Part shown: in pieces, positions 1 through 64,000 of the stretch
How positions within the stretch are numbered: the first letter of the stretch is position 1
How the letters are laid out: every line of letters starts with the position of its first letter
Assembly: GCA_964415615.1 (NCBI GenBank)
Contig: CAYQAW010000001.1
Location: forward strand, 40,593 to 104,592
Reading direction: 5' to 3'
DNA from: an uncultured Gammaproteobacteria bacterium
GTDB lineage: Bacteria > Patescibacteriota > Microgenomatia > Daviesbacterales > UBA10151
Length of the DNA stretch: 64,000 bases
The notes under the pieces: generated by a model
What the model saw: the letters and a program-made list of their open reading frames with translations, nothing else
What the model was told of the DNA's origin: nothing
Databases searched by the model: none
Translations under genes and position numbers: made by a program

Positions 1-703
1 CATCTCCTACAACTGCCACAACAGCTTGACCAGTTTTGGGATTTACTACTAACATCTTTCTAAACTTAAAAAAATCTCTATACCTTGGATAATTTTCAGC
101 AAAACCTGGAGACAGAAATGTTTGAACTGCTAAATAATAACGTTCTCTTTGTTTATCAATTTCCCTAAAATCTTTCTCATTAGGAACAAAATAACCCCAA
201 GCCCCTAAACCAGGCGCCATACCAGCATCAGAGTATTTCGCAAAATCTAATGTGCTATCTGCATGAGCATATAAATTATCTCCTGGATATCTATATAAAT
301 GTTGCTCTCCACCGATCAAACCATAATTTCTGTTAAGTCTAATACCATCTATTTCTGTTTTCACTTTAAGACCAAAATTACGGGACAGTATATCAACAAT
401 ATTATCTTCCTCTACTGTAGACAATAGTCTTACTTCTCTGGGTACTTTGTCAGACAAAACTTCTGCAAGCAGAACATTTTGATCATAGCCTTCAAGAACA
501 TCATCACGGCTCACAATCAATTCAGGAGAAGACAACTGCTGCTTGTAAGGCGTAGATAATAACATTAGGCCTCCTAATGACCCTAAAGCTAAATGTTTTA
601 CAGCATCGCCATGCTTTTCCCAAAATTTATTTTGAATGGCCCTGTGACGGACAATCCATTTTTTCCTTAAATATTCATAATGCGGATTTTTGCTGGTAAA
701 TTT
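1..703 (-). CDS. DPBB-fold (RlpA/3D-like) domain protein, partial; continues past the window start
   Basis: Manual translation of the minus strand from the ATG at 704-706 gives MKFTSKNPHYEYLRKKWIVRHRAIQNKFWEKHGD...NYGLIGGEQHLYRYPGDNLYAHADS...NPKTGQAVVAVVGD with no stop before position 1. The VVNPKTGxxVVAVVGD motif resembles RlpA/3D double-psi beta-barrel domains. Its start abuts the secD stop. It is absent from the ORF track because it is truncated by the window edge. Confidence 0.4.
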
Positions 704-706
704 CAT

Positions 707-2026
707 CTATTTAATAATCAGTCTAAGTAATGTCCTGGTTACCACATAGCTTGTAAACATAGAAATCATTACCCCAATTGCCAAAGTTATAGCAAAACCT
801 CTGATTAAAGATGTACCAAGAGTATATAAAATAGTGGCAGTAATAAGCGATGAAACATTGGATGCCCAAATTGAAGACCAGGCTCTTTTAAACCCTAAAT
901 CCAGAGCCAAAGTTTTGCTTTTACCCCAACGTATTTCCTCTTTCATTCTCTCAAAAATTAAGATATTGGCATCAACTGCCATACCTATTGACAGAATAAA
1001 TCCAGCAATTCCAGCCAGGGTCAAAGTAAATTGTAATTGTGGAATAAAAAAGCCTGTTTTAAAGATTGCCAACACCAAAAGAGTGTAGGTAATAAGCGCC
1101 ATATCTGCAATTAACCCCAAAAAACCATAATATGCAGCCATATACAAAGCTATTACTGAAAGACCTATTATACCTGCCACCAAACTTTTATTGACAGACT
1201 CCTGACCTAAAGTTGGACCAATAAAATGTTGGCTAATTAACTTGATTGGTACAGGTAATGCTCCGGCATTTAATTCAATAGCTAAATTCTTAGCTTCTTC
1301 TGTTGTAAACTGTCCAGTAATGATAGCATTCCCACCATTAATCTCTTGCTGAACGTTAGGAGTAGAGATAGGTTGATTATCCAAAAAAATTGCCAGGGGT
1401 TTTCCAATGTTTCTTTTGGTAATTTCGGCAAATTTTTTACTTCCTTCAGCAGTAAATTCGATTGCTACTTCTGGTCCTGACTTTATCCCACGACCCGAAC
1501 CAAAAGTGACTTGCGCCTTTTTCAAATCAGCACCAGAAAGCCCAGTTTGTCTGGCAAAATAAATAATCGGCACTCCAGATTTGGTAGCTTCAATTTCCCG
1601 GTCAGATAATTTAGCGGGTAACTCTCTAAAATCTAATTGAGCAGTTTTTCCTACCAAGTTTGCTGCAGAAGAAGCATCTTTAACCCCTGGTAGTTCCACT
1701 AAAATCCTTCTCTGCTGTCCTATCTTCGACGTTTGAACTACAGCCTCTGAAACTCCATATAAATTAACTCTTCGCTCTAAAACTTGTTTTGCAGATTCCA
1801 AAGCGCTATCCCTATTTTGAGAATCAATCTTATCCATTTGAGTCTCTAAGATAAGCTCTGTACCACCCTGCAAATCTAAACCTAATTTTAAAGGAAAAAG
1901 CCCTAATATATCAATGCTCCTACCCAAAATTTTGAGGGAGGGTAATTGTTTAATAGGAGGAATATCAATCCATAAAGCCAGCACAGTTAAGACTAGAATT
2001 ATCCAAACTAAAATTCGTGGCCTCAT
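707..2026 (-). CDS. secD: protein translocase subunit SecD (SecD/SecF family membrane protein)
   Basis: 439 aa. It has an N-terminal TM, a large periplasmic domain and a C-terminal multi-TM bundle (LVAGIIGLSVIALYMAAYYGF...AGIAGFILSIGMAVDANILIFERMKEE) typical of SecD. Confidence 0.8.
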   Translation of the reverse strand: MRPRILVWIILVLTVLALWIDIPPIKQLPSLKILGRSIDILGLFPLKLGLDLQGGTELILETQMDKIDSQNRDSALESAKQVLERRVNLYGVSEAVVQTSKIGQQRRILVELPGVKDASSAANLVGKTAQLDFRELPAKLSDREIEATKSGVPIIYFARQTGLSGADLKKAQVTFGSGRGIKSGPEVAIEFTAEGSKKFAEITKRNIGKPLAIFLDNQPISTPNVQQEINGGNAIITGQFTTEEAKNLAIELNAGALPVPIKLISQHFIGPTLGQESVNKSLVAGIIGLSVIALYMAAYYGFLGLIADMALITYTLLVLAIFKTGFFIPQLQFTLTLAGIAGFILSIGMAVDANILIFERMKEEIRWGKSKTLALDLGFKRAWSSIWASNVSSLITATILYTLGTSLIRGFAITLAIGVMISMFTSYVVTRTLLRLIIK

Positions 2027-2050
2027 TAAAAGATTATACCTAATTATTAG

Positions 2051-2692
2051 TTAAATTACTAAACCAGAAAGTAAATCTTCTTCATCCCCCATAAGCATCA
2101 CCTTAGGTTGCGTTATAACCCGTAAGATAAACGGATCGCGTCTTTTGACCCTAAAGCTAAATTCCGCTTCATCCATAAAAGAATAGTTAATCTCACCTTC
2201 ACGCCTTGCTTGTTCATCAGCAATAATCGCTTGCAACTCAGGTGAAACTATCTGCCCAACCACCAACAGATCAACATCTTCTGTGTGAGAAGATTCGTTC
2301 TTGAGATATCGCGTAGCAATCATCGCGTACTTAATCCGACCCAACTTACCTTTATTTCTAATAATTGCCCCGCCTAACCCGGTTGATTTAGATACCAAAC
2401 CCACTAGTTCCCGATAATAAGTATAATCCTTGCGGAAACGATATAATCTGCGATTCGCCCTCCATTCCGAAGAAACCATCCCAAACTTTTCCATCCTTGC
2501 AAGCTCGCGCCTGACAGCGTTAATCTCCTCACTAACTCTTCTGACTATTTCACGAACATGAAAAAGCGCAACAACAGGTGAAGATAAAAAAAGTTGTAGT
2601 ATTTTTACCCGGACTCTTGAGACAAAAAGTTCCTCAAGCATTTTAAAACCTCCTTTCCGGGCAGAAAGTTTCGCCAACTGGCCCCGATTCAA
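2051..2692 (-). CDS. winged-helix DNA-binding protein with a C-terminal nucleotidyltransferase-like region (predicted regulator)
   Basis: 213 aa. The N-terminal wHTH-like segment is LEELFVSRVRVKILQLFL...REIVRRV. The C-terminal part has an EDVDLLVVG-type motif. The family assignment is tentative. Confidence 0.4.
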   Translation of the reverse strand: MNRGQLAKLSARKGGFKMLEELFVSRVRVKILQLFLSSPVVALFHVREIVRRVSEEINAVRRELARMEKFGMVSSEWRANRRLYRFRKDYTYYRELVGLVSKSTGLGGAIIRNKGKLGRIKYAMIATRYLKNESSHTEDVDLLVVGQIVSPELQAIIADEQARREGEINYSFMDEAEFSFRVKRRDPFILRVITQPKVMLMGDEEDLLSGLVI

Positions 2693-2706
2693 TCGGGGCT
2701 GGCGAA

Positions 2707-3888
2707 TCAGTAATTCACTTTTGACCCTTCAGGAACAGTTTGAATCCAAATTTGTCCCCGATTAAATTCTATCTCTTGACCATTTTTGTCTAAGAATTTG
2801 CTCCTGGCAGTTCTGGAAAGCTTACTCCACTTACCCTCCACTACATTACCATCCTGGAAAATGAGCGCCTTACCATTCCCAATTGTTCCATACAACAAAT
2901 GAACATTACCAGGATAACCATCATTAGCATTTGCTTCTTTTTCAAATTGAACAATTATAACCTTAGGAGCAAGTTGAATATTATTATCCAAATCTATATG
3001 ATCTGAACCACCATTTTTTCTCTTGTAAGAATTTGTAGCAGAATCATATATCCAGACAACCTCGTAACCAGGCTGGGATTCCCAGAAATTAACTTTGATA
3101 TTCCCAGTAGCTCCGTCTTCTTTATCGTCTTTAAACTTCCAAGAAATAAAGTTCTTATCCCACTTTATCCCTGCTGAATCCGTAGCTGTCCAACCTCTTT
3201 TGGCTCCCACTTCCCAAAGTTTTGCAGTAGTGGAATACATTGTATGTTCTGTGGCAACCGAACGACCTAATCTTTGATAATCTCTCCAAAAAATAGGAAA
3301 CCCAATACTAAATTGGTTTAAATCATTTACTTCATACCTGATAATCTGACCTAAGGCATCTGCTGGACCAGGAGTATTTGCTCCTCCTACATGAGCATAA
3401 AGCGCATCATACTCTCCTAACCAATCCAAAAAATAAGTTCTCGCTGATCTAACTGGCCCAACTTGAACATCTGACAAGTTACAATAAAAAACTGCCATAA
3501 ATCTGGTAATTCCACCTTCTGCAACTGCCTCGTATACTACATCTGCTGAAGAAAGTCCTGATTGAGGTCTTGATTCTGTGTGATTTTCAATCATCACAGC
3601 CAAAGGTCTTCTCTTGTTCCAGAAATCTGCAGCTTTTTGAGTATGCTTACTACCATTTAATGGACATTCCTCAGTTTTTGGCTCATTTGGATCCTCAATC
3701 AAAGCATCAGTAGGAGTTGGCAATGAAGATACTAAACCTGCCTTGCCAGAAGAAGATTTACCAACTGCACTAAATAATGAATAAGATATGCTTGTTGAAA
3801 CACCATAAAAAAACACTCCTAGAATTATTAAAACTAAAATTCTCTGTAAGCTGTTTAGACCTTGAAATGTACTTACTACTTTATTCAT
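2707..3888 (-). CDS. DUF3048-family exported protein (YerB-like)
   Basis: 393 aa with an N-terminal TM/signal. The core PLAVMIENHTESRPQSGLSSADVVYEAVAEGGITRFMAVFY matches the DUF3048 signature, recalled from memory. Confidence 0.55.
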   Translation of the reverse strand: MNKVVSTFQGLNSLQRILVLIILGVFFYGVSTSISYSLFSAVGKSSSGKAGLVSSLPTPTDALIEDPNEPKTEECPLNGSKHTQKAADFWNKRRPLAVMIENHTESRPQSGLSSADVVYEAVAEGGITRFMAVFYCNLSDVQVGPVRSARTYFLDWLGEYDALYAHVGGANTPGPADALGQIIRYEVNDLNQFSIGFPIFWRDYQRLGRSVATEHTMYSTTAKLWEVGAKRGWTATDSAGIKWDKNFISWKFKDDKEDGATGNIKVNFWESQPGYEVVWIYDSATNSYKRKNGGSDHIDLDNNIQLAPKVIIVQFEKEANANDGYPGNVHLLYGTIGNGKALIFQDGNVVEGKWSKLSRTARSKFLDKNGQEIEFNRGQIWIQTVPEGSKVNY

Positions 3889-3892
3889 AATT

Positions 3893-4363
3893 TTACTGTT
3901 CTGTCATTGCTTTTTTAATTACTAATTCTTCTTCCTTTGATAATTGATACTTACTGCTTTTACCCAAAACTATTTCTTTACCAAATACTCTGGTCCCTGG
4001 TCTCGCATGCAAACTAGTAATTACCATTCCCGTTCCAAAGCTATCCAAAAGGCAAATTGTAAAACTTTGATCTCCTCCTGTATCATCATAAGGATTATAA
4101 CGCAATAGTTCTACTCTTTGTATATGCTGCAATCCTTGATCTCTAATTTTTTCTATCTGCACTTTCAAATCAGACAATTCACCTTTAAAACCTTCAATTA
4201 TTTCTATAATTTCTTCAAATTTTTTTCTGATATCGCGACTTCCAGATTTTGGAAAAAGCGATATTAAAAATTTATTCTGCTTCCAAACCAAAAAAGTCAA
4301 AATAATCAACCAAAAAACTATTACCGCCTCAACCAAAACAAAGACGGCCCAATCCGGATACAT
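3893..4363 (-). CDS. DUF4446-family membrane protein
   Basis: 156 aa with an N-terminal TM, a coiled coil, and a RYNPYDDTGGDQSFTICLLDSFGTGMVITSLHAR motif typical of DUF4446. Confidence 0.5.
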   Translation of the reverse strand: MYPDWAVFVLVEAVIVFWLIILTFLVWKQNKFLISLFPKSGSRDIRKKFEEIIEIIEGFKGELSDLKVQIEKIRDQGLQHIQRVELLRYNPYDDTGGDQSFTICLLDSFGTGMVITSLHARPGTRVFGKEIVLGKSSKYQLSKEEELVIKKAMTEQ

Positions 4364-4805
4364 ATGTTACTCTTTCAATATACTTTATAAATATTAACGT
4401 TGTCAACTAAAGCTTTCATCTCTCTTGGTGCTTGACAGCCTTATCATATCATGCTAGGCTCAACTGAGGCTAATTTTAAATACCGTCATGGCTATCCAAC
4501 AGACTAAAAAACAATCAGATCTGGAAAAGCGCCTGCAGTTACTGCGTAAACAAGTCTATGGCAATGAGAAGTTCAGAGTTCAGAGTTCCCCGGCCTCGCT
4601 CCGCGAAGCGGGGCGGGCAGAGTTCAGAGTCGAAAACAAAGGAACTGTAAACTCTTCTAATGATCTTACTTATCTAGGTCAGGATTTATTAAAGATTTTA
4701 ATCTTTTCATCCGCAGCTATTGGTATTCAAATTGTCTTATTTATACTACTGAAAACTAATATCTTGAAACTAAATTTATTTTGAAGGGAGGTGAAATTTA
4801 AGTTA

Positions 4806-4945
4806 TGGCACAAATGTATTGTGTTAAATGCCGCCAGAAAAGAGACGCAGAAAACGTACAAGAAGTCACTATGAAAAATGGCAAAAAAGCCTCAAAAGGT
4901 ACTTGTCCAGTCTGTGGTACTTCTATGTTTAGAATTGGTGGCTAG
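4806..4945 (+). CDS. small zinc-ribbon protein (CxxC...CxxC, DUF5679-like), 46 aa
   Basis: Manual ORF MAQMYCVKCRQKRDAENVQEVTMKNGKKASKGTCPVCGTSMFRIGG. A GGGAGGTG Shine-Dalgarno sits 8-12 nt upstream and a terminator follows. It is too short to appear in the ORF track. Confidence 0.6.
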
Positions 4946-4961
4946 TTAGTTCACCATTTTG

Positions 4962-4999
4962 AAAAATCCCACAAAGCCACAAGGTAGAGTGGGATTTTT
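4962..4999. terminator. bidirectional rho-independent terminator between the zinc-ribbon gene and rnpB
   Basis: AAAAATCCCAC-[17 nt loop]-GTGGGATTTTT. The stem is flanked by an A-run on the left and a T-run on the right, so it can terminate transcripts from both strands. Confidence 0.6.
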
Positions 5000-5004
5000 C
5001 GTGT

Positions 5005-5270
5005 GTGCCTAGGAAGTTAGTAAGCCAGATTCTGTTTCTCGATGATCATTTATCTAACGCTCCTTACTTCAACAAATGGGCAAGCAGCCCTGTTGGTTCT
5101 AGGATTGCAGCGGGGAGGATTGCCTCGTTTCACTCCCAATTTTCATCAGGATTCGTCACTGTTGCTCTATACTAGGCCTTACGGCTGTCGCCTTACGGCG
5201 ACCACCCTGCTTTGTGCTGTCTGGACTTTCCTGTCGCCTAAGGCGACCGATCATCCTTCTTCCTAGGCAA
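5005..5270 (-). ncRNA. rnpB: RNase P RNA (bacterial type, reduced size about 265 nt)
   Basis: The minus strand reads GCCTAGGAAG...CGACAGGAAAGTCCAGACAGCAC...ACAGAATCTGGCTTAC...CTTCCTAGGC. Both P4 strands (AGGAAAGUCCxGxC and ACAGAAxCyGGCUUA) and a closing P1 helix (CCUAGGAAG/CUUCCUAGG) are present. The GC content is higher than its surroundings. Confidence 0.75.
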
Positions 5271-5283
5271 GTCTATTATACAA

Positions 5284-6252
5284 TTAAATCCTTTTTCCTT
5301 CAATTACTTCAGCTGCTATGATTTGAAATACCACTGCCATTGGAACTGCCAGCAATGCCCCTGGAATACCAAGTAATCTACTGCCTATAGCAATTGCCAA
5401 AATTACCACCAAAGGATTTAATCCCACTGCCCTCCTCATCACTTGAGGCACAATTAGATGATTTTCCATTTGTTGAATTATCAAATACATTGCAGCTACA
5501 CCAACACTCAAAACAGGAGAAATAGTCAATGCCAAAAAAATAGCCGGAATCGCCGAAATTATTGGTCCCATAACAGGTATTACTTCCATAATCCCAGCTA
5601 TTAAAGCAAGCGGTAAGGCAAAAGGAATGCCTAAAATTGTCAAACCTATATAAGACAATACTCCAATCAACAAAGACAAGATTAATTGACCTTGTAACCA
5701 GGCTCCTAATTTCCCTTCAATTTTAATTATAGATCTCCTAATCCTTTCTTCTCTACTTCCAAATAATGAAGCAAAACGGCTTTCAAGATTATCTTTGTCC
5801 AACAGCATATAAAAAGTCAGCACCAGTAAAAATACTATGGTAAGTATATTATCAAAAATAGAAATGGTGATAGAAAATAAATTTTTTGAAAAAGATGTAA
5901 GTTCTGAGGAAAAAACAGACTTATCAATATTGGTGATATTAAAAAATTGAGCTATCAAAGACGGCGAGGCTACTATCAACCTTGTAGTTTGTTCAATTAA
6001 AGGAGGCGATATACTCACAATCAACCCCGCTATAATTACTATTATAATAATGTAGGTAATTGCAATACTTAATGCTTTCGGTACTTTTAATCTGATCAAT
6101 GCTTCTACCAAAGGAGACAAGGCTGAAACAAAAATCACTGCCACAAATAGAATGATCAGAAGATCACGGATTAAATAAGTAACCCAAAGAGCTAATATAA
6201 AAATTGCTGTAAATATTACTGTCCTATGAGAAATATCAATCTTGTGTGACAT
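5284..6252 (-). CDS. AI-2E family transporter (PerM/YhhT-like, UPF0118)
   Basis: 322 aa with multiple TMs. The N-terminus FVAVIFVSALSPLVEALIRLKVPKALSIAITYIIIIV and the overall topology are typical of AI-2E family permeases. Confidence 0.65.
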   Translation of the reverse strand: MSHKIDISHRTVIFTAIFILALWVTYLIRDLLIILFVAVIFVSALSPLVEALIRLKVPKALSIAITYIIIIVIIAGLIVSISPPLIEQTTRLIVASPSLIAQFFNITNIDKSVFSSELTSFSKNLFSITISIFDNILTIVFLLVLTFYMLLDKDNLESRFASLFGSREERIRRSIIKIEGKLGAWLQGQLILSLLIGVLSYIGLTILGIPFALPLALIAGIMEVIPVMGPIISAIPAIFLALTISPVLSVGVAAMYLIIQQMENHLIVPQVMRRAVGLNPLVVILAIAIGSRLLGIPGALLAVPMAVVFQIIAAEVIEGKRI

Positions 6253-7210
6253 CTGCAGCTTGATGATACCATTTAACTATTACTTTTTCCACATTACCAG
6301 AAAGATATTGATCAGTTATATCAAACCATTCAATATCTTTCTCTTTTTTAAACCAGGTTTGTTGCCTCCGGGCATACCCATGAATTTTTCCTTGCATAAT
6401 CTTAATTAAATCTTCTTTACTAATAATCTTTCCCTCTAAAAAATCAGCCAATATTCCATATTCTAATCCCAACTGCCTCATTCTTCTAAGACTCAAACCT
6501 GCTTTATGTAATCTTTCTGCCTCATGAATCATTCCCTGATTAATCCTAGAAATAACCCGTTCATCAATTCTTCTGTAAAGAATATCCCTGGGAGCATTTA
6601 ACCCAATCTTTAAAAGATTAGCTTGCTTAAATCCTAAATCATAAATCATAAATCTACTCTTTTTCGGTCTTACCATTATCATTTCTATTGCCCTAACAAG
6701 TCTCCTAGGGTTGTGTCTATCAGACCCATTAAGGCTTTCCCATTTATTTTTATCTAGATTTTGTAACTTTTGTTGTAATTGCTCTTTAGAAAGCTCCTGC
6801 AATTCCTTTCTTAAATCTTTATCTACAGGAATAACTAGATTTGGTAAGCCTTCAAGCAATGCTTTTAGATACAAACCAGTTCCACCTACAATAATTGGCA
6901 GTTTCTCTCTACTTAAGATATTATCCACAACTTTGTTTGCATCTTTAACATAATTATAAACTGTATATTGCTGTCTAAAATCCACCACATCATACATCCA
7001 GACTTTTACCCCATCCATCTCCCAAAACCCTTTACCTTTTTCAACTACTACTTGCTTATCTGGAAGCTTACCTGTCCCAATATCTAATTTTTTGTAAACC
7101 TGCCTTGAATCACAACTGACCAACTCTCCATTAAACTTCTTAGCTAACTTTAGAGCTAAATCTGTTTTACCAGTTGAAGTAGGACCCACGATCATCAATA
7201 ATTTATTCAT
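6236..7210 (-). CDS. miaA: tRNA dimethylallyltransferase
   Basis: P-loop N-terminus LLMIVGPTSTGKTDLALKLAKKFNGELVSCDSRQVYKKLDIGTGK. This is the classic MiaA start. Confidence 0.85.
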   Translation of the reverse strand: MNKLLMIVGPTSTGKTDLALKLAKKFNGELVSCDSRQVYKKLDIGTGKLPDKQVVVEKGKGFWEMDGVKVWMYDVVDFRQQYTVYNYVKDANKVVDNILSREKLPIIVGGTGLYLKALLEGLPNLVIPVDKDLRKELQELSKEQLQQKLQNLDKNKWESLNGSDRHNPRRLVRAIEMIMVRPKKSRFMIYDLGFKQANLLKIGLNAPRDILYRRIDERVISRINQGMIHEAERLHKAGLSLRRMRQLGLEYGILADFLEGKIISKEDLIKIMQGKIHGYARRQQTWFKKEKDIEWFDITDQYLSGNVEKVIVKWYHQAADVTQD

Positions 7211-8760
7211 TAGTAATTTCTATAGATATAGAAGCTGGTAGTACCATCAGGTTCTGAGATACTTCTAGCTAACCGCAAGGAGGATATCTGTGTAGATAAA
7301 TTGCCTATATGATCAAAACGGGTAACAACGATGCTATTTGGATTAAACACTGCTTGGCCTAGTGTTAAAGGATCAAAGAAGAAGGTTTTGCTAAAAAGAT
7401 CCTCTCTATTATGTTTTATTAAATTAAACCGCCAATACCTATCCGTATAATAGTAAATTCTATTGTCAAAATAGATGGTCTTTGCAGATTTTATATTCTC
7501 CTCCGACAGTACCGCATCCTGCACCCCTAAAATATCGTAATCAAACCAAACATACGACCTTGTTCTATAATCGTTAAAATAATCATGCAAGAAAAAAGCA
7601 AATTGAATAGGAACTGAGATTATTAATATTAAAACTAAAATTTTAGCTAATTTATTGCGTGAGAATAACAAAAATTTAACTGCTGAGGTGGCCAGCAAAG
7701 CAGCAAAAGGTAAAATAAATAATTCCTTAGAAGCCCTATATTCGTTTCCTACTAAAGCTGCAGCGCTAGGAGCAGTAAAAAAGCCCATTATAAGCAGCAA
7801 ATTAAACCAGCCTCTTCTTTTGAAAGCCTGGTATATACCTAAAGGGAGCAATATCACAAATGGTAATAAGAAAACTCCAATTTTACCTGTAGAATGAATT
7901 AAACTAGAATCCCCTTTAAAAAATAAAAAAATTGGATCGAAATACTTAAGATAAACTACCACCATTTGAGTTATTCTTGCCGGCGTTAATAGCGTTATCA
8001 AACCTTCTAAAGGATTTAATTTTGTATTATATAATCCTGTATAACGTACTTGATCTGTCAAAGTATCAGGATATTGTGACAACCAAGGGATAAGAGGTAA
8101 CAACGGCAGAATAAAAGCCAATAAAGGAATCAATATTAAAGCCTTGCTTTTTTTATATCTAAGCGAAACAAGCCATAAAGTGAATAGTATATAAATTGGC
8201 ATAATCACCTTTGTTGCATGATAGCTATGTATACCTATACCTAATAAAAGTGTAGATAAAAATAAAAACCACAAGTTTTTTTTGGAAAAAAATAGATGAA
8301 TTAATACCATCCATCCTAATACAAAAGGTATGGGAAAAAGATTATCAAGTAAAATTCTACTCTGAATAAAGTGCACCGGGGTTAAGGCAAGAAAAAATGC
8401 GGCCAGTAAACCTAATTTTTCACTATCAAATATCCTCTTTGCTAAAAAATAAATTAGAATTATATTTAAAAGCCCTATCATAATGCTCGGCAATCTAATA
8501 GTTATTTCTGAAAGAGGTAATACTGTTAAAAAAAGGGCTGTTAGATATACAATTATTGGAGTGGCCCACATTACTCCAAGATGCCAAAAATACAGAGGGA
8601 AAAACCGGCCGTTCTCGTCAAAACCAGTTTTTGCAATCGAATAAGCATTTAAAGAAAAACCTAACTCATCCCGGTTAAGATGCACTGGAACTTTATCTAA
8701 AGAATAAGTATAAAAAAAACTAACTATTATCAGCAGTAAGATTATTTTAATTTTGCTCAT
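7210..8760 (-). CDS. GT-C fold membrane glycosyltransferase (GT39/ArnT/PMT-like)
   Basis: 516 aa and polytopic. The N-terminal loop DKVPVHLNRDELGFSLNAYSIAKTGFDENGRFFPLYFWHLG resembles polyprenyl-phosphate-sugar-dependent mannosyltransferases. Confidence 0.6.
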   Translation of the reverse strand: MSKIKIILLLIIVSFFYTYSLDKVPVHLNRDELGFSLNAYSIAKTGFDENGRFFPLYFWHLGVMWATPIIVYLTALFLTVLPLSEITIRLPSIMIGLLNIILIYFLAKRIFDSEKLGLLAAFFLALTPVHFIQSRILLDNLFPIPFVLGWMVLIHLFFSKKNLWFLFLSTLLLGIGIHSYHATKVIMPIYILFTLWLVSLRYKKSKALILIPLLAFILPLLPLIPWLSQYPDTLTDQVRYTGLYNTKLNPLEGLITLLTPARITQMVVVYLKYFDPIFLFFKGDSSLIHSTGKIGVFLLPFVILLPLGIYQAFKRRGWFNLLLIMGFFTAPSAAALVGNEYRASKELFILPFAALLATSAVKFLLFSRNKLAKILVLILIISVPIQFAFFLHDYFNDYRTRSYVWFDYDILGVQDAVLSEENIKSAKTIYFDNRIYYYTDRYWRFNLIKHNREDLFSKTFFFDPLTLGQAVFNPNSIVVTRFDHIGNLSTQISSLRLARSISEPDGTTSFYIYRNY

Positions 8761-11050
8761 TGTATTTTCTTTTTAATAAATTTCTTGACAAGATAAATAA
8801 AACCGCCACCAAGGACATGATTGACAACACAATCGATTCATTAAGATAAGATGGTTTATATTTGAATTCAATAATATTTGAGCCAGCTGGAGCCTTGACC
8901 GCTCTAAATAAATAATTGGCTTGATATATAGATATTTCCTTACCATTCAAGTAAGCTTTCCAACCCGGAAAATTAGTGTCAGTTAGAACCAGTATGCCGT
9001 CATTAGATGAAATATAATCAATCTTTACGTAATCTGACTTATAAGTAGAGATTATCCCGGGTTTGATAGTAGTAGAATTACCTATTCCATTAAATTCTCC
9101 CGTATCTTTAGTTTCTAAAATAACAGTATTGGGATCAAAATTCTCTGCAGTTACTAAACTAAAAGCCTCTGAATCATTTTTTGCTTGAGACCATTGACTT
9201 GTTATATAAACTCTTGGTAAAGGACTATCAACAATTACTAAGCTATTGTTAAAATAAAGATATCTTACTGACCCAATCTTAAACAGATCTGTTTTACCTG
9301 CAAACCATTGCCTCTCTGCTTCATTCTGCCATTTTTCAAATCTCTTTAGCGGTAATGAAGCAAAACCATTAGCCTCCGGTATATGATGGGGTATCAATTG
9401 ATCAGGCATTAATCCGGTCCAGTCATGACTGAATGTATAGACCCGACCCGTGCTGTATGTTAATTCATTTTTCAACTTATTAATAGTAGAATCTTCACTG
9501 TTAATAAGTTCATTGAAATTTTTCCAGATATTTACTTTACTTGCAAAAAAGAATAAATCTGCAATAACAAATATAATAATAGCCATCTTAATGATGAAGG
9601 CCCTAAACCCATTACAAATTAATATAATAATTAATGCTGATAAGCTAATAAAAATTAATCCTATTTTTGTTTGTTCTTGGAAAGAATACAAAACCATCCG
9701 CTGCATAGAAGCAGGATTACCCAAATCTGTCACATAACCTAATTTTGAATAATTTTGTAGGATAAAATCGTAAATCTGTCCCGGATAAAATCTTGCAAAC
9801 GAAAAACCTACTATCACAACAATAAAGATTAAAAAGCTTGCTAAAATAATAGTTCCATTAATTTTAATTCCTTTTAATTCCCTCCGTTGGAATAGTACGG
9901 TGAATCCTAATCCTGCTAAGATTGCCAAGGAAAAATCAACTAGAAAAAGAAACCTTCCGGGAGCTCTTAGACCATCAAAGATCGGAATATGTAATAAAAT
10001 TTTATACAAGGGGGTATTTTTACCAAGAGCTAATATTAAACTAATCAACAAAAGCATAAAGAATAACATTGCCTTTTTTCTTGTTTCTTTTAAAAATGCA
10101 AAAGACGCAAGAAATAACGTTATAATTCCAACGTACCCCGTGGTTTCTATTTGACCCCAATAACCCCAAAAATGCCAAGTCATAGATGCTGTCCAGGGCT
10201 GCAAACTATTGAAATAAAAATTGGGAAAGAAAAAAGTAATAAAATCGAAAAAAGAGAACGATGAATTTGTGGCATCAGCAAAGCTAACACCCTGATTCCT
10301 TATAGATAGAAGGATTAATCCTATTGAATATAAAACATAGGGCAGAGAAATCATGAGGGCTATCCCTAACATGATAAATATCCCTACGATATTAAATATT
10401 TTAGATTGCGACCTTAGAAATAAATATAAGGTTACATAAATTATTGTCATTATGGGAATATTGGGATGACCCGTAAGAAGCTGTAAACCAAATGATGCAC
10501 CAGCTAATATAAAATACTGCTGTTTTTGTCTTGAAATTGCTAACTCTATAAAGAGTAATATTAATGGTAAATAAGCATAGGCATAAATATGACTAAAATA
10601 TTGCATATGGGCGATAATGAAACCATTAAACATAAAGACCACTCCAGCAAATAGAGCTGCAAATCTATTTAGGTTAATTTTCCTTGCAAAAAGATAAGTA
10701 CACATTCCGGCCAAGAAAACATGAAGAAAAGAAAGAATAAATACCGTCAGACGAAGTGGCAAAAAAATATGTATAATACTCAATGGATAAAACCAAGGTA
10801 TTTGTCCATCTCCTCCAATTGGAAATCCAAAATATATATCAGTTGTCCATAATGGCAAATGCAAAGACTTAAATGCTTCATCCATCAAATATATAAATGG
10901 AAGTACTATTTTGGGAGTATCAAAACCCCAAATTATTTGATCGCCAAAAAAACCGTTGAAGAAATATACAAAGCTTAGTAGAAATAGAACTAAAATAACT
11001 GTTAAAGCTTTATAGTTTGCAAAAAGTTTTTTAAATTTATGGATTTCCAT
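8747..11050 (-). CDS. YfhO-family membrane protein (GT-C-like putative glycosyltransferase)
   Basis: 767 aa, with a polytopic N-terminus plus a large C-terminal extracytoplasmic domain. The size and hydropathy pattern fit the YfhO family. Confidence 0.55.
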   Translation of the reverse strand: MEIHKFKKLFANYKALTVILVLFLLSFVYFFNGFFGDQIIWGFDTPKIVLPFIYLMDEAFKSLHLPLWTTDIYFGFPIGGDGQIPWFYPLSIIHIFLPLRLTVFILSFLHVFLAGMCTYLFARKINLNRFAALFAGVVFMFNGFIIAHMQYFSHIYAYAYLPLILLFIELAISRQKQQYFILAGASFGLQLLTGHPNIPIMTIIYVTLYLFLRSQSKIFNIVGIFIMLGIALMISLPYVLYSIGLILLSIRNQGVSFADATNSSFSFFDFITFFFPNFYFNSLQPWTASMTWHFWGYWGQIETTGYVGIITLFLASFAFLKETRKKAMLFFMLLLISLILALGKNTPLYKILLHIPIFDGLRAPGRFLFLVDFSLAILAGLGFTVLFQRRELKGIKINGTIILASFLIFIVVIVGFSFARFYPGQIYDFILQNYSKLGYVTDLGNPASMQRMVLYSFQEQTKIGLIFISLSALIIILICNGFRAFIIKMAIIIFVIADLFFFASKVNIWKNFNELINSEDSTINKLKNELTYSTGRVYTFSHDWTGLMPDQLIPHHIPEANGFASLPLKRFEKWQNEAERQWFAGKTDLFKIGSVRYLYFNNSLVIVDSPLPRVYITSQWSQAKNDSEAFSLVTAENFDPNTVILETKDTGEFNGIGNSTTIKPGIISTYKSDYVKIDYISSNDGILVLTDTNFPGWKAYLNGKEISIYQANYLFRAVKAPAGSNIIEFKYKPSYLNESIVLSIMSLVAVLFILSRNLLKRKYNEQN

Positions 11051-11105
11051 TAAAATGCAGCTACGTAAAGTATATTATAATGAGAATCAATATACTAAAT
11101 AATTT

Positions 11106-12335
11106 ATGATTAAAAGGATTATTTTTTTGATTTCATTATTAAGATTCGCCTTTATTTTAGTTCCTAGTTTCAAAATAGATATGACAGATTGGCAGGCTTG
11201 GAGTGCCAGAATAGCAGAGGTTACTCCACTTCATTTCTACAACCCGAATTATTTCGCTGATTATTTTCCCGGATATCTCTATATGCTTTGGTTCTTAGGT
11301 AAGTCTTTCTATATTCTACTCCCGCATTTATCTGTATTTAGTATCGAATTCGAGATCTACTTAAAATTATTTACTAATCTATTTGATTTAGGAACTGCAT
11401 ACTATATTTATAAGATTGTTTACAGGTATCAACATAAATTTGCATTAATTGCTCCAATTTTTTATCTTGCTAATCCTGCTCTTGTTTTCAATTCTTCTGT
11501 TTGGGGACAAGTCGATGGGATTCTAGCATTTTTCCTAGTTTATTCTGCATATTGTTTAATAGAGCTCAAAAAAGCTTATCGTTCTAATTTCTTTTCGGCT
11601 TTGTCAATTATTATCAAACCTCAAGGATTAGCAATATTTCCAGTTATGATTATTTATCTTCTTTCGAATTTTAACTTCAAAAAGTACTTTAGTTTATTAA
11701 TAATCCCCGCTCTACTGATTCTCCTCTCTTTGCCGTTCTTTCTAAAAGATCCAATACTAGGACTCTTACATCTATTTCAAAAAAGCGCTAATACATATCC
11801 TTATACCTCAATGTTTTCCTATAACTTCTGGTCCTTTGCTGGATGGTGGAAACCAGACTCAACTAGATTTTTAGACCTTACTTTTCAAACCTGGGGAATA
11901 GCATTTTACCTAACATCATTAATCTTTATCTCGCTACCTTTAATTTTTAGAAGGAATCAGGATAACTTTTCTATATATTTTGCCTTGGCTTTAGCAAGCT
12001 TTGCATTTTTTCTATTCTTAACTAGAATTCACCAACGATATCTTTTTCCATTTTTTTCATTTCTATTAATCACCACTTTTATAAAAAACTCCTTGAAACT
12101 AAAAACTATTTATATTGCTCTTTCCTTAATCCATTTCATTAATCTGTGGTACGTTTATTATTACTATAATTATGTATATCTAAATCCTAAATTTTCATCT
12201 CTTTTAATTTACAAATTCTTAAGCGCAAACTATAATTTATTCACCCTGCTTAATTTGTTTGGTTTCGGATTATTGGTCTTGATATATTATAAAGCTGGAT
12301 ATACTAAGAAAAATCATGTTCAAAAAATTTCTTAA
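11106..12335 (+). CDS. membrane glycosyltransferase, DUF2029/GT87-like (mannosyltransferase-like)
   Basis: 409 aa and polytopic. Loop motifs MTDWQAWSARIAE and YNPNYFADYFPGYLY are typical of DUF2029 (PIG-M-like) GT-C enzymes. The family assignment is tentative. Confidence 0.45.
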   Translation: MIKRIIFLISLLRFAFILVPSFKIDMTDWQAWSARIAEVTPLHFYNPNYFADYFPGYLYMLWFLGKSFYILLPHLSVFSIEFEIYLKLFTNLFDLGTAYYIYKIVYRYQHKFALIAPIFYLANPALVFNSSVWGQVDGILAFFLVYSAYCLIELKKAYRSNFFSALSIIIKPQGLAIFPVMIIYLLSNFNFKKYFSLLIIPALLILLSLPFFLKDPILGLLHLFQKSANTYPYTSMFSYNFWSFAGWWKPDSTRFLDLTFQTWGIAFYLTSLIFISLPLIFRRNQDNFSIYFALALASFAFFLFLTRIHQRYLFPFFSFLLITTFIKNSLKLKTIYIALSLIHFINLWYVYYYYNYVYLNPKFSSLLIYKFLSANYNLFTLLNLFGFGLLVLIYYKAGYTKKNHVQKIS

Positions 12336-13530
12336 ACCAAGAAGTATTTTAATTACAATTTTAATTGTAACAGCTTTTCTTCGCTTGTACCGCCTGGATT
12401 ATCCAAATAAATATGTCTTTGATGAAGTTTACCATGCTTATACCGCTAAAGAATATTTAAAGGGTAACAAAGACGCCTGGAGCCCCTGGGGTAAATCACC
12501 GCCAGGCGTGGCTTTTGAATGGCTGCATCCACCTATTGCCAAAGAACTCATGACAGCTTCAATGTTTATCCTGCATAACACTGATGCTTGGGCTTATAGA
12601 TTACCAGGGGCTCTCTTAGGAATCTTATCAGTATTTTTAGTTTATAAATTAGCAATATTGCTTTTAAAAAACGAGACTGCTGCCTTACTGTCTGCTTTTA
12701 TTTTTTCCATTGACGGATTAGTCTTTGTCCAATCTAGAACTGCTATGAATGACGCTTATCTTGTAGCTTTTATTTTACTAAGTGTTATTTTTTTCGTAAA
12801 ACAAAGATATATTTTAGCAGCGGTTTTCATGGGTATATCTATGTCCACAAAGTGGACGGGAGTTTATTTAGTTCTTTTTTATTTACCAATTCTTTTATAT
12901 CAACGCCAGTTCAGTAAACTAAGCTATTTTATACTAATCCCTCCTATCATTTATTTCATAAGCTACATTCATTATTTTTTGATGGGTTATAATTTAAGTG
13001 ATTTACTCGAATTACACAAGCAAATTTGGTGGTATCAAACTCACTTAAAAGCAACACATGCTTATTCTTCTCCCTGGTGGTCATGGCCACTTAATTTATA
13101 TCCAGTTTGGTATTTCGTGGATTATCAAAAAAATAACATTGCTAATATCTTTGCCTCAGGCAATCCTGTTGTTTTTTGGGTAGGTAGCGCTACTGTAATA
13201 CTTACGATGATAGAAGCAATAAAGAAAAAAGCTTTAAATCTATTATTAATTTCATTGGGATTTATTGTCTTCTGGTTACCATGGGCGCTGTCTCCTAGAA
13301 TTATGTTCTTATATCATTTCAGTCCTTCTGTTCCATTTCTATCCCTTGCTTTGGGTCACCAGTTAAATTCAATTTTGAAGAACAAAGAAGAAAGGAAATT
13401 AGCTATAACTATTCTAATCCTGATAATATTAAGTTTTATTTTGCTCTTTCCATTTTTAACAGGAGTACCTATTCCAAGAAGTTTTGTTAAAATATTTTTC
13501 CTCTTTAATTTATCAAAAAATCCTTTTTAA
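12316..13530 (+). CDS. protein O-mannosyltransferase-like GT39 family membrane protein
   Basis: 404 aa. YVFDEVYHAYTAKEYLKG is the PMT/GT39 DE-motif loop (FDEVH). The protein is polytopic. Confidence 0.7.
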   Translation: MFKKFLKPRSILITILIVTAFLRLYRLDYPNKYVFDEVYHAYTAKEYLKGNKDAWSPWGKSPPGVAFEWLHPPIAKELMTASMFILHNTDAWAYRLPGALLGILSVFLVYKLAILLLKNETAALLSAFIFSIDGLVFVQSRTAMNDAYLVAFILLSVIFFVKQRYILAAVFMGISMSTKWTGVYLVLFYLPILLYQRQFSKLSYFILIPPIIYFISYIHYFLMGYNLSDLLELHKQIWWYQTHLKATHAYSSPWWSWPLNLYPVWYFVDYQKNNIANIFASGNPVVFWVGSATVILTMIEAIKKKALNLLLISLGFIVFWLPWALSPRIMFLYHFSPSVPFLSLALGHQLNSILKNKEERKLAITILILIILSFILLFPFLTGVPIPRSFVKIFFLFNLSKNPF

Positions 13531-13535
13531 AAAAA

Positions 13536-13820
13536 TCATTCATTCTTCCCAAAAACCCAAGGTGTCTGAGTTTTAACCTGTTTCTCTTTTTTTCTATTCT
13601 TATTCAATAAATCACTCTTTTCTAACATCCTAGCTACCCTAATAACTGTGTCTGTACCTACTTTCATTTGCTCGGCTATTTTTCTAATAGACAAACCTTT
13701 CTCAAGATACTGAATAATTTGCCAGCGGTTCTTCAACATTCTTATTTCAGACGGCGTGAGTAAATTAGCAATAACATAATCAGGAACAGAAATATTTTTA
13801 ACTTTAAGTGGTTTTGCCAT
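13536..13820 (-). CDS. TrpR-like DNA-binding protein (YerC/YecD family)
   Basis: 94 aa. PSEIRMLKNRWQIIQYLEKGLSIRKIAEQMKVGTDTVIRVAR matches the TrpR-related YerC/YecD family. Confidence 0.6.
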   Translation of the reverse strand: MAKPLKVKNISVPDYVIANLLTPSEIRMLKNRWQIIQYLEKGLSIRKIAEQMKVGTDTVIRVARMLEKSDLLNKNRKKEKQVKTQTPWVFGKNE

Positions 13821-13831
13821 GTATTCTTATT

Positions 13832-14719
13832 TTATATTACCCAATCTTTAAAATTATTGGCAAACTTATAATTAGGTTTTGCAGCCAAGGATTCATCTAA
13901 GAATCCTCCTATTGCCCGTGCTGCCAGTACTACTTTTAATTTATCCTTTTTATATCCTCTCATCAGTAACCTGGAATAAATATCTTGAGCAATTAAGGGA
14001 TTTTTCAAAACACTAAAAACTCTTTGAATAAAATAACAGATATCATAATTTTCAACGCTATTTGGCTTAGCATGCTCCCCATCAATTAACCCTAATCTAC
14101 CTTCTCTTAAATTTAAAATATGCCAAGGCGCAAAATCACCATGCCTAGGATAACCTATTAATTCACCAACTCCTTTTTCAACAATCTCCAAAAGAAGTTC
14201 CAGTTTATACTTTTTGCGGATACCAACTGGGACATCGGCAAACCATAGATTAACCTTATCAATAAATCTTTTCCTATAATCACCTTCTTCGTAAGGCATT
14301 TTTTGTATTAATTCAGCAAGCTCAATCACCTGAGATATATAATCTGTCAGATGAAATGACAGTAATTCTCCATCAAAAAATTCTGTAATTAAATAGAAAT
14401 ATTTCTTTTTATAAAAACCACTGTCATAATTTTTGGGGACATTATATAAAAAACCTGATGGAAAATATTTATTAAAATAATCATTCCAATTATATTCATT
14501 TTTGGTAATAACACTGATTCCCTCACTGGTTGATAATTTTAAAAAATAAGTCTCACTATTTTTTGTAAGAATTCCCAGCACATGCCTGCCCCCATTCCAG
14601 AGCTTTTTGACATAATAATTTTTAGAAAAGAATAATTCTATCTTACCAAGATCTAAATTTTCCCCGAGACGATAATCAAGGATTTTATTTCCAGAAACAA
14701 CCTTAAATGAGTTCAGCAC
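13832..14719 (-). CDS. protein kinase-like / aminoglycoside phosphotransferase (APH) family protein
   Basis: 295 aa. The catalytic-loop-like YPRHGDFAPWHILNLREGRLGLIDGEHA (HGDxxxxN...D) matches the APH/choline-kinase fold. Confidence 0.55.
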   Translation of the reverse strand: MLNSFKVVSGNKILDYRLGENLDLGKIELFFSKNYYVKKLWNGGRHVLGILTKNSETYFLKLSTSEGISVITKNEYNWNDYFNKYFPSGFLYNVPKNYDSGFYKKKYFYLITEFFDGELLSFHLTDYISQVIELAELIQKMPYEEGDYRKRFIDKVNLWFADVPVGIRKKYKLELLLEIVEKGVGELIGYPRHGDFAPWHILNLREGRLGLIDGEHAKPNSVENYDICYFIQRVFSVLKNPLIAQDIYSRLLMRGYKKDKLKVVLAARAIGGFLDESLAAKPNYKFANNFKDWVI

Positions 14720-14991
14720 TATTTAATTAATCTTTTGAGAGTCTTACCAGCAGTAAAGCCAGGAGTCTTTTTACTGGGAATTTGAATATTTTCTCCTGTT
14801 TGAGGATTCCTGCCTCTTCTTGCTGCTCTGGATCTTATCAGAAAAGTTCCAAAACCAGTAATAACCACTTTTTCACCTCTTACTAACCCATCTCTGATTA
14901 AATTAAAGGTAGAATTAACTGCATCAGAGGAGGCTCTTTTTGTTAGATGTGCCTTCTTGGCCACTTTTTCGATTAATTCATTTTTTGTCAT
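14719..14991 (-). CDS. hup: DNA-binding protein HU
   Basis: 90 aa. MTKNELIEKVAKKAHLTKRASSDAVNSTFNLIRDGLVRGEKVVITGFGTF...RNPQTGENIQIP is the HU/IHF signature. Confidence 0.85.
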   Translation of the reverse strand: MTKNELIEKVAKKAHLTKRASSDAVNSTFNLIRDGLVRGEKVVITGFGTFLIRSRAARRGRNPQTGENIQIPSKKTPGFTAGKTLKRLIK

Positions 14992-15045
14992 ATGAATATG
15001 GATAAATTTACCAAATGTTTTGATCTTTGTAAAGCCCCAAAATCA

Positions 15046-16371
15046 TTATGTAGTCATGGTAGTTTCAGATATTCTTGTTTCCCTGATGGCAGTGATCTTG
15101 ACAGCTCCTGGCACCATTACTTCTTTGGAAATTCTTTCAGCTATATCATGGACAAGCTTTGGTAGTTCATCATCTGAAATTCTCTCTGGAACAACAATAA
15201 CTCTAACTTCTCTACCTGCTTGTACTGCAAAAGCTTTCTCCACTGCATCAAAGGAGGTGGCAATTTTTTCTATATCATCCATTCTCTTAATATAATCTCC
15301 AACATTTTCATGCCTGGCTCCAGGTCTTCCTCCAGAAATAGAATCAGAAATATAAACCAAAATTGACTCAACAGCAGAAAAAGGTTTATCTTCGTGATGC
15401 TCTGCAATACAGTTGATAATTTTTTCTGGTAAATTAAACTTTTTAGCAAGAGCAACACCTTTGTCGACATGGGTACCTTCATCTCCTTCTGTAACAACTT
15501 TACCTATGTCATGAAGCAGACATCCTATCCTTACTACATTAACATCTGCTCCAATCTCCCGAGCTAGTGCAATACCAATTTGGGTTTCCTCTTGGGTGTG
15601 TAAAATTAAATTCTGGCCATAAGAGTATCTATATTTAAATCTACCAATAATATCCATCAGTTCTACTGGAAGATTATAAACTCCTACATCATGACAAAGC
15701 TTTTCTCCAGCTGCCCTCATAAGTTTATTAATATCTGCTTCAGTCTTTTCTACAATTTCTTCAATTTTCTGTGGTTGAATCCTACCATCTTCCATTAATC
15801 TTTCCAGAGAGACTTTAGCAATTTCTCTTCTCACTGGATCAAATGAGGAAAGTATCAAAGTATCAGGAATTTCATCATCCATTACTACATCAACACCAGT
15901 GACTTGTTCAAAAGTTCTAACATTTCTACCTTCTTTACCAATAATTCTACCTTTCATTTCCTCATCAGGAAGTTTTACTTTAGAAGTAGTAAATTCAGAA
16001 ATATAGTCTGTTACCCCATGAAGCATGGCATCTGCTAAAATATCTTTTGCTTTTTCATCAGCAGTTATTTTTATTTCTTCCTCAGCTTCTTTAATCTTTT
16101 TGGAAATTTCACCTGCCAACTCTTGATCTAAATTTTCAAGGAGAATTTTTTGAGCTTCATCACGGGATACAGAGGAAACTTTTTCTAACTTAGAGACCAG
16201 ATCCTTTCTAGCCTTCTCTAGCTGCTCAAGTTTTTCATCAACTAATTTTTGCTTCTCAGAAATCTGCCTTTCTCTTTCTTCTAGTATTCCTTCTCTCTTA
16301 GCAAGTTCTGCTGAAGAGTTGGTTTGTTGATATGTCTGATCTGACTTAATAGGACCAAATGTTCTTTGCAT
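15046..16371 (-). CDS. rny: ribonuclease Y (KH + HD domains), N-terminal membrane anchor apparently absent
   Basis: It has a KH-domain segment GRIIGKEGRNVRTFEQVTGVDV and an HD-domain segment LLHDIGKVVTEGDEGTHV. The reading frame is closed by TGA 13 codons upstream of the annotated start, so no N-terminal TM is encoded. Confidence 0.85.
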   Translation of the reverse strand: MQRTFGPIKSDQTYQQTNSSAELAKREGILEERERQISEKQKLVDEKLEQLEKARKDLVSKLEKVSSVSRDEAQKILLENLDQELAGEISKKIKEAEEEIKITADEKAKDILADAMLHGVTDYISEFTTSKVKLPDEEMKGRIIGKEGRNVRTFEQVTGVDVVMDDEIPDTLILSSFDPVRREIAKVSLERLMEDGRIQPQKIEEIVEKTEADINKLMRAAGEKLCHDVGVYNLPVELMDIIGRFKYRYSYGQNLILHTQEETQIGIALAREIGADVNVVRIGCLLHDIGKVVTEGDEGTHVDKGVALAKKFNLPEKIINCIAEHHEDKPFSAVESILVYISDSISGGRPGARHENVGDYIKRMDDIEKIATSFDAVEKAFAVQAGREVRVIVVPERISDDELPKLVHDIAERISKEVMVPGAVKITAIRETRISETTMTT

Positions 16372-16651
16372 ATTAGTTTGAAGATCTGAAAAAATACCTA
16401 AAGTTAATCAGGATTGACAGGGGTATTTAATTTTAGAAAGTTTACTTTCATAAATTTACCTCAATTTTTCAGATTCCATTATTATTTTACTCTTTTCCTA
16501 TCACTTTTTCAACACTCATCACTCTAAAACCAAATTTAATCCTGACGTACCCGTGATTTGAGACGATCGTATAAATATACGGGTATGGTACCCAACAATT
16601 TTTCTAACAATTACTGGTATTCAAGTATTTTTTATATTAATAGATTTACCA

Positions 16652-16686
16652 AGAAAAAATTTTCCAAGCTATCAAGCTTTGGAAGG
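16652..16686. terminator. rho-independent terminator downstream of the coiled-coil gene (usable on both strands)
   Basis: TTCCAAGCT-ATCA-AGCTTTGGAA hairpin, flanked by AAAAAAA on the plus strand (U-run on the minus strand). Confidence 0.5.
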
Positions 16687-16705
16687 AAAACTTAACAAGA
16701 GCATG

Positions 16706-17449
16706 TTATAGGTCATTTGTCAAATTCTGCTGTGGCTTTGTTCCAGATTCAATAACTTTAACTGCTATTTCCTTCACCTGTCTGGTTGCATCTTCCAAAG
16801 CTTTTTTCAAAACTTCAATCTCCGTATTCAACCTGTTATTTTCTGTAGTTAAGTTGTTAATTTTTAAATTTAAAATATCTTTTTCTGACTTTTGTTCCTG
16901 CTCTTTCATTTTCCGTTCTGTTTCAAATTTGGAAACTAATTCTTTTCGCAGAAGTTCTTGAGCTGTAGATACTGCTTTTTCTTTTTCGCCATCAAATCCA
17001 TCTGTTGTCTTGCGCAGTTGAATCAACTCTGCTTTTTCCTGATTCAGGATTTCCTGCTGATCTTTTAGCTGCTTTTCCCATATAGCTTTTTTGTCAGTAA
17101 ATTCATCTTCTGCTATCTTCCTTCTTCTGGCTGTTTCATATTCATAAGTTTCTTTATTCCTTTTTCTCTCCAGTTCTTCCTGAATATTCCGATCCTCAAC
17201 ATCTTTGTCATGATTCTTCTGTTCCAAACTCCAGGATTCTTTGGTCTTGGTAATCTCTTTTTGCAATAGCTCAAATTCAGATTGAAGATCGGAAAAATTT
17301 TTAAGTAAGGCAGCAAACGGATCAATTTTAGTTGTCTTAACAGTTTCCGTCTCTTCAACAGGTTCTTCAATTGTCTTTTTGCTTTTAACAGTTCTAACTG
17401 CCATTGTGCTGATGATTCTATAGGACATCAGTTGGTTTGTCAAGATCAA
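16706..17449 (-). CDS. coiled-coil protein (hypothetical)
   Basis: 247 aa, highly charged with heptad periodicity (EELERKRNKETYEYETARRRKIAEDEF...). I recognise no enzymatic motif. The true start may be the internal M at codon 16. Confidence 0.45.
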   Translation of the reverse strand: MILTNQLMSYRIISTMAVRTVKSKKTIEEPVEETETVKTTKIDPFAALLKNFSDLQSEFELLQKEITKTKESWSLEQKNHDKDVEDRNIQEELERKRNKETYEYETARRRKIAEDEFTDKKAIWEKQLKDQQEILNQEKAELIQLRKTTDGFDGEKEKAVSTAQELLRKELVSKFETERKMKEQEQKSEKDILNLKINNLTTENNRLNTEIEVLKKALEDATRQVKEIAVKVIESGTKPQQNLTNDL

Positions 17450-17473
17450 ATATTTGCAAACAAAATTTTTCTA

Positions 17474-17722
17474 TTATTGATAGTGGTCGTTTATGTCAAT
17501 AATTTCAATTTTTCCGTCTTCTGTTGTACCGAAAATTACCCTATATTTTCTATCAATGCGAAATGAATGCAATTTCGAATGTTGAAGTTTTAAAATTTCC
17601 GTATGAAGTGAGGGATATCTTGGATTTTCTTTAAATAGTCTTAGTTGCTTATTAAACTTTTTGGTTAGATGATGTTTTTCAAGAAATACAACCAGATCTG
17701 CCCGTAATGGCTTAACGTTCAT
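17474..17722 (-). CDS. type II toxin, RelE/ParE superfamily
   Basis: The C-terminus SFRIDRKYRVIFGTTEDGKIEIIDINDHYQ is the RelE/ParE fold signature. The start is taken at the internal MNVKPLRADL, which overlaps the upstream RHH gene by 11 nt. Confidence 0.6.
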   Translation of the reverse strand: MNVKPLRADLVVFLEKHHLTKKFNKQLRLFKENPRYPSLHTEILKLQHSKLHSFRIDRKYRVIFGTTEDGKIEIIDINDHYQ

Positions 17723-17999
17723 AAAAAGAAGACTTACTAAGTCCTTTAATAACGCTATCAATAAATTTCTTATTGTACTTACCTGTTTTTTCAAAATCGG
17801 CTCTGATCTCTTCTAATGGCTTGGGAACAAAAGGCTCAAACCTGAATTCCTCCTTAGGATAAGAGAGATATCTCCTGAGTATGTTTCTAATAAATTCTGA
17901 ACGGGTTGAAAAACCCTGCTTTTTAGCTTCCATATCTACCTTTTTTGCTATTTGGCCTGGTAAAGAAATTGTGATAGTTGACATAACAATATTTAACAA
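17712..17999 (-). CDS. ribbon-helix-helix (CopG/Arc-type) antitoxin
   Basis: STITISLPGQIAKKVDMEAKKQGFSTRSEFIRNILRRYL is a typical RHH beta-strand plus two helices. It sits immediately upstream of the RelE/ParE gene and overlaps it. Confidence 0.6.
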   Translation of the reverse strand: MLNIVMSTITISLPGQIAKKVDMEAKKQGFSTRSEFIRNILRRYLSYPKEEFRFEPFVPKPLEEIRADFEKTGKYNKKFIDSVIKGLSKSSFYER

Positions 18000-18005
18000 T
18001 ATTTC

Positions 18006-18635
18006 TTAATTTTTGTCAATAACTTGTTTGATTATTTCATATTCAAATCCTTTTCTCATTAAAAACTCAAATGCTTTTTTCTTAAATTCTAAGGGGTCTA
18101 AATTTTTCCAAAATCTCATTTTCTTTTCCAAAGCTTGTTTTGCCAGCTCCTCTTCATTGAACTCTTGACTCTCGACTCTAGTCACTTCCTCAATAATTTC
18201 TTTATCAATCCCTTTTTGGAAAAGTTCTGCTTTAATTGCTCTTATTCCTTTTTGTTTACTCTTCCTTCTTGCTTCTACCCAAGCTTTAGCAAACTCTAAA
18301 TCGTGAACCATCCCTTTTTTCTTTAAATTTTCCACCAAAGCATCTACTACCAATTGACTTATTTCTTCTTTTCTTCTGACTCTAAAATAATCCCTAACTT
18401 CTTTTTCCGAATGTTGTCTAATGCCAAACCATCTGTACATCCTCTCCATTAATTTTCCTACTTCTGCCTCAAATAAAATTTTCTCCAGATCTTCTGGGGT
18501 TATAACTTTCCCAACCACCAATCTTCTATTGACTACTAAATCTTCATCTGCTCCAAATGCAAATTCCCCATCCAAAAATACATTAAATCTTCGTGGATTC
18601 TTTTTTTGTGGCTCTACTGAAGTAATCTTAGACAT
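18006..18635 (-). CDS. recX: recombination regulator RecX
   Basis: 209 aa of three-helix repeats (DYFRVRRKEEISQLVVDALVENLKKKGMVHDLEFAKAWVEARRKSKQKGIRAIKAELFQKGI), located near recA. Confidence 0.8.
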   Translation of the reverse strand: MSKITSVEPQKKNPRRFNVFLDGEFAFGADEDLVVNRRLVVGKVITPEDLEKILFEAEVGKLMERMYRWFGIRQHSEKEVRDYFRVRRKEEISQLVVDALVENLKKKGMVHDLEFAKAWVEARRKSKQKGIRAIKAELFQKGIDKEIIEEVTRVESQEFNEEELAKQALEKKMRFWKNLDPLEFKKKAFEFLMRKGFEYEIIKQVIDKN

Positions 18636-18641
18636 TTATAC

Positions 18642-19145
18642 TTAAGGATTTCTATTAGTAGAAAGCGCAGCTCTAATTCTGGAAAGAGCTGGTGGTCTCA
18701 CTTTTACATCATGTTCCCCTAAAGTATTAACAACTGCTTGAACTATTCGACCAGTATTAATATCCGATATAAATTTTCCTTCAATACATTCATCAAATAA
18801 TCTAGTCTCCGGAGAATCAACAGATTTTATGTATTGATCTTCGAGAACTCGAAACTCATCAGCATTCATGGAACCAAGCTCGCATCCATCAACCTTAATC
18901 CTTCTTACACCCTCAATTTCAATCGAGACACCAGTTCTTGCAAAAGAATGCTTTTCGTTTTCTACTACAATGCAACCCTGCTTTTGACAGCCACCACAAA
19001 CCATATCTTCAGGAACTAAAACCTGTTTTGGAGGAGGCATTGTTGCTCTAATTAGAGGATAACCATTATCACCTTTGACAACTTTAAACTTAACTCCCTC
19101 TGCAGCTAATTTTGTCAGTTCATTATTATCTTCACGTTCTGGCAT
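18642..19145 (-). CDS. hypothetical Cys-containing protein encoded between recA and recX
   Basis: 167 aa: MPEREDNNELTKLAAEGVKFKVVKGDNGYPLIRATMPPPKQVLVPEDMVCGGCQKQGC...DGCELGS...DECIEGKF. I recognise no family. Confidence 0.45.
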   Translation of the reverse strand: MPEREDNNELTKLAAEGVKFKVVKGDNGYPLIRATMPPPKQVLVPEDMVCGGCQKQGCIVVENEKHSFARTGVSIEIEGVRRIKVDGCELGSMNADEFRVLEDQYIKSVDSPETRLFDECIEGKFISDINTGRIVQAVVNTLGEHDVKVRPPALSRIRAALSTNRNP

Positions 19146-19162
19146 ATCTTATATTGTAAATA

Positions 19163-20224
19163 TTAGCTTTCTTCTACCGAACCCTCTGCCTCTTCCTGTC
19201 CCACTACAATTTTTTCCTTACCATCTTTTTGTTTACCCCATGCATCTCTAACTTCTTTTTCTAACTTTTCAGCTTCTTTTTTGTTTTCTTTTAGATAAGC
19301 ACTGCTGGCAGCTCTACCTTGACCCAGTAATTTTTCACCCCATTTTATAAATGCTCCAGCTTTAGTTAAAATCTCCAGTTCTATTCCTACATCCAAAAGC
19401 TCTCCTTGATGTGATATACCATCTTCATTCATATCAAATTCTGCAATCCTAAATGGGGGAGCCACTTTATTTTTAACAACTTTTACCCTATGCCTTGAAC
19501 CTACTACCAAATCTCCTTCTTTAATATTTTCAATCTTTCTAATATCTAGTCTAACGGAGGAATAAAATTTCAAAGCCAGTCCTCCTGGAGTAGTCTCAGG
19601 ATTGCCAAACATCACTCCAATTTTTTGCCTTAGTTGATTTGTAAAAATAACAATTGTATTAGTATTAGAAACAGCTCCAGTTAACTTCCTTAGGGCTTGA
19701 GACATTAAACGGGCTTGCATACCCATGACAGAATCACCCATTTCTCCTTCTAACTCAGCTCTAGGAACTAGGGCTGCTACAGAATCTATCACCAAAATAT
19801 CTATTCCACCTGAACGGATTAAAGCCTCTGCAATTTCTAGGGCTTGTTCTCCCGTATCTGGCTGGGAAATAAGTAAATCATCTAAATTAACTCCAATTTT
19901 TTGAGCTCTTTGAGGATCAAGAGCGTGCTCTGCATCAACAAATGCAGCCACGCCACCTTTTTTTTGAGCTTCAGCAATTACATGAAGGCAAACACTGGTC
20001 TTACCGCTTGCTTCAGGACCAAAAATTTCAATAATTCTGCCTTTAGGTAAACCGCCTACACCTAATGCCAAATCTAACGCTATAGAACCTGTAGGAATTA
20101 TCTCTGTGGTAAACTTTTCAACTCTCTCACCCAAACGCATAATAGAACCTGTACCATACTGTTTTTGAATTTGTGCCATGGCTGCGGAGATTGCAGCTTT
20201 TTTAGCGTCATCATTTTGTGCCAT
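19163..20224 (-). CDS. recA: recombinase RecA
   Basis: Walker [36 protein letters not shown] and the L2 loop are present. A C-terminal acidic tail is also present. Confidence 0.95.
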
Positions 20225-20297
20225 ACATTAACAATACCAAATATATCCCAAAGATCAATACCCCAAAATTACTCTGTATCAATGTATGGATACATAG

Positions 20298-20370
20298 TCG
20301 GGGTGACAAGAATTGAACTTGCTACATCCGCGACCCCATCGCGGCGGTCTACCGATGACCTACACCCCGT
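20298..20370 (-). tRNA. tRNA-Pro (anticodon GGG)
   Basis: The minus strand reads CGGGGTG-TA-GGTC-ATCGGTA-GACC-G-CCGCG-AT-GGG-GT-CGCGG-ATGT-GCAAG-TTCAATT-CTTGT-CACCCCG-A, a full cloverleaf with U33 and G37. CCA is not encoded. Confidence 0.8.
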
Positions 20371-20375
20371 AATTG

Positions 20376-20404
20376 TTGTATTTTACCATTCACCTCTTTA
20401 GAAT
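20376..20404 (+). promoter_or_regulatory. sigma-70-type promoter (TTGTAT-17-TAGAAT) for the EEP-family gene, giving a very short or leaderless mRNA
   Basis: The -35 box is at 20376-20381 and the -10 box at 20399-20404. The ATG is at 20414 and there is no Shine-Dalgarno. Confidence 0.4.
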
Positions 20405-20413
20405 ACCATTTAT

Positions 20414-21190
20414 ATGAAAATTATTTCCTTAAATACTTGGGGTGGAAAGATCTATCACCCTTTAATAAATTTTATAAACAAAAACGCAAAAGACACAGAT
20501 ATTTTCTGTTTTCAGGAAATATTTGATACAACCTCTGCCCTTACTGATGTTTTAGGATACAGAGTAAATTTATTCAAAGAAATTACTAAAGTCCTAATAA
20601 ATTACTCAGGATACTTTTTCCCATGTATAGATAATTATTTAGTTGGAAGTTTTCAAAAACATTTTACAGATTTTAACCTCTCTTCAGGGTTGGCAATATT
20701 TGTCAAAAAATCTTTAAAAATAACCTCTTCCGGAGATTTCTTTGTTTATAGAAAGAAAAATGATCACAAGTTGGGAGATTTTAATACAATGCCAAAAAAT
20801 GCACAATATATTAGTTTATCTGCTGCAGGAAAACAATTTGTTATTTGTAATATTCACGGTCTCTGGAGTACTGAGGGAAAATATGATACTCCTTCTCGTA
20901 TTCAACAATCTCAAAAGGTTGAAAAGTTTTTAGATGATCAAAAAGGCGGAAAAATTTTGTGTGGGGATTTGAATTTAGCATTAAATACTCGAAGCTTAAA
21001 AATATTAGAAGAAAATATGACCAATTTAATCAAAAAATATAATATTCCTACAACTAGAAACAAACATTTCCCAGGTATGGAAAAATTTGCAGATTATACT
21101 TTTGTATCTCCCGATGTAAAAGTTATAGACTTTCAAGTACCTGATATTGAAATTTCTGATCATCTACCCATGATTTTGGAGTTTTCTTAA
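20414..21190 (+). CDS. endonuclease/exonuclease/phosphatase (EEP) family protein
   Basis: MKIISLNTWGG...DIFCFQEI N-terminal motif and a C-terminal SDHLP motif, both typical of the EEP fold. Confidence 0.7.
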   Translation: MKIISLNTWGGKIYHPLINFINKNAKDTDIFCFQEIFDTTSALTDVLGYRVNLFKEITKVLINYSGYFFPCIDNYLVGSFQKHFTDFNLSSGLAIFVKKSLKITSSGDFFVYRKKNDHKLGDFNTMPKNAQYISLSAAGKQFVICNIHGLWSTEGKYDTPSRIQQSQKVEKFLDDQKGGKILCGDLNLALNTRSLKILEENMTNLIKKYNIPTTRNKHFPGMEKFADYTFVSPDVKVIDFQVPDIEISDHLPMILEFS

Positions 21191-22302
21191 ACTATTTTTT
21201 CCCAGGGGAATTCATCTCGGCCAAAGTGACCATAAGCTGCTGTTGGCAAATATATCGGCCTTTGCAAATCTAAGCCTTTTAATATTCCTGAAACTGATGT
21301 ATCTAAAATTTTCTGCATAAAAGATAGAATTACTTTGTGTGATTTTTTATTAGTCCCGAAAGTTTCTACATCCTGCATAGTAGGTTTCCTAGCTCCTATA
21401 AAATAGGCAAGTCTTACTTCTGCTTTGTCTGCCAGTTTTGCAGCTACAATATTTTTTGCCAAGAATCTGGCAGCATAAGCACCAGATCTGTCCACTTTTG
21501 TTGGATCCTTCCCGGAAAAAGCTCCTCCACCCACTCTGGCATAACCTCCATAACCATCAACTACTATCTTTCTACCAGTCAGTCCACAATCAGCAGCAGG
21601 ACCACCATGATGCCAAACCCCTGTCCCATTAACAATTATTTTATCCTTTTTGATTTTAAATCCATAAACATCTAAAACAGGTATTACTACTGACTGATAA
21701 ATATCATCTTTAACTTTATTCAAATTAACAGATTCCTCATGTGGAATAGCAATAACAACTTGAGTGACTTTATATGGCTTGCCGTCTCTATACTCAATTG
21801 TTACTTGAGACTTCCCATCAGGCCTTAAATATTTAACAATTTTCTCTTCTCTGGCTTGATCCATTCTTTTAGTTAGAGCGTGAGCCATGGTAATAGGCAG
21901 AGGCATCAGGCAAGTTGTTTCTCTGCAGGCATATCCAAACATCATTCCCTGATCTCCGGCTCCTTTTTTATCAACACCAACTCCAATTTCAGGAGATTGT
22001 TCGTGAATATGAACCTCTATTGATGATTTGTGAGAAAAATCATAAGTTGGATCTGTATAGCCTAATCTTTTAATTTGATCTCTGGCAACCTGCCCGTAAT
22101 CCACCCTGGCATGAGCAGTAATCTCCCCGGAAATTACTACTCTGTTAAACCCTGCCAAGACCTCGCAAGCCACATGACCAAATCTATCCTTAGTTAAAAC
22201 TGCATCAACAACTGCATCAGAGATAGCATCACAAATTTTATCCGGGTGACCAGAACAAACTGATTCTGAAGTAAATGTTGTTACACCGTTAGTTTTAATC
22301 AT
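21187..22302 (-). CDS. metK: S-adenosylmethionine synthetase
   Basis: FTSESVCSGHPDKICDAISDAVVDAVL and GGGAFSGKDPTKVDRSGAYAAR are present. The start is set at MIKTNG because the upstream 21 codons overlap the riboswitch terminator. Confidence 0.9.
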   Translation of the reverse strand: MIKTNGVTTFTSESVCSGHPDKICDAISDAVVDAVLTKDRFGHVACEVLAGFNRVVISGEITAHARVDYGQVARDQIKRLGYTDPTYDFSHKSSIEVHIHEQSPEIGVGVDKKGAGDQGMMFGYACRETTCLMPLPITMAHALTKRMDQAREEKIVKYLRPDGKSQVTIEYRDGKPYKVTQVVIAIPHEESVNLNKVKDDIYQSVVIPVLDVYGFKIKKDKIIVNGTGVWHHGGPAADCGLTGRKIVVDGYGGYARVGGGAFSGKDPTKVDRSGAYAARFLAKNIVAAKLADKAEVRLAYFIGARKPTMQDVETFGTNKKSHKVILSFMQKILDTSVSGILKGLDLQRPIYLPTAAYGHFGRDEFPWEKIV

Positions 22303-22305
22303 AAA

Positions 22306-22435
22306 AAACCTCTCAAAAAAATATGAGAGGTTTACAGTTTGTCCGACATTAAGTCGAGACCACATCTTCCTCTCAGGAATCTGGCACCTTAGGCTTTAAG
22401 GTTGCCGGTCGCCTAGGCGACTCTCTTGATGTATT
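22306..22435 (-). promoter_or_regulatory. SAM-I (S-box) riboswitch with intrinsic terminator, controlling metK
   Basis: The minus strand reads ACATCAAGAGAGTCGCCTAGGCGACCGGCAACCTTAAAGCCTAAGGTGCCAGATTCCTGAGAGGAAGATGT, with AUCAAGAGNGG, GGCAACC and AAGGUGCCAAAUUCC blocks and a closing P1. It is followed by the terminator AACCTCTCA-(9 nt)-TGAGAGGTTTTTT directly before the ATG. Confidence 0.8.
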
Positions 22436-22481
22436 TATTATTTAACCATAACTACTTTATTTTGACAAGTCCTCAAAAATT

Positions 22482-23876
22482 TTAGTGACCACTCATATCC
22501 CAATCTTTACTAACTTTTTCAAATCTATCTAGTTTACCTTTCATAATTTCTTTTAATCTTTCCAACTCACTATCATCTTTAGCTTCAAACCTTAAAACCA
22601 GTGTAGGAGTATTGGAGGAAGCCCTTACTAATGCCCAACCTTTATCTGTATAAACCCTGGCTCCATTAATATCTATTACTTTATAACCTTCTGCTTTAAA
22701 TTCAGAAGTCAGCTCATCAACAATATCATATTTATCTTCATCTGTGGTTTTAACTTGAATAGTAGGAGTAGAAATATAATAAGGCGTACCATCAACAATT
22801 TCTGATAGTGGTTTATTTTGTGTTGCCAAATACTCTAAAAGTTTTAAGGCAGCAATCATGCTGTCATCAAAACCATAATAGCCATCTGCAAAAAAGATGT
22901 GTCCGCTCATCTCTCCCGCCAATGCTGCTTTTTCTTCATGCATTTTGGCTTTAATGTGCGAGTGACCAGTCTTCCACATGATTGGTATTCCACCATGAGC
23001 TTTGATATCCTCCGGTAAGGCCTCTGAAACTTTAACATCAAAAATTATTTTTGCTCCAGGTCTTTTTGACAAAACCAATCTTGATAGTAAAATCATATAA
23101 CGGTCTGGCCAAATAATATTCCCCTTTTCATCAACCAATCCTAACCTGTCTCCGTCACCATCAAAGGCAAACCCTAAATCACACTTATTTTTGATAGTTT
23201 GTTTAGCAGTATCCTCCATCATGGCAGTCCCATCTGGGTTAGGGGTATAGTTTGGGTAAGTTGGGTCAACATTAGTAAAATGCTCAACTACCTCGCATCC
23301 AGCATCTCTTAAGATATCTGGAACAAAAAGTCCAGCAGTACCATTACCGGTATTTACCAAAACTTTAAACTTCTTTTTAATATCAACTTTGGAAACTAAA
23401 TCCTGTTTGTAAGCCTCAGATACATCTTCTTTTCTGATTGTACCTTTACCATCCACAAAATCTTCTTTAGCTATAATATTGTAGACTTCTTGAAGTTCAT
23501 CAGTTAAAAGTGTATAGGAAAAATCTGATCCCAGTTTTACTCCATTCCATCCTGCTGGATTATGAGAAGCTGTTACAGTGAGTAAACCTTTAATTTTTAA
23601 ATGATATTGAGACCAATAGCCCATTGGGGTAGTGACAGTTCCTGTATCAATAACATTGATGCCACTTTCAGTTAAACCTTTAATTACAGCTTTGTGAAAA
23701 CTTTCAGAAGTGCCTCTAGCATCATGTCCTACTACTGCTTCTGCAATGTCCCGCTTTTGCAAAAATGCCCCAAAACCTCTACCGATATAGTACATGGAAT
23801 CTTCATTTAATTCATCAGGTGCTTCGCGACCGCGCATATCATATTCGCGGAACATGGTTTTTTTCAGTATTGGCAT
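22482..23876 (-). CDS. phosphomannomutase/phosphoglucomutase family protein
   Basis: Active-site TASHNPAGWNGVKL, metal loop DGDGDRLGLVD and sugar loop GEMSGH are present. Confidence 0.8.
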   Translation of the reverse strand: MPILKKTMFREYDMRGREAPDELNEDSMYYIGRGFGAFLQKRDIAEAVVGHDARGTSESFHKAVIKGLTESGINVIDTGTVTTPMGYWSQYHLKIKGLLTVTASHNPAGWNGVKLGSDFSYTLLTDELQEVYNIIAKEDFVDGKGTIRKEDVSEAYKQDLVSKVDIKKKFKVLVNTGNGTAGLFVPDILRDAGCEVVEHFTNVDPTYPNYTPNPDGTAMMEDTAKQTIKNKCDLGFAFDGDGDRLGLVDEKGNIIWPDRYMILLSRLVLSKRPGAKIIFDVKVSEALPEDIKAHGGIPIMWKTGHSHIKAKMHEEKAALAGEMSGHIFFADGYYGFDDSMIAALKLLEYLATQNKPLSEIVDGTPYYISTPTIQVKTTDEDKYDIVDELTSEFKAEGYKVIDINGARVYTDKGWALVRASSNTPTLVLRFEAKDDSELERLKEIMKGKLDRFEKVSKDWDMSGH

Positions 23877-23945
23877 ATATTTTGTGAAGAATGTAAATAT
23901 ACCTGACTTTTAATCTAAATTCAACTGTCTGCCTGGCTTTTTAGT

Positions 23946-23988
23946 AAAAAAATCCCTAGGTGTCCTATCTGAACCACACCCCAGGTGG
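23946..23988 (-). terminator. putative rho-independent terminator between the small ORF and the phosphohexomutase gene
   Basis: The minus strand reads CCUGGGGUGUGG-UUCAGAUAGG-ACACCUAGG followed by GAUUUUUUU. Confidence 0.4.
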
Positions 23989-24000
23989 AGTAATGCAGAG

Positions 24001-24195
24001 CTATTTCATTTCCCATTCTGCTAAAACAAGGTCCCATTTCCGTCTATCCAGCATATGAGAACTTGTCAGCACATCTATATCTTCTCCTGTAATATCCTCT
24101 TTTATCCCAGCCTTTTCAAGATCAGCTTTTAATTTCCACAAATTTACCGGTTGGAAAGGTTTTAAATTTGAATATGCTGCTCTAGTAAGCCTCAT
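24001..24195 (-). CDS. small hypothetical protein, possibly the C-terminal part of a frameshifted gene of about 100 aa
   Basis: 64-aa ORF. A 35-aa ORF (MVDILYDSSGRSEEQLRGLNRADM...) lies just upstream in another frame. I recognise no family. Confidence 0.3.
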   Translation of the reverse strand: MRLTRAAYSNLKPFQPVNLWKLKADLEKAGIKEDITGEDIDVLTSSHMLDRRKWDLVLAEWEMK

Positions 24196-24316
24196 AGCTT
24201 CTACTAAAGATTGAGGCTTAATTGCACCAAATAGACGGTCATATCCGCTCTATTAAGCCCTCTTAGTTGCTCCTCACTTCTTCCAGAACTATCGTAAAGT
24301 ATATCTACCATTTAAA

Positions 24317-24706
24317 TTACCTCTTTGGAGATTGCTTCTTCGCTCTCGCTTTTTGGGCATTACCGTATTTTCTTCTCTCTTTAACCCTAGCATCCCTGGT
24401 TAATAATCCTTCTTTTTTCAGAGTAGTCCTTAAATCTGGACTGACCTTGGCAATAGCCCTGGAAATTCCATGAATTACTGCTCCCAGTTGAGAAACCTGC
24501 CCCCCACCTGCTACTTTGACTGAAATTGTATATTTTCCTGCTGTTTTAGTCACATCTAAAGGCCTATTGTAATGTTTTTGTACCACCAGTCCTAGAAAAT
24601 ATTCTGAAATGGGTTTGCCATTAACAGTCATCTGGCCTTTACCGTCTGATAACCTAACCCTTGCTACAGCTTCTTTTCTTCTGCCAACAGTAGAAATAGT
24701 ATTCAT
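24317..24706 (-). CDS. rpsI: 30S ribosomal protein S9
   Basis: [12 protein letters not shown]...[27 protein letters not shown]. Confidence 0.92.
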
Positions 24707-25095
24707 TTAGCTTCTCCTGCAAATACCTTTAATTTTTTGATCATCTGCCTGCCTAATCTATTGCGAGGAAGCATACCTTTGACAGCATGTTCAATAATAT
24801 ATTCCGGTTTACTGGTTAAAACTTTATCAAAAGTTTCTACCCGCAATCCTCCAGGATAACCTGAATGGCGGGTGTAAGTTTTTTCTTTCATCTTTTTACC
24901 TGTTACTTTAACTTGGCTGGCATTGGTTACCACCACAAAGTCTCCTGTATCCAGATATGGCACAAAGCTAGGTTTGTTTTTACCCATTAAAATTTTTGCC
25001 AACTCAGTAGCAAGTCTTCCTAAAACTTTCCCACTAGCATCTATTACATGCTTTTCTCTCTTTATATCTTTAGCTGATATTACATTAGTGCTCAT
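24703..25095 (-). CDS. rplM: 50S ribosomal protein L13
   Basis: [35 protein letters not shown]...[10 protein letters not shown]. Confidence 0.92.
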
Positions 25096-25119
25096 AAATT
25101 AGGGGCTAGTTACTAGAGT

Positions 25120-25575
25120 CTAGTGACTAGGTTTTTTCTCCCTTTTCTTATTAGCAGGTTTCTTTATTTCTGCATTTACTTCTTTTTTATCTTCTTTTCT
25201 TGACTCTAGACTCTTGACTCTAGACTCTTTTTTGGTTGGCTTTAACTGCTCTGCTCCAATTAAGCTCATTTTCACCATAGTAGCCTGATCTCCCTGTCTT
25301 GGCCCCATTCTTACTGTACTAGTAAACCCGGATGTTTTATTTCCTAATTTTGGCAGTATTTCTTTTATCTTTTCTTTTAATTCCTTGTCTGAAGAGAATG
25401 AGTCTTTCTTAACTGAATTGATGATTTTATCAACTAATCCTTTAATTGATTTTGCCTTAGATTCCGAAGTTTGAATAGTACCGTGTAAAAACAGCGACCG
25501 CACCAATGTTTTAAAGAGTGCTTGACGCTGACCTATATCTCTTCCCAGGTGTTTGCCATAAACTCTATGCCTCAC
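25120..25575 (-). CDS. rplQ: 50S ribosomal protein L17 with a Lys/Ser-rich C-terminal extension
   Basis: MRHRVYGKHLGRDIGQRQALFKTLVRSLFLHG. The tail contains a 14-nt tandem duplication (25198-25225). Confidence 0.9.
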   Translation of the reverse strand: MRHRVYGKHLGRDIGQRQALFKTLVRSLFLHGTIQTSESKAKSIKGLVDKIINSVKKDSFSSDKELKEKIKEILPKLGNKTSGFTSTVRMGPRQGDQATMVKMSLIGAEQLKPTKKESRVKSLESRKEDKKEVNAEIKKPANKKREKKPSH

Positions 25576-26470
25576 GAAGAGTCAACCCCCTCTCAGTCAG
25601 CTTCTCTGATATTAAGCTGATAGATTTAGCTCCTAAGTTCTTTGCTTTTAATAACTGTTGTCTTGGAGTATTTATTAAATCCTCTATAGTGTTAATTTCT
25701 ATAGCTTTCAGAGCATTGGTTATTCTGACAGGTAGATCAAGCTCTTCTATAGTCAATTTTAAAGTCTCTTCAGAAATCTTGGGTTCAGTCTCTTCTGTCT
25801 CTTCTTCCAATTCTGGTTCGTAAACTTTACGGAAAGATTCTGACAAAATTTTTGCAGCTGAATTTACCGCTCCCAGAGGAGTCAGCGCTCCAGTAGTTGT
25901 AACATTTAGTATTAATTTATCAAAATCTGTCCTTCTCCCTACTCTGGTCGGTTCAACACTGTAATTTACCGATACAACTGGACTAAACAAAGCATCAATA
26001 GGAATTACACCAATTTCATTTATTTTGCGCTCCTCTGCCACTGAATAACCTTTACCTTGGCAAGCTTCCATTTCAATATTAAGCTTAGATTTTACATCTG
26101 TTAAAGTAGCAATGTGTTGGTCTGGATTTGCAATTTCTCCATCTCCTTCAATTACCAAATCCTTTGCCTTAATCTCTTTTTTACCTGATGTTTTTAAAGA
26201 TAGTTTTATTGGTTTATCCGAATGTACGCTTAAGCGAATTTTTTTAATATTTAGAATAATCTCAATTACATCCTCCAACACTCCATCAATGGTAGAAAAT
26301 TGATGGGCTACCCCATCAATTTTGGCTGAAGTAATTGCAGCTCCTGGCAAAGATGCCAGCAGTACTCGTCTTAGGCCATTGCCTAAAGTATGACCAAAAC
26401 CTGCCTCAAGAGGCTCTATAGAAATAATCGCAAAATTTTCTCTTTCTACTTCTGTTTTTATTTTAAACAT
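25565..26470 (-). CDS. rpoA: DNA-directed RNA polymerase subunit alpha
   Basis: IEPLEAGFGHTLGNGLRRVLLASLPGAAITSAKIDGVAHQFSTIDGV and the C-terminal CTD are present. The start is taken at the internal MFKIK to avoid a 23-nt overlap with rpsD. Confidence 0.9.
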   Translation of the reverse strand: MFKIKTEVERENFAIISIEPLEAGFGHTLGNGLRRVLLASLPGAAITSAKIDGVAHQFSTIDGVLEDVIEIILNIKKIRLSVHSDKPIKLSLKTSGKKEIKAKDLVIEGDGEIANPDQHIATLTDVKSKLNIEMEACQGKGYSVAEERKINEIGVIPIDALFSPVVSVNYSVEPTRVGRRTDFDKLILNVTTTGALTPLGAVNSAAKILSESFRKVYEPELEEETEETEPKISEETLKLTIEELDLPVRITNALKAIEINTIEDLINTPRQQLLKAKNLGAKSISLISEKLTERGLTLREA

Positions 26471-26477
26471 ATCAGTC

Positions 26478-27080
26478 CTATCTGGAATAAAACTCAACAA
26501 TCAATTGTTCGTCAATTGATTTCTCCATCTCGTCTCTATTGGGAATTCTTAAAACCTTGCCTACTGTAGCCTGTCTTTCAAGCCACTCTGGCAAGGTCTG
26601 AGACTCTTCCAAACTCTTTTTAACTTGTGTATTATCTCTCATTTTGGGAGATATTTCAATAGTCTGATTAATACCCACTTTAAAAGATGGTATTGTCACT
26701 TTTTTACCATCTACTTTAACATGGCCATGACTCACCAATTGTCTTGCACCATTACGGCTACTGGCAAACATCAACCGATATACTACATTATCAAGTCTTG
26801 TTTCCAAAGCCTGTAGCAAAACCAAACCTGTTGCGCCTTTAATCCGCGAGGCTTGATCAAAATACCGTCTAAATTGTTTCTCCAGCATACCAAAAATTCT
26901 TTTTGCTTTCTGTTTTTCCCGAAGCTGAACTCCATATTCTGATGTTCTTCGTCTTCTACCCAATCCGTGCTGTCCTGGCGGTATGACCCCTTTTTTTTCT
27001 AATGCTTTTACATCTTTTGCATAAAGAGCAATCCCTTCTCTTCTTGATAATCTTCTTTTCGGTCCGGTATATCTAGCCAT
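26478..27080 (-). CDS. rpsD: 30S ribosomal protein S4
   Basis: [16 protein letters not shown]... Confidence 0.93.
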   Translation of the reverse strand: MARYTGPKRRLSRREGIALYAKDVKALEKKGVIPPGQHGLGRRRRTSEYGVQLREKQKAKRIFGMLEKQFRRYFDQASRIKGATGLVLLQALETRLDNVVYRLMFASSRNGARQLVSHGHVKVDGKKVTIPSFKVGINQTIEISPKMRDNTQVKKSLEESQTLPEWLERQATVGKVLRIPNRDEMEKSIDEQLIVEFYSR

Positions 27081-27475
27081 TAAACCCTTCTCCTTTTTTT
27101 GGGTCTCGGACCATTATGTGGAATTGGGGTCACATCAGCAATCATAGTGATATTAATACCCGAACTTCTCAACGCTTTAATCGTAGCATCTCTACCTGAC
27201 CCAGGTCCTTTAATATATACCTCAACAGCACTAAGTCCCATCTCTTTACCTTTTTGGGCAACTTTTTCCATAGCAGAAATTGCAGCAAATGGTGTGGCTT
27301 TTCTGGCTCCTTTGAAACCTGATGCACCTGAGGTACTCCAAGCCAAAATATTGCCCGAAGGATCTGTTAATGTTACTAGGGTATTATTAAAAGTTGCAGT
27401 CACATATACCCTGCCATTGGTAATTTTTTTCTCTACTTTTTTTACTGCTTTAGTTTTAATCTGTCTTTTAGCCAC
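27080..27475 (-). CDS. rpsK: 30S ribosomal protein S11
   Basis: [22 protein letters not shown]...[13 protein letters not shown]. Confidence 0.93.
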
Positions 27476-27893
27476 CTTTACCTCCTGTACTTGCTGCCAT
27501 TACTGGTCCGCCTGTTTTTGCTACTACTTCTTTTCTAACAGTACCAACAGTCTTTCTCTTGCCTCTTTTAGTTCTAGCATTAGACCTGGTCCTCTGACCT
27601 CTTGATGGTAAACCTTTACGGTGTCTTAATCCCCTATAACTGCCAATTTCTTCCAGTCTTTTAATATTCTGTTCAATTTCTTGTCTTAAATCACCCTCTA
27701 CCTTAAATTTCTCAACAGCTTTTTGTATTTTACCAACCTCTTCCTCAGTAAGATCCTTAATTCTTTTAGCTCCGTCCACTGATGTTTCCTTGATAACTTT
27801 GACTACATTTGATCTGCCTATACCAAAGATATAAGTTAAACCAATATCAACTCTTTTATTTTCCGTTAAATCTACCCCTGCAATACGCGCCAT
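27468..27893 (-). CDS. rpsM: 30S ribosomal protein S13
   Basis: [29 protein letters not shown]. The start is set at MARIAGV. Confidence 0.92.
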
Positions 27894-27947
27894 ATTAAAA
27901 CTTTCTTCCAAATTGTAAATTGTAAATTGTAAATTGTAAATTCATAA

Positions 27948-28064
27948 TTATCCTTGTCTTTGTTTGTGCCTCGGATCACGAGGGCAAATCACATACAACA
28001 TGCCTTCACGCTTAACGATTTTACAAAACTTACACCTTGCTTTAATTGATGCTTGTACTTTCAT
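27948..28064 (-). CDS. rpmJ: 50S ribosomal protein L36 (zinc-binding form)
   Basis: Manual [41 protein letters not shown]. It is too short for the ORF track. Confidence 0.9.
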
Positions 28065-28067
28065 AAA

Positions 28068-28313
28068 TTACTTTAATCTAAAAGTTATTCTGCCTTTATC
28101 CAAATCATATTTTGGACTCATCTCTATCCTCACCCGATCGCCTTCTAAAAGTCTAATATAATGCATCCTCATCTTGCCTGATATATGACATAAAATCACT
28201 CTCCCCAAAAGCTCTGGTAAATCAACGCTTCTATCAATCTCTACTCTAAATAAAGTATTCGGCAAAACCTCTTTGACTTTACCTTCTACTAGAGTAACAT
28301 CTTGTGTCTGCAT
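28068..28313 (-). CDS. infA: translation initiation factor IF-1
   Basis: [51 protein letters not shown]. Confidence 0.93.
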
Positions 28314-28358
28314 AGATAATTTTTTCAGCTAAGCTATTTTAGCAGAACTAGCTTCGTA

Positions 28359-29126
28359 TTACAACCCATAGCAGGTTAAAACCTCAGCTTTCTTTTCTCC
28401 TGCATTTACAGTCATCTCAAAAAGCCCTCCCCAGGATTTATCTAATGCTGAAAAAGTCCAATTATCTTCCCCTAAAACTACATCTGGCCCCCCTTTAGTA
28501 TAAATCACTTCAATTGCCAAAGTCATGCCACTCTTTACTACTGAACCAGTTCCTGGAGACCCAACCCCTGGTATTTCCGGATCTTCATGCAAAGATCTAC
28601 CCACTCCATGTCCTACTAAACTTCTGACTACACTATAACCTGCTCCTTCTACTTTAGTTTGAATTGCATGCGATATGTCCCCAATCCTATTACCGTCTAC
28701 CGCCTGAGCAATTCCCAACCATAACGCTTCCTCTCCCGTTTTCAAAAATTTTATTTTTTCTGACTGTTCACTGTCTACTGTACCCTGTCCACTTACTAAA
28801 ACACTCCAGGCGCAATCCGTATGCCAACCTTTATAGACAACTGCCAAATCTACACTCACTAAATCACCGTTGACAAACTTCCGATCGGTAGGTATTCCGT
28901 GTACTACTTGCTCATTTACTGTAATACATGTGGCATATTTATATCCAGGTACAGTTTTATAAGAGAGATCTCCACCATATTTATAAATCTCTTTTTTAAC
29001 TATCTCATCAACCTCCAACTCTGAGGTACCAACTTTTATAGACTCCATGGCGCGCTTGAGTGCTTTTGCTGCGATCTCGCCCGAATGTCTCATCAACTTT
29101 AGCTCATATTGATTTCTTGATTTCAT
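28359..29126 (-). CDS. map: methionine aminopeptidase type I
   Basis: VVHGIP...DLVSVDLAVVYKGWHTDCAWSV...HGVGRSLHEDP. Confidence 0.9.
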   Translation of the reverse strand: MKSRNQYELKLMRHSGEIAAKALKRAMESIKVGTSELEVDEIVKKEIYKYGGDLSYKTVPGYKYATCITVNEQVVHGIPTDRKFVNGDLVSVDLAVVYKGWHTDCAWSVLVSGQGTVDSEQSEKIKFLKTGEEALWLGIAQAVDGNRIGDISHAIQTKVEGAGYSVVRSLVGHGVGRSLHEDPEIPGVGSPGTGSVVKSGMTLAIEVIYTKGGPDVVLGEDNWTFSALDKSWGGLFEMTVNAGEKKAEVLTCYGL

Positions 29127-29628
29127 CTTGAATATTTTGTATGTCTCCTATTCCACTGATTTCAATTAATTTATTACCTTGTTTGTAATAATCCAAAAGT
29201 GACTGTGTTTGTTGATAATATAAATCTAACCTTTTCTTGATAAGTTCATAAGCATCATCGCTTCTGCCTCTTGCCAAAAGTCTTTTTATTACCTCTTCTT
29301 CTGGAACATCTAAATAAAAAACTTTATCAAAACTAGGATCAAAATTCCGTAGTTGATTCTCAGTTCTGGGATAACCATCAACGACAAAACCATCTTGACA
29401 ATCTTTCTCTTGCAGTCTTTGTTTAACTGTTTCAGAAGTTATCCGATCATCCACTAGTTGGCCACTGTCTAAAATCTCCTTAACACGTCTTCCCAGCTCA
29501 CTATCTTCTGAAGAAATTTTCCTGAATATATCTCCCATGCTTATAAAAGGCACTTTTAAAAATTCTGCTAAAAGTTTTGCCTGAGTAGACTTCCCAGATC
29601 CCTGTGGTCCAATCAGTAATATTTTCAT
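29104..29628 (-). CDS. adk: adenylate kinase (short form, no zinc lid)
   Basis: [36 protein letters not shown]. Confidence 0.9.
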
Positions 29629-30920
29629 GATCTTCTCGCAAATACCTCGTAGCTTCTCTCAATTAACTTACTTTCAAACTGTTTGGCTGTATCTAAAATG
29701 ACTGATACTACAATCAGTAATCCTGTTCCACCCAATACTAGAGTTTTAACTCCTGTTACCTGTGCAGCTATCGAAGGCAAAATCGCAATTGCACCCAAAA
29801 ATATTGCTCCTGCCAATGTGATTCTAACCATAATATAATTCAAAAAAGCTGCTGTTTGAGTACCTGGCCTGATCCCGGGAATAAATCCTCCATATTTTTT
29901 GATCTCATCAGCAACTTTAGTGGGATTAAAAATAACAGCCGTATAAAAAAAGGTAAAACCAACTATCAAAAGAAAATAAATTAAATTATAAGTTACACTG
30001 TCTGGGTTAAAACTTGTTGCCAACATCCTCCCCACAGAAGAGAGTTGTGGATTCGAAAGGCCTGCAAGGTATGATCCAGCAAAAGATGGAACCAACACCA
30101 AAGAAACAGCAAAAATAATAGGAATTACTCCTGCTTGATTTACTCTTAAAGGTAAATAAGTTTGAGCACCTGTTCCCCCTTCTCTGCCACCGGTAAATCT
30201 TCTGGCATATTGGACAGTAATTTGTCTTCTACCCTCATTAATAAATACTACCCCTGCCACCACCAAAACTGATAGTACTGTAAAAATCAAAATATTGATG
30301 ATTTGTGTCTGATCAACCACAGAGGCAGTCTGAGTCAGAACAATTGGTACCCTGGAAACAATCCCTGCAAAGATCAGAAGTGATATTCCATTACCAATAC
30401 CATATTCTGTAATCAGCTCTCCAATCCACATTAAGAAAATAGTGCCTGCAGTCATTCCTACAATAATTGCAGCAACCTGCAGAGGATTTATTTGAGAAAT
30501 TATTCCCTGGTTTTTTAAAAGTACAAACATACCAATTGACTGCAAAATTGCCAAAGGAACAGTCAAATATCTGGTATATTGATTAATCATTTGTCTGCCC
30601 ATTTCGCCTTCTTTAGATAAAGCTTCCAATTTAGGACTAATCATAGTTAGCAGTTGAAATATAATTGAGGCGTTAATATATGGATTAAGACCCAAAGAAA
30701 TAATAGAAAAATTAGCCAGAGTCCCTCCTGAAAAAATATCCAGTAAGCCCAGGAATTGGTTGGAGGAAAAAAGTTGCTGCAATCCCTTCAGATCTACTCC
30801 TGAAACAGGAATATGAGCAGCAATTCTAACTAAAACGACCAAAATTACGGTGATAATGATTTTTCTACGTAGCTCTACAATTTTAAAGGCATTAATAATT
30901 GGAGAAAATATATTAGACAT
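29625..30920 (-). CDS. secY: preprotein translocase subunit SecY
   Basis: 431 aa with 10 TMs. It sits in the conserved position between rplO and adk. Confidence 0.93.
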
Positions 30921-31308
30921 TTTCTATTTTTCCGCCCAATTTTTCTATCTTTTTTTGGGCAGTGGCAGACATAGGGATTTTAATAGTAAGTTTTTTGGTC
31001 AACTCTCCATTATCTAAAAGCTTTACTCCTTTTTTTGCTTCTGTCCCGGAGATAATTTTTGCCTCCAGTAATTTGTTAATATCAACAACTTCTTCGTCTT
31101 TAAAAATATTCAGTTGCGAAAGACTTATTAATTTTGGCTTAATAGACAAATTAGGATTACCTTTTCCTCTTCTTAAAGGTAATTTTTTATATAAAGAAAG
31201 TCCACCTGTAAAAGTGGCAGGAATTTTACCTCTGGCTTTTTGACCTTTAGTCCCTCTACCTGCAGTCTTTCCTTTTCCAGAACCTATACCCCGGCCTAAT
31301 CTTTTCAT
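30913..31308 (-). CDS. rplO: 50S ribosomal protein L15
   Basis: [28 protein letters not shown]. Confidence 0.92.
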
Positions 31309-31793
31309 ACTTTTCCCTCTATTTTCTTAAGCTTACCTAAAGCCTCCAAAGTTGCATAAACATTAGAAGCCTTGTTTTTGGTACCCAAAATTTTGGAAAC
31401 AATATCGTGTATTCCTGCCGCCTCCACTACCACCCTGACTGCTCCTCCGGCAATCACTCCAGTTCCCTCAGGCGCAGGCTTTAAAAGTACCCTTGCCGCG
31501 CCATTTTTTACCACAATTGGATGTGGAATTGTTCTACCTTTTAGAGAAACTTGTATCATGTGCTTTTTTGCATAAGTGGTAGCTTTTCTGACTGCAGATT
31601 GCACTTCAGCTGCCTTACCCAGTCCTACTCCTACTTTACCTTTTTTATCACCAACTACCACCAAAACAGATAATGACCTTTTATCTCCGCCTTTAGTTTT
31701 TTTAGAAACGCGGTTGACCTGAACCACTCTTTCAAAAAATTCAGATTCTGGCTGTTGTGTTTGAGCGCCTCTTTGATTATATTTATTATTCAT
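31305..31793 (-). CDS. rpsE: 30S ribosomal protein S5
   Basis: RVVQVNRVSKKTKGGDKRSLSVLVVVGDKKGKVGVGLGKAAEV... The start is taken at MNNKYNQ to limit overlap with rplR. No rpmD (L30) gene lies between rpsE and rplO. Confidence 0.88.
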   Translation of the reverse strand: MNNKYNQRGAQTQQPESEFFERVVQVNRVSKKTKGGDKRSLSVLVVVGDKKGKVGVGLGKAAEVQSAVRKATTYAKKHMIQVSLKGRTIPHPIVVKNGAARVLLKPAPEGTGVIAGGAVRVVVEAAGIHDIVSKILGTKNKASNVYATLEALGKLKKIEGKV

Positions 31794-31797
31794 ATAG

Positions 31798-32133
31798 TTA
31801 AAATTCCAAACCTCCCTCTCTGGCACCTTTTCCAAGCTCAGCTATCCTACCATGATATAAAAATCCACCTCTGTCAAATACCACTTTTCTAATTTTAATC
31901 TTTAATGCTTTTTTTGCTAAGGTTTTACCCACTTCATACGCTCTTTTCATCTTCTGCTCCTTAGTCATTTTAAAATCGTTACCTGACACTAAAGTTTTAC
32001 CAAGTTTATCGTCTATAATTTGAGCATAAATGTGCTGACTGGAACGAAACACAGCCAGTCTGGGCTTATCTTCAGTACCGTAAATATATTTCCTAATTCT
32101 GAGATGTCTTTTTATTCTAGATTCTTGTTTCAT
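31798..32133 (-). CDS. rplR: 50S ribosomal protein L18
   Basis: PRLAVFRSSQHIYAQIIDD...FDRGGFLYHGRIAELGKGAREGGLEF. Confidence 0.92.
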   Translation of the reverse strand: MKQESRIKRHLRIRKYIYGTEDKPRLAVFRSSQHIYAQIIDDKLGKTLVSGNDFKMTKEQKMKRAYEVGKTLAKKALKIKIRKVVFDRGGFLYHGRIAELGKGAREGGLEF

Positions 32134-32699
32134 ACCTTTCCTCCAGCTGTACCCGTTGCTCCAACTTTGGCACTCTTGCCTACTTTCTTCCTAATATATT
32201 CACCTGCATATCTTATTCCTTTACCCTTATATGCATCTGGAATTCTGACCTTTTTAATATTGGCTGCAACTTGTCCCACCAGTTGCTTATCTATTCCAGA
32301 CACTTTAATCTTTGTATTATCCACTACCTCAAAAGTAACACCCTCTGGAGCAATAATCTCTACAGGATGAGAAAAACCAACATTTAAAGTTAGTTTGTCT
32401 CCGCCTACTTGAGCCCTAAATCCCACACCAATCAGTTCCAAGTTTTTACTCCAAGATTGTGTAACTCCTGTTATCATATTAGCAATTAGACTTCTTGTTA
32501 AACCATGCAATGCTCTAATTTTCTTTTGATCATCTTTCCTTTTAACAGTTAGCTTGTCCCCTGCAATTTCTACTTCTATTGCAGAATCCACGTTTAAACT
32601 CAAGACACCTTTTGGACCAGTCACACGTATCAAACTTCCAGTCTCTTCAACTGTAATTCCTGCAGGTATTATAATAATTGCATTACCAATTCTGCTCAT
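32130..32699 (-). CDS. rplF: 50S ribosomal protein L6
   Basis: MSRIGNAIIIIPAGITVE...GPKGVLSL. Confidence 0.92.
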   Translation of the reverse strand: MSRIGNAIIIIPAGITVEETGSLIRVTGPKGVLSLNVDSAIEVEIAGDKLTVKRKDDQKKIRALHGLTRSLIANMITGVTQSWSKNLELIGVGFRAQVGGDKLTLNVGFSHPVEIIAPEGVTFEVVDNTKIKVSGIDKQLVGQVAANIKKVRIPDAYKGKGIRYAGEYIRKKVGKSAKVGATGTAGGKV

Positions 32700-32704
32700 A
32701 GTTT

Positions 32705-33079
32705 TTACCAGACCAACGCTAGCACTTCTCCACCTACTTTTGATTTACGGGCCTCTCTATCAGTCATCAGGCCCTTTGGTGTGGATATAATAGCTATTCC
32801 CAACCCATTTAAAACTGACGGCAACTCTCTCGCTCCTTTATAAACTCTAAGGCTTGGTTTAGAAACTCTTTTGATATCAGTTAAAACAGGAACTCTCAAG
32901 TTGTATTTAAGTGTCACTATTATTTCCCTATCTTTTTTAGCTACATCAGAAAGGTAGCCTTCTTTTTTAAGCAACTCTGTCATATTCCAAACCAATTTGG
33001 AAGATTTTACAGAAACCGTAATTTTACCTACCTGATAACCATTTTTTATTCTAATTAACGTATCCGCTATGGGATCCAT
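32705..33079 (-). CDS. rpsH: 30S ribosomal protein S8
   Basis: MDPIADTLIRIKNGYQVGK. Confidence 0.93.
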   Translation of the reverse strand: MDPIADTLIRIKNGYQVGKITVSVKSSKLVWNMTELLKKEGYLSDVAKKDREIIVTLKYNLRVPVLTDIKRVSKPSLRVYKGARELPSVLNGLGIAIISTPKGLMTDREARKSKVGGEVLALVW

Positions 33080-33080
33080 G

Positions 33081-33260
33081 TTACCAACTCGCTTTCTTCA
33101 CTCCAGGAAGCATTCCCAGATGTGCTAATTCTCTAAAACAAAGCCTGCAAAGTCCAAATTTTCTAATATATGCCCGTGGCCTTCCACACCGCATACACCG
33201 GTTTGTCTTTTGTACATCATATTTAAATTTAGTTTTTACAATATTACTTACTTTAGCCAT
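33081..33260 (-). CDS. rpsZ: 30S ribosomal protein S14 type Z (zinc-ribbon form)
   Basis: Manual [62 protein letters not shown]. It is not in the ORF track. Confidence 0.9.
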
Positions 33261-33351
33261 ATTAGTCGCTCCGCTCCAATGTATAATTGAAAATGTAAAA
33301 TGGAAAATTATTTTTCATAGTTTTTAATTGTAAATTGTACATTGTAAATTG

Positions 33352-33897
33352 TTAATTTCTAAATGGCATTCCTAAATACTCTAATAATTTCTTACCTTCT
33401 TGTTTGTTTCTTGCAGTAGTGGTGATAGTTACTGCCAAACCTCTGGTTTTATCCACGCTTTTATAATCAACTTCTGGAAAAATAGTTTGCTCTTTCAAAC
33501 CAATATTTAAATTCCCATTTTGATCAAAAGCATCAGCAGATATACCTCTGAAATCTCTCACCTTAGGTAAAACAATACTTACTAACTTATCCAAGAAAGC
33601 ATACATTTTATCACCTCTCAGTGTCACCATCATCCCAATTGGCTGACCCTGTGCAACTTTAAAAGCTGCAATTGATTTTTTGGCCTTTGTTACAACAGGG
33701 TTTTGACCTGCTAGAGCAGATAAATAAACCTTTACCTTATCCAGAATACCGCTATTATCTTTTGCTTCACCCAAACCAATACTAATTACTATTTTTGTAA
33801 CAGAGGGCACTGCCAGCTTGTTTTTAAATCCCAACTCCTGCTGCAATTTTGCTTGTATTTCTTTAAAATATTTTTCTTTAAGCCTTTGCATTTTCAA
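33352..33897 (-). CDS. rplE: 50S ribosomal protein L5
   Basis: MQRLKEKYFKEIQAKLQQELGFKN... Confidence 0.92.
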   Translation of the reverse strand: MKMQRLKEKYFKEIQAKLQQELGFKNKLAVPSVTKIVISIGLGEAKDNSGILDKVKVYLSALAGQNPVVTKAKKSIAAFKVAQGQPIGMMVTLRGDKMYAFLDKLVSIVLPKVRDFRGISADAFDQNGNLNIGLKEQTIFPEVDYKSVDKTRGLAVTITTTARNKQEGKKLLEYLGMPFRN

Positions 33898-34195
33898 TCT
33901 CCTTTTTGCACTTGTGGCAAACTCTCATTTTCTCATTCCCTATCATCTTAAAACCTACTCTAGTCACTTTTTTACAATTAGGACAAATTAAAGCCACATT
34001 AGATGCGTCCAAAGATTTAGGAATATCGACAATCCCACCCTGCATATCTTTGTACTTTTTTACGTGTCTTTTATAGAGATTTACACCGCTCACAAAAACT
34101 CTTCCGTCCTTACCTTTCACATACTCAACCTTACCTTCTTTACCACGATCTTTACCTAATAGAACTTTTACTTGATCTCCTTTTTTAATCTTCAT
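33878..34195 (-). CDS. rplX: 50S ribosomal protein L24 with a Cys4 (zinc-ribbon-like) C-terminal region
   Basis: [26 protein letters not shown] motif. The C-terminus reads CPNCKKVTRVGFKMIGNEKMRVCHKCKKE. Confidence 0.88.
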   Translation of the reverse strand: MKIKKGDQVKVLLGKDRGKEGKVEYVKGKDGRVFVSGVNLYKRHVKKYKDMQGGIVDIPKSLDASNVALICPNCKKVTRVGFKMIGNEKMRVCHKCKKEIENAKA

Positions 34196-34563
34196 TACCA
34201 TACCTCCTGCGCAAGTGAAATAATCTTCGTGTATCCTGCATCCCGAACTTCTCTGGCAATCGGCCCAAAGATACGGGTGGCCCGCAAATTACCATCGTTA
34301 TCTATAACTACCCCAGCATTATCATCAAATTTTATATATGAACCATCATCACGTCTAACTTCTTTTTTAGTTCTGACTATGACTACCTTTATAACTTCAT
34401 GGTTTTTAACTTGTCCATTAGGATCTGCTCCTTTAACGACTGCTACCACCTTCTGCCCTAAAGTAGCCTTTCTTTTACCTGAACCACCCAAAGGTTGAAT
34501 AACCTGTATAGATTTTGCTCCGCTGTTGTCTGCCACTGTTAATATTGTTCTATGTTGTACCAT
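34195..34563 (-). CDS. rplN: 50S ribosomal protein L14
   Basis: [23 protein letters not shown]. Confidence 0.93.
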
Positions 34564-34588
34564 AAAATTAGCTATCAGTCTTCAGCTT

Positions 34589-34969
34589 TCAGCTGTCAGA
34601 CTTCTCCTTCCTTTTAGCCTTTTTTTCTGCTTTTTCAGTCTGATGACTGACAGCTGATGACTCTTCAGTCTTTTCTTCTTCTGGCATTACTTCAGCTATC
34701 GCCTGCTCTGCTGCCATTTTCTGTTCTGCCTCCACAATTTCTGCTAAATTCTTCCCTATTACCTTTACAACTCTCCAGTGTTTATTTTTAGAAACTGGTT
34801 TTACTTTAATAATTTCTACTATATCCCCCAGCTTTACTCCAATAGGATCATCCACTAAAATATTTTTAGATCTTAAAAAAGTCTTTCTATATAAAGGATG
34901 CATGGCTGTCCTTTCTATAAGCACTGTTGCAGTTTTACTCATTTTTGCTGATATTACTCTGCCTTTCAT
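34589..34969 (-). CDS. rpsQ: 30S ribosomal protein S17 with a repeat-encoded Lys-rich C-terminal tail
   Basis: GRVISAKMSKTATVLIERTAMHPLYRKT. The tail ...SHQTEKAEKKAKRKEKSDS is encoded by repeat module A. Confidence 0.9.
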   Translation of the reverse strand: MKGRVISAKMSKTATVLIERTAMHPLYRKTFLRSKNILVDDPIGVKLGDIVEIIKVKPVSKNKHWRVVKVIGKNLAEIVEAEQKMAAEQAIAEVMPEEEKTEESSAVSHQTEKAEKKAKRKEKSDS

Positions 34970-34994
34970 GAAATTAGCTATCAGTCTTCAGCTT

Positions 34995-35291
34995 TCAGCT
35001 ATCAGACTTTTCCTTTCTTTTGTTTGACTTCTTTGGCTTTTCTTCTTTTTCATCTGTTTTTTCAGTCTGGAGACTTATTGACTCTAACTCTACCATCAAT
35101 TCTTTCTGTTTGATCAGTGTCAAGATTTGAGCCACTTCTTTTTTCCTTTTTGAAATCGTTTTTAAATCTTTTAATTTCTTCATATTTTTATCCAAAGTCA
35201 AACTAACAATTTCTTCAGTTAAAGTCTTTACTTTAAGTTTTAGTTCTTTTAAATCTAATCCTTTAATTTGTACAAACTCGTTTTTTTTCAT
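34995..35291 (-). CDS. rpmC: 50S ribosomal protein L29 with a repeat-encoded C-terminal tail
   Basis: MKKNEFVQIKGLDLKELKLKVKTLTEEIVSL... The tail ...EKPKKSNKRKEKSDS comes from repeat module B. The start is set at MKKNEF. Confidence 0.85.
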   Translation of the reverse strand: MKKNEFVQIKGLDLKELKLKVKTLTEEIVSLTLDKNMKKLKDLKTISKRKKEVAQILTLIKQKELMVELESISLQTEKTDEKEEKPKKSNKRKEKSDS

Positions 35292-35370
35292 GTTTTTGAT
35301 CCTTTCAAAAAGACAAGGTTCTGATGACTGAGCAATATAATATTTCCAAATTGCGAAGTCATCATGGTCC

Positions 35371-35784
35371 TTATGTTTTCTCCACAAATTTAGTATCCAT
35401 AGGCAGTTTATGAGAAGCCAACCTTAATGCTTCTTCTGCTATTTCCTTGCTGACAGCTCCCATTTCAAAAATTAAATTGCCTGGTTTTACCACTGCTACA
35501 TATCCTTCCACATCACCCTTACCAGAACCCATTCTGGATTCTGCTGGGTGCTTAGTAATTGGCTTATCAGGAAAAACCCTCATCCAAATACGTCCACCTC
35601 TTTGGGTAAAGTGAGCCATGGCTCTTCTTGCTGATTCCAACTGTCTTGCTGTAATAAATCCCGCTTCCATAACCTTGATCCCAAAAGTCCCAAAAGACAA
35701 ACTATTACCCCTGGTGGCCACACCACTTCTTTTACCTTTAAAAACTTTTCTATGTTTAGTTCTTTTCGGTTGTAACAGGGCCAT
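35371..35784 (-). CDS. rplP: 50S ribosomal protein L16
   Basis: [21 protein letters not shown]. Confidence 0.93.
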
Positions 35785-36425
35785 TAAATTTTTACCTCCC
35801 CTTTATTAATCCACACTTTTACCCCTACATATCCTGATTTTGTCAAAGCTGGGTATGAAGCAAAATCTATATCCGCTCTTAAAGTATGTAAAGGCATCGT
35901 TCCCGAGGCTTTCCATTCACGTCTCGCAATCTCTGCTCCACCAATTCTACCAGACAAAACAACTCTGACCCCTTTTGCGCCAGATCTCATCGCTCTTTCG
36001 ATTGCCTGATTCATCACTCTTTGCGCAGGAAGTCTTCTGGCAAGCTGTTCAGCCACAGATTGAGCAACCAAGTAAGCTACGGAATCTGCTGATTTTATTT
36101 CCATTGGCGCCACTTCTAAAGTGTTATCGTTTTTAATCTTTAATTCTACCATTAGAAACTTTTTAATTTCAGTTAAACCTGTTCCACCTCGTCCGATCAA
36201 AACTCCAGGGCGCGAAACAAAGATTATAACTTTTAATTTATTCACCGCTCTCTCAATCTCTACAGCAGCTACCCCTGCTTTTGAGAGCTTCTTCATCAGC
36301 AGATCACGGATTTTCAAATCTTCTAAGACATTTTCTCTATATTTAATTCCATGAGCAAACCAACGTGACTTCCAAGTTGACCCAATACCCATTCTAAAAC
36401 CTACCGGATGTATTTTTTGTCCCAT
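35784..36425 (-). CDS. rpsC: 30S ribosomal protein S3
   Basis: [15 protein letters not shown]... Confidence 0.93.
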
Positions 36426-36455
36426 AAAAAGTCATCAGTCTTCAGCTTTCAGCTA

Positions 36456-36875
36456 TCAGACTTTTCCTTTCTTTTGTTCAACTTTTTCTGTTTCTGTCTG
36501 CTTTGTTTTCAGTCTGATGACTGATGACTGATGACTGATGACTATTGGCTCATCACTTAGCACTATTTTTATATGTGCCATCCTCTTTTTATATGGTCTC
36601 ACTCTTCCTCTGGTACCTGCCCTGAAACGGCGCATCTTTGTGCTTTCATTTATCTCAATTGTCTTAAAACTTGCTTTTTGGGAATCTAAACCTTTCCCCT
36701 TAGCATTAGCAAGCACTGTTTTAATGGCTTTCTGAAAATCTAAAGCAGCAGACTTGGGTGTAACTTCCAAAACAGCAATGGCTTGATCAGGAGTCATTTT
36801 TCTCACCATATCAGCTACTAATCTCAATTTTCTTGGACTTGTATGTATATATTTTTGTATCGTTGTTATTTCCAT
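36456..36875 (-). CDS. rplV: 50S ribosomal protein L22 with a repeat-encoded C-terminal tail that contains a heptanucleotide tandem repeat
   Basis: METTIQKYIHTSPRKLRLVADMVRKM... The tail VISHQSSVIRLKTKQTETEKVEQKKGKV is encoded by repeat module C and includes (CTGATGA)4. Confidence 0.9.
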   Translation of the reverse strand: MEITTIQKYIHTSPRKLRLVADMVRKMTPDQAIAVLEVTPKSAALDFQKAIKTVLANAKGKGLDSQKASFKTIEINESTKMRRFRAGTRGRVRPYKKRMAHIKIVLSDEPIVISHQSSVIRLKTKQTETEKVEQKKGKV

Positions 36876-36876
36876 A

Positions 36877-37161
36877 TTATGTCTTTGCCACAGATTTTTC
36901 TGTTACTTTTCCATGACCTCTAAAGATTCTAGTCGGAGCAAATTCACCTAATCTTTGTCCTACCATTGATTCAGTGACAAATACAGTCACAAAATTTTTA
37001 CCCTGATGAACTAAAAAAGTCTGACCTACAAACTCAGGTGGAATTTGTGATCTTCTAGCCCAAGTTTTAATTGGGTTTTTAGGACCACCAGCCTTTTGAA
37101 CCATGACTTTTTTCATTAACTTTTCATCAATATATGGTCCTTTTTTTGTTGATCTACTCAT
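36877..37161 (-). CDS. rpsS: 30S ribosomal protein S19
   Basis: [19 protein letters not shown]. Confidence 0.93.
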
Positions 37162-37898
37162 GGTCTTCTCCTTTTGACAATATATCTACTTGTCTGCTTT
37201 TTCTTATTCCTGGTTTTACCAACAGCAGGACGGCCATATTTAGTCATTGGTGTTTTTCTACCGATTCCAGATCTGCCTTCTCCTCCGCCGTGAGGATGAG
37301 AATCAGGATCTTGAGCCACACCTCTGACTGTTGGCCTGATCCCCATATGACGTGATCTTCCAGCTTTACCTATTACTCTTTGTCTCATCTCTTCATTTCC
37401 CAAACTACCAATTGTGGCCAGCGATTCCAAAGGTATCATTCTAATCTCTCCTGAGGGTAATTTCAAATGTGCAAATTCACCCTCTTTGGCTAAAAGCTGC
37501 AAGGCAGTACCGGCACTGCGCCCAAGTTGTCCACCTTTTCCAGGCTTCATCTCTACATTATGAAGTAAAGTACCCACTGTAATATTTTTAAGCTTGCACG
37601 CATTGCCATCTTTTATTTCTACTTTTTCTCCTGATATGACTTCGCTACCAACTGCTATTCCTTTTGGTGCCAAGATATATCTATATTCACCATCCGCATA
37701 TTTAACCAATGCAATACCAACATTCCTGTTTGGATCATAATCTAAAGAGACTATCTCACCAGAAACTCCAAATTTATCTCTTTTAAAATCAATCTCCCTA
37801 TAATATCTTTTATGTCTGCCTCCCTGACCTCTCACAGTCACCATACCGCCTGTTGATCTGCCGGAGTGTTTCTTAAGTAATGTTTTTAGATTTTTCAC
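37158..37898 (-). CDS. rplB: 50S ribosomal protein L2
   Basis: ...[15 protein letters not shown]...HGGGEGRS... Confidence 0.93.
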
Positions 37899-38323
37899 TT
37901 TCCTGTAATCACCTTTCTCTGTGTTGTTGGCGCAGCGCCAACTGCGCTTCTTTCTACTTTAACTTTAGTTCTGCCTAAAATATCTTTCTTTTCTCTTAGC
38001 TTTATAGGTTCACCTTCCACTGTTGTGACTACTGCCTCTTCTTTAGGAGTTTCAAAGATAGTAATTTTGTCTCCTTTTTTAACTTGCACATAAGCCTTTT
38101 TAACTCCAGCGAGCATATAACTCTTTCTGACTCTTTTTTGGGATTTTACTTTACCTTTGATATTTATTATCTTAACTTGTAAGACTTTAACATTAAATCT
38201 TTGAGCTATTTTTTTGGCAACTTGTGGTTTTGTAGCATTTTTGTCAACCTCAAAAGCATACAACCCATTTTGAGCCAGCTTCATAGATTTTTCAGTAATA
38301 ATTGGTTGTTTAATTATAATCAT
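37895..38323 (-). CDS. rplW: 50S ribosomal protein L23 with a C-terminal extension
   Basis: MIIIKQPIITEKSMKLAQNGLYAFEVDKNATKPQVAKKIAQRFNVKV. Confidence 0.9.
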   Translation of the reverse strand: MIIIKQPIITEKSMKLAQNGLYAFEVDKNATKPQVAKKIAQRFNVKVLQVKIINIKGKVKSQKRVRKSYMLAGVKKAYVQVKKGDKITIFETPKEEAVVTTVEGEPIKLREKKDILGRTKVKVERSAVGAAPTTQRKVITGK

Positions 38324-38994
38324 TTCAACCTTTCTACTGCTTCTTTGGTAACAAAAAGTAATTCATGTTTTACAATCTCATAGGCATTAATGAGGCTGAC
38401 CGGCAAAATATCTGCTTCCGGGATATTTCTGATAGCCCTGACTACATTATCCTGCTTTTCTCCAGTCACAATCAGTAAACTTTTAGCTTTTAGCTTTTTA
38501 AAAAGCTTTACCATTTCTTTGGTTTTACCTGAAGATTTTTCCAACCCTGATAATCCTATTATTTTCTTGTCAGCTGCTTTTTCAGAAAGAGCTGAAAGTA
38601 GGGCTGCTTTTTTCATCTTTCTTGGTAAATCTAATCTAATTTTGCGGGGTTTAGGACCAAAGGTTATTCCCCCACCCACAAAAATAGGTGCCCTTACTGC
38701 GCCATGCCTGGCTCTACCTGTTCCTTTTTGTCTATAAATTTTAGCAGTTGACCCTTCAACTTCTCCTCTGGTTTTAGTCGAACCTGGCAAATTCTTTTGA
38801 TTAGTAGTATAAACTTTGACTGCTTGTGCCAAAAGGCTTTTGCTTACTTTTTGACCAAAGATTTCCTTTGGCAAAGCTAAAGTTCCATCCTCTTTACCTG
38901 CTAAAGAATAAACAGGAATAGAAAGACTAGATCCTTCGACTCGCTTTGCTCGCTCAGGATGACTCGCTTTGCTCGTCACTTTCTTAACTGGCAT
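38320..38994 (-). CDS. rplD: 50S ribosomal protein L4
   Basis: 224 aa. ...IYRQKGTGRARHGAVRAPIFVGGG... Confidence 0.92.
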   Translation of the reverse strand: MPVKKVTSKASHPERAKRVEGSSLSIPVYSLAGKEDGTLALPKEIFGQKVSKSLLAQAVKVYTTNQKNLPGSTKTRGEVEGSTAKIYRQKGTGRARHGAVRAPIFVGGGITFGPKPRKIRLDLPRKMKKAALLSALSEKAADKKIIGLSGLEKSSGKTKEMVKLFKKLKAKSLLIVTGEKQDNVVRAIRNIPEADILPVSLINAYEIVKHELLFVTKEAVERLK

Positions 38995-39748
38995 TTTCTG
39001 TTCCTTCTTTTAGTGCTTCTTCAGTTGGCTGTTGGACCACTGTTTCTTGTTGATTTTCTGTCTTCTCTTCACCCTTTACGCTTTCCCCTTCGCCCTCTTC
39101 TTCTAGTTTTTCCTCTGGTGGAGGGGTGTAACCTTTAACCCTACCTAGCTTTGTCACAGTTATTAGTCCGCCGATAGGTCCTGGCACTGCACCTTTTATT
39201 ACAAGTAAATTGTTTATTTTATCAATTCCTACTACCTCTAAGTTCTTCACGCTAACTTGAACATATCCCATATGCCCTGCCATTCTTTTACCTTTATATA
39301 CTCTGCCTGGAGTTGTACCTGAACCAATTGCACCTGGTGCACGCAGTCTATCAGACTGACCGTGAGTCTTGGGACCACCATGAAAGCCATGGCGCCTTAC
39401 TCCGCCTTGGAATCCTTTACCTTTAGAAACTCCACTTACCTTTACTGCATCTCCCCTTGAAAAAACCTGGTCCAGTTTAATCTCTGTTCCAGGCTTTAAA
39501 TCTTGTTGCTCTGTTGTTTTAACCTCCCTAAACCATTTAATCTTTTGGTCAAGACCAGCTTTTTTGGCGTGTCCAATTTGGGGTTTTTTAACAGACTTTT
39601 TGGTACCAAACCCAAGTTGGACAGAAGCTGAATTAAGTTGGGTCACAAAATTAGGGGAAATTTCCACTACAGTTACCCCCACCCTTCTACCGCGGGAGTC
39701 ATATGTTGCTGTCATTTCTTTTTTAATACCCAGTAAACTGTTTATCAT
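38984..39748 (-). CDS. rplC: 50S ribosomal protein L3
   Basis: MINSLLGIKKEMTATYDSRGRRVGVTVVE. The start is taken at the ATG. The ORF track extends to a GTG at 39778. Confidence 0.88.
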   Translation of the reverse strand: MINSLLGIKKEMTATYDSRGRRVGVTVVEISPNFVTQLNSASVQLGFGTKKSVKKPQIGHAKKAGLDQKIKWFREVKTTEQQDLKPGTEIKLDQVFSRGDAVKVSGVSKGKGFQGGVRRHGFHGGPKTHGQSDRLRAPGAIGSGTTPGRVYKGKRMAGHMGYVQVSVKNLEVVGIDKINNLLVIKGAVPGPIGGLITVTKLGRVKGYTPPPEEKLEEEGEGESVKGEEKTENQQETVVQQPTEEALKEGTENAS

Positions 39749-39945
39749 ATTTAACCCAATAAAAAGAGTGACCTCCACCTTTGGCGGATGGTCACTCAGT
39801 ATCTCGCCTAGACTCGCCGTATCGACAACCGACGCACGATCTACTGAAAATTTAACAATTTAAATTTAACCTGACAGTAATGTCATGCTCTCAAGAGATT
39901 CTAACACGAACTCATGCCTAAATGCAAGCTAGCTTAAATAAGGGC

Positions 39946-39974
39946 TTGACATTCGGCTTTTATTGGGGTATAAA
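39946..39974 (+). promoter_or_regulatory. near-consensus sigma-70 promoter (TTGACA-17-TATAAA) for the PUR-alpha-like gene
   Basis: The -35 box TTGACA is at 39946-39951, followed by a 17-nt spacer and the -10 box TATAAA at 39969-39974. The RBS GGGAAGGGGGTGAG is at 39996-40009 and the ATG at 40019. Confidence 0.55.
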
Positions 39975-40018
39975 TATTTTAGGTACGAGTAATTTGGGAA
40001 GGGGGTGAGAATTAAGAG

Positions 40019-40252
40019 ATGGAAAAGAGTATTAAACAAACTGTTAAATCCTCAATGCTTAGGGCTGGCAAAAGAACATTTTTCTTTGATGTCAAAGTAG
40101 CTTCTAATAACAAGAAGTATCTAAAAATTACTGAGTCAGCTTTTGAGGGAGAAGGTAAGGAAAGAAGATATAATTCTTTTTTGCTTTGGCCTGAAAATTT
40201 AACTGATTTTCAACAAAGATTAACAGAAATCAATAATTTCCTAGCACAGTAA
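40019..40252 (+). CDS. PUR-alpha-like (DUF3276) small nucleic-acid-binding protein
   Basis: 77 aa. GKRTFFFDVKVASNNKKYLKITES...FLLWPENLTDFQQRL matches the bacterial PurA-like repeat (GKRTYFFDVK / YLKITES). Confidence 0.6.
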   Translation: MEKSIKQTVKSSMLRAGKRTFFFDVKVASNNKKYLKITESAFEGEGKERRYNSFLLWPENLTDFQQRLTEINNFLAQ

Positions 40253-40391
40253 ATAAAAGGTCTCTGACTACACTCAGGATAAACATGCCAGCTAAATTTA
40301 ATCTCCACAAAACAATCATATCATGGACAAAAATTTCTCGATCGGAAACAAATTGCCACAATATAACCTATTAAAACAAAAGGATAAATGA

Positions 40392-40703
40392 TTATTTAGA
40401 AGAAGGATCAGGCATAAAAGGATGTCGAAGGTTGTATAAAGCCCTAGCTTCAGTTTGTCTCATCCATCCAATTGAGTAAGGTCTCCCTCTTAATTCCATT
40501 CCTACTATTTCTCCAACTTCAGCAAATGACTTAGATCTACCATCATCTAAACCAAATCTTAATTGAAGCACTCTTCTTTCCCTATGAGTAAGCCCATTTA
40601 AAACTTCCTCTACTTCTCGCATTGACTCTTCTATGCTTTTTATAGTAAGGCTCGAAAACGATGCTGCTAATTCTGATTCATTTATATTTGGATTTTCTAC
40701 CAT
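40392..40703 (-). CDS. stand-alone sigma-70 region-4 (sigma 4.1/4.2 HTH) domain protein
   Basis: 103 aa. LNGLTHRERRVLQLRFGLDDGRSKSFAEVGEIVGMELRGRPYSIGWMRQTEARALYNLRHP aligns with RpoD region 4 (LTxRExxVLxxRFGLxDG...EVG...RQIEAKALRKLRHP). It carries a 7-aa insertion in the recognition helix. The gene starts 17 nt downstream of the rpsJ stop. Confidence 0.6.
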   Translation of the reverse strand: MVENPNINESELAASFSSLTIKSIEESMREVEEVLNGLTHRERRVLQLRFGLDDGRSKSFAEVGEIVGMELRGRPYSIGWMRQTEARALYNLRHPFMPDPSSK

Positions 40704-40720
40704 ATGAGTTTTGATTTATT

Positions 40721-41029
40721 CTACATTTTCACCTCAATGTCAACTCCAGCTGGAATTTCAAGATGCATTAGGGAATCTATAGTTTTAGGGGTAGGTTCTA
40801 TAATATCAATCATTCTTTTGTGGGTTTTTATTTCAAAAGCTTCTCTGGAATCTTTATCTGTATGGGGTGAGGCTAATACTGTAATTCTTTCAGTTTTTGT
40901 AGGAAGGGGTATTGGACCAACTATTTTTGCTCCAGTGCGAAGGGCTGTATCCAAAAGGGATTCACAGGTATTATCCAGTACCCTGTGATCATAACTTTTC
41001 AATTTGACACGAATACGTCCCCTCGGCAT
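40721..41029 (-). CDS. rpsJ: 30S ribosomal protein S10
   Basis: [40 protein letters not shown]. Confidence 0.93.
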
Positions 41030-41062
41030 AGTTTTTATTCCCCTTTAAAAGTGCATAATAGC

Positions 41063-42247
41063 TTAAGCTATTATCTTAGTAATAACTCCAGCACCAACTG
41101 TTTTTCCACCTTCTCTGATAGCAAAGCGGAGACCATCTTCCATAGCAACCGGTGTAATAAGCTTGCCTGTTACTTTAACTGTATCTCCAGGCATAGCCAT
41201 TTCCACACCTTCTGGAAGAGTGACTTCACCAGTCACGTCAGTAGTTCTGATATAAAATTGTGGTCTGTAACCTTTGAAAAATGGGGTGTGTCTTCCGCCT
41301 TCTTCTTTAGAAAGAATATAAACCTCAGCTTCAAATTCAGAATGTGGGGTAATGGATCCTGGTTTTGCCAATACTTGCCCTCTTTCTACATCATCTTTTT
41401 CAACACCTCTAAGGAGTATTCCAGCGTTGTCTCCAGCCTGACCTTCATCTAGCATCTTATGGAACATCTCAATACCTGTTACAACACTCTTTTTTGTAGG
41501 TCTAATACCGACAATTTCTATTTCCTCATTAACTTTAACCTTACCTCTTTCAATTCTTCCAGTAACAACTGTTCCTCTACCTTTAATAGAGAAAACATCT
41601 TCAACTGCCATTAAAAATGGTTTATCAGTATCTCTGACTGGAGTTGGAATCCATTCATCAACTTTATTCATCAATTCTTCTACTGCCTTTATGCTTTCTG
41701 GATCACCTTCTAAAGCTTTTTTAGCAGAACCTCGGATTATTGGAGACTGAGGGTCATATTCATATTTTTTAAGCAGATCTCTTACTTCTTCTTCAACTAA
41801 ATCCAAAAGCTCCGGGTCATCTACCATATCTACTTTATTTAGAAATACTACAATTGCTGGAACTCCTACCTGACGAGCCAAAAGCAAATGCTCTCTGGTT
41901 TGAGGCATTGGACCATCTGGAGCAGAAACAACTAGAATTGCTCCATCAGTTTGAGCAGCACCAGTGATCATGTTTTTGATGTAATCTGCATGGCCTGGCA
42001 TATCAATATGGGCGTAGTGTCTTTTTTCAGTTTCGTATTCTTGGTGGGAAATATTAATAGTAATACCGCGGGCTTTTTCCTCAGGAGCGTTGTCAATCTG
42101 ATCTACCGACCTTTTTTCTGCAAAACCTTTAGCAGCCAGTACATTGGTAATTGCTGCAGTTAAGGTGGTCTTACCATGGTCAACATGACCCATGGTTCCA
42201 ACATTAACGTGTGGTTTACTTCTATCAAATTTTTTTACGTCTGCCAT
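41063..42247 (-). CDS. tuf: elongation factor Tu
   Basis: [15 protein letters not shown]...DMPGHADY...NKVDMVDD. Confidence 0.97.
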
Positions 42248-42292
42248 AATTTTACCTTTAAAATCCAGCTCTCTTTAGCTGGAACATTTATA

Positions 42293-42321
42293 AATATAAC
42301 GTATTTGCAAAATAAATGCAA
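42293..42321 (-). promoter_or_regulatory. candidate sigma-70 promoter (TTGCAT-17-TATATT) upstream of tuf, preceded by a short hairpin
   Basis: The minus strand reads TTGCAT-ttattttgcaaatacgt-TATATT. The hairpin CCAGCTaaagagAGCTGG lies at 42265-42282. Confidence 0.3.
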
Positions 42322-42337
42322 TAGTTAAATTTGAAAG

Positions 42338-42685
42338 CTACTTTGTACACCCATCTGGATAATTTCCTTCAAAACCAGGTCTACACAAAGAAGAACCTCC
42401 ATGGTAATTAGAGCAAAAGTTATTACCTGCATTACCTTCAAAACCTGTTGTACAACTTACATCCTGAGGAAATTGAGTACTAGAAACAGATGATTTAAAA
42501 ATTTTATCTTTAAAAATAAAAACTGCTACCCCTATAATTAAAAATATAACTATTATAACCACTGGTAGCAAAAAATTCTTTTTAGCTCCAGGTACATTTG
42601 GAACTATTTTAGGGTCAGCTATAATTACCTGAGGCTGCGGAGCAATTGGTGATTGAGTAGGTGCTTGAGATTGTGTCGGCTCCAT
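42338..42685 (-). CDS. small membrane protein with a Cys-rich extracytoplasmic tail (hypothetical)
   Basis: 115 aa. Pro/Gln-rich N-terminus, one TM (LLPVVIIVIFLIIGVAVFIF), then CTTGFEGNAGNNFCSNYHGGSSLCRPGFEGNYPDGC with a GFEGN repeat. Confidence 0.45.
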   Translation of the reverse strand: MEPTQSQAPTQSPIAPQPQVIIADPKIVPNVPGAKKNFLLPVVIIVIFLIIGVAVFIFKDKIFKSSVSSTQFPQDVSCTTGFEGNAGNNFCSNYHGGSSLCRPGFEGNYPDGCTK

Positions 42686-42740
42686 ATCATATTTTGCTCA
42701 TGAATTATCTTTTCTGTCAAATTTTAGATTTAAACCAGTG

Positions 42741-42774
42741 ACAAAATACCCTACGGCCGTATGCAAAATTGTCA
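42741..42774. repeat. direct repeat copy 1 (34 nt) containing the palindrome TACGGCCGTA, flanking the PIN/HTH cassette
   Basis: ACAAAATACCCTACGGCCGTATGCAAAATTGTCA. The second copy at 43514-43547 differs at 4 positions. Confidence 0.7.
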
Positions 42775-42788
42775 AAACTTTTTGGTAA

Positions 42789-43205
42789 TTATTGCAAGCT
42801 TCTTAAATACTGTAAAAATCTTGCCGGAGTTGTTACTACGATCTTCAATTCTTGGATAATTTTATCAATCTTAAAATCCTTTGTATTATACGAAAGAAGG
42901 TATTTTGCCTTTGCTTTCTTCACACCAGCAATTATGTGAACATCGTCTAAATCCAAAGTATAATTTTTGAAGCTTTTTTTTACTTCTTTTAATTGAACAA
43001 CATTTAATTTTTCTTTGACTACTTCTGCTAATTTATCTTTATTAAGCCCTAACCGGTCGCATACCTGCTCTAATTCTTCTATGGATTTATTTGAAACAAA
43101 AGATTGTAGATCAGTTTCATGGATAATGAAATATGCTGCACCTTTATCAGATATCAACGAAGAGATGATCACATCGGAGTCTAGAAAAACTTTTTTTCTT
43201 TTCAC
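42789..43205 (-). CDS. PIN-domain toxin (VapC-like)
   Basis: 138 aa. N-terminus KVFLDSDVIISSL and C-terminus DLDDVHIIAGVKKAKAKYLLSYNTKDF are present. The acidic-residue layout fits a PIN fold. Confidence 0.6.
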   Translation of the reverse strand: MKRKKVFLDSDVIISSLISDKGAAYFIIHETDLQSFVSNKSIEELEQVCDRLGLNKDKLAEVVKEKLNVVQLKEVKKSFKNYTLDLDDVHIIAGVKKAKAKYLLSYNTKDFKIDKIIQELKIVVTTPARFLQYLRSLQ

Positions 43206-43468
43206 AGCTTTGATCTTACTCGGGAGAGTTCTCTGTGTATTTTAGGAATTTTTTTTAAATCTTCTTTCTCTGCTTTTTGCAAATCTTCATCCAGTCCACT
43301 AAAAATAAAGGATATCGAGCTTTGGGGAATACGGTAAACTTTACCGATTTTTTTAGCCACGATTTCACCACGGCTGATCAAATCATAAACCGTATTTTTA
43401 CTAAGCTGCAACATTTCAGCCACTTGCTCAGGAGTATATACTCTAGGCAAATTTTGATTACTAAACAT
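43202..43468 (-). CDS. helix-turn-helix (excisionase/MerR-like) antitoxin partner of the PIN toxin
   Basis: 88 aa. YTPEQVAEMLQLSKNTVYDLISRGEIVAKKIGKVYRI is an excisionase-type HTH. Its last codons overlap the toxin gene by 4 nt. Confidence 0.55.
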   Translation of the reverse strand: MFSNQNLPRVYTPEQVAEMLQLSKNTVYDLISRGEIVAKKIGKVYRIPQSSISFIFSGLDEDLQKAEKEDLKKIPKIHRELSRVRSKL

Positions 43469-43474
43469 GTCTAA

Positions 43475-43503
43475 ATTGTACTAAACACTATAAAACATGT
43501 CAA
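43475..43503 (-). promoter_or_regulatory. sigma-70 promoter (TTGACA-17-TACAAT) for the antitoxin-toxin operon, apparently leaderless
   Basis: The minus strand reads TTGACA-tgttttatagtgtttag-TACAAT-ttagac-ATG. The imperfect palindrome TTTGCATACGGCCGTAGCAAA (candidate operator) lies about 20 nt upstream of the -35 box. Confidence 0.5.
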
Positions 43504-43513
43504 TAGACCAATT

Positions 43514-43547
43514 ACAAAATTTGCTACGGCCGTATGCAAAACTGTCA
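43514..43547. repeat. direct repeat copy 2 (34 nt) containing TACGGCCGTA
   Basis: ACAAAATTTGCTACGGCCGTATGCAAAACTGTCA. Confidence 0.7.
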
Positions 43548-43598
43548 CAGGTTGCTCTCCTCACAGCAAAAAGATAGAATAAGCATGAGACTTACTAA

Positions 43599-43913
43599 AT
43601 GAAAAAAGTTATACTGGTTATTTTCATTATTTTACTAGTTGGATACCTCTGCACTCAAAAAGAGGATATACAATCTTTGTGTAATTTACCTTACCATACC
43701 ACCGTAGAACAATGTTCAAATGGTGATATAATTATTGATCGTGGAGCTATTAATTATGATGGCACTGAAACTTATTTAGATAAAAATGGATTTTTTCTTT
43801 ACTCACGAGGTGGCTGGGGAGCATACCGGGAAAGTATATTATATAAGCTTAGAAAATCATTTAATAATCCGATCGGATGCGATACTAAAGAATTAACAAA
43901 TAAATGTAGTTAA
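43599..43913 (+). CDS. small exported Cys-containing protein (hypothetical)
   Basis: 104 aa with an N-terminal signal/TM ([15 protein letters not shown]) and 5 further Cys. Its 3' end overlaps the fusA stop by 4 nt on the opposite strand. Confidence 0.45.
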
Positions 43914-46048
43914 TGTTCTACTCTACCAGTAAAGCCTGAGGTTTCTATAATCTTTTGAGTAATATTACTTGGAACTGGTTCATAATGATCTGCTTCCATA
44001 TAATAAGTGGCTCTACCCTGAGACATACTTCTTATAGCTGTTGCATATCCATGCATTTCTGCTAGTGGCACTAAAGCCAAAACCACTCTGGCATTTCCAC
44101 TGGTTTCGGAAGAAAGGATTTGAGCTCTTTTTGAAGACAAATCACCAATAATCTCTCCTAAAAATTCCTCAGGGGTGGTAACCTCCACCTTCATTATTGG
44201 CTCAAGCAAAATCATATCTGCTTTTTTGGCTGCCTCAGACAAGCCTAAAGAAGCTGCAATTTTAAATGCTATCTCAGATGAATCAACATCATGGAATGAT
44301 CCATCATAAACTGTAACTTTAATATCTGTCACAGGGAATCCAGCCAAAATTCCAGTATCTTCTTTTTCAATAACTCCTTTTTCAATGGGAGGAATAAATT
44401 CTCTAGGAATTGCTCCACCCACAATTGCTGAGACAAATTCCCTACCCTGTCCGCGGGGCAAAGGTTCAATCTTGAGCAAACAATGGCCATATTGACCACG
44501 TCCACCTGTTTGTCTAATGTATTTACCCTCACCCTCTGCATATTTGGTAATAGTTTCTTTATAGGCAACTTGTGGTTGACCAACATTTGCCTCCAACTTA
44601 AACTCTCTTTTCATCCTATCTACCAGGATTTCAAGCTGCAGCTCACCCATACCGGCAATAATAGTTTGTCCTGTATCAGCGTCAGATCTAACTCTAAAAG
44701 TTGGATCTTCCTCAGCTAGTCTTTGCAGGGCAAACCCCAATTTTTCCTGATCAGATTTTGTTTTTGGCTCAATTGCCAAAGAAATAACTGGATCAGGAAA
44801 AGAGATAGATTCTAAAATAACAGGAGCAGTTCCATCACATAAGGTATTCCCAGTTATAGTATCTTTAAGTCCTACTGCAGCCACAATTTCCCCAGCCAAA
44901 GCCTGATCAATCTCTTCCCTGTCATTGGCATGCATCAAAAGAAGCCTCCCTACTCTTTCATTTAATTGCTTGGTGGAATTATAAACATAAGAACCACTCT
45001 TTAAAGTTCCTGAATAAACCCTAATGTAAGTTAATTTTCCAACATGAGGATCAACTTGAATTTTAAATGCTAAAGCAGCTAAAGGCGCAGCAGGATCACC
45101 CTTTCTTTCTTCAGCTTCCCCTGTTTGCGGATTTATTCCACTTGTAACATACACATCCTGAGGTGAAGGAAGATATTCAACAACAGCATCAAGCATTGGT
45201 TGAACACCTTTGTTTCTAAGAGAAGATCCAGCAAAAACTGGCACAATTTTACTCCCAATCACAGCCTTTCTTAAAGCTTTTTTGAGTTCTGTGACTGTAA
45301 TTTCAGTTCCGTTGAGATACTTTTCCATCAACACATCATCAGAACCTGCAATTTCCTCTACCAGTTTTTCCCTGGCAACTTTAACCTCATCTGCCATATC
45401 AGCAGGAACTTCTGTCTCACTGAATTTAGCGCCTGTTTGATCGCCTTCCCAAATTAGAGCCTTTTGAGTTAGTAAATCTACTACTCCTTTAAAATCATTT
45501 TCTTTGCCAATAGGTAAGTTATAAGCTATAGCATTAGCGCCTAGCCTGTCTCGAGCAGACTGAATAGTAGTGGCAAAATCTGCTCCCACCACATCCATTT
45601 TGTTGGAAAAAGCGATTAAAGGAACGCTATATTTATTGGCTTGTCTCCACACTGTTTCTGTTTGAGATTGTACCCCAGAGGAGGAATCTAAAACAATTAC
45701 TGCTCCATCCAAAACCCGCAGGGATCTTTCTACTTCTGCAGTAAAATCAACATGCCCTGGGGTATCAATTAAATTAATTCTTATTTCATTTCCTTCAAAA
45801 AGTCCTTTTTTAACTGTCCAAAAAGCAGTAATGGCTGCAGAAACAATGGTAATCCCACGTTCGCGCTCCTGCTCCATCCAGTCAGTAACAGTAGTTCCCT
45901 CATCAATATTTCCAATTTTATAAGTTCTACCTGTATAAAACAGGATTCTTTCTGTAGTAGTTGTTTTACCAGCATCAATATGGGCTATTATGCCTATATT
46001 ACGGATTCTATCAAGTGGGAAGTCCCTTTTAGTCTTTTGTATTGCCAT
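43910..46048 (-). CDS. fusA: elongation factor G
   Basis: 712 aa. [26 protein letters not shown]... Confidence 0.97.
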
Positions 46049-46049
46049 T

Positions 46050-46271
46050 TTATCTTTTTTCTAAATCTCTTATTATCTTTTTTACCTCTTCAATTCTAAC
46101 TCTGGTTGTATCTGCATCTTCTATAGCCATAGTATAAGCTGCATTCTCGGATAAATCACCTTCAGCAGCAGCAGCGCCCTTTTTCGCCAAAATAATCTTC
46201 AGATCTTCTTCAAGCTGCGCTAGATTATCTTTCCACATCTTCAATTTTTCTTCTCTTAATTTATTATTCAT
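46050..46271 (-). CDS. GreA/GreB N-terminal coiled-coil domain-only protein (73 aa)
   Basis: [73 protein letters not shown] aligns with the GreA N-terminal domain, including the tip motif GDLSENAAY (GreA GDLKENAEY). The FKBP-like C-terminal domain is not encoded. The GGGGAGGGG Shine-Dalgarno sits 4 nt upstream of the ATG. The ORF track extends 26 codons further upstream into hairpin sequence. Confidence 0.55.
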
Positions 46272-46313
46272 AATGAACCCCTCCCCGCAGCAAGCTGACG
46301 GGGTATTCTGGTT

Positions 46314-46346
46314 CAAAAATAAAAAACCTCCCTCAAGCTGGGAGGC
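46314..46346 (-). terminator. rho-independent terminator upstream of the GreA-N gene
   Basis: The minus strand reads CCUCCC-AGCUUGA-GGGAGG followed by UUUUUUAUUUUU. Confidence 0.55.
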
Positions 46347-46370
46347 CACAAGCAGATATTATACAATGAA

Positions 46371-46574
46371 TCAGTCTACATTTCCAGCAGCAATAGCAAT
46401 ACGGTCAGCTCTGATTATATTTACAGGATCTATTGCTCTAGATAAAATTGCCGCTGAAATAGGATCCATGCGATTAAAAGCATCAAGTCTATCTCCAACA
46501 TCAGGTCCGCTCAGTTTTCCCACTACTTTTACTAGATCTATTACTGGTCTGAAAACAAGATTTTCTACTGTCAT
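46371..46574 (-). CDS. small hypothetical protein (67 aa)
   Basis: The ORF has non-repetitive composition and is followed by the terminator at 46314-46346. There is no clear RBS and I recognise no family. Confidence 0.3.
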   Translation of the reverse strand: MTVENLVFRPVIDLVKVVGKLSGPDVGDRLDAFNRMDPISAAILSRAIDPVNIIRADRIAIAAGNVD

Positions 46575-46667
46575 ATATTAATATTACCACTTCTGTTCTA
46601 CTGGATTACCGCTATCTACATATTCCATACTATATATTATATACTATTAGGCCTATTCTTAAACTAA

Positions 46668-46961
46668 TTATCTTGGGGTAAAATGGAGCTCGACTTTTAG
46701 ATCTAATGCGTCTGCCAGTCTTTTGATAAGTGATAAAGAAGGTCTGGCATTAGCATTTTCTAACCTGGAAATAACTGCTTGGCCAGTACCCATTCTTTTG
46801 GCCAACTCTTCCTGAGAAATTTTCTTCTTAACCCTGGCATCAATTATGGCTTGTATAATAGCAAATTCAGGCTGTAAATCCTCATAAGCTTTTTTCACCT
46901 TTGGATTTTGAAAGAGTTCTCGTTTCAATTCTTCAGTTGTATAATACCTTGGTTTGTTCAT
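46668..46961 (-). CDS. XRE-family HTH antitoxin (HigA-like)
   Basis: 97 aa. ISQEELAKRMGTGQAVISRLENANARPSLSLIKRLADALDLKVELHF is a Cro/C1-type HTH. It overlaps the upstream toxin-like ORF by 4 nt. Confidence 0.65.
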   Translation of the reverse strand: MNKPRYYTTEELKRELFQNPKVKKAYEDLQPEFAIIQAIIDARVKKKISQEELAKRMGTGQAVISRLENANARPSLSLIKRLADALDLKVELHFTPR

Positions 46962-47259
46962 ATTTTATATTCCTCCAAACGCTTCCTTGCAGTTTTTATC
47001 TCCTGTCGAGGAGTTTTCTGACTTTTTTTCTTAAATGCACACACTACAATCATAGCCGACTCGGCTTTACCTAAAAGTAATCGAATAGATCCAGGTCGCA
47101 GTTCCCATAAATTACTATCTAGCTTCTTTAAATATTGACTTGGCAACCTAAACCCATTCTCCTCAAATAACTCAATATACCCTTGAGCTCGTCCTTGATC
47201 TATTTCAGACAGGATGCTAAAAATTCCTTAACTCTCTTATCAGTAATTACTTTCAACAT
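46958..47259 (-). pseudogene. Gp49-like (HigB/RelE-superfamily) toxin gene disrupted by a frameshift in a T5 run
   Basis: Frame 1 reads MLKVITDKRVKEFLASCLK*. A second frame continues ...SILSEIDQGRAQGYIELFEENGFRLPSQYLKKLDSNLWELRPGSIRLLLGKAESAMIVVCAFKKKSQKTPRQEIKTARKRLEEYKI. Joined, the two frames match the Gp49-like toxin family (YIDLLEEFGPRL...LYELR...IVLLHGFxKKTQKTPxxEI). The shift maps to the AAAAA run at 47219-47223 (T5 on the coding strand). Confidence 0.55.
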
Positions 47260-47351
47260 AATTTTATGACAAATTTATCATAATTACAAGTGGTAAAATC
47301 GTTATCTAATTAGAGGGTAACCCAAATATATACCGAAGTCAAGAGAGAAAT

Positions 47352-47828
47352 TTACCAACGGAAGTGACTGAAGGCCCTATTGGCTTGGGCTGTTTTTTGA
47401 GTATCGTCTTTCTTCTTAATAGCAAGTCCTGTACCATTTGCAGCATCCATCAGCTCTGCTGCCAGTTTTTTATCAAATGAATGATATTCTTTATTGGATT
47501 TGGATTTTGCCCCAGCTAAAATCCACCTTATAGCCAAGGCTTCTTTTCTGTCACCACGGACTTCAACTGGTACCTGATATGATGCTCCTCCAACCCTCCT
47601 AGGTCTTACCTCCATTTTGGGAACAACATTTGCTATGGCTTTTTCAAAAACAGACAAAGGCTCCTGCTTGCTTTGCTCTTTTATTGTCTCAAGAGCTTGA
47701 TAAACTACTTTTTCTGCAATGGTTTTTTTGCCGGAAATCATTAGTTTATTAATAAATCTAGTTATTATCTTTGATCCATAAATTGGATCTGGGGCTAAAA
47801 TTTTTTTTGAGGCTTTTTTGCTTCTCAT
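47352..47828 (-). CDS. rpsG: 30S ribosomal protein S7
   Basis: 158 aa. MRSKKASKKILAPDPIYGSKIITRFINKLMISGKKTIAEK. Confidence 0.93.
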   Translation of the reverse strand: MRSKKASKKILAPDPIYGSKIITRFINKLMISGKKTIAEKVVYQALETIKEQSKQEPLSVFEKAIANVVPKMEVRPRRVGGASYQVPVEVRGDRKEALAIRWILAGAKSKSNKEYHSFDKKLAAELMDAANGTGLAIKKKDDTQKTAQANRAFSHFRW

Positions 47829-47830
47829 AT

Positions 47831-48307
47831 TTATGCTGCTCCTACAGCTGGGGCTGATGCAGTTGCTTTAGGTGCTGCTGCCCTAGGTACGGGTCCGCCT
47901 CCTCCTGCCTTTGTACCATATCTGGATCTTCCTTGTTTTCTGCCTACTACCCCTGCTAAATCATACTTTCCTCTGACTAAATGATATTTCACTCCTGGTA
48001 AATCTTTTACCCTTCCACCTCTAACCAGTACTATACCATGCTCTGCCAAAGAATGTCCCTCTCCTTGAATATATGCTGTCACTTCAGTTCTGTTGGAAAG
48101 CCTTACTCTGGCTACTTTTCGGAGAGCCGAGTTAGGTTTTTTAGGAGTCATGGTTTTAACTAAAGTCACCACTCCTCTTTTTTGAGGGTTAAAATCTTGA
48201 GTGTATCTTCGATCTTTGGCATTAAAACCACGCCTTAAGGCTGTTGCTTTAATCTTTCTGGCAGTATTTTTTCGTCCTTTTCTTACTAATTGATTGACTG
48301 TCGGCAT
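47831..48307 (-). CDS. rpsL: 30S ribosomal protein S12 with a 30-aa Gly/Ala/Pro-rich C-terminal extension
   Basis: [56 protein letters not shown]. The tail reads [28 protein letters not shown]. Confidence 0.93.
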
Positions 48308-48309
48308 TT

Positions 48310-51300
48310 CTAATTATCTACCTTTGCCCTCTCGTAACTTGTTGGAATCAAACGCCCAATTATAACATTTTCTTTGAGTCCTATTAATTTGTCATCTTTA
48401 CCAGACATCGCAGCATCTGAAAGTATTGATGTAGTTTCTTGGAATGAAGCTGCAGATAAGAAACTTTCTGTTTGCAAAGAAGCTCTAGTTATTCCTAATA
48501 TAACCACCTCTGCTGTGGCTGGTTCACCACCGCTTGCCAAAACCCGTCTATTTTCCTCTTCAAAACGGAGTTTGTCAATAATTTCACCAGGAAGCAAGTT
48601 AGTATCACCCTGGGTTTCTACTCTGACTTTATCAGACATCTTCCTGACAATCACCTCAAAATACTTCTCATTAATAGGCACACCCTGAGATTCATAAACA
48701 GATCTTACTTCATCAACTATGTAGCGTTGTGCAGCCTTCAAACCTTGAATTCTCAAAATTTCTTTGACATCCACATGCCCTGAAGCCAGCACTGTCCCAG
48801 CATCAATCAGTTGTCCTTCTTCTACTAGAAGGGCTGCAGTAGCAGGAATAATGTATTCCCTTTCTTCGTGTGGCTTTTGGGTAGTTTTAACCCTAACCCT
48901 TATCCCCAATTCAGTCTCAACGACTGAAACTTTACCAGCAATCTCAGACATTGGTGATGCAACTTTAGGGGTCCTGGCTTCAAATAACTCTTCTACTCTT
49001 GGTAAACCTTGGGTAATATCTAATCCGATAATCCCTCCTGTGTGGAAAGTACGCATAGTAAGCTGTGTGCCTGGCTCACCGATAGCTTGAGCAGCCACTA
49101 CTCCAACAGGGGTGCCAATTTTAACCAGTTGTCTAGTAGTCAAATCAAAACCATAACAAGCACTACAAATTCCATAACGGGCCTCACAAGTCAAAGGAGA
49201 ACGAGCTGATACTTTTACTACCCCTGCTTTTAGAATTTGAGTTATCGCCACTTCTGCTAGGATCGCACCCTTTTTGATAATTACTTTCCTGCTTTTAGGC
49301 TCTAATATATTCTCTGCAACAACTCTTCCCAGTAGCTTCTCTCTGGCGGTGGTAAAAACATCCTTTAAGATATCAAATTCCAAAAACAGTTCAGTTGCGC
49401 AATCTTCCATCCTGATAATAACATCATGAGCAACATCTACCAACCTTCTGGTCAAGTATCCTGCATCAGCTGTTTTCAAGGCTTTATCTGCTACACCTTT
49501 TCTGGCACCTCTGGCTGAAGTGAAGTATTCAAACACAGATAAACCTTGTCTGTAATTGGATTTCGTAGGCAATTCCACAATCTTACCGGTTGGATCAGTA
49601 GACAAACCCCGCATGGCAGAAAGTTGCTTTGCCTGATCTCTTGAACCTCTAGCGCCTGCTTCAACCATCATTCTGATAGGGTTTTTCATACCCAGATATT
49701 CCCAGGTAGCATTTGCCAACTCTTCTGTCACTTTAATCCAGACCATTTGTGAAAGCTGTGATTTTTCTTGTGGAGTAATTAAACCTTTGGCAGTATTTGC
49801 TTCAATTTTCTCGATTTCCTTTATAGCTCTATCCAAATAAGCCTGTTTATCAGATACAACTTTTGCATCAAAGATAGAAATTGAAATACCGGCAATAGTT
49901 GCCCCCCAGAAGCCAATAGTCTTAATATTATCTATCAGCTCTGTTGCCTTTTCCTTACCTAAAGTTTCCATTGCCCGCAGGATGATGTCACGGATAGTAA
50001 GCCCTTTAATAACTGAATTTATAAATTGCATCTCAGTAGGCAAAACTTGATTAAAAAGTATTCTACCTACCGATGTTTCTATAACTTCACCATTAATCCT
50101 GGTTTGGATTTTTTGTTGAATCCCAATTTTGCCTAAAGTATAAGCCCTAACTGCATCTTCTATGGGTGCAAAGAAGTGCAGTTTCTCACCTTCTGCAACA
50201 TCCTCAAACGAAGTCAAAAAATAACATCCCAAAGCCATTTCCCTATTTGGCACAGTCACTGGCTGAGCATTGGCTGGACTAAAAATATTTTCTCTTGCCA
50301 TCATTAAATTCTTTGCTTCCTCTTGGGCTTTCCCAGATAAAGGCACATGAACTGCCATCTGATCTCCATCAAAATCAGCATTAAATCCTGCGCAAATACA
50401 AGGATGAATAGCAATGGCATTACCATCAACCAGTATTGGGAAAAATGCTTGAATCCCTAATCTATGCAGTGTAGGAGCCCTGTTGATCAGAATTGGATGC
50501 CCTGTAATGATTTCCTCTAAAATATCCCAAACCTCAGAAGACCGAAGCTCCAAAACATTTTTTGCGCCTTTAACATTAGATGCCAAACCTCTGGCAATAA
50601 CTTCCCGCAAAACAAACGGCTTGAACATTTCAAGAGCCATTTCTTTTGGTAACCCGACTTGATCTAGTTTTAATTTTGATCCAACCACGATAACTGATCT
50701 TCCAGAATAATCTACCCTTTTGCCCAATAAATTCTGTCTGAATCTTCCCTGCTTACCCCGTAACATATCTGAGAGGGAACGGAGAATATGAGTAGTAGCA
50801 GGACCTCCCCGTCTTGAAGTCCTGGATGATGCATCTATCAAGCTATCAACAGCTTCTTGTAGCATTCTTTTTTCATTCCGCAAAATTATTTCTGGAGCAC
50901 CCAGATTAATTAGCCTGTTTAAGCGGTTATTTCTATTAATTACTCTTCTGTAAAGATCGTTTAAATCTGAGGTAGCAAATCTTCCTCCTGGCAGTTGCAC
51001 CATAGGTCGAAGGTCTGGGGGTAAAACTGGTAAAACCCGCAGTACTAACCATGCAGCAGAGATGCCAGAAGAACGCATTCCTTCAATCACCCGAAGTCTT
51101 TTTGTAGCCTTGATATGTTTTTGCCCTGTGGACTTTCTGACCTCTTCCCTCAAAGCTGCAGCCATTTTATCCAAATCTAGCTTTTGTAGAACTTCCAAAA
51201 ATGCTTCTGCTCCCATTCCTACCTGAAGAAAATCTGAAACTCCATATTCGAAAAGCTTTGAATATTCATCCTCTGATAGAAGTTTTAAAGCCACAACAGA

Positions 51301-52002
51301 TTTAACTAAATCAGATACAGCTTTAAAAATTCCTTCCAACTGACCAATTTCTACAACTAAATTATCTCTCAACTTTTGGATTTCATGTCTACCTTTTAAC
51401 TCTTTTTCCTGTGCCTCAAGTTCAAATTTTTCCTTTTCCAGTTTCTTTTTAAGACCAGTTACGTCCTTTTTGAGCTGACTTTCAAAATCTTTGATCGTCT
51501 TTTCCAAATTTTCTTTTGCTTGGGAAATTTTTGTTTGTAAATCTTTCTCTAATTTTTCCAGAGCTGCAGTTTTACCAGAGGGATCAATACTAATCACAAT
51601 ATAGGAAGCAAAATATATTACTGCTTCCAAATTTTTGGGTGAAATATCCAGTATCAGGGATAATTTGGAAGGCGCACCTTTGACAAACCAGCTATGAGCC
51701 ACAGGAGAGGCAAGATTAATATGGCCCATTCTTTCTCTTCTGACCTTGCTTTGGGTAACCTCAACTCCGCACTTATCACAAATTACTCCCCGGAATCTAA
51801 TTCTTTTATATTTACCGCAGTAACATTCATAATCTTTAGTAGGCCCAAAGATATTTTCAGAAAACAGTCCATCTTTTTCAGCTTTTAAAGTTCTATAATT
51901 GATAGTTTCTGGTTTTGTAACCTCACCAAAAGACCAATTCCTTATTTGCTCAGGAGAAGCAACTGTGAGTCTTAAACTTTCAAAATCTACTAAATCGTTC
52001 AT
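48310..52002 (-). CDS. rpoC: DNA-directed RNA polymerase subunit beta'
   Basis: 1230 aa. An N-terminal zinc finger and NADFDGDQM catalytic loop are present. Confidence 0.97.
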
Positions 52003-55000
52003 TCTGCCTCCTTTACTTCAAAAGAACTGTCAGGAGCTCCCAGCTCTTCTATACTAGCAGTTGATTTCATATCTAGTGCTTCTTCAAGCTGCGCTATTTC
52101 AGTAGTCACTTCTTTACTCTTCTCAGCCTCAGCGACCTCAGTCACTATTTTTGCTCCCAGTGTTTCAACATAAAGTCCCAAGGCTTGCAATTCTTTAACC
52201 AACACCTTAAAAGATTCAGGAATTAAAGCCTGGGGAATATCAATTCCCTTAACAATTGCCTCAAAAGCTTTAGCCCGTCCTACTACATCATCAGATTTTA
52301 TAGTTAACATTTCTTGTAAGATATGCGCAGCTCCATATGCCTCCAAAGCCCACACTTCCATCTCTCCTAATCTTTGCCCTCCCATTTGAGCTTTTCCTCC
52401 CAAAGGCTGTTGAGTAACCAACGAATAAGGACCGGTGGAACGGGCATGAATTTTTTCCTCCACCATGTGAATTAATTTCAGGATATAATTTATACCCACC
52501 ACTACACTGCTTCCAAAAGGTTCCCCTGTTCTTCCGTCAAAAAGTTGTGTCTTACCGTCAGTTGAATACCCTGCTCTTTTTAATTCTTCCATTAATCTCT
52601 CTTCAGGAATCTTTTCAAAAACTGGCGCAGCTATTTTATAACCCAATTGCTTAGCCGCAAATGCCCAGTGTGTTTCTAGTAATTGTCCTAAGTTCATCCT
52701 GGAAAGAACTGATAGAGGAGAGATAATAATATCTATCGGAGTTCCATCAGCCATGTGTGGCATATCTGCAATCGGCACAATTTTGGAAATAACTCCTTTA
52801 TTACCATGGCGGCCTGCCAGTTTATCTCCGGCAGTCACTTTTCGGAGTTGAGCAACTTTTACTTTAATTCTCTGAAGAGTTCCTGTATCAAGCTCGTCTC
52901 CGTCATCTCGGGAAAGTATCTGCACTCCAATGACAGTACCCCGCTCACCATGAGGAATACGTAATGATGTATCTCTGACTTCCTTGGCTTTTTCTCCAAA
53001 AATAGCCCTAAGTAATCTTTCTTCAGCAGTCAACTCTGTTTCACCTTTGGGCTGAACTTTACCAATCAATATATCATTTGGCCTCACTTCTGCCCCAACT
53101 CTAACAATTCCTTTCTCGTCCAAATTAACTAGCGCTTCTTCAGACACATTAGGAATATCCGAAGTTAACTCTTCTGGTCCAAGCTTGGTTTCTACAACAT
53201 CGACTTCATATTCTTCAATATGAATTGAAGTTAACGCATCATCTTTTACTAACCTGTCTGAGATAACAATAGCATCTTCATAACCTAAACCATCAAAGCT
53301 CATATAGGCAATAAGTAAATTTTGACCTAAAGCCAACTCCCCGTTCTCACAAGCTGCGCCATCAATCAAAAGATCGCCTTTTTTCACCTTTTCATCTACC
53401 CCAACTACTGGTGTTTGCGAATAACAAGTTCCTTGAGGAGAGTGGACAAATTTCTTGATTTCGTACTTGATTTCATCCTGCTTAGTTTTCAAAATGAGCT
53501 TTTTCCCATCTACATATTTTATAGTTCCATCTTCCGGAGCTCTAACAACCCTACCCATATTATCAGCTACAATTCTCTCCATACCTGTACCTGAAATTGG
53601 AGCTGTAGGTCTGAGTAAAGGCACTGCCTGACACTGCATTTGGCTACCCATCAAAGCTCTGTTTGCATCATCATTGGCCAAAAATGGAATCAAAGAGGCA
53701 GATGTACCAAAAATCTGCTGGGGTGAAATATCAATTAAGGAAATATCTTTTGCTGTTCCTTCAAAGAAATTACCCTGATATCGGGTTGGCACTCTTTCAT
53801 CTAGAATGAAACCCTTCTCATCGGTATTTACAGTAGCCTCAGTAATATGAAAGTCTTCCTCATCATCGCCTGTAAAATAAATAACTTCATCAGTCACTTG
53901 TGGCTTACCTTTTTGTAGAACTACTTTTCTATAAGGAGTCTCTAAAAACCCATACTCATTTATCCTGGCATAAAGCGCCAGATATGTAACTAGTCCAATA
54001 TTTTGACCTTCAGGAGACCTGATAGGATCAATCCTGCCATATTGAGAGTGATTAATATCGCGTACAGAAAAAGATGCCCTATCTCTGGTAATACCGCCTG
54101 CTCCCATCACAGAAAGTCTCCTTAAATGATCAAGTTCAGATAAAGGATTTACTTGATCTAAAATAGAAGACAGTTGAGAGGAACGGAAAAATTCATTAAT
54201 AGCAGCAATCACTGGCTTGGCATTAATTAAACCACCTGGAGTGACTTCCTGATCAGCTGCTGTCAAACTCATTCTTTCTTTAATAATACGCTCAAGTCTT
54301 AAAACTCCAATTCTGAAAGCATTTTGCTGAACCAACTCACCGGCGCATCTAACACGGCGGTTTGCCAAATGATCTATATCATCCAGTTTACCCTCACCTT
54401 TACTTAATTTAATTAAATATTTTAAAGTAGCAATAATATCTTCTTTGGTTAAAATCCAATTATCGGGGGTATTTGGTATATTCAGACCAAGCCTTTTATT
54501 TATTTTATATCTGCCTACTTTAATTAAGTTGTAACGCCTGGAATTAAAAAACATTCCATCAAGTAGAGCTTTTGCATTATCTAATACTACCGGATCTCCT
54601 GGACGCATCTTTCTAAAAATCTCCAGAAGCGCCTCGTCAGTGTTGGCAGTTGGATCTTTGACTAGAGTTGCATCGATAAATTTGTCTTCTCCATTATCAA
54701 CGTCTTTGAAAAGCTCTACGATTGATTCATTGTCAGAAAATCCTAGAGCCCGGAGTAATGTGGTTGCAGCGAATTTTCTTCTCCTGTCAATCTTAGCTGT
54801 CAAAACTCCACCGCGGGTTATAGAAAACTCCAGCCATGAACCACGGTAAGGACGGATCTCTGCAGAAAATAATCTCCTTCCGGTAATTGGATCATCAGAG
54901 GCTTGGAAAAACACTCCAGGAGAACGGACTAACTGATTAATGATAACTCTCTCAACCCCATTTACGATAAAAGTACCTTTATCTGTCATTTGGGGAATAT

Positions 55001-55340
55001 CACCCAGAAACACATCCTGTTTATATCTTTGTCCTGTTTGCTTATTAATCAGGATTGCTTCAATTTTTAGAGGAGCATCATAAGTAACGCCTTTTTCACG
55101 GGCGATTTCTGCTGTATTTTTAGATTTACCAAAATAAAAGGACCCTAGCTGCAGGGTCCAATTCTTTCCTGTAAAATCTTCCACTGGGGAGATTTCTTCA
55201 AGGACTTCACCAATTCCAGTTTTAAGAAACCAATTATATGAATCAAGTTGAATTTGAATTAAATTAAGTTCTGGAACCAACGCTGGTGCTTTGCTCCAAT
55301 ATTTACGGTTATCTTTTGTATTAGATACGTTCAGTGACAT
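51999..55340 (-). CDS. rpoB: DNA-directed RNA polymerase subunit beta
   Basis: 1113 aa with conserved beta-subunit motifs throughout. It overlaps rpoC by 4 nt. Confidence 0.97.
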   Translation of the reverse strand: MSLNVSNTKDNRKYWSKAPALVPELNLIQIQLDSYNWFLKTGIGEVLEEISPVEDFTGKNWTLQLGSFYFGKSKNTAEIAREKGVTYDAPLKIEAILINKQTGQRYKQDVFLGDIPQMTDKGTFIVNGVERVIINQLVRSPGVFFQASDDPITGRRLFSAEIRPYRGSWLEFSITRGGVLTAKIDRRRKFAATTLLRALGFSDNESIVELFKDVDNGEDKFIDATLVKDPTANTDEALLEIFRKMRPGDPVVLDNAKALLDGMFFNSRRYNLIKVGRYKINKRLGLNIPNTPDNWILTKEDIIATLKYLIKLSKGEGKLDDIDHLANRRVRCAGELVQQNAFRIGVLRLERIIKERMSLTAADQEVTPGGLINAKPVIAAINEFFRSSQLSSILDQVNPLSELDHLRRLSVMGAGGITRDRASFSVRDINHSQYGRIDPIRSPEGQNIGLVTYLALYARINEYGFLETPYRKVVLQKGKPQVTDEVIYFTGDDEEDFHITEATVNTDEKGFILDERVPTRYQGNFFEGTAKDISLIDISPQQIFGTSASLIPFLANDDANRALMGSQMQCQAVPLLRPTAPISGTGMERIVADNMGRVVRAPEDGTIKYVDGKKLILKTKQDEIKYEIKKFVHSPQGTCYSQTPVVGVDEKVKKGDLLIDGAACENGELALGQNLLIAYMSFDGLGYEDAIVISDRLVKDDALTSIHIEEYEVDVVETKLGPEELTSDIPNVSEEALVNLDEKGIVRVGAEVRPNDILIGKVQPKGETELTAEERLLRAIFGEKAKEVRDTSLRIPHGERGTVIGVQILSRDDGDELDTGTLQRIKVKVAQLRKVTAGDKLAGRHGNKGVISKIVPIADMPHMADGTPIDIIISPLSVLSRMNLGQLLETHWAFAAKQLGYKIAAPVFEKIPEERLMEELKRAGYSTDGKTQLFDGRTGEPFGSSVVVGINYILKLIHMVEEKIHARSTGPYSLVTQQPLGGKAQMGGQRLGEMEVWALEAYGAAHILQEMLTIKSDDVVGRAKAFEAIVKGIDIPQALIPESFKVLVKELQALGLYVETLGAKIVTEVAEAEKSKEVTTEIAQLEEALDMKSTASIEELGAPDSSFEVKEAE

Positions 55341-55369
55341 TTGTAGATGGCCTATGGGACAGACTCAAC

Positions 55370-55409
55370 AAAAGGAAGCATACGTTATCGTACGCCTCCG
55401 TTTTTTTTA
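55370..55409. terminator. hairpin plus U-run immediately upstream of rpoB (candidate terminator or attenuator)
   Basis: GGAAGCATACG-TTATC-GTACGCCTCC-GTTTTTTTT on the plus strand. The complementary hairpin on the minus strand (GGAGGCGUACG/CGUAUGCUUCC) is followed by UUUUGUUG. Confidence 0.4.
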
Positions 55410-55477
55410 TTGAATTAAACTTAATTTACCACAAGTTTGGTAGCACGTCAAGAGGTCAGTTAAAAAAATTTTGATAT

Positions 55478-55801
55478 TTACTGAGTAAATTTAAAAGTGG
55501 AGAGAATTTGATCAATATATGGCTCACTCTTATCTGAAATTTCTAAATGAAGTATTTTCTTATTAACTAAAATATCTATCTGAGCTTTACTTCTTAAAGC
55601 TGGTTTTCCACTCACAGTAATAGATTTAGGTGCTGGAACTAAACTTTTTAAATTTTCATAAATATTTTCATCACCATATATCATAATTCTAAAAACTTCA
55701 TTACCTTCAGTATGCATATTTGTTGTAGGCACTTGTGTTACTCCTGCTTCAAAGAAATTAATATAACTACCCAAAGTATTATCAGGTATTTGATCTATCA
55801 A
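55478..55801 (-). CDS. hypothetical protein, paralog of the exported protein at 62148-62876, lacking a signal peptide (possible remnant)
   Basis: It shares ...YPPNW / ...IYGDENI and the C-terminal PYIDQILSTFKFTQ with the 62148-62876 product (QFDQILSTFKFTD). The frame opens only 23 codons upstream of the TTG start, after a TAA. Confidence 0.4.
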   Translation of the reverse strand: MIDQIPDNTLGSYINFFEAGVTQVPTTNMHTEGNEVFRIMIYGDENIYENLKSLVPAPKSITVSGKPALRSKAQIDILVNKKILHLEISDKSEPYIDQILSTFKFTQ

Positions 55802-55929
55802 CCAATTAGGAGGATATTTAAAACTAAATCTAAAAGTATTATCAGTATATGTTTTCCATTTTTATCTTCAAGATACCATACCCATACATGTGTACGATCG
55901 TCTTAATGTATGTCCATTCAAAATGGAAA

Positions 55930-56292
55930 TTAAATTAGTCCAAAATATTTTTTGGCTTCCTGCTCATCTTTTTTCATTTGTTTTATTAACTCCTCAGCAG
56001 AATTAAATTTTTGATTGTTTCTGATTTTTTTTATTAGACTAACAGAAATCCATTTACCATAGATATCTTTATTAAAATCCAATATAAAAGTTTCTGCAAG
56101 GAATTTTTTCTCATTAAAAGTTTTAGCCATGCCAATAAAAGTAAGTGAAGGGTATAAAACACCGTTTAGTTTAGTTTTGGAAATATATATTCCTACAGAA
56201 ATATCTTTTGTTAAATTAACATTAGCTGTAGGAAACCCTAATTTTTTTCCCCTCTGATTATGTTTTCTTACCTTCCCCCAAAATTTATTCAT
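55930..56292 (-). CDS. riboflavin kinase domain protein (stand-alone RFK, RibF C-terminal-like)
   Basis: 120 aa. GKKLGFPTANVNL is the RFK PTAN motif. Confidence 0.7.
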   Translation of the reverse strand: MNKFWGKVRKHNQRGKKLGFPTANVNLTKDISVGIYISKTKLNGVLYPSLTFIGMAKTFNEKKFLAETFILDFNKDIYGKWISVSLIKKIRNNQKFNSAEELIKQMKKDEQEAKKYFGLI

Positions 56293-57254
56293 GGGTTATT
56301 GGCTACATTTTGATTATGTTCTTCTAAAGTTTTGCCGTAATATGAGTTGCCTTTTGAGTCATGGTAATAATATAAATAAGGGGTGTTTAAATCAGCATTG
56401 GCCACAGCTTCAAGCGAGGCTAAACCAGGATTGGAAATTGGGGTTGGAGGCAAACCAGCATGCAAGTAAGTATTATATGGCGAGTCAACTTGAAAATCAT
56501 CTTTACTCAAATTCCTTTTCCACCAGCTTTTTTCCTGAAGTTGATACCCTAAAGCATATTGAATTGTAGCATCTGCATTCAGTCCCATATCTATTTTTAA
56601 TCTTTTAAGCAGAATGCTTGCTATTTCTGTTCTTACCTTTGCAGACCTTGCTTCCCGTTCAACAATAGAAGCTAAAATAATCCCTTGAGTCTCAGTAAGC
56701 CCTTTGGAACGGATTTGGGAACGCAAAGCGTCTGTAAAACGGTTATCAAAAGTTTTTCTCAAAGTATCAGTTATATATCCTACTGAAGCCTCTTTAGGAA
56801 AAAGGTATGTATCAGGAAACATGTAACCTTCTTTTGCCAATTCCAAAAATTTTGAATTTTGAATTTTGAATTTTGAATTTAATTCTTCTGCCATTTCTTC
56901 AACACGCCAACCCTCTATTAAAGTAACCCAAATATCCTCACTGCCTGTTTTCAAAGTTTTTACCAATTCCTGCACAGACATAGAAGGAGAAAGCTTAAAT
57001 GAACCTGCCTGAAGCTTATCTGTCAAATTATTTTGTTTGATATAAATCTTAAAAGCTAATTCTGATTTGATAAGATTATCTTCCTTTAACTTTTTAGCAA
57101 TTCCAGATACCCCGGTGCCTTTTTCAATTACAAAAACCTTAGTTGATTTATCAGAAGATACAGATCCCAATTGGCCATTCCACCAATTTTTACTTAAAAA
57201 AAATATAGCCATCAAAAAAATAAAAAACCAGATTATCCTTTTCATTTTTTTCAT
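56289..57254 (-). CDS. mltG: endolytic murein transglycosylase MltG (YceG family)
   Basis: N-terminal TM, then the EGYMFPDTYLFPKEAS (YceG) motif and C-terminal YYYHDSKGNSYYGKTLEEH. It contains a (TTTGAAT)4 tandem repeat. Confidence 0.8.
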   Translation of the reverse strand: MKKMKRIIWFFIFLMAIFFLSKNWWNGQLGSVSSDKSTKVFVIEKGTGVSGIAKKLKEDNLIKSELAFKIYIKQNNLTDKLQAGSFKLSPSMSVQELVKTLKTGSEDIWVTLIEGWRVEEMAEELNSKFKIQNSKFLELAKEGYMFPDTYLFPKEASVGYITDTLRKTFDNRFTDALRSQIRSKGLTETQGIILASIVEREARSAKVRTEIASILLKRLKIDMGLNADATIQYALGYQLQEKSWWKRNLSKDDFQVDSPYNTYLHAGLPPTPISNPGLASLEAVANADLNTPYLYYYHDSKGNSYYGKTLEEHNQNVANNP

Positions 57255-57628
57255 ATATTATCTAAATAATTTTGTAATATTTCTGCAGCTGAAAAATCAT
57301 CTTCATAACGGCGTTTTTTTCTTCCTCTGCCTTGGTCAATCATTGCCTGTAAAGCTTTTTTACTAGATAATGTCTCATCAGCAGTTACTACATCAAATCT
57401 CATTTTTTTTAAGGCATTAATAAATCCAGTCACATTTTTGCCCATTTTTCCTTCTGGTAAACCTACAACTATTTTTTGAAATCCACCATCTTTTATCACT
57501 TGTGAAGTTTTTTCTACAGCATCAGAAAAATTTTTAACCTCTATAATCTGCCAGGGGGAAACAAATTCACCTTCTGATATAGCCAAACCAATTCTTCTTT
57601 GACCAAAATCTACTCCTAAATACTTCAT
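57251..57628 (-). CDS. ruvX: putative pre-16S rRNA nuclease / Holliday junction resolvase-like RuvX (YqgF)
   Basis: MKYLGVDFGQRRIGLAISEGEFVSPWQIIEV. Confidence 0.85.
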   Translation of the reverse strand: MKYLGVDFGQRRIGLAISEGEFVSPWQIIEVKNFSDAVEKTSQVIKDGGFQKIVVGLPEGKMGKNVTGFINALKKMRFDVVTADETLSSKKALQAMIDQGRGRKKRRYEDDFSAAEILQNYLDNI

Positions 57629-58266
57629 ATCATCTTACCCAAAACTACTAATCTCTTAAGATTTAAACCAGGTGGCACACAAGTCATCAAAGAAATATAT
57701 CTTCCCTGATCTTCTGGTGATTGCAATACTGATAAATCTGAAGGATCAACTATTTTAAATCCAACAACTTCATAAATAAATTTTGTTCCAGGAGTTTCGA
57801 TAATTATTTGATCTCCTTTTTTTAAATCAGGTAATTTAGAAAAAGGCACACTCTTTACTGCAAGAAATTGGCTTAAAGCAGAATGACCGGAAATAAATAA
57901 ATTACCCTTTTCTCCTGGCAAAGCAGAACCAGGAAGTTGGGCTAAGCCTTTTGATAAATCGTTAGTATCCACAAAGACATCTGTTTTATTTATTTTAAGA
58001 GCTGGAATAGACAAGTTAAACCTATCATAATTAGGCTGAGTTTCGCGTTTAAGAGAAGAAATAAATGCAGAAAAACTATCTTTATTTTGAACTGAAATCC
58101 CTAAAACTTCTTTCGTTGATTTTATAGGACTGATTAAAATCTGGTTCTGATATTGTTGTCCTAGCTGCCAAATTTGGAATGATATTACTGGTAAAATTAC
58201 CTGCATCAGAATAAAAACCCCAATCGCTAAAAATCCTACAGAGATAAATTTTGAGATGGCTATCAT
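57625..58266 (-). CDS. sortase family transpeptidase
   Basis: N-terminal TM, an active-site-like His (ISGHSALSQF) and the TLxTC catalytic Cys motif (ISLMTCVPPG). Confidence 0.7.
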   Translation of the reverse strand: MIAISKFISVGFLAIGVFILMQVILPVISFQIWQLGQQYQNQILISPIKSTKEVLGISVQNKDSFSAFISSLKRETQPNYDRFNLSIPALKINKTDVFVDTNDLSKGLAQLPGSALPGEKGNLFISGHSALSQFLAVKSVPFSKLPDLKKGDQIIIETPGTKFIYEVVGFKIVDPSDLSVLQSPEDQGRYISLMTCVPPGLNLKRLVVLGKMI

Positions 58267-60431
58267 TTCAATCCTACCTCAATTTTGATGTTTTTTATCA
58301 AAAGAGGCAGACGCGATAAAGGTTTTGGCAAATTTGGAGTCAAACTGATTTCAGAACTTAAAATATTATCCATACCTTTTAATATGTCCGTAACCTGATC
58401 CGGAGTCTTAAATTTAATTTGATTTTTAATCTTATCTGTATCAATCTTAGGTATAAACTTTGCTTTGAATTTTGCTAAAAATATTAATTTCCCATCCTTC
58501 TCTAGTTTAGAAATATCTGCTTGTGTCTCAGTTGCTGAAAGGTCAAGCGTAAAACCATCAGGTACTTGCAAATTAACTAGCTTTGAAACAATAGTTCGCA
58601 GATCAGTGTCATCAAAAGCTGTTCCTTTATAATCTACAGCTAGATTAAGAGAAAACTCACTTGCCTGGTCATTAATATTTTTGCTGTAACTCTTTCTAGT
58701 AATACTCTCTAATAAAGCCTCCTCCAGAATTTTTTTGTTAGGATATTTATCCTGTAATTTTTGCTGTGCTTGTTGTCTTAAGTCAGAAGATAATTTAGCA
58801 AGAAGTTTTTGCTGATCTTCGCTTGATACAACAGTAACATCTTTCGAGGTGCCTCCAGAAAAATTACCCTGGGTCTTACCAACAAACTGATCAGCTGTAA
58901 ATTTACCAATTGTTAATTTAGTCTCAGAGGGAATATTACCGTCAGCTCCAATCGCAACTGCAGTTGCTTGCGCTGTCACTGTACTCTTTGAAGCAGAGTC
59001 TGAAAGTGTTGCTGAAACAGAAGCAGTATTATCTAATTTGAACTTAATACCCCCTGAAGAGATCAATGTTGTCCCTGCTGAAAAATTTTGCCCTTGGGCA
59101 GTATTGTTGATAATTACTACTGTTCCTTTAGCAGGATCACCAATTTGTCTTTTGCCAGAAGCTGTATCTTTTGCCGATCCTGATACTTCTATCTCTACCA
59201 TCTGTCCCGGGATTATCTTATTATTCTCATCCACCGTCTTTTGACCCGGATCTGCCACCACCTGGGCATCTTTTTCTATAATCTTTGGCTCAACAAATAT
59301 TTTGATATCTGCTTTAACCAGTAAAAAATAGGCGATTGCAAATAAAACAACTACACCAAACACAACAATTGGAATTAGTTTTCTAAAACTAAATTTTGGT
59401 TTCAGTTTTTTTTCATTAGCAACTGGTTGCCCCAAATCCCTTTCAAAATCATCAATTTCTAAAGGAGGCTGCTGGAAAGATGCAATGTTTGATTCTTCTG
59501 GTATAACCTCATCTTCAGAAACTTCATCTTTCTCTACATCGCCAACTACAAATCCAAAATTATCTTCTGTTTCTAGCACTTGTTCCTTTGGGGTATCTTT
59601 TTCTACTTCCGTTTCCTCTATGGCTACTTTCTCTATATGTTTTTCTACTTCGTGGTCCGAATATGAAATATTTCCATTTATTTCTGACCCCCCAGCCAAA
59701 CAAATACTTTTAATTTCCAAATCCTGACCTAATTCATCTATTTTAGGAAGATGCAAAAAAGAGAGTTTTGACATCCAGGCAAAGGATGATAGTTGGCTTT
59801 TTAATCCGCCAGTCCCGATTGAATCGGGGCCAGCTGACGGACCATAGATTAAAATCTTAGAAGGCAAAGTCTCAATATCTGTAAAAGTAAGCAAAGCTTT
59901 CTCAATGTCTGTTCCAGAACTTTCGCCTCTTTTGATTACTTTTACCCCGTCCAATTTACCAGCCCTTACTATTGTCACTGTCAAGTGTAGTTTTTGAAAA
60001 CCTACTAATATTGCAGTTGTGGGAATACCATCTTGTTTTTCTAAAAAGTGAATTAATGCATTACTAGTTGACACATAAGCCATCGGAGTAAGCTCTAATT
60101 CTTTAACAAAACTACGCAGTATTTTTAAATATTCATCTTTTAGGCTATCATCGGATAACCAGGAAGCAGGCACCCCAAAAAGAATTTTTTGAGGCTCAAT
60201 CTCTTTTAACCCCAAGACCTGATCAAGTAATTTATCAGACACAGCAATAATCTCATCATTTGATGAGTAGGCCTCGGAAGCTGTACTCAAAATCTTAAGC
60301 TGTCTGCCTTCAACAGTCCACAGAGCTGCTGTTAAACTGTCTGTTCCAATGTTAATGGCAAAAAAATATTCTAACTCTTGCGCCTTTTTTCCAAACGGCA
60401 AAAAGGCAGTCACTTTGTCAAGGAAACTCAT
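58263..60431 (-). CDS. bitopic membrane protein with an N-terminal actin-like ATPase (FtsA/PilM-like) domain, one TM and a large extracytoplasmic C-terminal domain
   Basis: 722 aa. FAINIGTDSLTAALWTVEG (phosphate-1-like) and ICLAGGSE (adenosine-motif-like) are present, then an acidic linker, a TM (LIPIVVFGVVVLFAIAYFLLV) and about 350 aa of Ser/Thr-rich extracytoplasmic sequence. There is a 4-nt overlap with the sortase gene. Confidence 0.45.
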   Translation of the reverse strand: MSFLDKVTAFLPFGKKAQELEYFFAINIGTDSLTAALWTVEGRQLKILSTASEAYSSNDEIIAVSDKLLDQVLGLKEIEPQKILFGVPASWLSDDSLKDEYLKILRSFVKELELTPMAYVSTSNALIHFLEKQDGIPTTAILVGFQKLHLTVTIVRAGKLDGVKVIKRGESSGTDIEKALLTFTDIETLPSKILIYGPSAGPDSIGTGGLKSQLSSFAWMSKLSFLHLPKIDELGQDLEIKSICLAGGSEINGNISYSDHEVEKHIEKVAIEETEVEKDTPKEQVLETEDNFGFVVGDVEKDEVSEDEVIPEESNIASFQQPPLEIDDFERDLGQPVANEKKLKPKFSFRKLIPIVVFGVVVLFAIAYFLLVKADIKIFVEPKIIEKDAQVVADPGQKTVDENNKIIPGQMVEIEVSGSAKDTASGKRQIGDPAKGTVVIINNTAQGQNFSAGTTLISSGGIKFKLDNTASVSATLSDSASKSTVTAQATAVAIGADGNIPSETKLTIGKFTADQFVGKTQGNFSGGTSKDVTVVSSEDQQKLLAKLSSDLRQQAQQKLQDKYPNKKILEEALLESITRKSYSKNINDQASEFSLNLAVDYKGTAFDDTDLRTIVSKLVNLQVPDGFTLDLSATETQADISKLEKDGKLIFLAKFKAKFIPKIDTDKIKNQIKFKTPDQVTDILKGMDNILSSEISLTPNLPKPLSRLPLLIKNIKIEVGLK

Positions 60432-60439
60432 ATGAGTTG

Positions 60440-62116
60440 TTATCGTACTACAATTTCCGCTCTAATTCTACGGATACCAGCAGAAACCGCTTCTTCTTTA
60501 GTAATTGTTATCCTATCAATCACGCCAGTATGCTCAACATGTGGTCCGCCACAAAACTCCAAAGAATAATATCCACCATCTCTTGGTCCTATTCCATAAA
60601 TACTTACCTCAATACCATATTTCTCATTAAACAAACCAATAGCGCCCATTTCTTTTGCTTCTTCTAAGGAGACTATTTTATGCTCAACTGTCAGATCTTC
60701 TTTTATTTTTTTATTAACAATATCTTCCACTTGTTTTATTTCTTCAGGGGTCATTTTTCTATCAAAGGAAAAATCAAATCTAAGTCTTTCAGCGGTGATA
60801 TTGGATCCTTTTTGGAAAACCTGTGGACCTAAAACATCCCTTAAAGCCTGATGCAATAGGTGAGTAGCTGTGTGATATTTGGTTACTATTTCAGAATGAT
60901 CTGCCAGCCCCCCTTTGAACATCCCAGCAGAAGCTGTTCTAGACAACTCCCTGTGTTTCTCAAATTCTAGTCTAAATTGCTCCTTGTTAATCTCTTGTCC
61001 TTTTTGTCTAAATAATTCTTCTGTTACCTCATAAGGAAAACCAAAAGTCTGATACAGGTCAAAAGCCTTTTTCCCATCAATAGCAGCAATTTTCTCAATC
61101 TCCCTAAACCCACGATCTAAAGTTTTACCAAACTTTCGCGTCTCATCTTGAACTTCCTTCACAGCAATAATTGAACCTAAAGCCACATTTTTATTAAGCA
61201 TCCGCAGTTTTACAGCCGATCTTCTTAATAACCTTCTTAAGGTATATCCTTGTAATTTGTTAGAGGGAATAACCCCGTCTGCTATCAAAGCAACCGAAGC
61301 CCTCATATGATCAGCGATGACTTGCATGGGTGCTTTATATTCTTCATAGCCTTTATCGGTCACTTCTTCTATGGTGTGAATAATTTCTGTATATAAATCT
61401 GTTTTAAAAATATCCTGCTGGTTTAATGTTGCAGCTGTTAATCTTTCTAAACCTCCACCAAAATCTACATTTTTTTGAGCCAATTCTTTTAAAGATCCGT
61501 CTTCCTGCTTTTGATATTGAATAAAAACAGAATTACCAATTTCCAATAAATTCCCGTTGTCAAATTTATAGAAGACTTCCGAATCTGGACCGCCAATTTC
61601 ACCAACCGGCATCTTATCTGGAAGGCCTGAACGGGACCACCAATTTTCATTGACCCCATTAAAGAAAATCTGATCCTCTGCTACCCCTAAACTCTTCCAT
61701 ATTTCATAAGATTCAGTGTCCTTTGGTACATCTTCACTGCCTTCAAATACAGATACATATAATTTCTCTTTGGGTAGTCCTAGTTCTTTTGTAAAGAATT
61801 CCCATATCCAGGGTAATTGCTCTTTTTTAAAATAATCTCCCAAAGACCAGTTGCCTAACATTTCAAAAAAAGTAGTATGTCTGCTGTCTCCCACTTCTTC
61901 AATATCTTCTGCCCTAAAAGAAGGTTGAGAATCAACTAATCTCTTACCAGCAGGGTGGGTTTGCCCTAAAAGATAGGGGACTAAAGGCTGCATCCCAGAG
62001 GAAGTAAAAAGGGTAGAAGGATCATTTTCCGGCACCAATTTAGCTGGAGCAATTTCCTTATGTCCGCGACTTACAAAAAACTTAATATATTTTTCTCTAA
62101 TATCTTTAGAAGTCAT
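60440..62116 (-). CDS. alaS: alanine--tRNA ligase, short form (catalytic, tRNA-recognition and editing domains; no C-Ala domain)
   Basis: 558 aa. IREKYIKFFVSRGHKEIAPAKLVPENDPSTLFTSSGMQPL and the editing-domain HTATHLLHQALRDVLG...CGGPHVEHTG are present. Confidence 0.85.
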   Translation of the reverse strand: MTSKDIREKYIKFFVSRGHKEIAPAKLVPENDPSTLFTSSGMQPLVPYLLGQTHPAGKRLVDSQPSFRAEDIEEVGDSRHTTFFEMLGNWSLGDYFKKEQLPWIWEFFTKELGLPKEKLYVSVFEGSEDVPKDTESYEIWKSLGVAEDQIFFNGVNENWWSRSGLPDKMPVGEIGGPDSEVFYKFDNGNLLEIGNSVFIQYQKQEDGSLKELAQKNVDFGGGLERLTAATLNQQDIFKTDLYTEIIHTIEEVTDKGYEEYKAPMQVIADHMRASVALIADGVIPSNKLQGYTLRRLLRRSAVKLRMLNKNVALGSIIAVKEVQDETRKFGKTLDRGFREIEKIAAIDGKKAFDLYQTFGFPYEVTEELFRQKGQEINKEQFRLEFEKHRELSRTASAGMFKGGLADHSEIVTKYHTATHLLHQALRDVLGPQVFQKGSNITAERLRFDFSFDRKMTPEEIKQVEDIVNKKIKEDLTVEHKIVSLEEAKEMGAIGLFNEKYGIEVSIYGIGPRDGGYYSLEFCGGPHVEHTGVIDRITITKEEAVSAGIRRIRAEIVVR

Positions 62117-62147
62117 GAAGCTATTTTAACAGGAAAACTCTAGCTTG

Positions 62148-62876
62148 TCATTGCTCCTTAACACATTTACCCCCAGCATCAGGATAGCTACCATCCATCT
62201 GACATGTATATCCTTTAGGACATTGATTCTCTGGTAAATTAGCAGCTATTCCTCCACAAAACTTCCCTTCAGGACTTTCAACTTGATCTGTAAATTTAAA
62301 GGTGGAGAGAATCTGATCAAACTGTTCAAACTGCCCTGGATAAAGTTGTGGTGCAAAATATACAAAGGTGTAATTATATCTCCCCTTGTCTAGCGGTCCA
62401 ATGGAAAAGAAATTCTTGTCGAAGGTAGTTTTCTTTACTTTTTGATTCAGCATTATTATCGATTCCTCTGTAATATTTTTAAAAGTATAATTTGAGACAA
62501 AATCAGTAGTTTTTAGATCAAGATTTATAGAGTTATCATATGAGTAGATATAAAACAGAGTTGGCTTACTTGTATAATTCTCTGCCCACATATCAATATT
62601 AATTGTTTTCCCATCTTTATTAGTAGTTTTATTTTTATGACTAAAAGTCACCGGATATTTAATTGTAAAGTTATATTTTTGATCAGCATGTGTCTTCCAA
62701 TTAGCAAATTCCGTAGAAACAAAGGATTCAGGATTAGAGCTTGGAGTAGGTATTGATTGAGTTACTTGTTGAGGTGCAGCAACTGGTTTGATTTGCTTTT
62801 GATAAGTTAAATATCCACCAATTCCTAAGGCTATTAATAAAACTATTAATATTGGAGCTAAGCCTTTTTGCTTCAT
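62148..62876 (-). CDS. exported hypothetical protein with a Cys-rich C-terminus
   Basis: 242 aa with a signal/TM (LAPILIVLLIALGIGGYL). The C-terminus reads CGGIAANLPENQCPKGYTCQMDGSYPDAGGKC. It is paralogous to 55478-55801. Confidence 0.5.
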   Translation of the reverse strand: MKQKGLAPILIVLLIALGIGGYLTYQKQIKPVAAPQQVTQSIPTPSSNPESFVSTEFANWKTHADQKYNFTIKYPVTFSHKNKTTNKDGKTINIDMWAENYTSKPTLFYIYSYDNSINLDLKTTDFVSNYTFKNITEESIIMLNQKVKKTTFDKNFFSIGPLDKGRYNYTFVYFAPQLYPGQFEQFDQILSTFKFTDQVESPEGKFCGGIAANLPENQCPKGYTCQMDGSYPDAGGKCVKEQ

Positions 62877-63166
62877 TTAAGAACTTTTTTATAAAACCTC
62901 TTCTGCTTGGGTTTAAGGATATTTCTTAGTACTGCAACTGCCCCTGTGGCAACTTGCACCTCAGCACTGGTTACTAAATTACTGGCTGTTTGGACTGGTC
63001 TTTCAATATCCTGGGCAATATTTTCACCTGTTTGTAAAATAGTATTGAATTTATCTAAACCTTTCTTTAAATCTCTTAATATAAAAAATACTTGAATACC
63101 AGTAATTGCTAGAAAAATTGACAGAAGTAAAATCAGAAAAATTAATGCCACTTGTAAAAAATCCAT
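62873..63166 (-). CDS. small membrane protein (hypothetical)
   Basis: 97 aa with an N-terminal TM and a basic C-terminus. The 4-nt overlaps suggest an operon with rodZ. Confidence 0.45.
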   Translation of the reverse strand: MDFLQVALIFLILLLSIFLAITGIQVFFILRDLKKGLDKFNTILQTGENIAQDIERPVQTASNLVTSAEVQVATGAVAVLRNILKPKQKRFYKKVLK

Positions 63167-63191
63167 AGAATTCAGTTTAACACAAAGAGCA

Positions 63192-63830
63192 TCATTTCTT
63201 CAAAAATACTGTTCTTTCAATCTTGGTCACTTTACCACTTTTGGTAGTTGCAGTAATAACTAAAGTATTCATATTGTCAGAAAGTTTAATCTCCTGGGAA
63301 AACTTACCAGATGGATCTACTCCAATTTCCTGATCATTAATAGCCAACTTTGCCTCAGGATCAGTCCTGCCAACAACCTGAACCGCAACAGAATTAGTAC
63401 TTAGCTGATTACTTGGTTGATCAACTTCCAAAAATGGCCCCCCTACCAAAAAACGGTACTCAAACCAAAGATAAACAAAAAAGATAATAATCAGACCCAA
63501 AACTATGCTTCCCAATACCCTGCCAGGAGTTAGTCTAAATTTTTTATCATCAACTGGATGACTAAAGGTTTCTAAAACTCTGGGTGGATGCGCCCTGTCA
63601 GAAAATTCTCTTCTAAAAATTGCCAAAAGCTTTTCTTGATCTAATTTTAAAAATTTACCATAATTTTTAATAAATCCTTGAATAAAAGTTGGGGGAGGCA
63701 ATTGTTGATATTGCCCAGCTTCTAAGGCTTCCAGTAACTCTTTACGGATTTTAGTAGCTTTTTCAATCTCCTCCAGGGTATAAAACTTTCTTTCTCTTTC
63801 TTCTTTTAATACTTGTCCAACTGTTCTCAT
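63192..63830 (-). CDS. rodZ: RodZ-like cytoskeleton protein (XRE HTH + TM + C-terminal domain)
   Basis: MRTVGQVLKEERERKFYTLEEIEKATKIRKELLEALEAG HTH, followed by a TM (VLGSIVLGLIIIFFVYLWF). Confidence 0.7.
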   Translation of the reverse strand: MRTVGQVLKEERERKFYTLEEIEKATKIRKELLEALEAGQYQQLPPPTFIQGFIKNYGKFLKLDQEKLLAIFRREFSDRAHPPRVLETFSHPVDDKKFRLTPGRVLGSIVLGLIIIFFVYLWFEYRFLVGGPFLEVDQPSNQLSTNSVAVQVVGRTDPEAKLAINDQEIGVDPSGKFSQEIKLSDNMNTLVITATTKSGKVTKIERTVFLKK

Positions 63831-63839
63831 GATTTTGTA

Positions 63840-64000
63840 TTATACTCTGTAAACACCCTCTCTTAATACTATGTGTGTACCATCTTTAAAAAGCTGCACA
63901 ATTGTTGAGGGCCTTGACTTCAATTTCCCTCCATCCACATAAAAATCAATTGTATTACCAAAGTATTTTTTGGCCTGATTGATACTCTCAGCAACTTTTT
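63840..64000 (-). CDS. tsaC: L-threonylcarbamoyladenylate synthase TsaC/Sua5 family, C-terminal fragment (the gene continues beyond the window)
   Basis: Manual translation gives ...KVAESINQAKKYFGNTIDFYVDGGKLKSRPSTIVQLFKDGTHIVLREGVYRV*. This matches the YrdC/Sua5 C-terminal consensus (DGG...PSTIV...R.G). Confidence 0.6.
   Translation of the reverse strand, partial: KVAESINQAKKYFGNTIDFYVDGGKLKSRPSTIVQLFKDGTHIVLREGVYRV

Follow-up and report, generated by a model that had tools for sequence, protein, structure and literature searches.

The 64,000-nucleotide stretch of DNA analyzed here (the window) carries perfect tandem arrays of seven-base units within two housekeeping genes, rplV (ribosomal protein L22) and mltG (murein transglycosylase MltG), which raises the question of whether such arrays are hypermutable contingency sites, mutational hot spots or parts of some larger feature. 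The original prediction, made from the letters alone, placed heptamer arrays in both coding sequences, considered the genome rich in 7-mer repeats, offered contingency sites and mutational hot spots as alternative readings, and proposed a tandem-repeat scan and a comparison of strains. All features for which window coordinates are given below are on the minus strand.

Both arrays exist. In the TRF output, positions 36514-36543 have a period of 7 with 4.3 copies, 100% matches and the unit CTGATGA, while positions 56848-56880 have a period of 7 with 4.7 copies, 100% matches and the unit AATTTTG; the latter call encloses the interval originally given (56851-56878). Both are located in coding sequence, as had been predicted: the first in an ORF of 139 aa (36456..36875), in which the Pfam domain Ribosomal_L22 (PF00237) extends across aa 7-107, and the second in an ORF of 321 aa (56289..57254), in which Pfam YceG/MltG extends across aa 41-318.

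The tandem-repeat scan, combined with shuffling and run on both the window and related loci, revealed an excess above shuffled sequence that is restricted to period 7. In the window, six perfect arrays of this period (at least 2.5 units) were detected, versus a mean of 0.05 and a maximum of 1 in 100 dinucleotide shuffles, and periods 4-6 and 8-15 yielded no perfect arrays of this size in the same 64 kb. With imperfect arrays allowed (threshold of 4 units and ≥80% matches), the number was nine as opposed to 0.05 in shuffles, once again for period 7 alone. At least 10 different heptamer units occur in the window, and 4 of the 6 perfect arrays lie inside ORFs (miaA, the rplV tail, rplD and mltG), i.e., they are not predominantly intergenic. 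The miaA array, (TGATTTA)x3.9 (6624..6657; TRF, Pfam), is in frame within the IPPT domain. Short in-frame heptamer arrays were also observed in rplD and recX.

The nearest relatives of the encoded S3, MltG and L22 proteins derive from Candidatus Daviesbacteria (CPR/Microgenomates) genomes from groundwater metagenomes, and the L22 protein has an exact match in NCBI assembly GCA_016180885.1 (contig JACPAI010000002.1). Among 32 Daviesbacteria-like S10/spc operon loci (222 kb), 16 perfect period-7 arrays were found, and no other period had more than one. In a set of 128 loci at greater distance, those with period-7 arrays were all other CPR-like loci; the Alphaproteobacteria and Firmicutes loci in this set contained none, and a few in-frame hexamers were found there instead. 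The predicted richness in 7-mers holds, for the 64-kb window and the 222 kb of related loci, as a property of the Candidatus Daviesbacteria lineage. Only 9-12 of 57 arrays have a complementary partner, and most of the A-rich arrays lack one.

The mltG array, (AAATTCA)x4.7 on the coding strand (56848..56880; TRF, sequence, homologue alignment), encodes NSKFKIQNSKF and constitutes the linker that precedes the EGYMFPDTY motif. The array lies in frame and does not represent an insertion. The length of the segment is identical across 47 aligned MltG homologues, and EGWRxEE and FPDTY are separated by 25 aa in 103 of 114 homologues, with none displaying the 7-aa difference that corresponds to a three-unit change. 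No complementary partner for this array was found (duplex z -0.5).

The DNA of the mltG region was compared at the identical codons in six relatives (L162-L167). Four species carry four different perfect units at these same codons, namely AATTCAA, AATTCCA, AATTCGA and AGTTCAA. L164 has a perfect (AATTCCA)4.7, encoding NSKFQIPNSKF, L166 a perfect (AATTCGA)4, encoding NSKFEIRNS.., and L167 a perfect (AGTTCAA)4.7, encoding SSKFKVQSSKF. Of the others, L162 carries the AATTCAA unit with one mismatch, L163 an alternation of AGTTCAA and AATTCAA, and L165, though the closest relative overall, no array. Further units are implied by the peptides of other homologues, e.g., STKYQVPSTKF, which corresponds to (AGTACCA)n. 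Between the window and L162 the array is identical at 32 of 33 positions; identity at flanking third codon positions is 0.45. Perfect arrays whose units differ from species to species, at the same codons, constitute concerted evolution. Every position of the unit is read in three codon phases, and a variant with T at position 6, which would generate a TAA codon, was not seen in the relatives compared. The arrays are perfect, different and of fixed length because homogenization and selection on the protein together restrict all seven positions of the unit, so that few unit variants can sweep.

Simulated gain or loss of one unit shortened MltG to 149-155 aa, which bears out the expectation that slippage here would truncate the enzyme. 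A search with the N-terminal 136 aa of MltG retrieved six short fragments, one of which ends in the array (probably at a contig end) and a second of which departs from the family sequence at the array; the others break elsewhere.

Rather than a free-standing microsatellite, the rplV array forms an arm of a conserved palindromic element at the gene junction. The whole rplV-rpsC junction element (36424..36543) scores 129 bits in a covariance-model match and has orthologues in loci L168-L171. It is ∼118 nt long, consists of (AGTCATC)4, an A-rich spacer and (NNNCTGA)4, and lies past the L22 domain and 5' of the rpsC start. In the sense of the mRNA, the order is (AGTCATC)4 AGACT, a 48-nt A-rich spacer ending in AAAGGAAAAG, the 3' arm, TTTT and the rpsC ATG. 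The 5' arm is the perfect (AGTCATC)x4.3 array itself (36514..36543; TRF, sequence, inverted repeat), which appears as CTGATGA on the plus strand. The spacer, or loop (36463..36513; sequence, orthologue alignment), ends in the Shine-Dalgarno-like AAAGGAAAAG and codes for RLKTKQTETEKVEQKKG. The 3' arm (36430..36462; pattern search, RNA fold, duplex z) reads AGTCTGA TAGCTGA AAGCTGA AGACTGA TGACT, such that a CTGA core recurs every 7 nt and each of the three frames meets a TGA within 21 nt. This arm includes the rplV stop codon (36456-36458) and terminates 4 nt 5' of the rpsC ATG (36423-36425). All three frames are open throughout the 5' arm and most of the spacer. The element is the longest inverted repeat of the 64-kb window; its RNA fold has an energy of -43.6 kcal/mol (z -5.25), matched by none of 200 shuffles, and the duplex z is -7.8.

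In the protein, the array gives rise to the peptide VISHQSSVI within a 32-aa tail (..PIVISHQSSVIRLK..) that follows the L22 domain. Simulated changes of -2 to +2 units produced L22 proteins of 119-134 aa, in which the conserved domain (aa 7-107, 36555..36857; Pfam PF00237, slippage simulation) was always whole and the stop codon always preceded rpsC; as had been anticipated, gain or loss of a 7-nt unit alters only the tail. The description of this segment as an accessory tail is accurate in that it is coding and lies past the domain, but it is not a protein feature: the extension is incidental read-through of the junction element, rather than a protein innovation. It is a by-product because the upstream ORF reads into the element and any frame ends before rpsC. 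In the window, a 2-nt deletion relative to the AAAGGAGAAAAG of relatives has converted the tail from GEKSDS* to GKV*, with no apparent cost.

A pattern search with the 29-nt 3' arm detected three copies in the window with 0-1 mismatches, versus none expected. They follow rplV, rpmC (L29) and rpsQ (S17), and in each case 4-6 nt separate the end of the copy from the next start codon. In the copy at the rpsQ(S17)-rplN(L14) junction (34564..34669; covariance model, 107 bits; fold z -3.3), the 5' arm is degenerate, reading AGTCATC AGCTGTC AGTCATC, and the 3' arm is nearly identical. The copy at the rpmC(L29)-rpsQ junction (34970..35096; covariance model, 54.7 bits; fold z +0.4) has a conserved spacer and 3' arm; its 5' arm has decayed, and no long hairpin is formed as a result. 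The S17 and L29 tails both end in KRKEKSDS*, since both read the element in the same frame, while the L22 tail (..QKKGKV*) reads it in another.

Orthologous rplV-rpsC elements are present in four other species (L168-L171), with (AGTCGTC)3 or (AGTCATC)3 and the same total length, and orthologous rpsQ-rplN elements in L014, L093, L092, L168 and L012. A covariance model (R1), built from eight copies and run over about 550 kb, recovered further copies outside the seed in L171, L092, L017, L003, L018, L015, L012 and L004, for which the sense strand was always the best. In the ∼550 kb sampled, copies occur in at least 12 loci in addition to the window, all of them at ribosomal-protein gene junctions and all in the sense orientation. 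The model found no copies in 80 kb of mltG-region loci, in the remaining ∼48 kb of the window or in non-Daviesbacteria CPR loci. An Rfam 15 scan, ribosomal-protein leaders included, gave no match at 34.5-36.6 kb or at 25.1 kb; its matches in the window consisted of RNase P RNA, a tRNA and a SAM-I/IV riboswitch.

The element of the window is 0.78-0.83 identical to those of L168-L171, whereas the neighboring L22 domain has an identity of 0.45-0.48 (saturated) at its third codon positions. Within the tail, identity to the orthologues is 0.85, 0.80 and 0.85 at first, second and third codon positions, respectively, and 0.85 in the untranslated part. The constraint is on the nucleic acid and not on the peptide, since third positions and the untranslated part are equally conserved.

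Turnover of units is evident at rplV in close relatives. A groundwater contig (L172) carries an rplV that is 97.3% identical to that of the window (9 mismatches in 332 nt) and an identical rpsC start, but its 5' arm has one AGTCGTC unit versus four AGTCATC, and its 3' arm three units versus four; moreover, it lacks 55 nt of the spacer, and its L22 is 123 aa in length. The window (AGTCATC)4 array is young, because so close a relative has a single unit. Another L22 (P0122) has 97% domain identity and an unrelated tail. Units have also been exchanged at the same total length: L168-L170 have (AGTCGTC)3, while L171 and the window have (AGTCATC)3-4. Where relatives have a degenerate unit (AGATAAC or AGACAAA), the window now has AGTCATC with no change in length, and its outer 3' unit, GATGACT, has come to match the reverse complement of the 5' unit exactly. 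Slipped or template-switch realignment would account for these array changes. A search of metagenome contigs with S3 as query had a best match of 84% identity and yielded no strain variants; L172 was retrieved by the protein search. The proposed comparison between relatives has accordingly shown a difference in unit number, and the loss of units in L172, together with the concerted evolution of units at mltG, supports the hot-spot reading of the original prediction. Its coding location and frameshift logic have likewise stood, while its suggestion of contingency loci has not.

Support for the long helix has its limits. In the 33-bp register, 79% of cells are paired, versus 18-48% in slid registers, a result that rests on the invariant TCAG/CTGA cores. 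Covariation of the long helix among seven copies was not significant (the score was reached by 99 of 500 shuffles), since the arms are either too conserved or vary at unpaired positions. One clear compensatory difference was observed, namely AGTCATC/GATGACT in the window rplV copy versus AGTCGTC/GACGACT in the L168 rpsQ copy. The sense RNA is more stable than the antisense in only 5 of 7 copies. Compared with an intrinsic terminator, in which a GC-rich stem with a short loop precedes a U-run, the window rplV copy has UUUUU after the 3' arm but a 48-nt loop and an AT-rich stem, and other copies end in CUAAUUUC; a scan for promoters and terminators did not flag the element, and its overall counts were close to those in shuffles. 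The Shine-Dalgarno-like motif is situated ∼45 nt from the ATG, a poor fit to a simple coupling model. Among 54 rplV-rpsC and rpsQ-rplN junctions in relatives, only 16 have a z below -2, and many consist of a plain Shine-Dalgarno sequence and ATG. The compiled junction lengths are of qualitative use only, as the query proteins include the window's own tails. The element is conserved where present but dispensable, because many junctions of relatives are unstructured and a close relative has lost most of it.

The account that we consider probable, if by no means assured, combines lineage-specific period-7 hot-spot arrays with two different outcomes: at mltG an array homogenized at fixed length, and at rplV a junction element that operates at the level of the mRNA. 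In Daviesbacteria, tandem repeats of 7-nt period, and of that period alone, would arise and stay homogeneous. Locally, the arrays would be hot spots at which realignment takes place by slippage or out of register; in coding DNA, only length-preserving outcomes would survive. The 11-codon MltG linker would thereby be kept as a heptamer array, in which a unit mutation could spread only if all three of its phase readings were tolerable. The rplV array would form the 5' arm of an imperfect palindrome of ∼118 nt, composed of (AGTCRTC)n, an A-rich spacer with AAAGGAG, and (NNNCTGA)4, which may act in the polycistronic mRNA as an intercistronic stem-loop. Its most likely role would be to have the downstream ribosomal protein gene translated only as ribosomes finish the upstream gene; alternatively, it may be a processing or stability site. 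The rpsC, rplN and rpsQ genes lack a properly spaced Shine-Dalgarno sequence, and the upstream ORF ends inside the 3' arm, 27-30 nt 5' of the ATG. A role at the mRNA level is favored because of the exclusively sense orientation, the fixed abutment on the ATG, the lack of a spaced Shine-Dalgarno sequence and the position of the upstream stop codon in the 3' arm. A stronger proposition, which we advance tentatively and regard as possible rather than probable, is that the element represents an undescribed cis-acting RNA of Daviesbacteria ribosomal-protein operons, an intercistronic stem-loop through which the upstream gene is translated and which would gate downstream initiation or processing. 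Its CTGA/TCAG cores would be needed for function, e.g., by offering proteins a periodic binding surface or by supplying stop signals in all frames. If so, the heptamer arrays would be raw material recruited by the lineage and not mere debris of slippage.

A serious rival explanation views the junction element as a palindromic repeat of the REPIN, MITE or RPE type, either selfish or neutral, which is tolerated at gene ends for its compatibility with open reading frames and has no RNA function. Such a repeat would spread through duplication, a transposase or ectopic gene conversion and be maintained by intragenomic conversion, with the heptamer arrays as mutational debris. The element does have the construction of palindromic repeats, with inverted arms around a spacer, a size of about 100-120 nt and multiple copies in a genome (three in the window). 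The variants are also genome-specific (all three window copies read ..GCTGAAAGCTG.., while other genomes have GCTGA[TC]AGCTG), the distribution across genomes and junctions is patchy, and loss and rearrangement have been fast in L172; the exact complementarity of GATGACT to the 5' unit is what "palindrome perfecting" by template switching would give. Yet every copy found is in one orientation, 4-6 nt from a start codon, and the lineage's non-ribosomal-protein DNA yielded none in about 130 kb. The inspected flanks of the three window copies revealed no target-site duplication or direct repeat. Moreover, same-junction orthologues are 78-88% identical despite saturated synonymous sites, unlike a neutral element. 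On this evidence we judge the selfish origin to be rather unlikely, albeit still to be reckoned with.

The contingency reading, in which gain or loss of 7 nt would toggle mltG and vary the L22 tail to produce adaptive heterogeneity in the manner of neuO or hmw, draws on the frame-breaking unit and the truncation of MltG by a single step, on the recurrent realignment that homogenization implies, on the unit numbers that differ between close relatives at rplV, and on the two short MltG fragments that end or diverge in the array. Set against these, the tracts comprise just 4-5 units (4.3 and 4.7), and the genes encode housekeeping functions as opposed to surface, host-interaction or restriction-modification proteins. 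Array length at mltG does not vary among the array-bearing species examined (with the 25-aa linker in 103 of 114 homologues), and L22 cannot be switched, as the array begins past the end of its domain. Contig ends or sequencing errors explain the short MltG fragments equally well, and two others break at unrelated positions. Neither array looks like an on/off switch, and we find the contingency reading improbable. Slightly less credence still is given to selection at the protein level, whereby the K/E-rich L22 tail and the SKF..SKF linker of MltG would be functional peptides and the DNA periodicity secondary. Tails of the type S[HR]QSSV[IV]RLKT..QKKGEKSDS recur in many L22 homologues, and the MltG linker is strictly conserved in length; however, the equal conservation of third codon positions and of the untranslated 3' arm, the different frames in which copies are read (KRKEKSDS* versus QKKGKV*), and the quite different or very short L22 tails of close relatives all argue against it, as do the MltG peptides, which differ radically (KIQ, QIP, EIR, KVQ) while the periodicity of the DNA stays perfect. 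Finally, the sequence comes from a metagenome-assembled genome, and tandem repeats are prone to collapse and mis-assembly, but chance or artefact can hardly be credited when the excess over shuffles concerns period 7 only and arrays recur at these sites in assemblies made independently from other samples.

With regard to known systems, short tandemly repeated repetitive (STRR) heptanucleotides occur in heterocystous cyanobacteria (Calothrix, Nostoc/Anabaena), and Vioque reportedly described STRRs inside the cyanobacterial RNase P RNA gene in 1997. The arrays described here resemble them in their 7-nt tandem units, in the presence of several unrelated units per genome and in an excess specific to period 7, as well as in the location of arrays between co-transcribed genes and the occasional complementary pairs that lengthen a helix. 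They differ in being from a CPR bacterium with a small genome of ∼36% GC, in comprising 3-5 units, many of them in ORFs or C-terminal tails, and in including one arm-spacer-arm element that is conserved across species at ribosomal-protein junctions. The heptanucleotide STRR/SSR arrays of cyanobacteria and Xanthomonas are the closest known kind. In Xanthomonas (GGGAATC) and Nostoc PCC 7120 (GGGGA(T/C)T), heptamer SSRs are strongly over-represented, unlike SSRs of other periods; the majority have ∼4 units, some are arranged as inverted repeats capable of stem-loop formation, the arrays differ in length and sequence from one related species to the next, and slippage of the polymerase is the hypothesis put forward for the period (PMC4692102). 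The specificity for period 7, the ∼4 units, the inverted repeats in some cases and the variation between relatives are shared with the present arrays. In contrast, those SSRs are G-rich, potentially quadruplex-forming and intergenic, while the arrays of the window are AT-rich or CTGA/CTAG-cored, partly coding and subject to concerted evolution under reading-frame constraint.

REP/REPIN sequences, MITEs and Rickettsia palindromic elements are palindromic repeats of ∼100-150 nt with inverted arms, which tolerate or enter ORFs. The junction element shares with them its location at gene ends or in frame, the addition of peptide segments and the joint evolution of intragenomic copies. It differs, in the DNA sampled, in its few copies, all in one orientation and all at ribosomal-protein junctions, and in its arms, which are built of heptamers with a 4-nt constant core; neither a target-site duplication nor a transposase was seen. 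Among phase-variable genes, neuO of E. coli K1 contains (AAGACTC)n with 3-53 repeats and is out of frame in 65.6% of genomes (PMC13001214), and hmw1A and hmw2A of H. influenzae carry phase-variable 7-nt SSRs (PMC8262952, PMC12721329). The 7-nt unit is common to all of these, and the neuO array, too, is coding and compatible with a full-length product at certain unit numbers only. However, those arrays are long, demonstrably variable and associated with surface or virulence genes, in contrast to the 4-5 units in housekeeping genes, and the mltG length that is fixed across species, observed here.

A literature search for heptamer repeats in CPR/Patescibacteria found no report. To our knowledge, the excess of heptanucleotides in cyanobacteria, Xanthomonas and other bacteria has been noted for decades and left without explanation. 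A CPR lineage with a tiny genome broadens this phenomenon and provides two clean natural experiments. At mltG, an array locked within an essential-type gene allows homogenization to be gauged against point mutation and shows which unit variants are tolerable in three phases. At rplV, a stem-loop built of heptamers is kept as nucleic acid at ribosomal-protein junctions and translated into C-terminal tails. A practical warning follows: "extended" ribosomal proteins of CPR bacteria can be read-through of a junction element, rather than real protein innovations.

Several other period-7 features are evident in the window. The rplQ(L17) tail and the rplQ-rplM junction (25100..25230; inverted repeat, Pfam, fold) follow a similar plan with different heptamers: a GAGTCTA/GAGTCAA array (25197-25230), a 67-nt A-rich spacer, a CTAG-cored array (25100-25130), AATTT and the ATG. 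The 3' array reads CTAGTCA CTAGACT CTAGTAA CTAG. The possibility that the L17 tail forms the same kind of long hairpin was rejected, as the minimum-energy fold pairs each arm with itself. An intergenic (ATTTACA)x5 between rpmJ and rpsM (27904..27950; TRF, imperfect-array scan), a member of the period-7 excess, has no complementary partner, and two AT-rich heptamer arrays occupy the rplE-rpsN intergenic region (33278..33362; TRF, imperfect-array scan). The intergenic arrays upstream of rpsM and rpsN both read (TTTACAA)n on the sense strand, and three such units (21 bp) set TTTACA and TACAAT 17 nt apart, in a promoter-like arrangement.

The mltG segment that carries the perfect, linker-coding heptamer array in the window (56848-56880, minus strand) is dimorphic among homologues, its place being taken in the relative's locus L165 (3380-4345) by an unrelated 33-nt segment, which encodes NKQLGIDKKDF. 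L165 represents the closest relative overall, with a third-position identity of 0.68 in the flanks, yet this segment matches the window at only 17 of 33 positions. The array, on the other hand, is common to the window and to far more distant species, at 28-32/33 identical positions, and both forms are widespread among the 120 homologues. The dimorphism may have arisen either by recombination or by repeated decay.

Two short MltG fragments from other assemblies, returned by a search with the N-terminal 136 residues, bear on the same site. One of them (P0241, 131 aa, from a 4352-nt contig) terminates in ..SAKFQIPST, within the heptamer array; judging from the gene order, this is probably the end of the contig, a hint that the array is a point at which assemblies break. 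In the other (P0243), the resemblance to MltG is lost at this position too.

In the S10/spc operons of Daviesbacteria (loci L002-L021 and L082-L093), the lengths of tails and junctions were hypervariable at particular junctions, in a comparison to be read qualitatively, since the query proteins include the window's own tails. Junction lengths ranged from -8 to 280 nt for L3>L4, from -1 to 366 nt for L2>S19, from -8 to 235 nt for L22>S3 and from 2 to 163 nt for S17>L14, while S3>L16 and S14>S8 were among those that stayed tight. Moreover, the same junction contained different heptamer units in different species.

Within the window, the L17 tail and the rplQ-rplM junction contain two CTAG/GAGTC-cored heptamer arrays around a 67-nt A-rich spacer (25100-25230), a structure that stops 5 nt short of the rplM ATG and shows self-complementarity within each arm as well. 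Relatives (L008 and L091) have comparable arrays of the CTAG type at other junctions. The rplP-rpmC intergenic region carries a 15-bp inverted repeat, ATGATGACTTCGCAAT ... ATTGCTCAGTCATCA (35322-35364), which includes the shared motif AGTCATCA. This repeat is overlapped by the L29 ORF when listed as 130 aa with a TTG start; in the NCBI annotation the gene is called at 98 aa.

On the minus strand, the intergenic, AT-rich heptamer arrays at 27904-27950 and 33318-33362 have (TTTACAA)n as their sense sequence, and their sites are the counterpart of the E. coli spc/alpha operon boundary region. The arrays present promoter-like TTTACA-N17-TACAAT and TTAACA-N17-TACAAT immediately 5' of rpsM and rpsN, matching the sigma-70 consensus at 10 of 12 positions, the -35/-10 spacing being fixed by three heptamer units (21 bp).

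Further short period-7 arrays were located within the IPPT domain of miaA (6624-6657), rplD (38480-38498) and recX (18161-18179), and in a probably non-coding stretch (4570-4588) near the RNase P RNA gene. The latter RNA, of the bacterial type (5005-5266), is short (262 nt versus a 367-position model); the other Rfam matches were a tRNA (20298-20369) and a SAM-I/IV riboswitch (22325-22437) upstream of the gene at 21187..22365. All 4-kb blocks of the window (1-64000) have a negative GC skew (-0.07 to -0.32), and the minus strand carries nearly all of the genes. For another Microgenomates genome, a strong compositional disparity between strands is reported in the title of PMC7143001.

Follow-up and report, generated by a model that had tools for sequence, protein, structure and literature searches.

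In bacteria, the junction between rpsJ and rplC is normally tight, and a wide gap at this position raises the questions of what separates the two genes and what the intervening DNA encodes. In the window, by which we mean the whole 64,000 nt stretch of DNA analysed here, the rpsJ stop codon and the rplC ATG are 972 nt apart (39749 to 40720), in agreement with a preliminary description that put the gap at about 970 nt and whose coordinates all hold. Both genes are on the reverse strand. The gene rpsJ (40721 to 41029; ribosomal protein S10; Pfam Ribosomal_S10, E=2.6e-36; TAG stop) is located 33 nt downstream of tuf (41063 to 42247) and is the last conserved gene of a fusA...tuf-rpsJ unit, and rplC (38984 to 39748; ribosomal protein L3; Pfam Ribosomal_L3) is the first gene of the downstream unit, with its start, the ATG at 39748, aligned with those of 60 or more relatives. 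The gap is occupied by a gene for a protein consisting of sigma region 4 (sigma-4) and by a gene of the DUF3276 family on the opposite strand. The junction is not an assembly artefact, a possibility raised in the preliminary description, because the same order of rpsJ followed by a sigma-4 gene is seen again in independent assemblies (L083, L084 to L086, L089 and L090).

The junction had been regarded as specially split in this genome, which belongs to an uncultivated member of Daviesbacteria (CPR), and comparison with its relatives contradicts this view. Throughout Daviesbacteria this region serves as a spacer between operons and as a hot spot for cargo. Its length ranges from 177 to more than 2600 nt, and its variable cargo includes sigma-4 and DUF3276 genes, GIY-YIG nucleases, toxin-antitoxin pairs and a transposase. 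Whatever the cargo, rplC is preceded by a conserved promoter and leader, consistent with separate units, tuf-rpsJ apparently closing one transcription unit and rplC opening another. Such a spacer would tolerate inserted genes, of which the window genome has two, and the sigma-4 and DUF3276 genes are two independent, patchily distributed passengers. The supposedly universal linkage of rpsJ to rplC would then be, in Daviesbacteria, a transcriptional break with a cargo hot spot, which is relevant to phylogenomics based on ribosomal-protein synteny and to binning.

That rplC has its own promoter and structured leader, as first proposed from the window alone, is well supported by the comparative data. 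A promoter-like site on the reverse strand (39898 to 39927), recognized from sequence and comparison, has the -35 element TTGCAT separated by 18 nt from the extended -10 element TGtTAGAAT, and lies back-to-back with the promoter-like site of the DUF3276 gene. Most of 27 Daviesbacteria loci have a recognizable TG-extended -10 element (TGtTA[AG]AAT-like) equally far upstream of the leader, and wherever the compared stretch extends to the -35 position, TTGCAT can be seen there. The conserved structured leader itself, about 95 nt (39758 to 39853, reverse strand), was delimited by its fold, by covariation and with a covariance model, and has a 5′-domain with the elements TCAGTA..TCG(C/T)GCGT / ACGGCGA / GCGAGATACTGA. 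Its GC content is 48%, versus 36% for the window, and its fold (z=-4.09) is more stable than that of any of 200 shuffled sequences. RNAalifold predicts 18 pairs from a 26-sequence leader alignment, 8 of them with compensatory changes; 95.7% of the alignment cells are paired, versus 87.1% in shuffles and 37 to 55% in slid controls, and the covariation of 0.329, compared with 0.160 in shuffles, was reached by none of 500. The terminator-like hairpin of the leader, GAGTGACC...GGTCACTC followed by UUUUU (39761 to 39797, reverse strand), is positioned about 12 nt ahead of the rplC ATG. It has 11 pairs, 6 changed on both sides, with 93% of cells paired, and its U-run is invariant.

With the leader covariance model, 37 sources were found to have a single copy each, in every case ahead of rplC, and in this search the leader was restricted to Daviesbacteria. 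Rfam 15, including the known ribosomal-protein leaders, gave no match at E≤1 between positions 38500 and 43000 of the window, and a full-text literature search found nothing on ribosomal-protein leaders in CPR, a group in which, to our knowledge, almost no cis-regulatory RNAs are catalogued. Located in the 5′-UTR of an operon for ribosomal proteins and with a conserved, covarying structure, the region is a clean candidate for a new, previously uncatalogued ribosomal-protein leader RNA. It resembles the E. coli S10-operon leader, the site of L4-mediated attenuation, in being a structured 5′-leader with an intrinsic-terminator-like hairpin before rplC-rplD..., but the Daviesbacteria leader precedes rplC rather than rpsJ and is without an Rfam match.

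The gene on the forward strand (40019 to 40252), convergent with the sigma-4 gene and divergent from rplC, encodes a 77-aa, single PUR-repeat protein that matches Pfam DUF3276 (E=9e-12, 45.7 bits; GA 23.1), although it is shorter than that 131-position model and covers positions 9 to 82. It also matches the PUR-like structures of Borrelia burgdorferi Bpur (3NM7, E=0.002; 3N8B, E=0.0044) and Drosophila Pur-alpha (3K44, E=0.049). More than 120 homologues with 53 to 92% identity, named DUF3276 family protein by NCBI, are found in Daviesbacteria/Microgenomates, and, unlike Bpur, the Daviesbacteria gene recurs beside rplC, with the same position and orientation in L003, L005, L008, L010, L012 and L092 to L094. 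Its promoter-like site (39946 to 39974, forward strand), read directly from the sequence as a consensus match, consists of TTGACA (39946 to 39951) and TATAAA (39969 to 39974) separated by 17 nt, and a putative Shine-Dalgarno sequence, GGGGGTGAG, lies 9 nt ahead of the ATG. The site is absent from the output of the promoter scan only because the scan demands a T as the sixth base of the -10 element. The preliminary account of this gene, with its promoter and Shine-Dalgarno sequence, is therefore retained, with the Pfam match above GA and the signals as read. The product is an ordinary, widely conserved PUR-like protein, predicted to bind nucleic acid and unrelated to the sigma-4 gene.

The sigma-4 ORF (40392 to 40703, reverse strand; NCBI hypothetical protein HYT74_00580) encodes 103 aa and has its ATG 17 nt past the rpsJ stop. 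Pfam, NCBIfam and tblastn agree with its original identification as a sigma-derived, region-4-only protein. The match to Pfam Sigma70_r4 (PF04545; E=4.7e-9, 36.1 bits; GA 24.1) is, as for DUF3276, above GA, and this is the sole sigma domain matched in Pfam; in NCBIfam, the ORF is matched best by the C-terminal parts of RpoD models. In a tblastn search with full-length RpoD the ORF aligned at RpoD residues 349 to 407 only, and sigma regions 1 to 3 were found nowhere in the 64-kb window. The ORF thus has the region 4 HTH of the sigma-70 family and no region 2. Its region 4.1-4.2 core (residues 30 to 95; 40419 to 40616, reverse strand), defined by BLASTP/tblastn against P0091 residues 349 to 407 and by phmmer against PDB 4g6d, has 59% identity to a Chloroflexota RpoD; 4g6d is the best PDB sequence match only because that entry includes SigA domain 4. 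The AF2 model (pLDDT 86) has four helices, and its top Foldseek matches are all primary-sigma domain 4, with an rmsd of 1.0 to 1.5 Å in the best superpositions of 67 to 78 residues. Searches of phage and defence databases gave generic matches only, to a sigma family in PHROGs and, among the defence families of PADLOC, to the sigma part of MzaA. Known anti-sigma families show no homology to the protein.

The protein shares with the domain 4 of primary, group-1 sigma factors (sigma-70/SigA) the Pfam domain, the four-helix fold and the LRFGL core, but differs in standing alone without regions 1 to 3 and in having a 7-residue insertion, M69 to P75 (MELRGRP; 40479 to 40499, reverse strand), located by alignment to RpoD in the turn between the two HTH helices. 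The insertion had been noted before as an oddity of one ORF; the alignments establish that it is present, but it is a conserved family signature. AF2 models it as one additional turn of helix and a loop (residues 72 to 77), and the mean pLDDT of 10-residue blocks over residues 51 to 90 is 94 to 96. The signature, G-x-x-x-R-G-[KR]-P, is also present in nine other short sigma-4-only proteins, and the corresponding DNA pattern occurs in the window and at 8 loci, none being expected by chance; it had no match in JGI metagenome contigs. The family is defined here as proteins of 76 to 200 aa that contain region 4 only and have the 7-residue insertion between the HTH helices, a definition that includes the window protein. 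This family is rare, and a full-text literature search found nothing on stand-alone sigma-4 proteins.

Several lines of evidence identify the family genes as protein-coding genes under selection. The ORFs are intact and 76 to 200 aa in length in at least 10 lineages that are mutually less than 50% identical, with the insertion and the hydrophobic core kept in all. The close pair P0167 and P0220 has an overall dN/dS of 0.35, with a value of 0.28 for the sigma-4 portion. A run of 19 consecutive residues is identical to RpoD, and the N-terminus of P0167 aligns with the end of RpoD region 3.1 and with region 3.2. With the DNA-contact residues in E. coli numbering, the family alignment including P0220 has R554, R562 and Q589 in 9/9, R588 in 8/9 and R586 in 7/9. 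The sigma-4 ORF is, then, a genuine, selected protein gene that encodes a free sigma region 4 and is derived from a group-1 sigma gene, of which it represents the 3′-part (region 3.2-4.2). Within the reach of the data, a recent origin as a fragment of the resident rpoD is rejected, since the best 150 of 1.84 billion representatives include no full-length sigma that has the insertion. Two chimeric RpoD assemblies, P0219 and P0221, do not have it. A pseudogene or frameshift origin of the insertion was also rejected, as the other two frames of 40380 to 40740 are stop-rich and encode no VTRERIRQ, and so was a phage origin of the family, its DNA pattern having no match in IMG/VR and PHROGs offering generic sigma only.

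Homologous small sigma-4 genes do sit at the rpsJ/rplC junction of relatives, a check suggested at the outset. Four lineages from independent Daviesbacteria assemblies, P0076 (L084 to L086), P0084 (L083), P0167 (L089) and P0220 (L090), have the family gene 14 to 19 nt past the rpsJ stop. A location directly after rpsJ on the same strand is frequent, not universal, as it does not apply to L081, L082, L087 and L088. A second set of sigma-4-like ORFs, without the insertion, is present at the same spot in six GTDB Daviesbacteria representatives; 5 of the 7 proteins at the rpsJ-rplC locus match the Sigma70_r4 profile and 2 of 7 weakly match GerE/HTH models (best E=0.015). In L001 and L002, the closest relatives by S10, which is 99% and 98% identical to that of the window, the sigma-4-like proteins are only 29% identical and have a recognition helix that is not RpoD-like, a pattern more in keeping with a rapidly evolving accessory gene than with a core regulator. 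Any sigma-4-like ORF is present in only 4 to 6 of about 35 GTDB Daviesbacteria junctions, and a six-frame HMM search found no sigma-4 remnants in junctions without the gene. Frameshifted remnants were likewise not found in other junctions, suggesting that the gene is either wholly present or cleanly absent and does not decay slowly.

Terminators were not detected in the tuf-rpsJ-sigma-4 stretch, with its spacers of 33 nt and 17 nt, or by the scan after the sigma-4 ORF, where RNA from 40245 to 40400 is no more stable than shuffles (z=0.21). No Shine-Dalgarno sequence precedes the window sigma-4 ORF, and good ones precede the sigma-4-like genes of L001 and L002. The earlier suggestion of co-regulation with ribosome synthesis gains from these features, as the short spacers, the lack of a detected terminator and the missing Shine-Dalgarno sequence make co-expression with tuf-rpsJ plausible. 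The gene would then be transcribed together with tuf-rpsJ, and its translation in the window is probably coupled to that of rpsJ.

The functions that we favour from these sequence comparisons are those of a trans-acting competitor at the -35 element or beta-flap, or of a small HTH regulator. The free domain, predicted to retain the sigma-4 fold and most of the residues that read the -35 sequence, most likely binds -35-like DNA and/or the beta-flap of RNA polymerase in trans; rpoB, the gene for the beta-flap subunit, is itself in the window at 51999 to 55340. Such binding would weaken initiation that depends on the -35 element, or steer it elsewhere, in parallel with the expression of translation genes, with extended -10 promoters, such as the adjacent rplC promoter, presumably least affected. 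We give an even chance to this account as a whole, in which a selected free sigma region 4 inserted in the spacer acts in trans on the -35 or beta-flap. A stronger version, in which a free region 4 made in proportion to EF-Tu and S10 competes with the resident region 4 for the beta-flap and/or -35, shifts RNA polymerase from -35-dependent to extended -10 promoters (TGnTAnAAT, as at rplC) and so would be a growth-coupled global regulator, is rather improbable. The proposed outcome, an altered use of -35 elements by RNA polymerase, would be similar to that of T4 AsiA/gp33, phage G1 gp67 and Rsd, factors that act on sigma-4 or the beta-flap, but the window protein is not homologous to these and would be a copy of sigma-4, not a sigma-4 binder. 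The window copy has the LRFGL core and the R588/Q589-equivalent residues, but three of the six base-contact residues are changed (R584I, E585G, R586W) and the C-terminal helix found in RpoD and most family members is missing, and it may therefore bind the -35 or beta-flap poorly.

Few protein domains of bacterial transcription have been studied as thoroughly as sigma region 4, and we know of no previous case of it as an independent, selected cellular protein. A conserved family of free sigma-4 proteins with a signature HTH loop, linked to the end of tuf-rpsJ in a lineage with ultrasmall genomes, raises the question of whether regulation of RNA polymerase at the interface of sigma-4, beta-flap and -35 is a property of cells as well as of phages. 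If true, growth-coupled action of sigma-4 in trans would be a form of transcription control not described in cellular organisms. As these organisms are uncultivated, the impact of such a finding depends on heterologous experiments.

An ordinary small HTH regulator, of the GerE/LuxR type or like an ECF region 4, that derives from sigma-4 and controls a few local genes with no contact to RNA polymerase is a possible, if somewhat unlikely, alternative. The predicted fold is an HTH, recognition helices have diverged in those relatives at the locus that are without the insertion, with weak GerE/HTH matches among them, and the RG[KR]P loop, which we assume to resemble an AT-hook core, would add DNA contacts. 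One or both genes of a toxin-antitoxin-like DUF4258-like/DUF2283 pair follow sigma-4 in L083 to L086 and L089, and follow P0077, which is not rpsJ-linked, in L088. Such neighbours would fit a local regulator and, equally tentatively, they or the divergent DUF3276/rplC promoters might be its targets, but no toxin-antitoxin pair adjoins the sigma-4 gene in the window, L001, L002, L028 and L090. GerE/LuxR-type domains and YlxM (UPF0122), which is embedded in a translation-related operon, are like the window protein small, with a sigma-4-like HTH; the window protein, however, is clearly RpoD-type, with no Pfam match to GerE or to UPF0122 at E≤1, and the run of RpoD-identical residues takes the insertion family well past a generic HTH. 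P0167 and P0220 also keep the sigma 3.2 linker under purifying selection, a linker with no role in plain DNA binding, and a monomeric sigma-4 reads only about 6 bp.

Decay, in which the gene is a non-functional relic of a partial rpoD duplication or transfer in a permissive spacer, is quite improbable. The features that the window copy lacks, namely a Shine-Dalgarno sequence, three of six base-contact residues and the C-terminal helix, would be expected to be missing from a relic, as would the patchy distribution and the mobile cargo around it (GIY-YIG nucleases, toxin-antitoxin pairs, transposase), but the intact ORFs of at least 10 lineages with the same insertion and core, the dN/dS of 0.35, the conserved place directly after rpsJ, the good Shine-Dalgarno sequences of L001 and L002 and the clean state of the other junctions all argue for maintenance.

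The preliminary description also proposed one half of a split sigma factor, for which there is no local support. Two-subunit sigma factors are exemplified by SigO-RsoA of Bacillus subtilis, and other split sigmas exist. The window protein is similar in placing a sigma function on a separate small polypeptide, here region 4, which it would supply in trans, together with what is left of the 3.2 linker, the segment by which sigma reaches the beta-flap. Unlike SigO-RsoA, it has no adjacent partner gene, and neither the 64-kb window nor any of the related loci contains a region-2/3-like ORF. The recognition helix varies strongly between orthologous positions, and the gene cannot be an essential part of a sigma factor because most Daviesbacteria are without it. 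We consider a split sigma very unlikely. As a further alternative, the gene could be an accessory defence gene whose product is a decoy, imitating host sigma region 4 and titrating phage proteins directed against sigma-4 or the beta-flap, proteins comparable to T4 AsiA or phage G1 gp67. This reading would fit the close mimicry of primary sigma region 4, the rapid evolution, the patchy distribution and the hot spot beside toxin-antitoxin modules, but it is purely speculative, with no defence-family match beyond that to MzaA and no association with known defence genes seen, and has very little probability. The minimal layout of the junction is that of L090, in which rpsJ is followed by the sigma-4 gene, about 200 nt and rplC.

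The source contig belongs to Candidatus Daviesbacteria (CPR/Microgenomates). On its minus strand fusA (43910-46048) is separated by about 1.7 kb of cargo from tuf (41063-42247), which ends 33 nt before rpsJ (40721-41029). An ORF of 103 aa (40392-40703, also minus strand) lies between rpsJ and rplC (ATG at 39748), which is followed by rplD, rplW, rplB and so on. A gap of 972 nt separates rpsJ from rplC, and the 643-nt stretch between the 103-aa ORF and rplC holds a 77-aa DUF3276 gene on the plus strand (40019-40252). Every element of the preliminary description, the gap, the sigma-4 ORF and the opposite-strand gene, is in place. The 103-aa ORF encodes sigma region 4 and nothing else. Its product, identical to NCBI 'hypothetical protein HYT74_00580', has Sigma70_r4 as its sole Pfam match (E=4.7e-9, 36.1 bits against a cut-off of 24.1), and within NCBIfam it aligns best with RpoD models, over about their last 60 positions. 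A phmmer search of PDB sequences returned only primary-sigma chains, with S. aureus SigA domain 4 (4g6d, E=1.6e-12) at the top. The protein demonstrably has a real sigma-4 fold; the AlphaFold2 model (mean pLDDT 86; helices 9-35, 40-50, 60-71 and 78-93) superposes on SigA domain 4 from several species at 1.0-1.5 A over the best 67-78 residues. Origin as part of a frameshifted larger gene is ruled out because no other reading frame of the segment is open. Sigma region 4 is a classical domain; a full-text literature search turned up no account of it as a stand-alone protein.

The 7-residue insertion that had been noted (M69-P75, MELRGRP) lies, relative to RpoD, between the two HTH helices and is modeled as an extra helical turn and a short loop with high confidence (10-residue pLDDT block means of 94-96 for residues 51-90). 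Its RG[KR]P core resembles what we take to be the core of an AT-hook. An exhaustive similarity search that took in 1.84 billion representatives identified the same insertion in seven other short proteins, P0076 (165 aa), P0077 (76 aa), P0084 (137 aa), P0100 (123 aa), P0107 (200 aa), P0166 (109 aa) and P0167 (147 aa), with the consensus G-[MLN]-x-x-[RY]-G-[KRG]-[PAG]-[YL]-[ST]-x-[EG]-[RW]-x-[RH]-Q-x-E. P0220, 75% identical to P0167, also has the insertion. There was no full-length sigma with the insertion among the top matches of this search; two high scorers, P0219 and P0221, proved to be chimeric assemblies of RpoD that lack it. The insertion is the signature of a small sigma-4 protein family, whose members NCBI labels hypothetical. 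A DNA pattern for the signature matches the window and eight fetched loci, with 0 matches in JGI metagenome contigs and in IMG/VR, which argues that the family is rare and narrowly distributed. Metagenomes also hold proteins of tandem sigma-4-like units (P0072, P0074, P0075, P0097, P0113, P0281), including P0072, with about 10 such repeats in 938 aa, P0075, in which several additional sigma-4 units come after a complete sigma, and small two-domain forms.

A free sigma-4 gene after rpsJ is a solid, reproducible observation, made in a lineage that is uncultivated. Small homologues occupy this position in relatives. In independent assemblies, P0076 (Daviesbacteria HYU95_02190; loci L084-86), P0084 (L083), P0167 (L089) and P0220 (L090) all start 14-19 nt past the stop codon of an rpsJ of the Daviesbacteria type. 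The layout is simplest in L090, with rpsJ, sigma-4, about 200 nt and then rplC. Other members are located elsewhere. P0166 belongs to a nusA-infB ... rpsO-pnp cluster, P0100 follows ddl, and P0107 comes from a 225-kb contig whose genes are unknown. The N-terminal part of P0167 can be aligned with the last part of RpoD region 3.1 and, except for a deleted finger tip, with region 3.2. A group-1 sigma gene is therefore the ancestor of the family, which derives from its 3' half. In both P0167 and P0220 the acidic finger-tip loop of region 3.2, TPIGEEE, is precisely missing. Behind the insertion-bearing gene of L083, L084-86, L088 and L089 comes a DUF4258-like ORF or a DUF2283 gene, or the two together. 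L085/86 and L089 have the complete pair, which resembles a toxin-antitoxin module. In L085, DUF2283 passes the Pfam threshold and the DUF4258 match, at only E=0.007, stays below GA; the DUF4258-like homologue in L089 has no Pfam match.

A survey of 80 rpsJ loci from GTDB species representatives revealed six Daviesbacteria (L001, L002, L008, L023, L028 and L030) with an ORF of 101-125 aa directly 3' of rpsJ, each encoding a sigma-4-type HTH without the insertion. A family HMM matches all six (E 1e-16 to 1e-31), and Sigma70_r4 matches five of the seven aligned proteins when that of the window is included. Junctions without such an ORF show no sigma-4 remnants. The closest S10 relatives of the window are L001 (99% identical) and L002 (98%); their sigma-4-like proteins are only 29% identical to that of the window, yet the unusual ...PDPS... 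C-terminus of the window protein recurs in both. We read these proteins as orthologues that have diverged very fast.

The window's sigma-4 ORF is at the 3' end of tuf-rpsJ, 17 nt past rpsJ, with no terminator detected before it and no Shine-Dalgarno of its own, although L001 and L002 have one. It would presumably be co-transcribed and translationally coupled with rpsJ. The free sigma-4 could work in trans by binding -35-like DNA, the beta-flap or both, which would lower or redirect -35-dependent initiation. Retention of 3.2-linker homology in P0167 and P0220 argues for polymerase contact, and retention of recognition residues for DNA contact. When the -35-reading residues, in what we take to be E. 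coli sigma-70 numbering (R554-Q589), are read onto alignment A3 of the insertion-bearing proteins, R554, R562 and Q589 are kept in 9/9, R588 in 8/9, R586 in 7/9, E585 in 6/9 and R584 in 0/9. In the window copy, positions 584-586 are I/G/W and the C-terminal helix is missing; most relatives do without the gene, which is also fast-evolving. All of this counts against a strong trans model. We give about an even chance to a real, selected gene that acts as a trans sigma-4 module. A plain local HTH regulator is possible, if rather doubtful. That the gene is a decaying relic is unlikely; the dN/dS of P0167 versus P0220 is 0.35 (0.28 for the sigma-4 part, 0.42 for the N-terminal part), and these comparisons show the insertion-bearing family to be conserved and under purifying selection. 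One half of a split sigma is very improbable; with full-length RpoD as tblastn query only RpoD residues 349-407 aligned, and no sigma region 1-3 was found in the whole 64-kb window, in agreement with the original reading of a region-4-only ORF. An anti-phage decoy is just as improbable.

The preliminary description saw rpsJ and rplC as split by the sigma-4 and PUR-alpha-like genes. The gap is real, but the split is clade-wide and its cargo variable. The gaps are 3-47 nt in outgroups (L047, L058, L065, L075), roughly 85-2700 nt, mostly about 85-690, in Microgenomates other than Daviesbacteria, and 177 to more than 2600 nt in Daviesbacteria, where the junction thus appears to be a variable inter-operon spacer. 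Its cargo there includes sigma-4 genes, DUF3276, GIY-YIG nucleases, PIN and DUF4258-like/DUF2283 pairs, membrane proteins and a 1027-aa GDSL lipase, with a sigma-4-like ORF and DUF3276 each in 4/32 leader-containing loci of the unbiased GTDB set. In five relatives (L008, L010, L022, L026, L057) the gap has inserted genes for GIY-YIG nucleases of about 90-100 aa, which fits a hot spot for mobile elements. As seen in L041-L080 (Roizman-, Woese-, Ames-, Collierbacteria etc.), most non-Daviesbacteria Microgenomates have both the spacer and, directly before rplC, a short GC-rich hairpin and U-run, such as GCCCCAATCTGGGGCTTATTTTTTT, so a transcriptional break between rpsJ and rplC may be general in the superphylum.

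The identification of the opposite-strand gene as PUR-alpha-like/DUF3276 is confirmed, as the 77-aa product is above the Pfam DUF3276 threshold and is similar to the PUR-like structures 3NM7/3N8B from Borrelia. More than 120 homologues of about 77 aa, with 53-92% identity, occur in Daviesbacteria and Microgenomates under the name 'DUF3276 family protein'. The rpsJ-rplC junctions of L003, L005, L008, L010, L012 and L092-94 also have a DUF3276 gene, divergent from rplC, and most of them have no sigma-4 gene. The family is known and ordinary, and the gene is in the junction as an independent passenger. Its predicted promoter, TTGACA-17-TATAAA (39946-39974, plus strand), is back-to-back with that of rplC, with 18 nt between the two -35 hexamers.

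A worthwhile by-product of the sigma-4 analysis is the rplC leader. The predicted minus-strand rplC promoter has an extended -10 (TGtTAGAAT, 39906-39898), recognizable in most of 27 loci with the same spacing to the leader downstream, and, across an 18-nt spacer, a -35 (TTGCAT, 39927-39922) that can be seen in those loci whose displayed sequence extends far enough. About 45 nt downstream is a conserved leader of about 95 nt (39853-39758, minus strand) that ends in GAGTGAC...GTCACTC and U5, about 12 nt before the rplC ATG. The fold in the window has z=-4.09. RNAalifold predicted 18 pairs from a 26-sequence alignment, 8 with compensatory changes; 95.7% of alignment cells are paired, versus 87.1% in shuffles and 37-55% in slid controls, and the covariation score of 0.329 (0.160 in shuffles) was matched by 0/500 shuffles. 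The 5' strand, TCG(C/T)GCGT, can pair with a near segment, ACGGCGA (paired in 100% of cells), and has an alternative partner in a far segment, GCGAGA...TACTGA, favored in single-sequence MFE folds. Both segments co-vary with the 5' strand, which suggests that the 5' domain adopts alternative conformations. A covariance model found exactly one leader, each time before rplC, in each of 37 sources (the window, a subset of L001-L040, L057, L084, L090, L092 and L094), with no second copy in the window and none in non-Daviesbacteria loci. The proposal that rplC has its own promoter and leader is therefore well supported. The leader has no match in Rfam, a full-text literature search found no description of ribosomal-protein leaders of CPR, and we consider it a candidate new Daviesbacteria-specific cis-regulatory RNA with a terminator hairpin. 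The E. coli S10 leader is an established case of L4-mediated attenuation, and the analogy makes an L3- or L4-responsive attenuator the natural hypothesis.

The window's rplC overlaps the start of rplD by 11 nt, and L3 has an E/K-rich acidic C-terminal extension of about 45 residues (38984-39150; ...PPPEEKLEEEGEGESVKGEEKTENQQ...), a CPR-type ribosomal-protein extension. The fusA-tuf junction (42248-43909) likewise holds inserted cargo, namely a 115-aa ORF (42338-42685), a toxin-antitoxin-like pair of PIN_3 (42789-43205) and HTH_17 (43202-43468), and a 104-aa ORF on the plus strand (43599-43913); ParE/PhdYeFM take the place of this cargo in L084 and L092-94.

Follow-up and report, generated by a model that had tools for sequence, protein, structure and literature searches.

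The window analysed here, a stretch of 64,000 nucleotides, contains in this order the genes rpoB (beta, 51999-55340), rpoC (beta', 48310-52002), rpsL, and rpsG, genes for a Gp49/HigB-like toxin and an HTH_3 antitoxin, a 67-aa ORF, a 73-aa ORF, fusA, an insert, and tuf, and the insert between fusA and tuf contains a PIN/HTH pair. The 73-aa ORF before fusA is given the label greN here (product, GreN). An RNase J gene is found on the same contig as greN. The features of the greN–fusA region, including the greN Shine–Dalgarno (SD) sequence, are as follows:

43910-46048, minus strand: fusA, encoding EF-G (712 aa); assigned as an ORF, with Pfam EF-G domains recorded in orthologous loci
46046-46052, minus strand: greN–fusA junction TAA-A-ATG, with the greN stop at 46052-46050, the fusA start at 46048-46046, and a gap of 1 nt
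46050-46271, minus strand: greN, encoding a 73-aa protein that corresponds to the GreA/GreB N-terminal coiled coil only
46274-46315, minus strand: second stem-loop, UGAACC..CCCCG-U-CAG-CUUG-CUG-CGGGG..GGUUCA, predicted to mask the SD partly; specific to the window
46278-46286, minus strand: greN SD, GGGGAGGGG, 6 nt upstream of the ATG
46315-46347, minus strand: leader hairpin GGCCUCCC-AGCUUGA-GGGAGGUU followed by U6AU5; stem-loop at 46347-46325 and U-run at 46326-46315, terminator-like
46358-46386, minus strand: promoter-like site TGGAAA-17-TATAAT; transcription predicted to begin near 46349-46353, 2-6 nt ahead of the hairpin

The greN gene reads on the minus strand from an ATG at 46271-46269 to a TAA at 46052-46050; the longest ORF obtained mechanically opens at a GTG at 46349 and spans the leader hairpins, and the ATG start is the one common to all homologs. 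The original prediction, made from the letters of the sequence, had aligned the 73-aa product with the N-terminal coiled coil of GreA/GreB. Indeed, GreN matched the Pfam profile GreA_GreB_N (PF03449) with 32.2 bits (E 1.2e-7), above the gathering score of 24.5, and the match related residues 6-69 of GreN to positions 4-68 of the 71 profile positions. Comparison of the GreN family with a GreA/GreB alignment by hhalign gave a probability of 96.7% (E 4.3e-10). A single-sequence phmmer search of GreN against the PDB returned no match, and the family profile was needed; with this profile, E. coli GreA (1grj_A, E 1.8e-6) was retrieved together with a T. thermophilus GreA chimera and GreB, all in register and ungapped around the tip. 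The scores against the NCBIfam full-length models were below the cut-offs (33.6 versus 139 bits for TIGR01462 and 31.8 versus 145 for NF001263), GreN falling far under these GreA/GreB thresholds because half of the protein is absent. In the AF2 model of GreN (pLDDT 89), a helix of residues 3-35 is followed by a tip loop (36-43, containing G38-D39-L-S-E42-N43) and a second helix (44-72). The top Foldseek matches to this model were the GreA structures 9a7t_B and 1grj, with rmsd values of 1.2-1.3 A and with E-values that were not significant, as expected because GreN is a simple helical hairpin.

The equation of the acidic tip with the D41/E44 region of GreA, also part of the original prediction, was borne out by the alignment of the family with E. 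coli GreA and GreB. Thus, G38, D39, and E42 of GreN are invariant and N43 is nearly so, and these residues align with G40, D41, E44, and N45 of E. coli GreA; D39 and E42 are unchanged in 19 family members and match the equivalent residues of GreB. The tip motif, G-D-L-S-E-N-A-A-Y, is of the GreA type, comparable to EEGDLRENAGY in the T. thermophilus GreA of 4wqt. Factors that do not cleave, Gfh1 and DksA among them, have acidic tips as well, and the conservation of the tip is therefore no proof of cleavage activity. Outside the tip, K9 and W13, which belong to a KLKMW motif, are invariant and specific to the GreN family.

The C-terminal domain that anchors Gre factors is missing from GreN, as had been foreseen. 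The GreA_GreB C-terminal profile (PF01272) gave no match in GreN, the protein ends at residue 73, and the fusA ATG begins 1 nt past the greN stop, so that there is no room for such a domain. A zf-dskA_traR domain was likewise without a Pfam match in GreN at E up to 1, and GreN is free of cysteines. GreN might be conceived as one half of a split Gre factor, the anchor being supplied by a separate GreA C-terminal-domain protein or by a lineage-specific feature of beta', and the invariant K9 and W13, together with the conserved base of the hairpin, could make a new interface for such a partner. Judged by heptad spacing in our own reading, however, W13 appears to be a core rather than a surface residue. 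Moreover, neither the window nor ~0.8 Mb of related loci yielded a GreA/GreB C-terminal domain in tblastn and HMM searches based on three sequences of this domain, and no PF01272 gene was found in 84 kb of the source contig (the window plus 10 kb on each side). A split factor is in our view quite improbable.

A short protein with only half of the usual domain architecture, scoring as low as stated above against the NCBIfam GreA model, could also be the decaying remnant of a greA gene or an artefact of assembly or frameshift. The distribution of the family argues otherwise. A word-indexed homolog search yielded 346 clusters (90% identity), the best 120 of which are 72-103 aa long (nearly all 72-89) and contain PF03449 alone, without PF01272, and the homologs listed come from hundreds of independent assemblies. 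When 1.84 billion cluster representatives were searched exhaustively with HMMER, 21 matches were obtained at E up to 0.001, all of them short except one likely spurious protein of 1569 aa; none of the 21 was a full-length GreA, and no full-length protein with a GreN-type N-terminal domain was retrieved. Since only short proteins were retrieved in this exhaustive search, the GreN family represents a separate narrow clade and not a recent truncation of a local greA. When each GTDB species was represented by a single genome, greN relatives were found in 104 species genomes, from which 80 loci were kept for the species-locus counts given below; the records of these loci are labelled Daviesbacteria, Microgenomates, or Patescibacteria or have obvious placeholder titles. 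The median dN/dS of GreN was 0.20 (638 unsaturated pairs). The median identity to the window protein was 69% for GreN, 74% for S7, 86% for EF-G, and 94% for EF-Tu, and the conservation of GreN is thus comparable to that of S7. The protein is 100% identical to HYT74_00620 of a metagenome-assembled Candidatus Daviesbacteria genome of the CPR/Microgenomates group (GCA_016180885.1, contig JACPAI010000002.1), to which the window was assigned. The branch represented by P0135 is only 40% identical, and a homolog search with P0135 gave just 3 proteins. Paralogs of greN away from fusA occur in four divergent loci (L081, L082, L087, and L088), and some genomes contain tandem copies, some of these with a degenerate tip.

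Taken together with the position of fusA 1 nt past the stop, which leaves no space for a C-terminal domain, the near-uniform length of the listed homologs and the purifying selection across 104 species refute the remnant or artefact explanation, to which we give almost no credence. The original prediction had likewise set aside a frameshifted greA, reasoning that the downstream sequence was the fusA stop; the outcome is the same, although what lies there is the fusA start (46048). GreN is a genuine stand-alone gene product, under purifying selection and without the C-terminal domain. Its domain is already recognised by databases, which annotate it automatically (the JGI name is GreA/GreB family factor). 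A literature search retrieved no paper on the GreN family, on a Gre protein without the C-terminal domain, or on CPR Gre factors, and we found no description of the stand-alone, anchor-less family in that literature.

The spacing of the greN–fusA junction is typical of translational coupling, the stop and start codons being as close in the window as in coupled pairs, and no SD is recognisable before the fusA start in the window. Across the species loci, fusA lies directly downstream of greN in 76 of 80, and in most of these 76 the distance from the greN stop to the fusA start is -1 to +5 nt, the overlaps taking the form TAATG. This linkage is kept even in the 40%-identical P0135 branch, while the distance between rpsG and greN ranges from 23 nt to 4.4 kb across loci. 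The constant linkage to fusA and the variable distance to rpsG indicate that greN is attached to fusA. Thus, greN does lie between rpsG and fusA, as originally described, but its characterisation as a gene inserted there has to be revised, because it is tied to fusA and, in the window, is separated from rpsG by three further ORFs (toxin, antitoxin, and 67-aa ORF). It is the rpsG–greN gap that is a hot spot for insertions: the toxin–antitoxin pair of the window is also present in one other locus (L019) and the small ORF in three (L018, L025, and L033). In many species, the final greN codons form a G-rich, SD-like stretch for fusA; the window differs in this respect, and as its greN end (AAAAGATAA) is not SD-like, coupling between greN and fusA may matter more there.

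The almost obligatory fusA linkage and stop/start overlap, maintained over 40-86% identity while the rpsG linkage is loose, and the fusA gene without its own SD in the window would also be compatible with a GreN recruited to translation, acting on EF-G or the ribosome or serving as an upstream cistron that sets EF-G synthesis. However, the most constrained residues of GreN are those that coordinate Mg2+ at the RNAP active site in GreA/GreB, and a coupling cistron alone would not hold a dN/dS of 0.2 and a Pfam-recognisable fold. In addition, the four paralogs described above are located away from fusA, and rpoB and rpoC lie two genes upstream. We consider a role in translation very unlikely.

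Upstream of greN, the original prediction had placed a clean terminator. The hairpin with its U-run is real and conserved; in a 5-kb scan it was the top-ranked terminator-like site among those listed, being tied for most stem pairs and having the most G-C pairs. It does, however, more than terminate the gene before it, since a promoter lies 8-10 nt upstream of it in nearly all loci that have an intergenic region. Among 74 promoter-bearing loci, 70 have a TTGACT-17-TAATAT promoter followed 8-10 nt on by a hairpin and T-run, whereas shuffled sequences gave this hairpin and T-run in 1.56 loci on average and in 6 at most; the shuffles kept mononucleotide content only, and detection was done per sequence. 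In the family, the promoter consensus reads TTGACTTT..N..TAATAT, and the position expected to be +1, 7 nt past the -10 element, is a conserved G. The hairpins have about 40 different stem sequences, the 5' arm being C-rich and the 3' arm G-rich in nearly all, and in the window the 5' arm of the leader hairpin mimics the anti-SD sequence. Such a hairpin accompanies just 2 of the 31 further TTGACT-type promoters within these ~0.8 Mb, and both are in the greN–fusA region, one in a longer greN leader and one between greN and fusA. Loci in which greN follows rpsG by 23-24 nt have neither promoter nor hairpin. MAFFT and RNAalifold applied to 47 leader hairpins gave no consensus structure, the stems being aligned out of register, so that it is the number of hairpins detected sequence by sequence, set against the shuffles, that speaks for a conserved structure. 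No Rfam match was obtained in 45900-47400 at E up to 1.

Because the promoter precedes the hairpin by 8-10 nt, the hairpin is predicted to form the 5' end of the greN–fusA transcript, 2-4 nt from the start of the RNA. Judging from this arrangement, the hairpin and U-run appear to constitute a promoter-proximal leader element of the greN–fusA unit. In the window, the -35 element is degenerate (TGGAAA) because the 67-aa ORF upstream extends over it with its final codons, and the same variant is found in L018. In view of this degenerate element in both loci, the hairpin may serve more as a terminator for the 67-aa ORF in the window genome.

A second hairpin overlapping the SD had also been noted, with the suggestion that translation of greN is regulated. 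This hairpin is present in the window, where CCCCG (46303-46299) pairs with CGGGG (46287-46283) and the stem is extended by UGAACC/GGUUCA; its predicted energy is -19.4 kcal/mol (z -3.0), one of 200 shuffles folding as well, and it overlaps the SD. Regulated translation through this structure is, at most, faintly suggested, because the hairpin is absent from L089 and L090, relatives that are 90-92% identical, and because the pairing probability of the SD core GGAGG in the window is ~0.49. The window is one of a minority with extra sequence between the leader hairpin and the ATG. A recognisable SD occurs in 33 of the 74 leaders, the other 41 having no clear one. In 18 species (about a quarter), there is no SD-like element other than the 3' arm of the leader hairpin, GGGAGG, which lies at a distance of 9-14 nt from the ATG and is ~100% paired; pairing is variable in species with a separate downstream SD. 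Masking of the SD was rejected as a conserved feature, given the presence of an SD in only 33 of 74 leaders and the variable pairing where the SD is separate. What is conserved is the promoter-adjacent hairpin with its U-run rather than SD sequestration.

Collectively, GreN is most likely a minimal, anchor-less Gre-type factor of the RNAP secondary channel, probably one that stimulates transcript cleavage, co-transcribed with fusA from a hairpin leader; we place this preferred reading at about even odds. The GreN hairpin, equal in length to the N-terminal domain of GreA, would insert into the secondary channel, where the second catalytic Mg2+ would be placed with the help of D39 and E42, leading to cleavage of backtracked RNA as in GreA/GreB. 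The isolated N-terminal domain of GreA reportedly keeps weak cleavage-stimulating activity, according to work from 1998. As GreN has no C-terminal domain, its affinity must stem from the coiled coil, from the family-specific residues, or from concentration. Against a cleavage factor, it has to be considered that all described bacterial secondary-channel factors bind RNAP via a globular domain (reviewed in PMC4598747), and that the binding of GreN, which has none, may therefore be too weak.

With respect to expression, greN and fusA would be transcribed together from their dedicated sigma-70-type promoter. The leader hairpin and U-run would probably block read-through from the upstream rpoBC-rpsLG genes and the variable inserts, and would probably also attenuate or stabilise the greN–fusA transcript, besides masking the greN SD in many species; translation of EF-G would be tied to the end of greN via the stop/start overlap. 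A terminator right behind the promoter of the essential, highly expressed fusA is hard to square with efficient termination. A role as a 5'-terminal stabiliser is plausible because RNase J, an exonuclease blocked by 5'-terminal hairpins, is encoded on the same contig. Where the 3' arm is the sole SD, its nearly complete pairing points to low, not high, synthesis of GreN.

The protein-family survey of Meheust 2019 (Suppl. Data 1) gives full-length GreA in 2035 CPR genomes versus EF-Ts in 1983; GreA being as widespread as EF-Ts in CPR, the presence of a canonical GreA beside greN is the likelier case. Thus, a canonical GreA probably coexists with greN, which may then be a modulator rather than a working cleavage factor. 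Within our searches, a synthetic consensus GreA query matched only Firmicutes GreAs, and viral contigs gave a single match, a canonical GreA (153 aa) of an unrelated organism. GreN might also modulate or inhibit the secondary channel by competition, as do Gfh1, Rnk, or DksA; it would then occupy the channel and limit the access of GreA or of substrates without itself stimulating cleavage. The near-universal occurrence of full-length GreA in CPR genomes makes a second, different factor plausible, known paralogs (Gfh1, Rnk, and Rv3788) are competitors of Gre factors (PMC4598747), and GreN itself has tandem and dispersed paralogs, some with degenerate tips. However, competition also requires affinity, and the anchoring domain is missing; furthermore, the GDLSENAAY tip, which does not vary among the fusA-linked copies, belongs to the catalytic GreA type, and a pure plug would not need such a tip. 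A non-cleaving modulator is a real but minor possibility in our estimation.

Conversely, if Daviesbacteria had no full-length GreA at all, GreN would be their sole transcript-cleavage factor and the leader hairpin a Gre-sensing attenuator, a proposal that we find rather doubtful. Were it true, the Gre coiled coil alone would suffice in vivo, either through a new mode of docking to RNAP or by mass action via co-expression with EF-G, and the leader attenuator would tie proofreading capacity to the synthesis of a translation factor. The finding would be clearly more significant if complete genomes proved to be without canonical GreA.

Returning to the preferred reading of GreN as an anchor-less cleavage factor, its closest counterparts are GreA and GreB (1grj; GreB, 2p4v/6ri7), with which it shares a homologous coiled coil of equal length and an identical G-D-x-x-E-N-x-x-Y tip, its predicted fold superposing on GreA at 1.2-1.3 A. 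Unlike them, GreN has no globular C-terminal RNAP-binding domain and has its own invariant K9 and W13, and its gene sits in the str operon, with its expression joined to that of fusA. The tip of Gfh1 departs from the GreA motif, which GreN keeps. Gfh1 of Thermus, Rnk, and Rv3788 resemble GreN as small coiled-coil secondary-channel paralogs that coexist and may compete with GreA (PMC4598747), but all of them retain the C-terminal globular domain that GreN does not have. In DksA and TraR, too, an acidic-tipped coiled-coil finger extends through the secondary channel to the RNAP active site, and TraR demonstrates that a shortened secondary-channel factor can still work; however, both are unrelated to GreN in sequence and possess a Zn-finger globular domain, for which no match was found in GreN. 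A globular module that holds the factor on RNAP is thus present in every characterised case, namely GreA, GreB, Gfh1, Rnk, DksA, and TraR (PMC4598747). An anchor-less finger selected in more than 100 species would mean either that the catalytic coiled coil is sufficient alone or that another binding route exists. Knowing which of the two applies would define what Gre function minimally requires, and a 73-residue tool for probing backtracking could result.

The leader finds a parallel in E. coli greA, whose own leader has an intrinsic terminator (GraL) behind a strong promoter. Two-thirds of the transcripts end at this terminator, and autoregulation depends both on GreA that is catalytically active and on the leader in cis (PMC2836576, PMC6829880). 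Both leaders have a promoter and then, within tens of nucleotides, a GC-rich stem with a U-run before a Gre-type gene. They differ in that there is no sequence or Rfam similarity, and the greN stem comprises 6-10 bp versus 11 bp in GraL, begins at about +4, and often has a 3' arm doubling as the SD; in addition, the greN unit includes fusA, and termination is predicted here. The greN–fusA pair with its leader may be regarded as a compact candidate unit linking transcription quality control to the supply of a translation factor in very small genomes.

Finally, the gene order is the same as in the E. coli str operon (rpsL-rpsG-fusA-tufA), and in both cases the expression of fusA depends, or is predicted to depend, on the preceding cistron, which in E. 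coli acts through S7-mediated coupled translation of fusA. In Daviesbacteria, by contrast, the place before fusA is taken by greN, for which a separate promoter and leader hairpin are usually present, and the insert that sets rpsG apart varies from 23 nt to 4.4 kb.

The distance from the rpsG stop codon to the start of greN, which encodes a 73-aa protein made up of the GreA/GreB N-terminal coiled coil only, varies by species from 23 nt to 4.4 kb in the related loci (L002–L088), and this spacer has the look of a hot spot for insertions within the str operon. The features of the window and of its own extended contig (locus L093) that concern us here are as follows.

42789..43468, minus strand: second toxin-antitoxin-like pair, PIN_3 (138 aa) and HTH_17 (88 aa), inserted between fusA and tuf
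46371..46574, minus strand: 67-aa ORF, immediately 5' of the greN leader
46668..47146, minus strand: Gp49/HigB-like toxin (62 aa, PF05973) and HTH_3 antitoxin (97 aa), inserted between rpsG and greN
55374..55399, minus strand: terminator-like hairpin, GGAGGCGTAC-GATAAC-GTATGCTTCC, followed by a T-run, about 35 nt 5' of the rpoB start
L093 4668–6362: RNase J gene, on the same contig about 4–6 kb past the window end

The toxin and antitoxin genes between rpsG and greN overlap by 4 nt, and a counterpart of the pair with 85–90% identity occupies the same site in L019. The 67-aa ORF extends with its final codons into the -35 element of the greN promoter and had no match in Pfam or NCBIfam; L018 (66% identity), L033, and L025 each have a homolog at this site, and unrelated small ORFs take its place in other species, e.g., in L005 and L089. 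The fusA-tuf interval of the window also holds several small unannotated ORFs.

At 963–1040 in L085, between greN and fusA, a second TTGACT promoter accompanied by a hairpin and a T-run occurs besides the one located 5' of greN. The greN-fusA gaps of 118–141 nt in L010, L014, and L033 contain AT-rich repeats with a TTTTCAAT-like unit, which may be small repeat elements. Tandem paralogs with the GreA_N domain only were found in L088 (5001–5480), in L091 (7835–8246), and in the greN-fusA gaps of L064 and L076, and include copies with a GDW(H/Q/E)ENAEY tip and others with a degenerate tip (VGYLSEN). Paralogs distant from fusA occur in L081, L082, L087, and L088; L082 and L071 derive from one genome. 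In the representative library, the tip motif, normally GDLSENAAY, is missing or swapped in a few short members of the greN family (P0133, P0134, P0138, and P0139), with EGDLTEEDVE and NLGDDSAL as examples; these may be copies in decay or result from faulty assembly.

Many GTDB records with this typical CPR str-operon locus (L010, L013, L018–L021, and many others) bear the title 'uncultured Gammaproteobacteria bacterium isolate binchicken_...', and such 'uncultured Gammaproteobacteria' titles are evidently placeholders rather than taxonomy. The presence of RNase J in the window's genome bears on the idea that a 5'-terminal hairpin would protect the greN-fusA mRNA.

Follow-up and report, generated by a model that had tools for sequence, protein, structure and literature searches.

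The window, by which we mean the whole 64,000-nucleotide stretch of DNA that was analysed, comes from a genome of Candidatus Daviesbacteria (CPR), an uncultured groundwater bacterium, and carries a chromosomal type II toxin-antitoxin module of the higBA-like kind, consisting of a 100-aa Gp49/PF05973 toxin of RelE fold followed by a 97-aa XRE-HTH antitoxin. The module is embedded in a block, from rpoC to fusA, in which every gene lies on the minus strand (Table 1). The antitoxin is encoded directly downstream of the toxin, an arrangement that is the same in all orthologous loci. This toxin-first order, typical of higBA, is the reverse of that in relBE.

Several smaller features surround the module. 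The slot of the 67-aa ORF downstream of the antitoxin is filled in related loci by other unannotated ORFs, of 89, 103 and 113 aa. The next gene encodes the N-terminal coiled-coil of GreA/GreB alone (PF03449, E=3.2e-7), stops 1-2 nt short of the fusA start and is kept in every related locus (L004 5174-5422; L010 5066-5290; L012 5689-5913; L094 2318-2545); as public gene calls give 73-82 aa, the 99-aa GTG ORF of the window is probably over-long. A further TA-like pair (42789-43468, minus strand) occurs in the str-operon region just downstream of fusA, where the gene for an HTH_17 protein of 88 aa (E=2.2e-14) is followed, with an overlap, by that for a PIN_3 protein of 138 aa (E=5.1e-8). A third TA-like pair (17474-17999, minus strand) combines an RHH_1/CopG protein (E=4.3e-7) with a weak YoeB-like match (E=1.4e-4, under the Pfam cut-off); the 83-nt overlap of its listed ORFs makes it probable that the downstream start has been placed wrongly.

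Table 1. Features of the toxin-antitoxin locus in the window, and position of the pair in related loci
Feature	Coordinates	Strand	Remarks
rpoC	48310-52002	-	1230 aa, intact
rpsL	47831-48307	-	intact
rpsG	47352-47828	-	intact
Conserved block	47290-47345	-	~55 nt, upstream of promoter/operator
Promoter-like hexamers	47261-47289	-	TTGTAA-17 nt-TAAAAT, directly upstream of toxin ATG; 9/12 consensus matches
Palindrome	47264-47283	.	candidate operator; 10-nt arms, 90% complementary, abutting
Toxin-antitoxin pair	46668-47259	-	between rpsG and fusA
Toxin 5' fragment, frame A	47200-47259	-	ATG 47259-47257, TAG 47202-47200
T5 run	47219-47223	-	GAN TTT TTR = E/D-F-L; in frame, ancestral, not the lesion
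Lesion	47211-47213	-	1-nt deletion between codon 16 (TCY, Ser) and codon 17 (YTG, Leu)
Toxin 3' fragment, frame B	46958-47227	-	open from 47227, TGA 46960-46958
GGAGG Shine-Dalgarno	46972-46976	-	10 nt upstream of antitoxin ATG, within toxin 3' end
HigA-type XRE-HTH antitoxin	46668-46961	-	97 aa, intact
67-aa ORF	46371-46574	-	between antitoxin and GreA_N gene; without Pfam family
GreA_N-only ORF	46050-46349	-	directly upstream of fusA
fusA	43910-46048	-	712 aa, intact
Pair in L004, L010 and L012	4001-4593 (each)		related loci
Pair in L094	177-769		related locus
Pair in L097	586-959		related locus

The toxin gene is split between two reading frames. Re-translation reproduced both of these frames, and that of the antitoxin, as they had been transcribed in an earlier, sequence-only reading of this DNA. 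Frame A reads MLKVITDKRVKEFLASCLK; over residues 1-16 it has 15 of 16 positions in common with homologues such as P0004 and P0006, and its first 16 codons are the true N-terminus. Frame B, which reads GIFSILSEIDQGRAQ...EEYKI (in a longer form, GIFSILSEIDQGRAQGYIELFEENGFRLPSQYLKKLDSNLWELRPG...KKSQKTPRQEIKTARKRLEEYKI), holds the ancestral residues 17-100, preceded by five out-of-frame codons, and retains all of the invariant family columns (K46, L51, W52, E53, R55, L62, F76, K78, Q81, K82 and P84). Joined, the frames give a 100-aa toxin that matches Pfam Gp49 (PF05973) over profile positions 2-90 of 90 (E=3.5e-16; 59.5 bits against a cut-off of 23.9) and is covered completely by 100-aa homologues at 79-88% identity, bearing out the earlier claim of an end-to-end match to the Gp49/HigB family; an NCBIfam scan of the toxin returned no family. 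In a search of 5.8 billion proteins the joined translation matched 39 proteins of 97-110 aa at E<=1e-25, far beyond chance, and the best 16 homologues are 76-88% identical to it, 14 of them across the whole 100 residues. An ORF uninterrupted across the whole domain, as expected of a Gp49/PF05973 member, was not found, the stop falling after 19 codons, and the locus is a pseudogene of a member of this family, not a functional member.

Structure comparisons agree with the assignment of a HigBA-type module, with a Gp49 toxin upstream of an XRE-HTH antitoxin, that the Pfam matches support and that had been proposed from the sequence. The best solved-structure matches of the two proteins are the two chains of one complex, Streptococcus pneumoniae HigB/HigA 6AF3: HigB (6af3_A, E=1.9e-12) for the toxin and HigA (6af3_B, E=9.9e-6, query residues 12-84) for the antitoxin, the latter a modest relationship. 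The fold was examined on an intact orthologue, P0003, which is 91% identical to the repaired window toxin. Its AlphaFold2 model (pLDDT 93) has beta1 at residues 4-6, alpha1 at 8-15, alpha2 at 19-38, strands b2-b5 and alpha3 as the C-terminal helix, and thus shows the elements of a RelE-type fold (beta1, two helices, a four-stranded sheet and a C-terminal helix). Foldseek placed this model closest to 6AF3/6AF4 (TM ~0.8), then to Mycobacterium tuberculosis HigB1 (7AWK, E=1.2e-4) and then to RelE proteins. The S. pneumoniae system (6AF3/6AF4) therefore resembles the window module in structure, at ~30% identity to the modelled toxin, and in having the toxin first and the XRE-HTH antitoxin second, whereas the window toxin has 100 aa against the 141 aa of the crystallised construct, is ~30% identical to it, is broken by a 1-nt deletion and is known here from sequence. 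M. tuberculosis HigB1 (Rv1955; 7AWK, 7NBU) shares the Gp49/PF05973 domain, the RelE/ParE superfamily and the fold. Unlike the M. tuberculosis TAC system, however, the window module has no SecB-like chaperone partner, is a pseudogene, belongs to a CPR host and is located in the str operon. According to a 2025 survey, members of PF05973 are toxins that degrade mRNA in a ribosome-dependent manner, with the toxin gene preceding that of the antitoxin (PMC11980606).

The antitoxin gene is intact, as had been stated, and its product has the same length as the orthologues, to which it is 88-90% identical, with an HTH_3 match at residues 40-90 (E=2.7e-14). Its ATG overlaps the toxin stop codon as ATGA (46958-46961). 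Because the gene has its own GGAGG ribosome-binding site, in place of which L004 carries AGAGGAG, the antitoxin should need no translational coupling to the toxin and could be translated without it. Upstream of the toxin, a scan for the sigma-70 consensus found four sites where 5.4 were expected from shuffles, a result no better than chance, and our promoter call is therefore based instead on conservation: synonymous sites are saturated across six loci, yet the ~36 nt that precede the ATG are almost unchanged. L006 has TTGACA as its first hexamer. The end of the -10 hexamer is 2 nt from the ATG, which implies either a leaderless mRNA or a true -10 (TATGAT) inside the palindrome. The palindrome itself, TTATGACAAA and TTTATCATAA (TTATGACAAATTTATCATAA), is kept in five of five orthologues, is perfect in L094 and is found again in L006, upstream of a distant homologous module at a different genomic location. 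We infer that it is a candidate operator of the HTH antitoxin, or of the HigA subfamily. A block further upstream, with the consensus TTGATTTCGGGATATATTTGGGTTACTCTTTAATTAAG, is conserved across the window, L004, L010, L012 and L097 although the gene upstream of it differs (rpsG, His_Phos_1 or a 46-aa ORF), and it seems to travel with the module; it had no Rfam match.

The sequence-only reading had placed the frameshift at the T5 run, and it was the comparison with orthologous loci, which that reading had recommended, that moved the lesion 6-8 nt downstream of this run. We aligned, as DNA, the intact orthologous genes of L004, L010, L012, L094 and L097, all of which encode 100 aa. The T5 run is in frame and ancestral in all five, as GA(A/C/G) TTT TT(A/G), and the sole gap in the alignments sets GCATC-CTG in the window against GCTTCTTTG, GCTTCCTTG and ACATCTCTG (in longer context, GCATC-CTGTCTG against GCTTCTTTGTCTG, GCTTCCTTGTCTG or ACATCTCTGTCTG). 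In the protein alignment homologues read VKEF-LAS-LSE-IDQGR; the window is correct in frame A up to and including S16 (tcc, 47214-47212) and in frame B from L17 (ctg, 47212-47210) onwards, base 47212 being common to both codons. Given that the orthologues keep T5 in frame and that the gap falls at GCATC-CTG, the lesion is assigned to 47211-47213 and not to the T5 run. As read from these alignments, it is a one-base deletion that turned ancestral TCY YTG into TCCTG, in a run of at most 2-3 nt and not in a homopolymer.

Repair at the run itself was also considered. Lengthening T5 to T6 gives a 100-aa ORF with a Pfam match, but the product reads FFSILSE where the family has FLASLSE, and homologues keep T5; this version was rejected as ancestral. 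The proposed test, in which reads with a T4 or T6 run would restore a single ORF, does not apply at this site; the single ORF obtained with T6 has a non-family sequence.

The position of the pair is shared among relatives. The window, L004, L010 and L012 have it between rpsG and fusA; in L094 it is beside the GreA_N gene and fusA, and in L097 beside rpsG. Identities to the window are 85-91% for toxin and antitoxin, 84-97% for EF-G and 62-85% for S7. By these comparisons, the higBA-like pair in the rpsG-fusA region of six related CPR (Daviesbacteria-type) loci is conserved to the same degree as EF-G. For a TA module, this is an unusually stable position. Variable cargo is found in the same spacer (His_Phos_1, an HD-domain protein and a DDE_3 transposase), and in L094 the DDE_3 transposase gene (985-2052) is inserted between the antitoxin and GreA_N genes; this insertion, together with the other cargo genes, marks the rpsG-fusA spacer as an insertion hot spot in the clade. 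In the more distant relatives L015-L017 (55-65% identical) the pair is located elsewhere. The record that contains L004/L014 (GCA_964489875.1, CAZAZW010000001.1) is labelled "uncultured Gammaproteobacteria bacterium", a label that is probably wrong, since its rpoC, rpsL, rpsG and fusA proteins are 84-96% identical to those of the Candidatus Daviesbacteria window.

A second broken toxin was found in L006-L009, where a homologous Gp49 gene carries an independent A5-to-A4 deletion, the antitoxin is intact (98 aa) and the same operator palindrome is present. Toxin loss with retention of the antitoxin thus recurs in the family. In L006 (2798-3096), and likewise in L007-L009, AGT AAA AAT GGT has become AGTAAAATGG; this site adjoins pyrimidine-synthesis genes and a MazE/PIN pair, and the sequences come from groundwater metagenomes of four sources.

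To date the lesion, we compared the toxin with its relatives with the missing base masked. The repaired toxin has dN/dS values of 0.03-0.085 against its orthologues, and pairs of intact orthologues have 0.04-0.12 (dS ~0.7-2). Among the 17 family members compared, the window toxin has a single private residue; the count is 0-7 for the 15 uncompromised close homologues and 18 for P0014 because of its aberrant C-terminus. No second stop or indel was found in the toxin. With one lesion, the invariant columns kept, one private change and dN/dS as in intact orthologues, the frameshift is, by these sequence measures, very recent, nearly all of the divergence having arisen under purifying selection. 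For so recent a lesion, the intactness of the antitoxin alone would be no sign of selection after toxin loss. P0014 (110 aa; 82% identical; on a Logan contig of 1228 bp) ends in ...RLRSINYEKTKVLHNRRA instead of ...RLEEYKI, as if a 3' frameshift had carried the reading into the region of the antitoxin start.

Other public data were searched for the same strain. Two Logan assemblies, L002 (SRR12113431) and L003 (SRR4343430), which derive from other sequencing runs and a different assembly pipeline and constitute evidence at the assembly level, match the window at 100% identity, lesion included, along 1191 and 982 bp, and the L003 contig was seen in two samples. Both contigs, although from different runs, end exactly at window position 46296, in the 5' part of the long GreA_N ORF, which suggests a strain-variable site or a branch in the assembly graph. 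SRR4343430 appears to belong to SRP090828, as the neighbouring accession SRR4343435 carries SRP090828 co-assembly MAG sequence; SRP090828 is an agricultural groundwater study (PMC5383146), the only one that a literature search for the run and assembly accessions brought up. No intact allele of the same strain was present in the protein collection, in which the closest intact match is 88% identical, and a scan of JGI metagenome contigs with the pattern GAATTTTTAGCATCN{1,2}TGTCTGAAATAGATCA gave 0 matches to either allele, intact or deleted. The genome-collection scan covered species representatives, the window's own genome not being among them, and returned mostly distant Firmicutes Gp49 genes at 35-45% identity, with only L014-L017 proving useful.

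Could the missing base be a sequencing or assembly error, such that the organism has an intact 100-aa toxin and a working TA system, the intact third module of the window that had been envisaged earlier? The source is a metagenome-assembled genome (GCA_016180885.1, contig JACPAI010000002.1, which NCBI labels Candidatus Daviesbacteria), a systematic error common to all runs is conceivable, and a gene that is otherwise flawless and evolves like intact genes is what an error would leave as well. Yet the identity of two separately assembled read sets across the site makes an assembly slip unlikely, the TCCTG context has no homopolymer and so is not error-prone, and the adjoining long genes (rpoC and fusA, with rpsL and rpsG) are intact. 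Taken together, we regard an artefact as unlikely. Less likely still is that translation from an internal start yields a shortened toxin that is active, which would also leave a working TA system. Such a product is implied by the public annotation, in which NCBI MBI2085826.1 covers 46958-47224 as an 88-aa type II TA RelE/ParE family toxin with an ATT start and with no frameshift flag, and the toxin would not be null if this protein were made and folded. An alternative would be a 62-aa ORF that starts with TTG at 47146. The C-terminal 62 aa alone match Pfam Gp49 (PF05973) at E=1.3e-12 (48 bits) and keep the invariant FKKKSQKTP motif, and a 62-aa ORF is called at the same position in L006, although there the short ORF is what remains of a gene that is itself frameshifted. 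Translation very rarely starts at ATT, and the sole AGGA abuts the ATT (47224) with no spacer. On the model, the 100-aa fold is compact; the 88-aa form would be missing beta1 and half of alpha1, and the 62-aa form beta1, alpha1 and alpha2, whereas the N-terminus is kept in 39 of 39 close homologues (97-110 aa). Exact look-ups of the I-initial 88-aa ORF and of the 62-aa ORF found neither in the protein collection.

It has also been suggested that the split gene is a slippage-prone switch. In such a recoding or phase-variable allele, a -1 ribosomal or transcriptional slip on T5 (A-UUU-UUA) would yield low levels of full-length toxin. The two frames do overlap by 25 nt (47203-47227), the run lies within this overlap, a -1 shift at any point there would restore a 100-aa protein, albeit one with three residues unlike the ancestral ones, and UUU-UUA is a partly slippery sequence for -1 frameshifting. 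The presence of the run needs no special explanation, however, because it encodes Phe-Leu in all intact orthologues, and comparison with these removed the basis on which the switch had been proposed. The frameshift-stimulating context that was to be looked for did not emerge either: the first base is A, so that there is no X XXY YYZ heptamer; the 107 nt downstream fold with a minimum free energy of -17.9 kcal/mol, where shuffled sequences average -19.7 (z = +0.63) and 153 of 200 are at least as stable; and an Rfam scan of 45900-47900 at E<=1 returned nothing. Efficient transcriptional slippage needs more than five T residues. Furthermore, the length of the run is the same in all three assemblies of the strain, and no relative is split at this site, close relatives all having single ORFs. 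We consider a switch highly improbable, slightly more so than a shortened toxin. Equally improbable is a joint reading, in which the higBA pair has been long held and vertically inherited in the rpsG-fusA spacer of the str operon in a Daviesbacteria-type CPR clade and, in addition, the frameshifted allele is attenuated, supplying low-level toxin through a -1 slip on A-UUU-UUA or through the ATT start. If this were true, a ribosome-dependent mRNase would be housed among ribosomal and elongation-factor genes and be as conserved as EF-G, rather than being part of a drifting mobile module.

Overall, the evidence is very probably best explained by ordinary gene decay, in which a HigB-like toxin has recently been pseudogenised and its HigA-like antitoxin retained. 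Toxin inactivation with retention of the antitoxin, one of the possibilities raised from the sequence alone, is thus the best-supported reading of a locus with a broken toxin ORF beside an intact antitoxin. We propose that a real, recent one-base deletion at codons 16/17 broke the toxin gene in the window lineage. Translation from the normal ATG would then end after 19 codons, giving a peptide that comprises only beta1 and alpha1 of the predicted fold, so that no active toxin is expected to be made from this start. The promoter and operator palindrome, the antitoxin ORF and its GGAGG site are untouched, and with these parts in place the most likely outcome is an expressed orphan antitoxin that continues to repress its own promoter. 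Related toxins that enter the cell may be neutralised by it as well.

Degenerate TA loci with orphan antitoxins are a general phenomenon, and the window locus resembles them in having a frameshifted toxin beside a retained antitoxin, operator and promoter. It differs from them in that the event is demonstrably very recent, with one lesion and no signal of relaxed constraint, in a module otherwise as conserved as EF-G. For annotation, the 88-aa ATT call hides the frameshift, and the correct description is a frameshifted pseudogene beside an orphan antitoxin; TA censuses of CPR genomes that rely on Pfam matches would over-count the locus as a working toxin. The case also illustrates that a homopolymer near a change of frame need not be its site. 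Beyond correct annotation the finding matters little, and the conserved str-operon position of the pair in several CPR genomes is the sole feature that might repay further work. The window nevertheless offers a clean example of the first step in the decay of a TA module, with a single lesion and with drift not yet begun.
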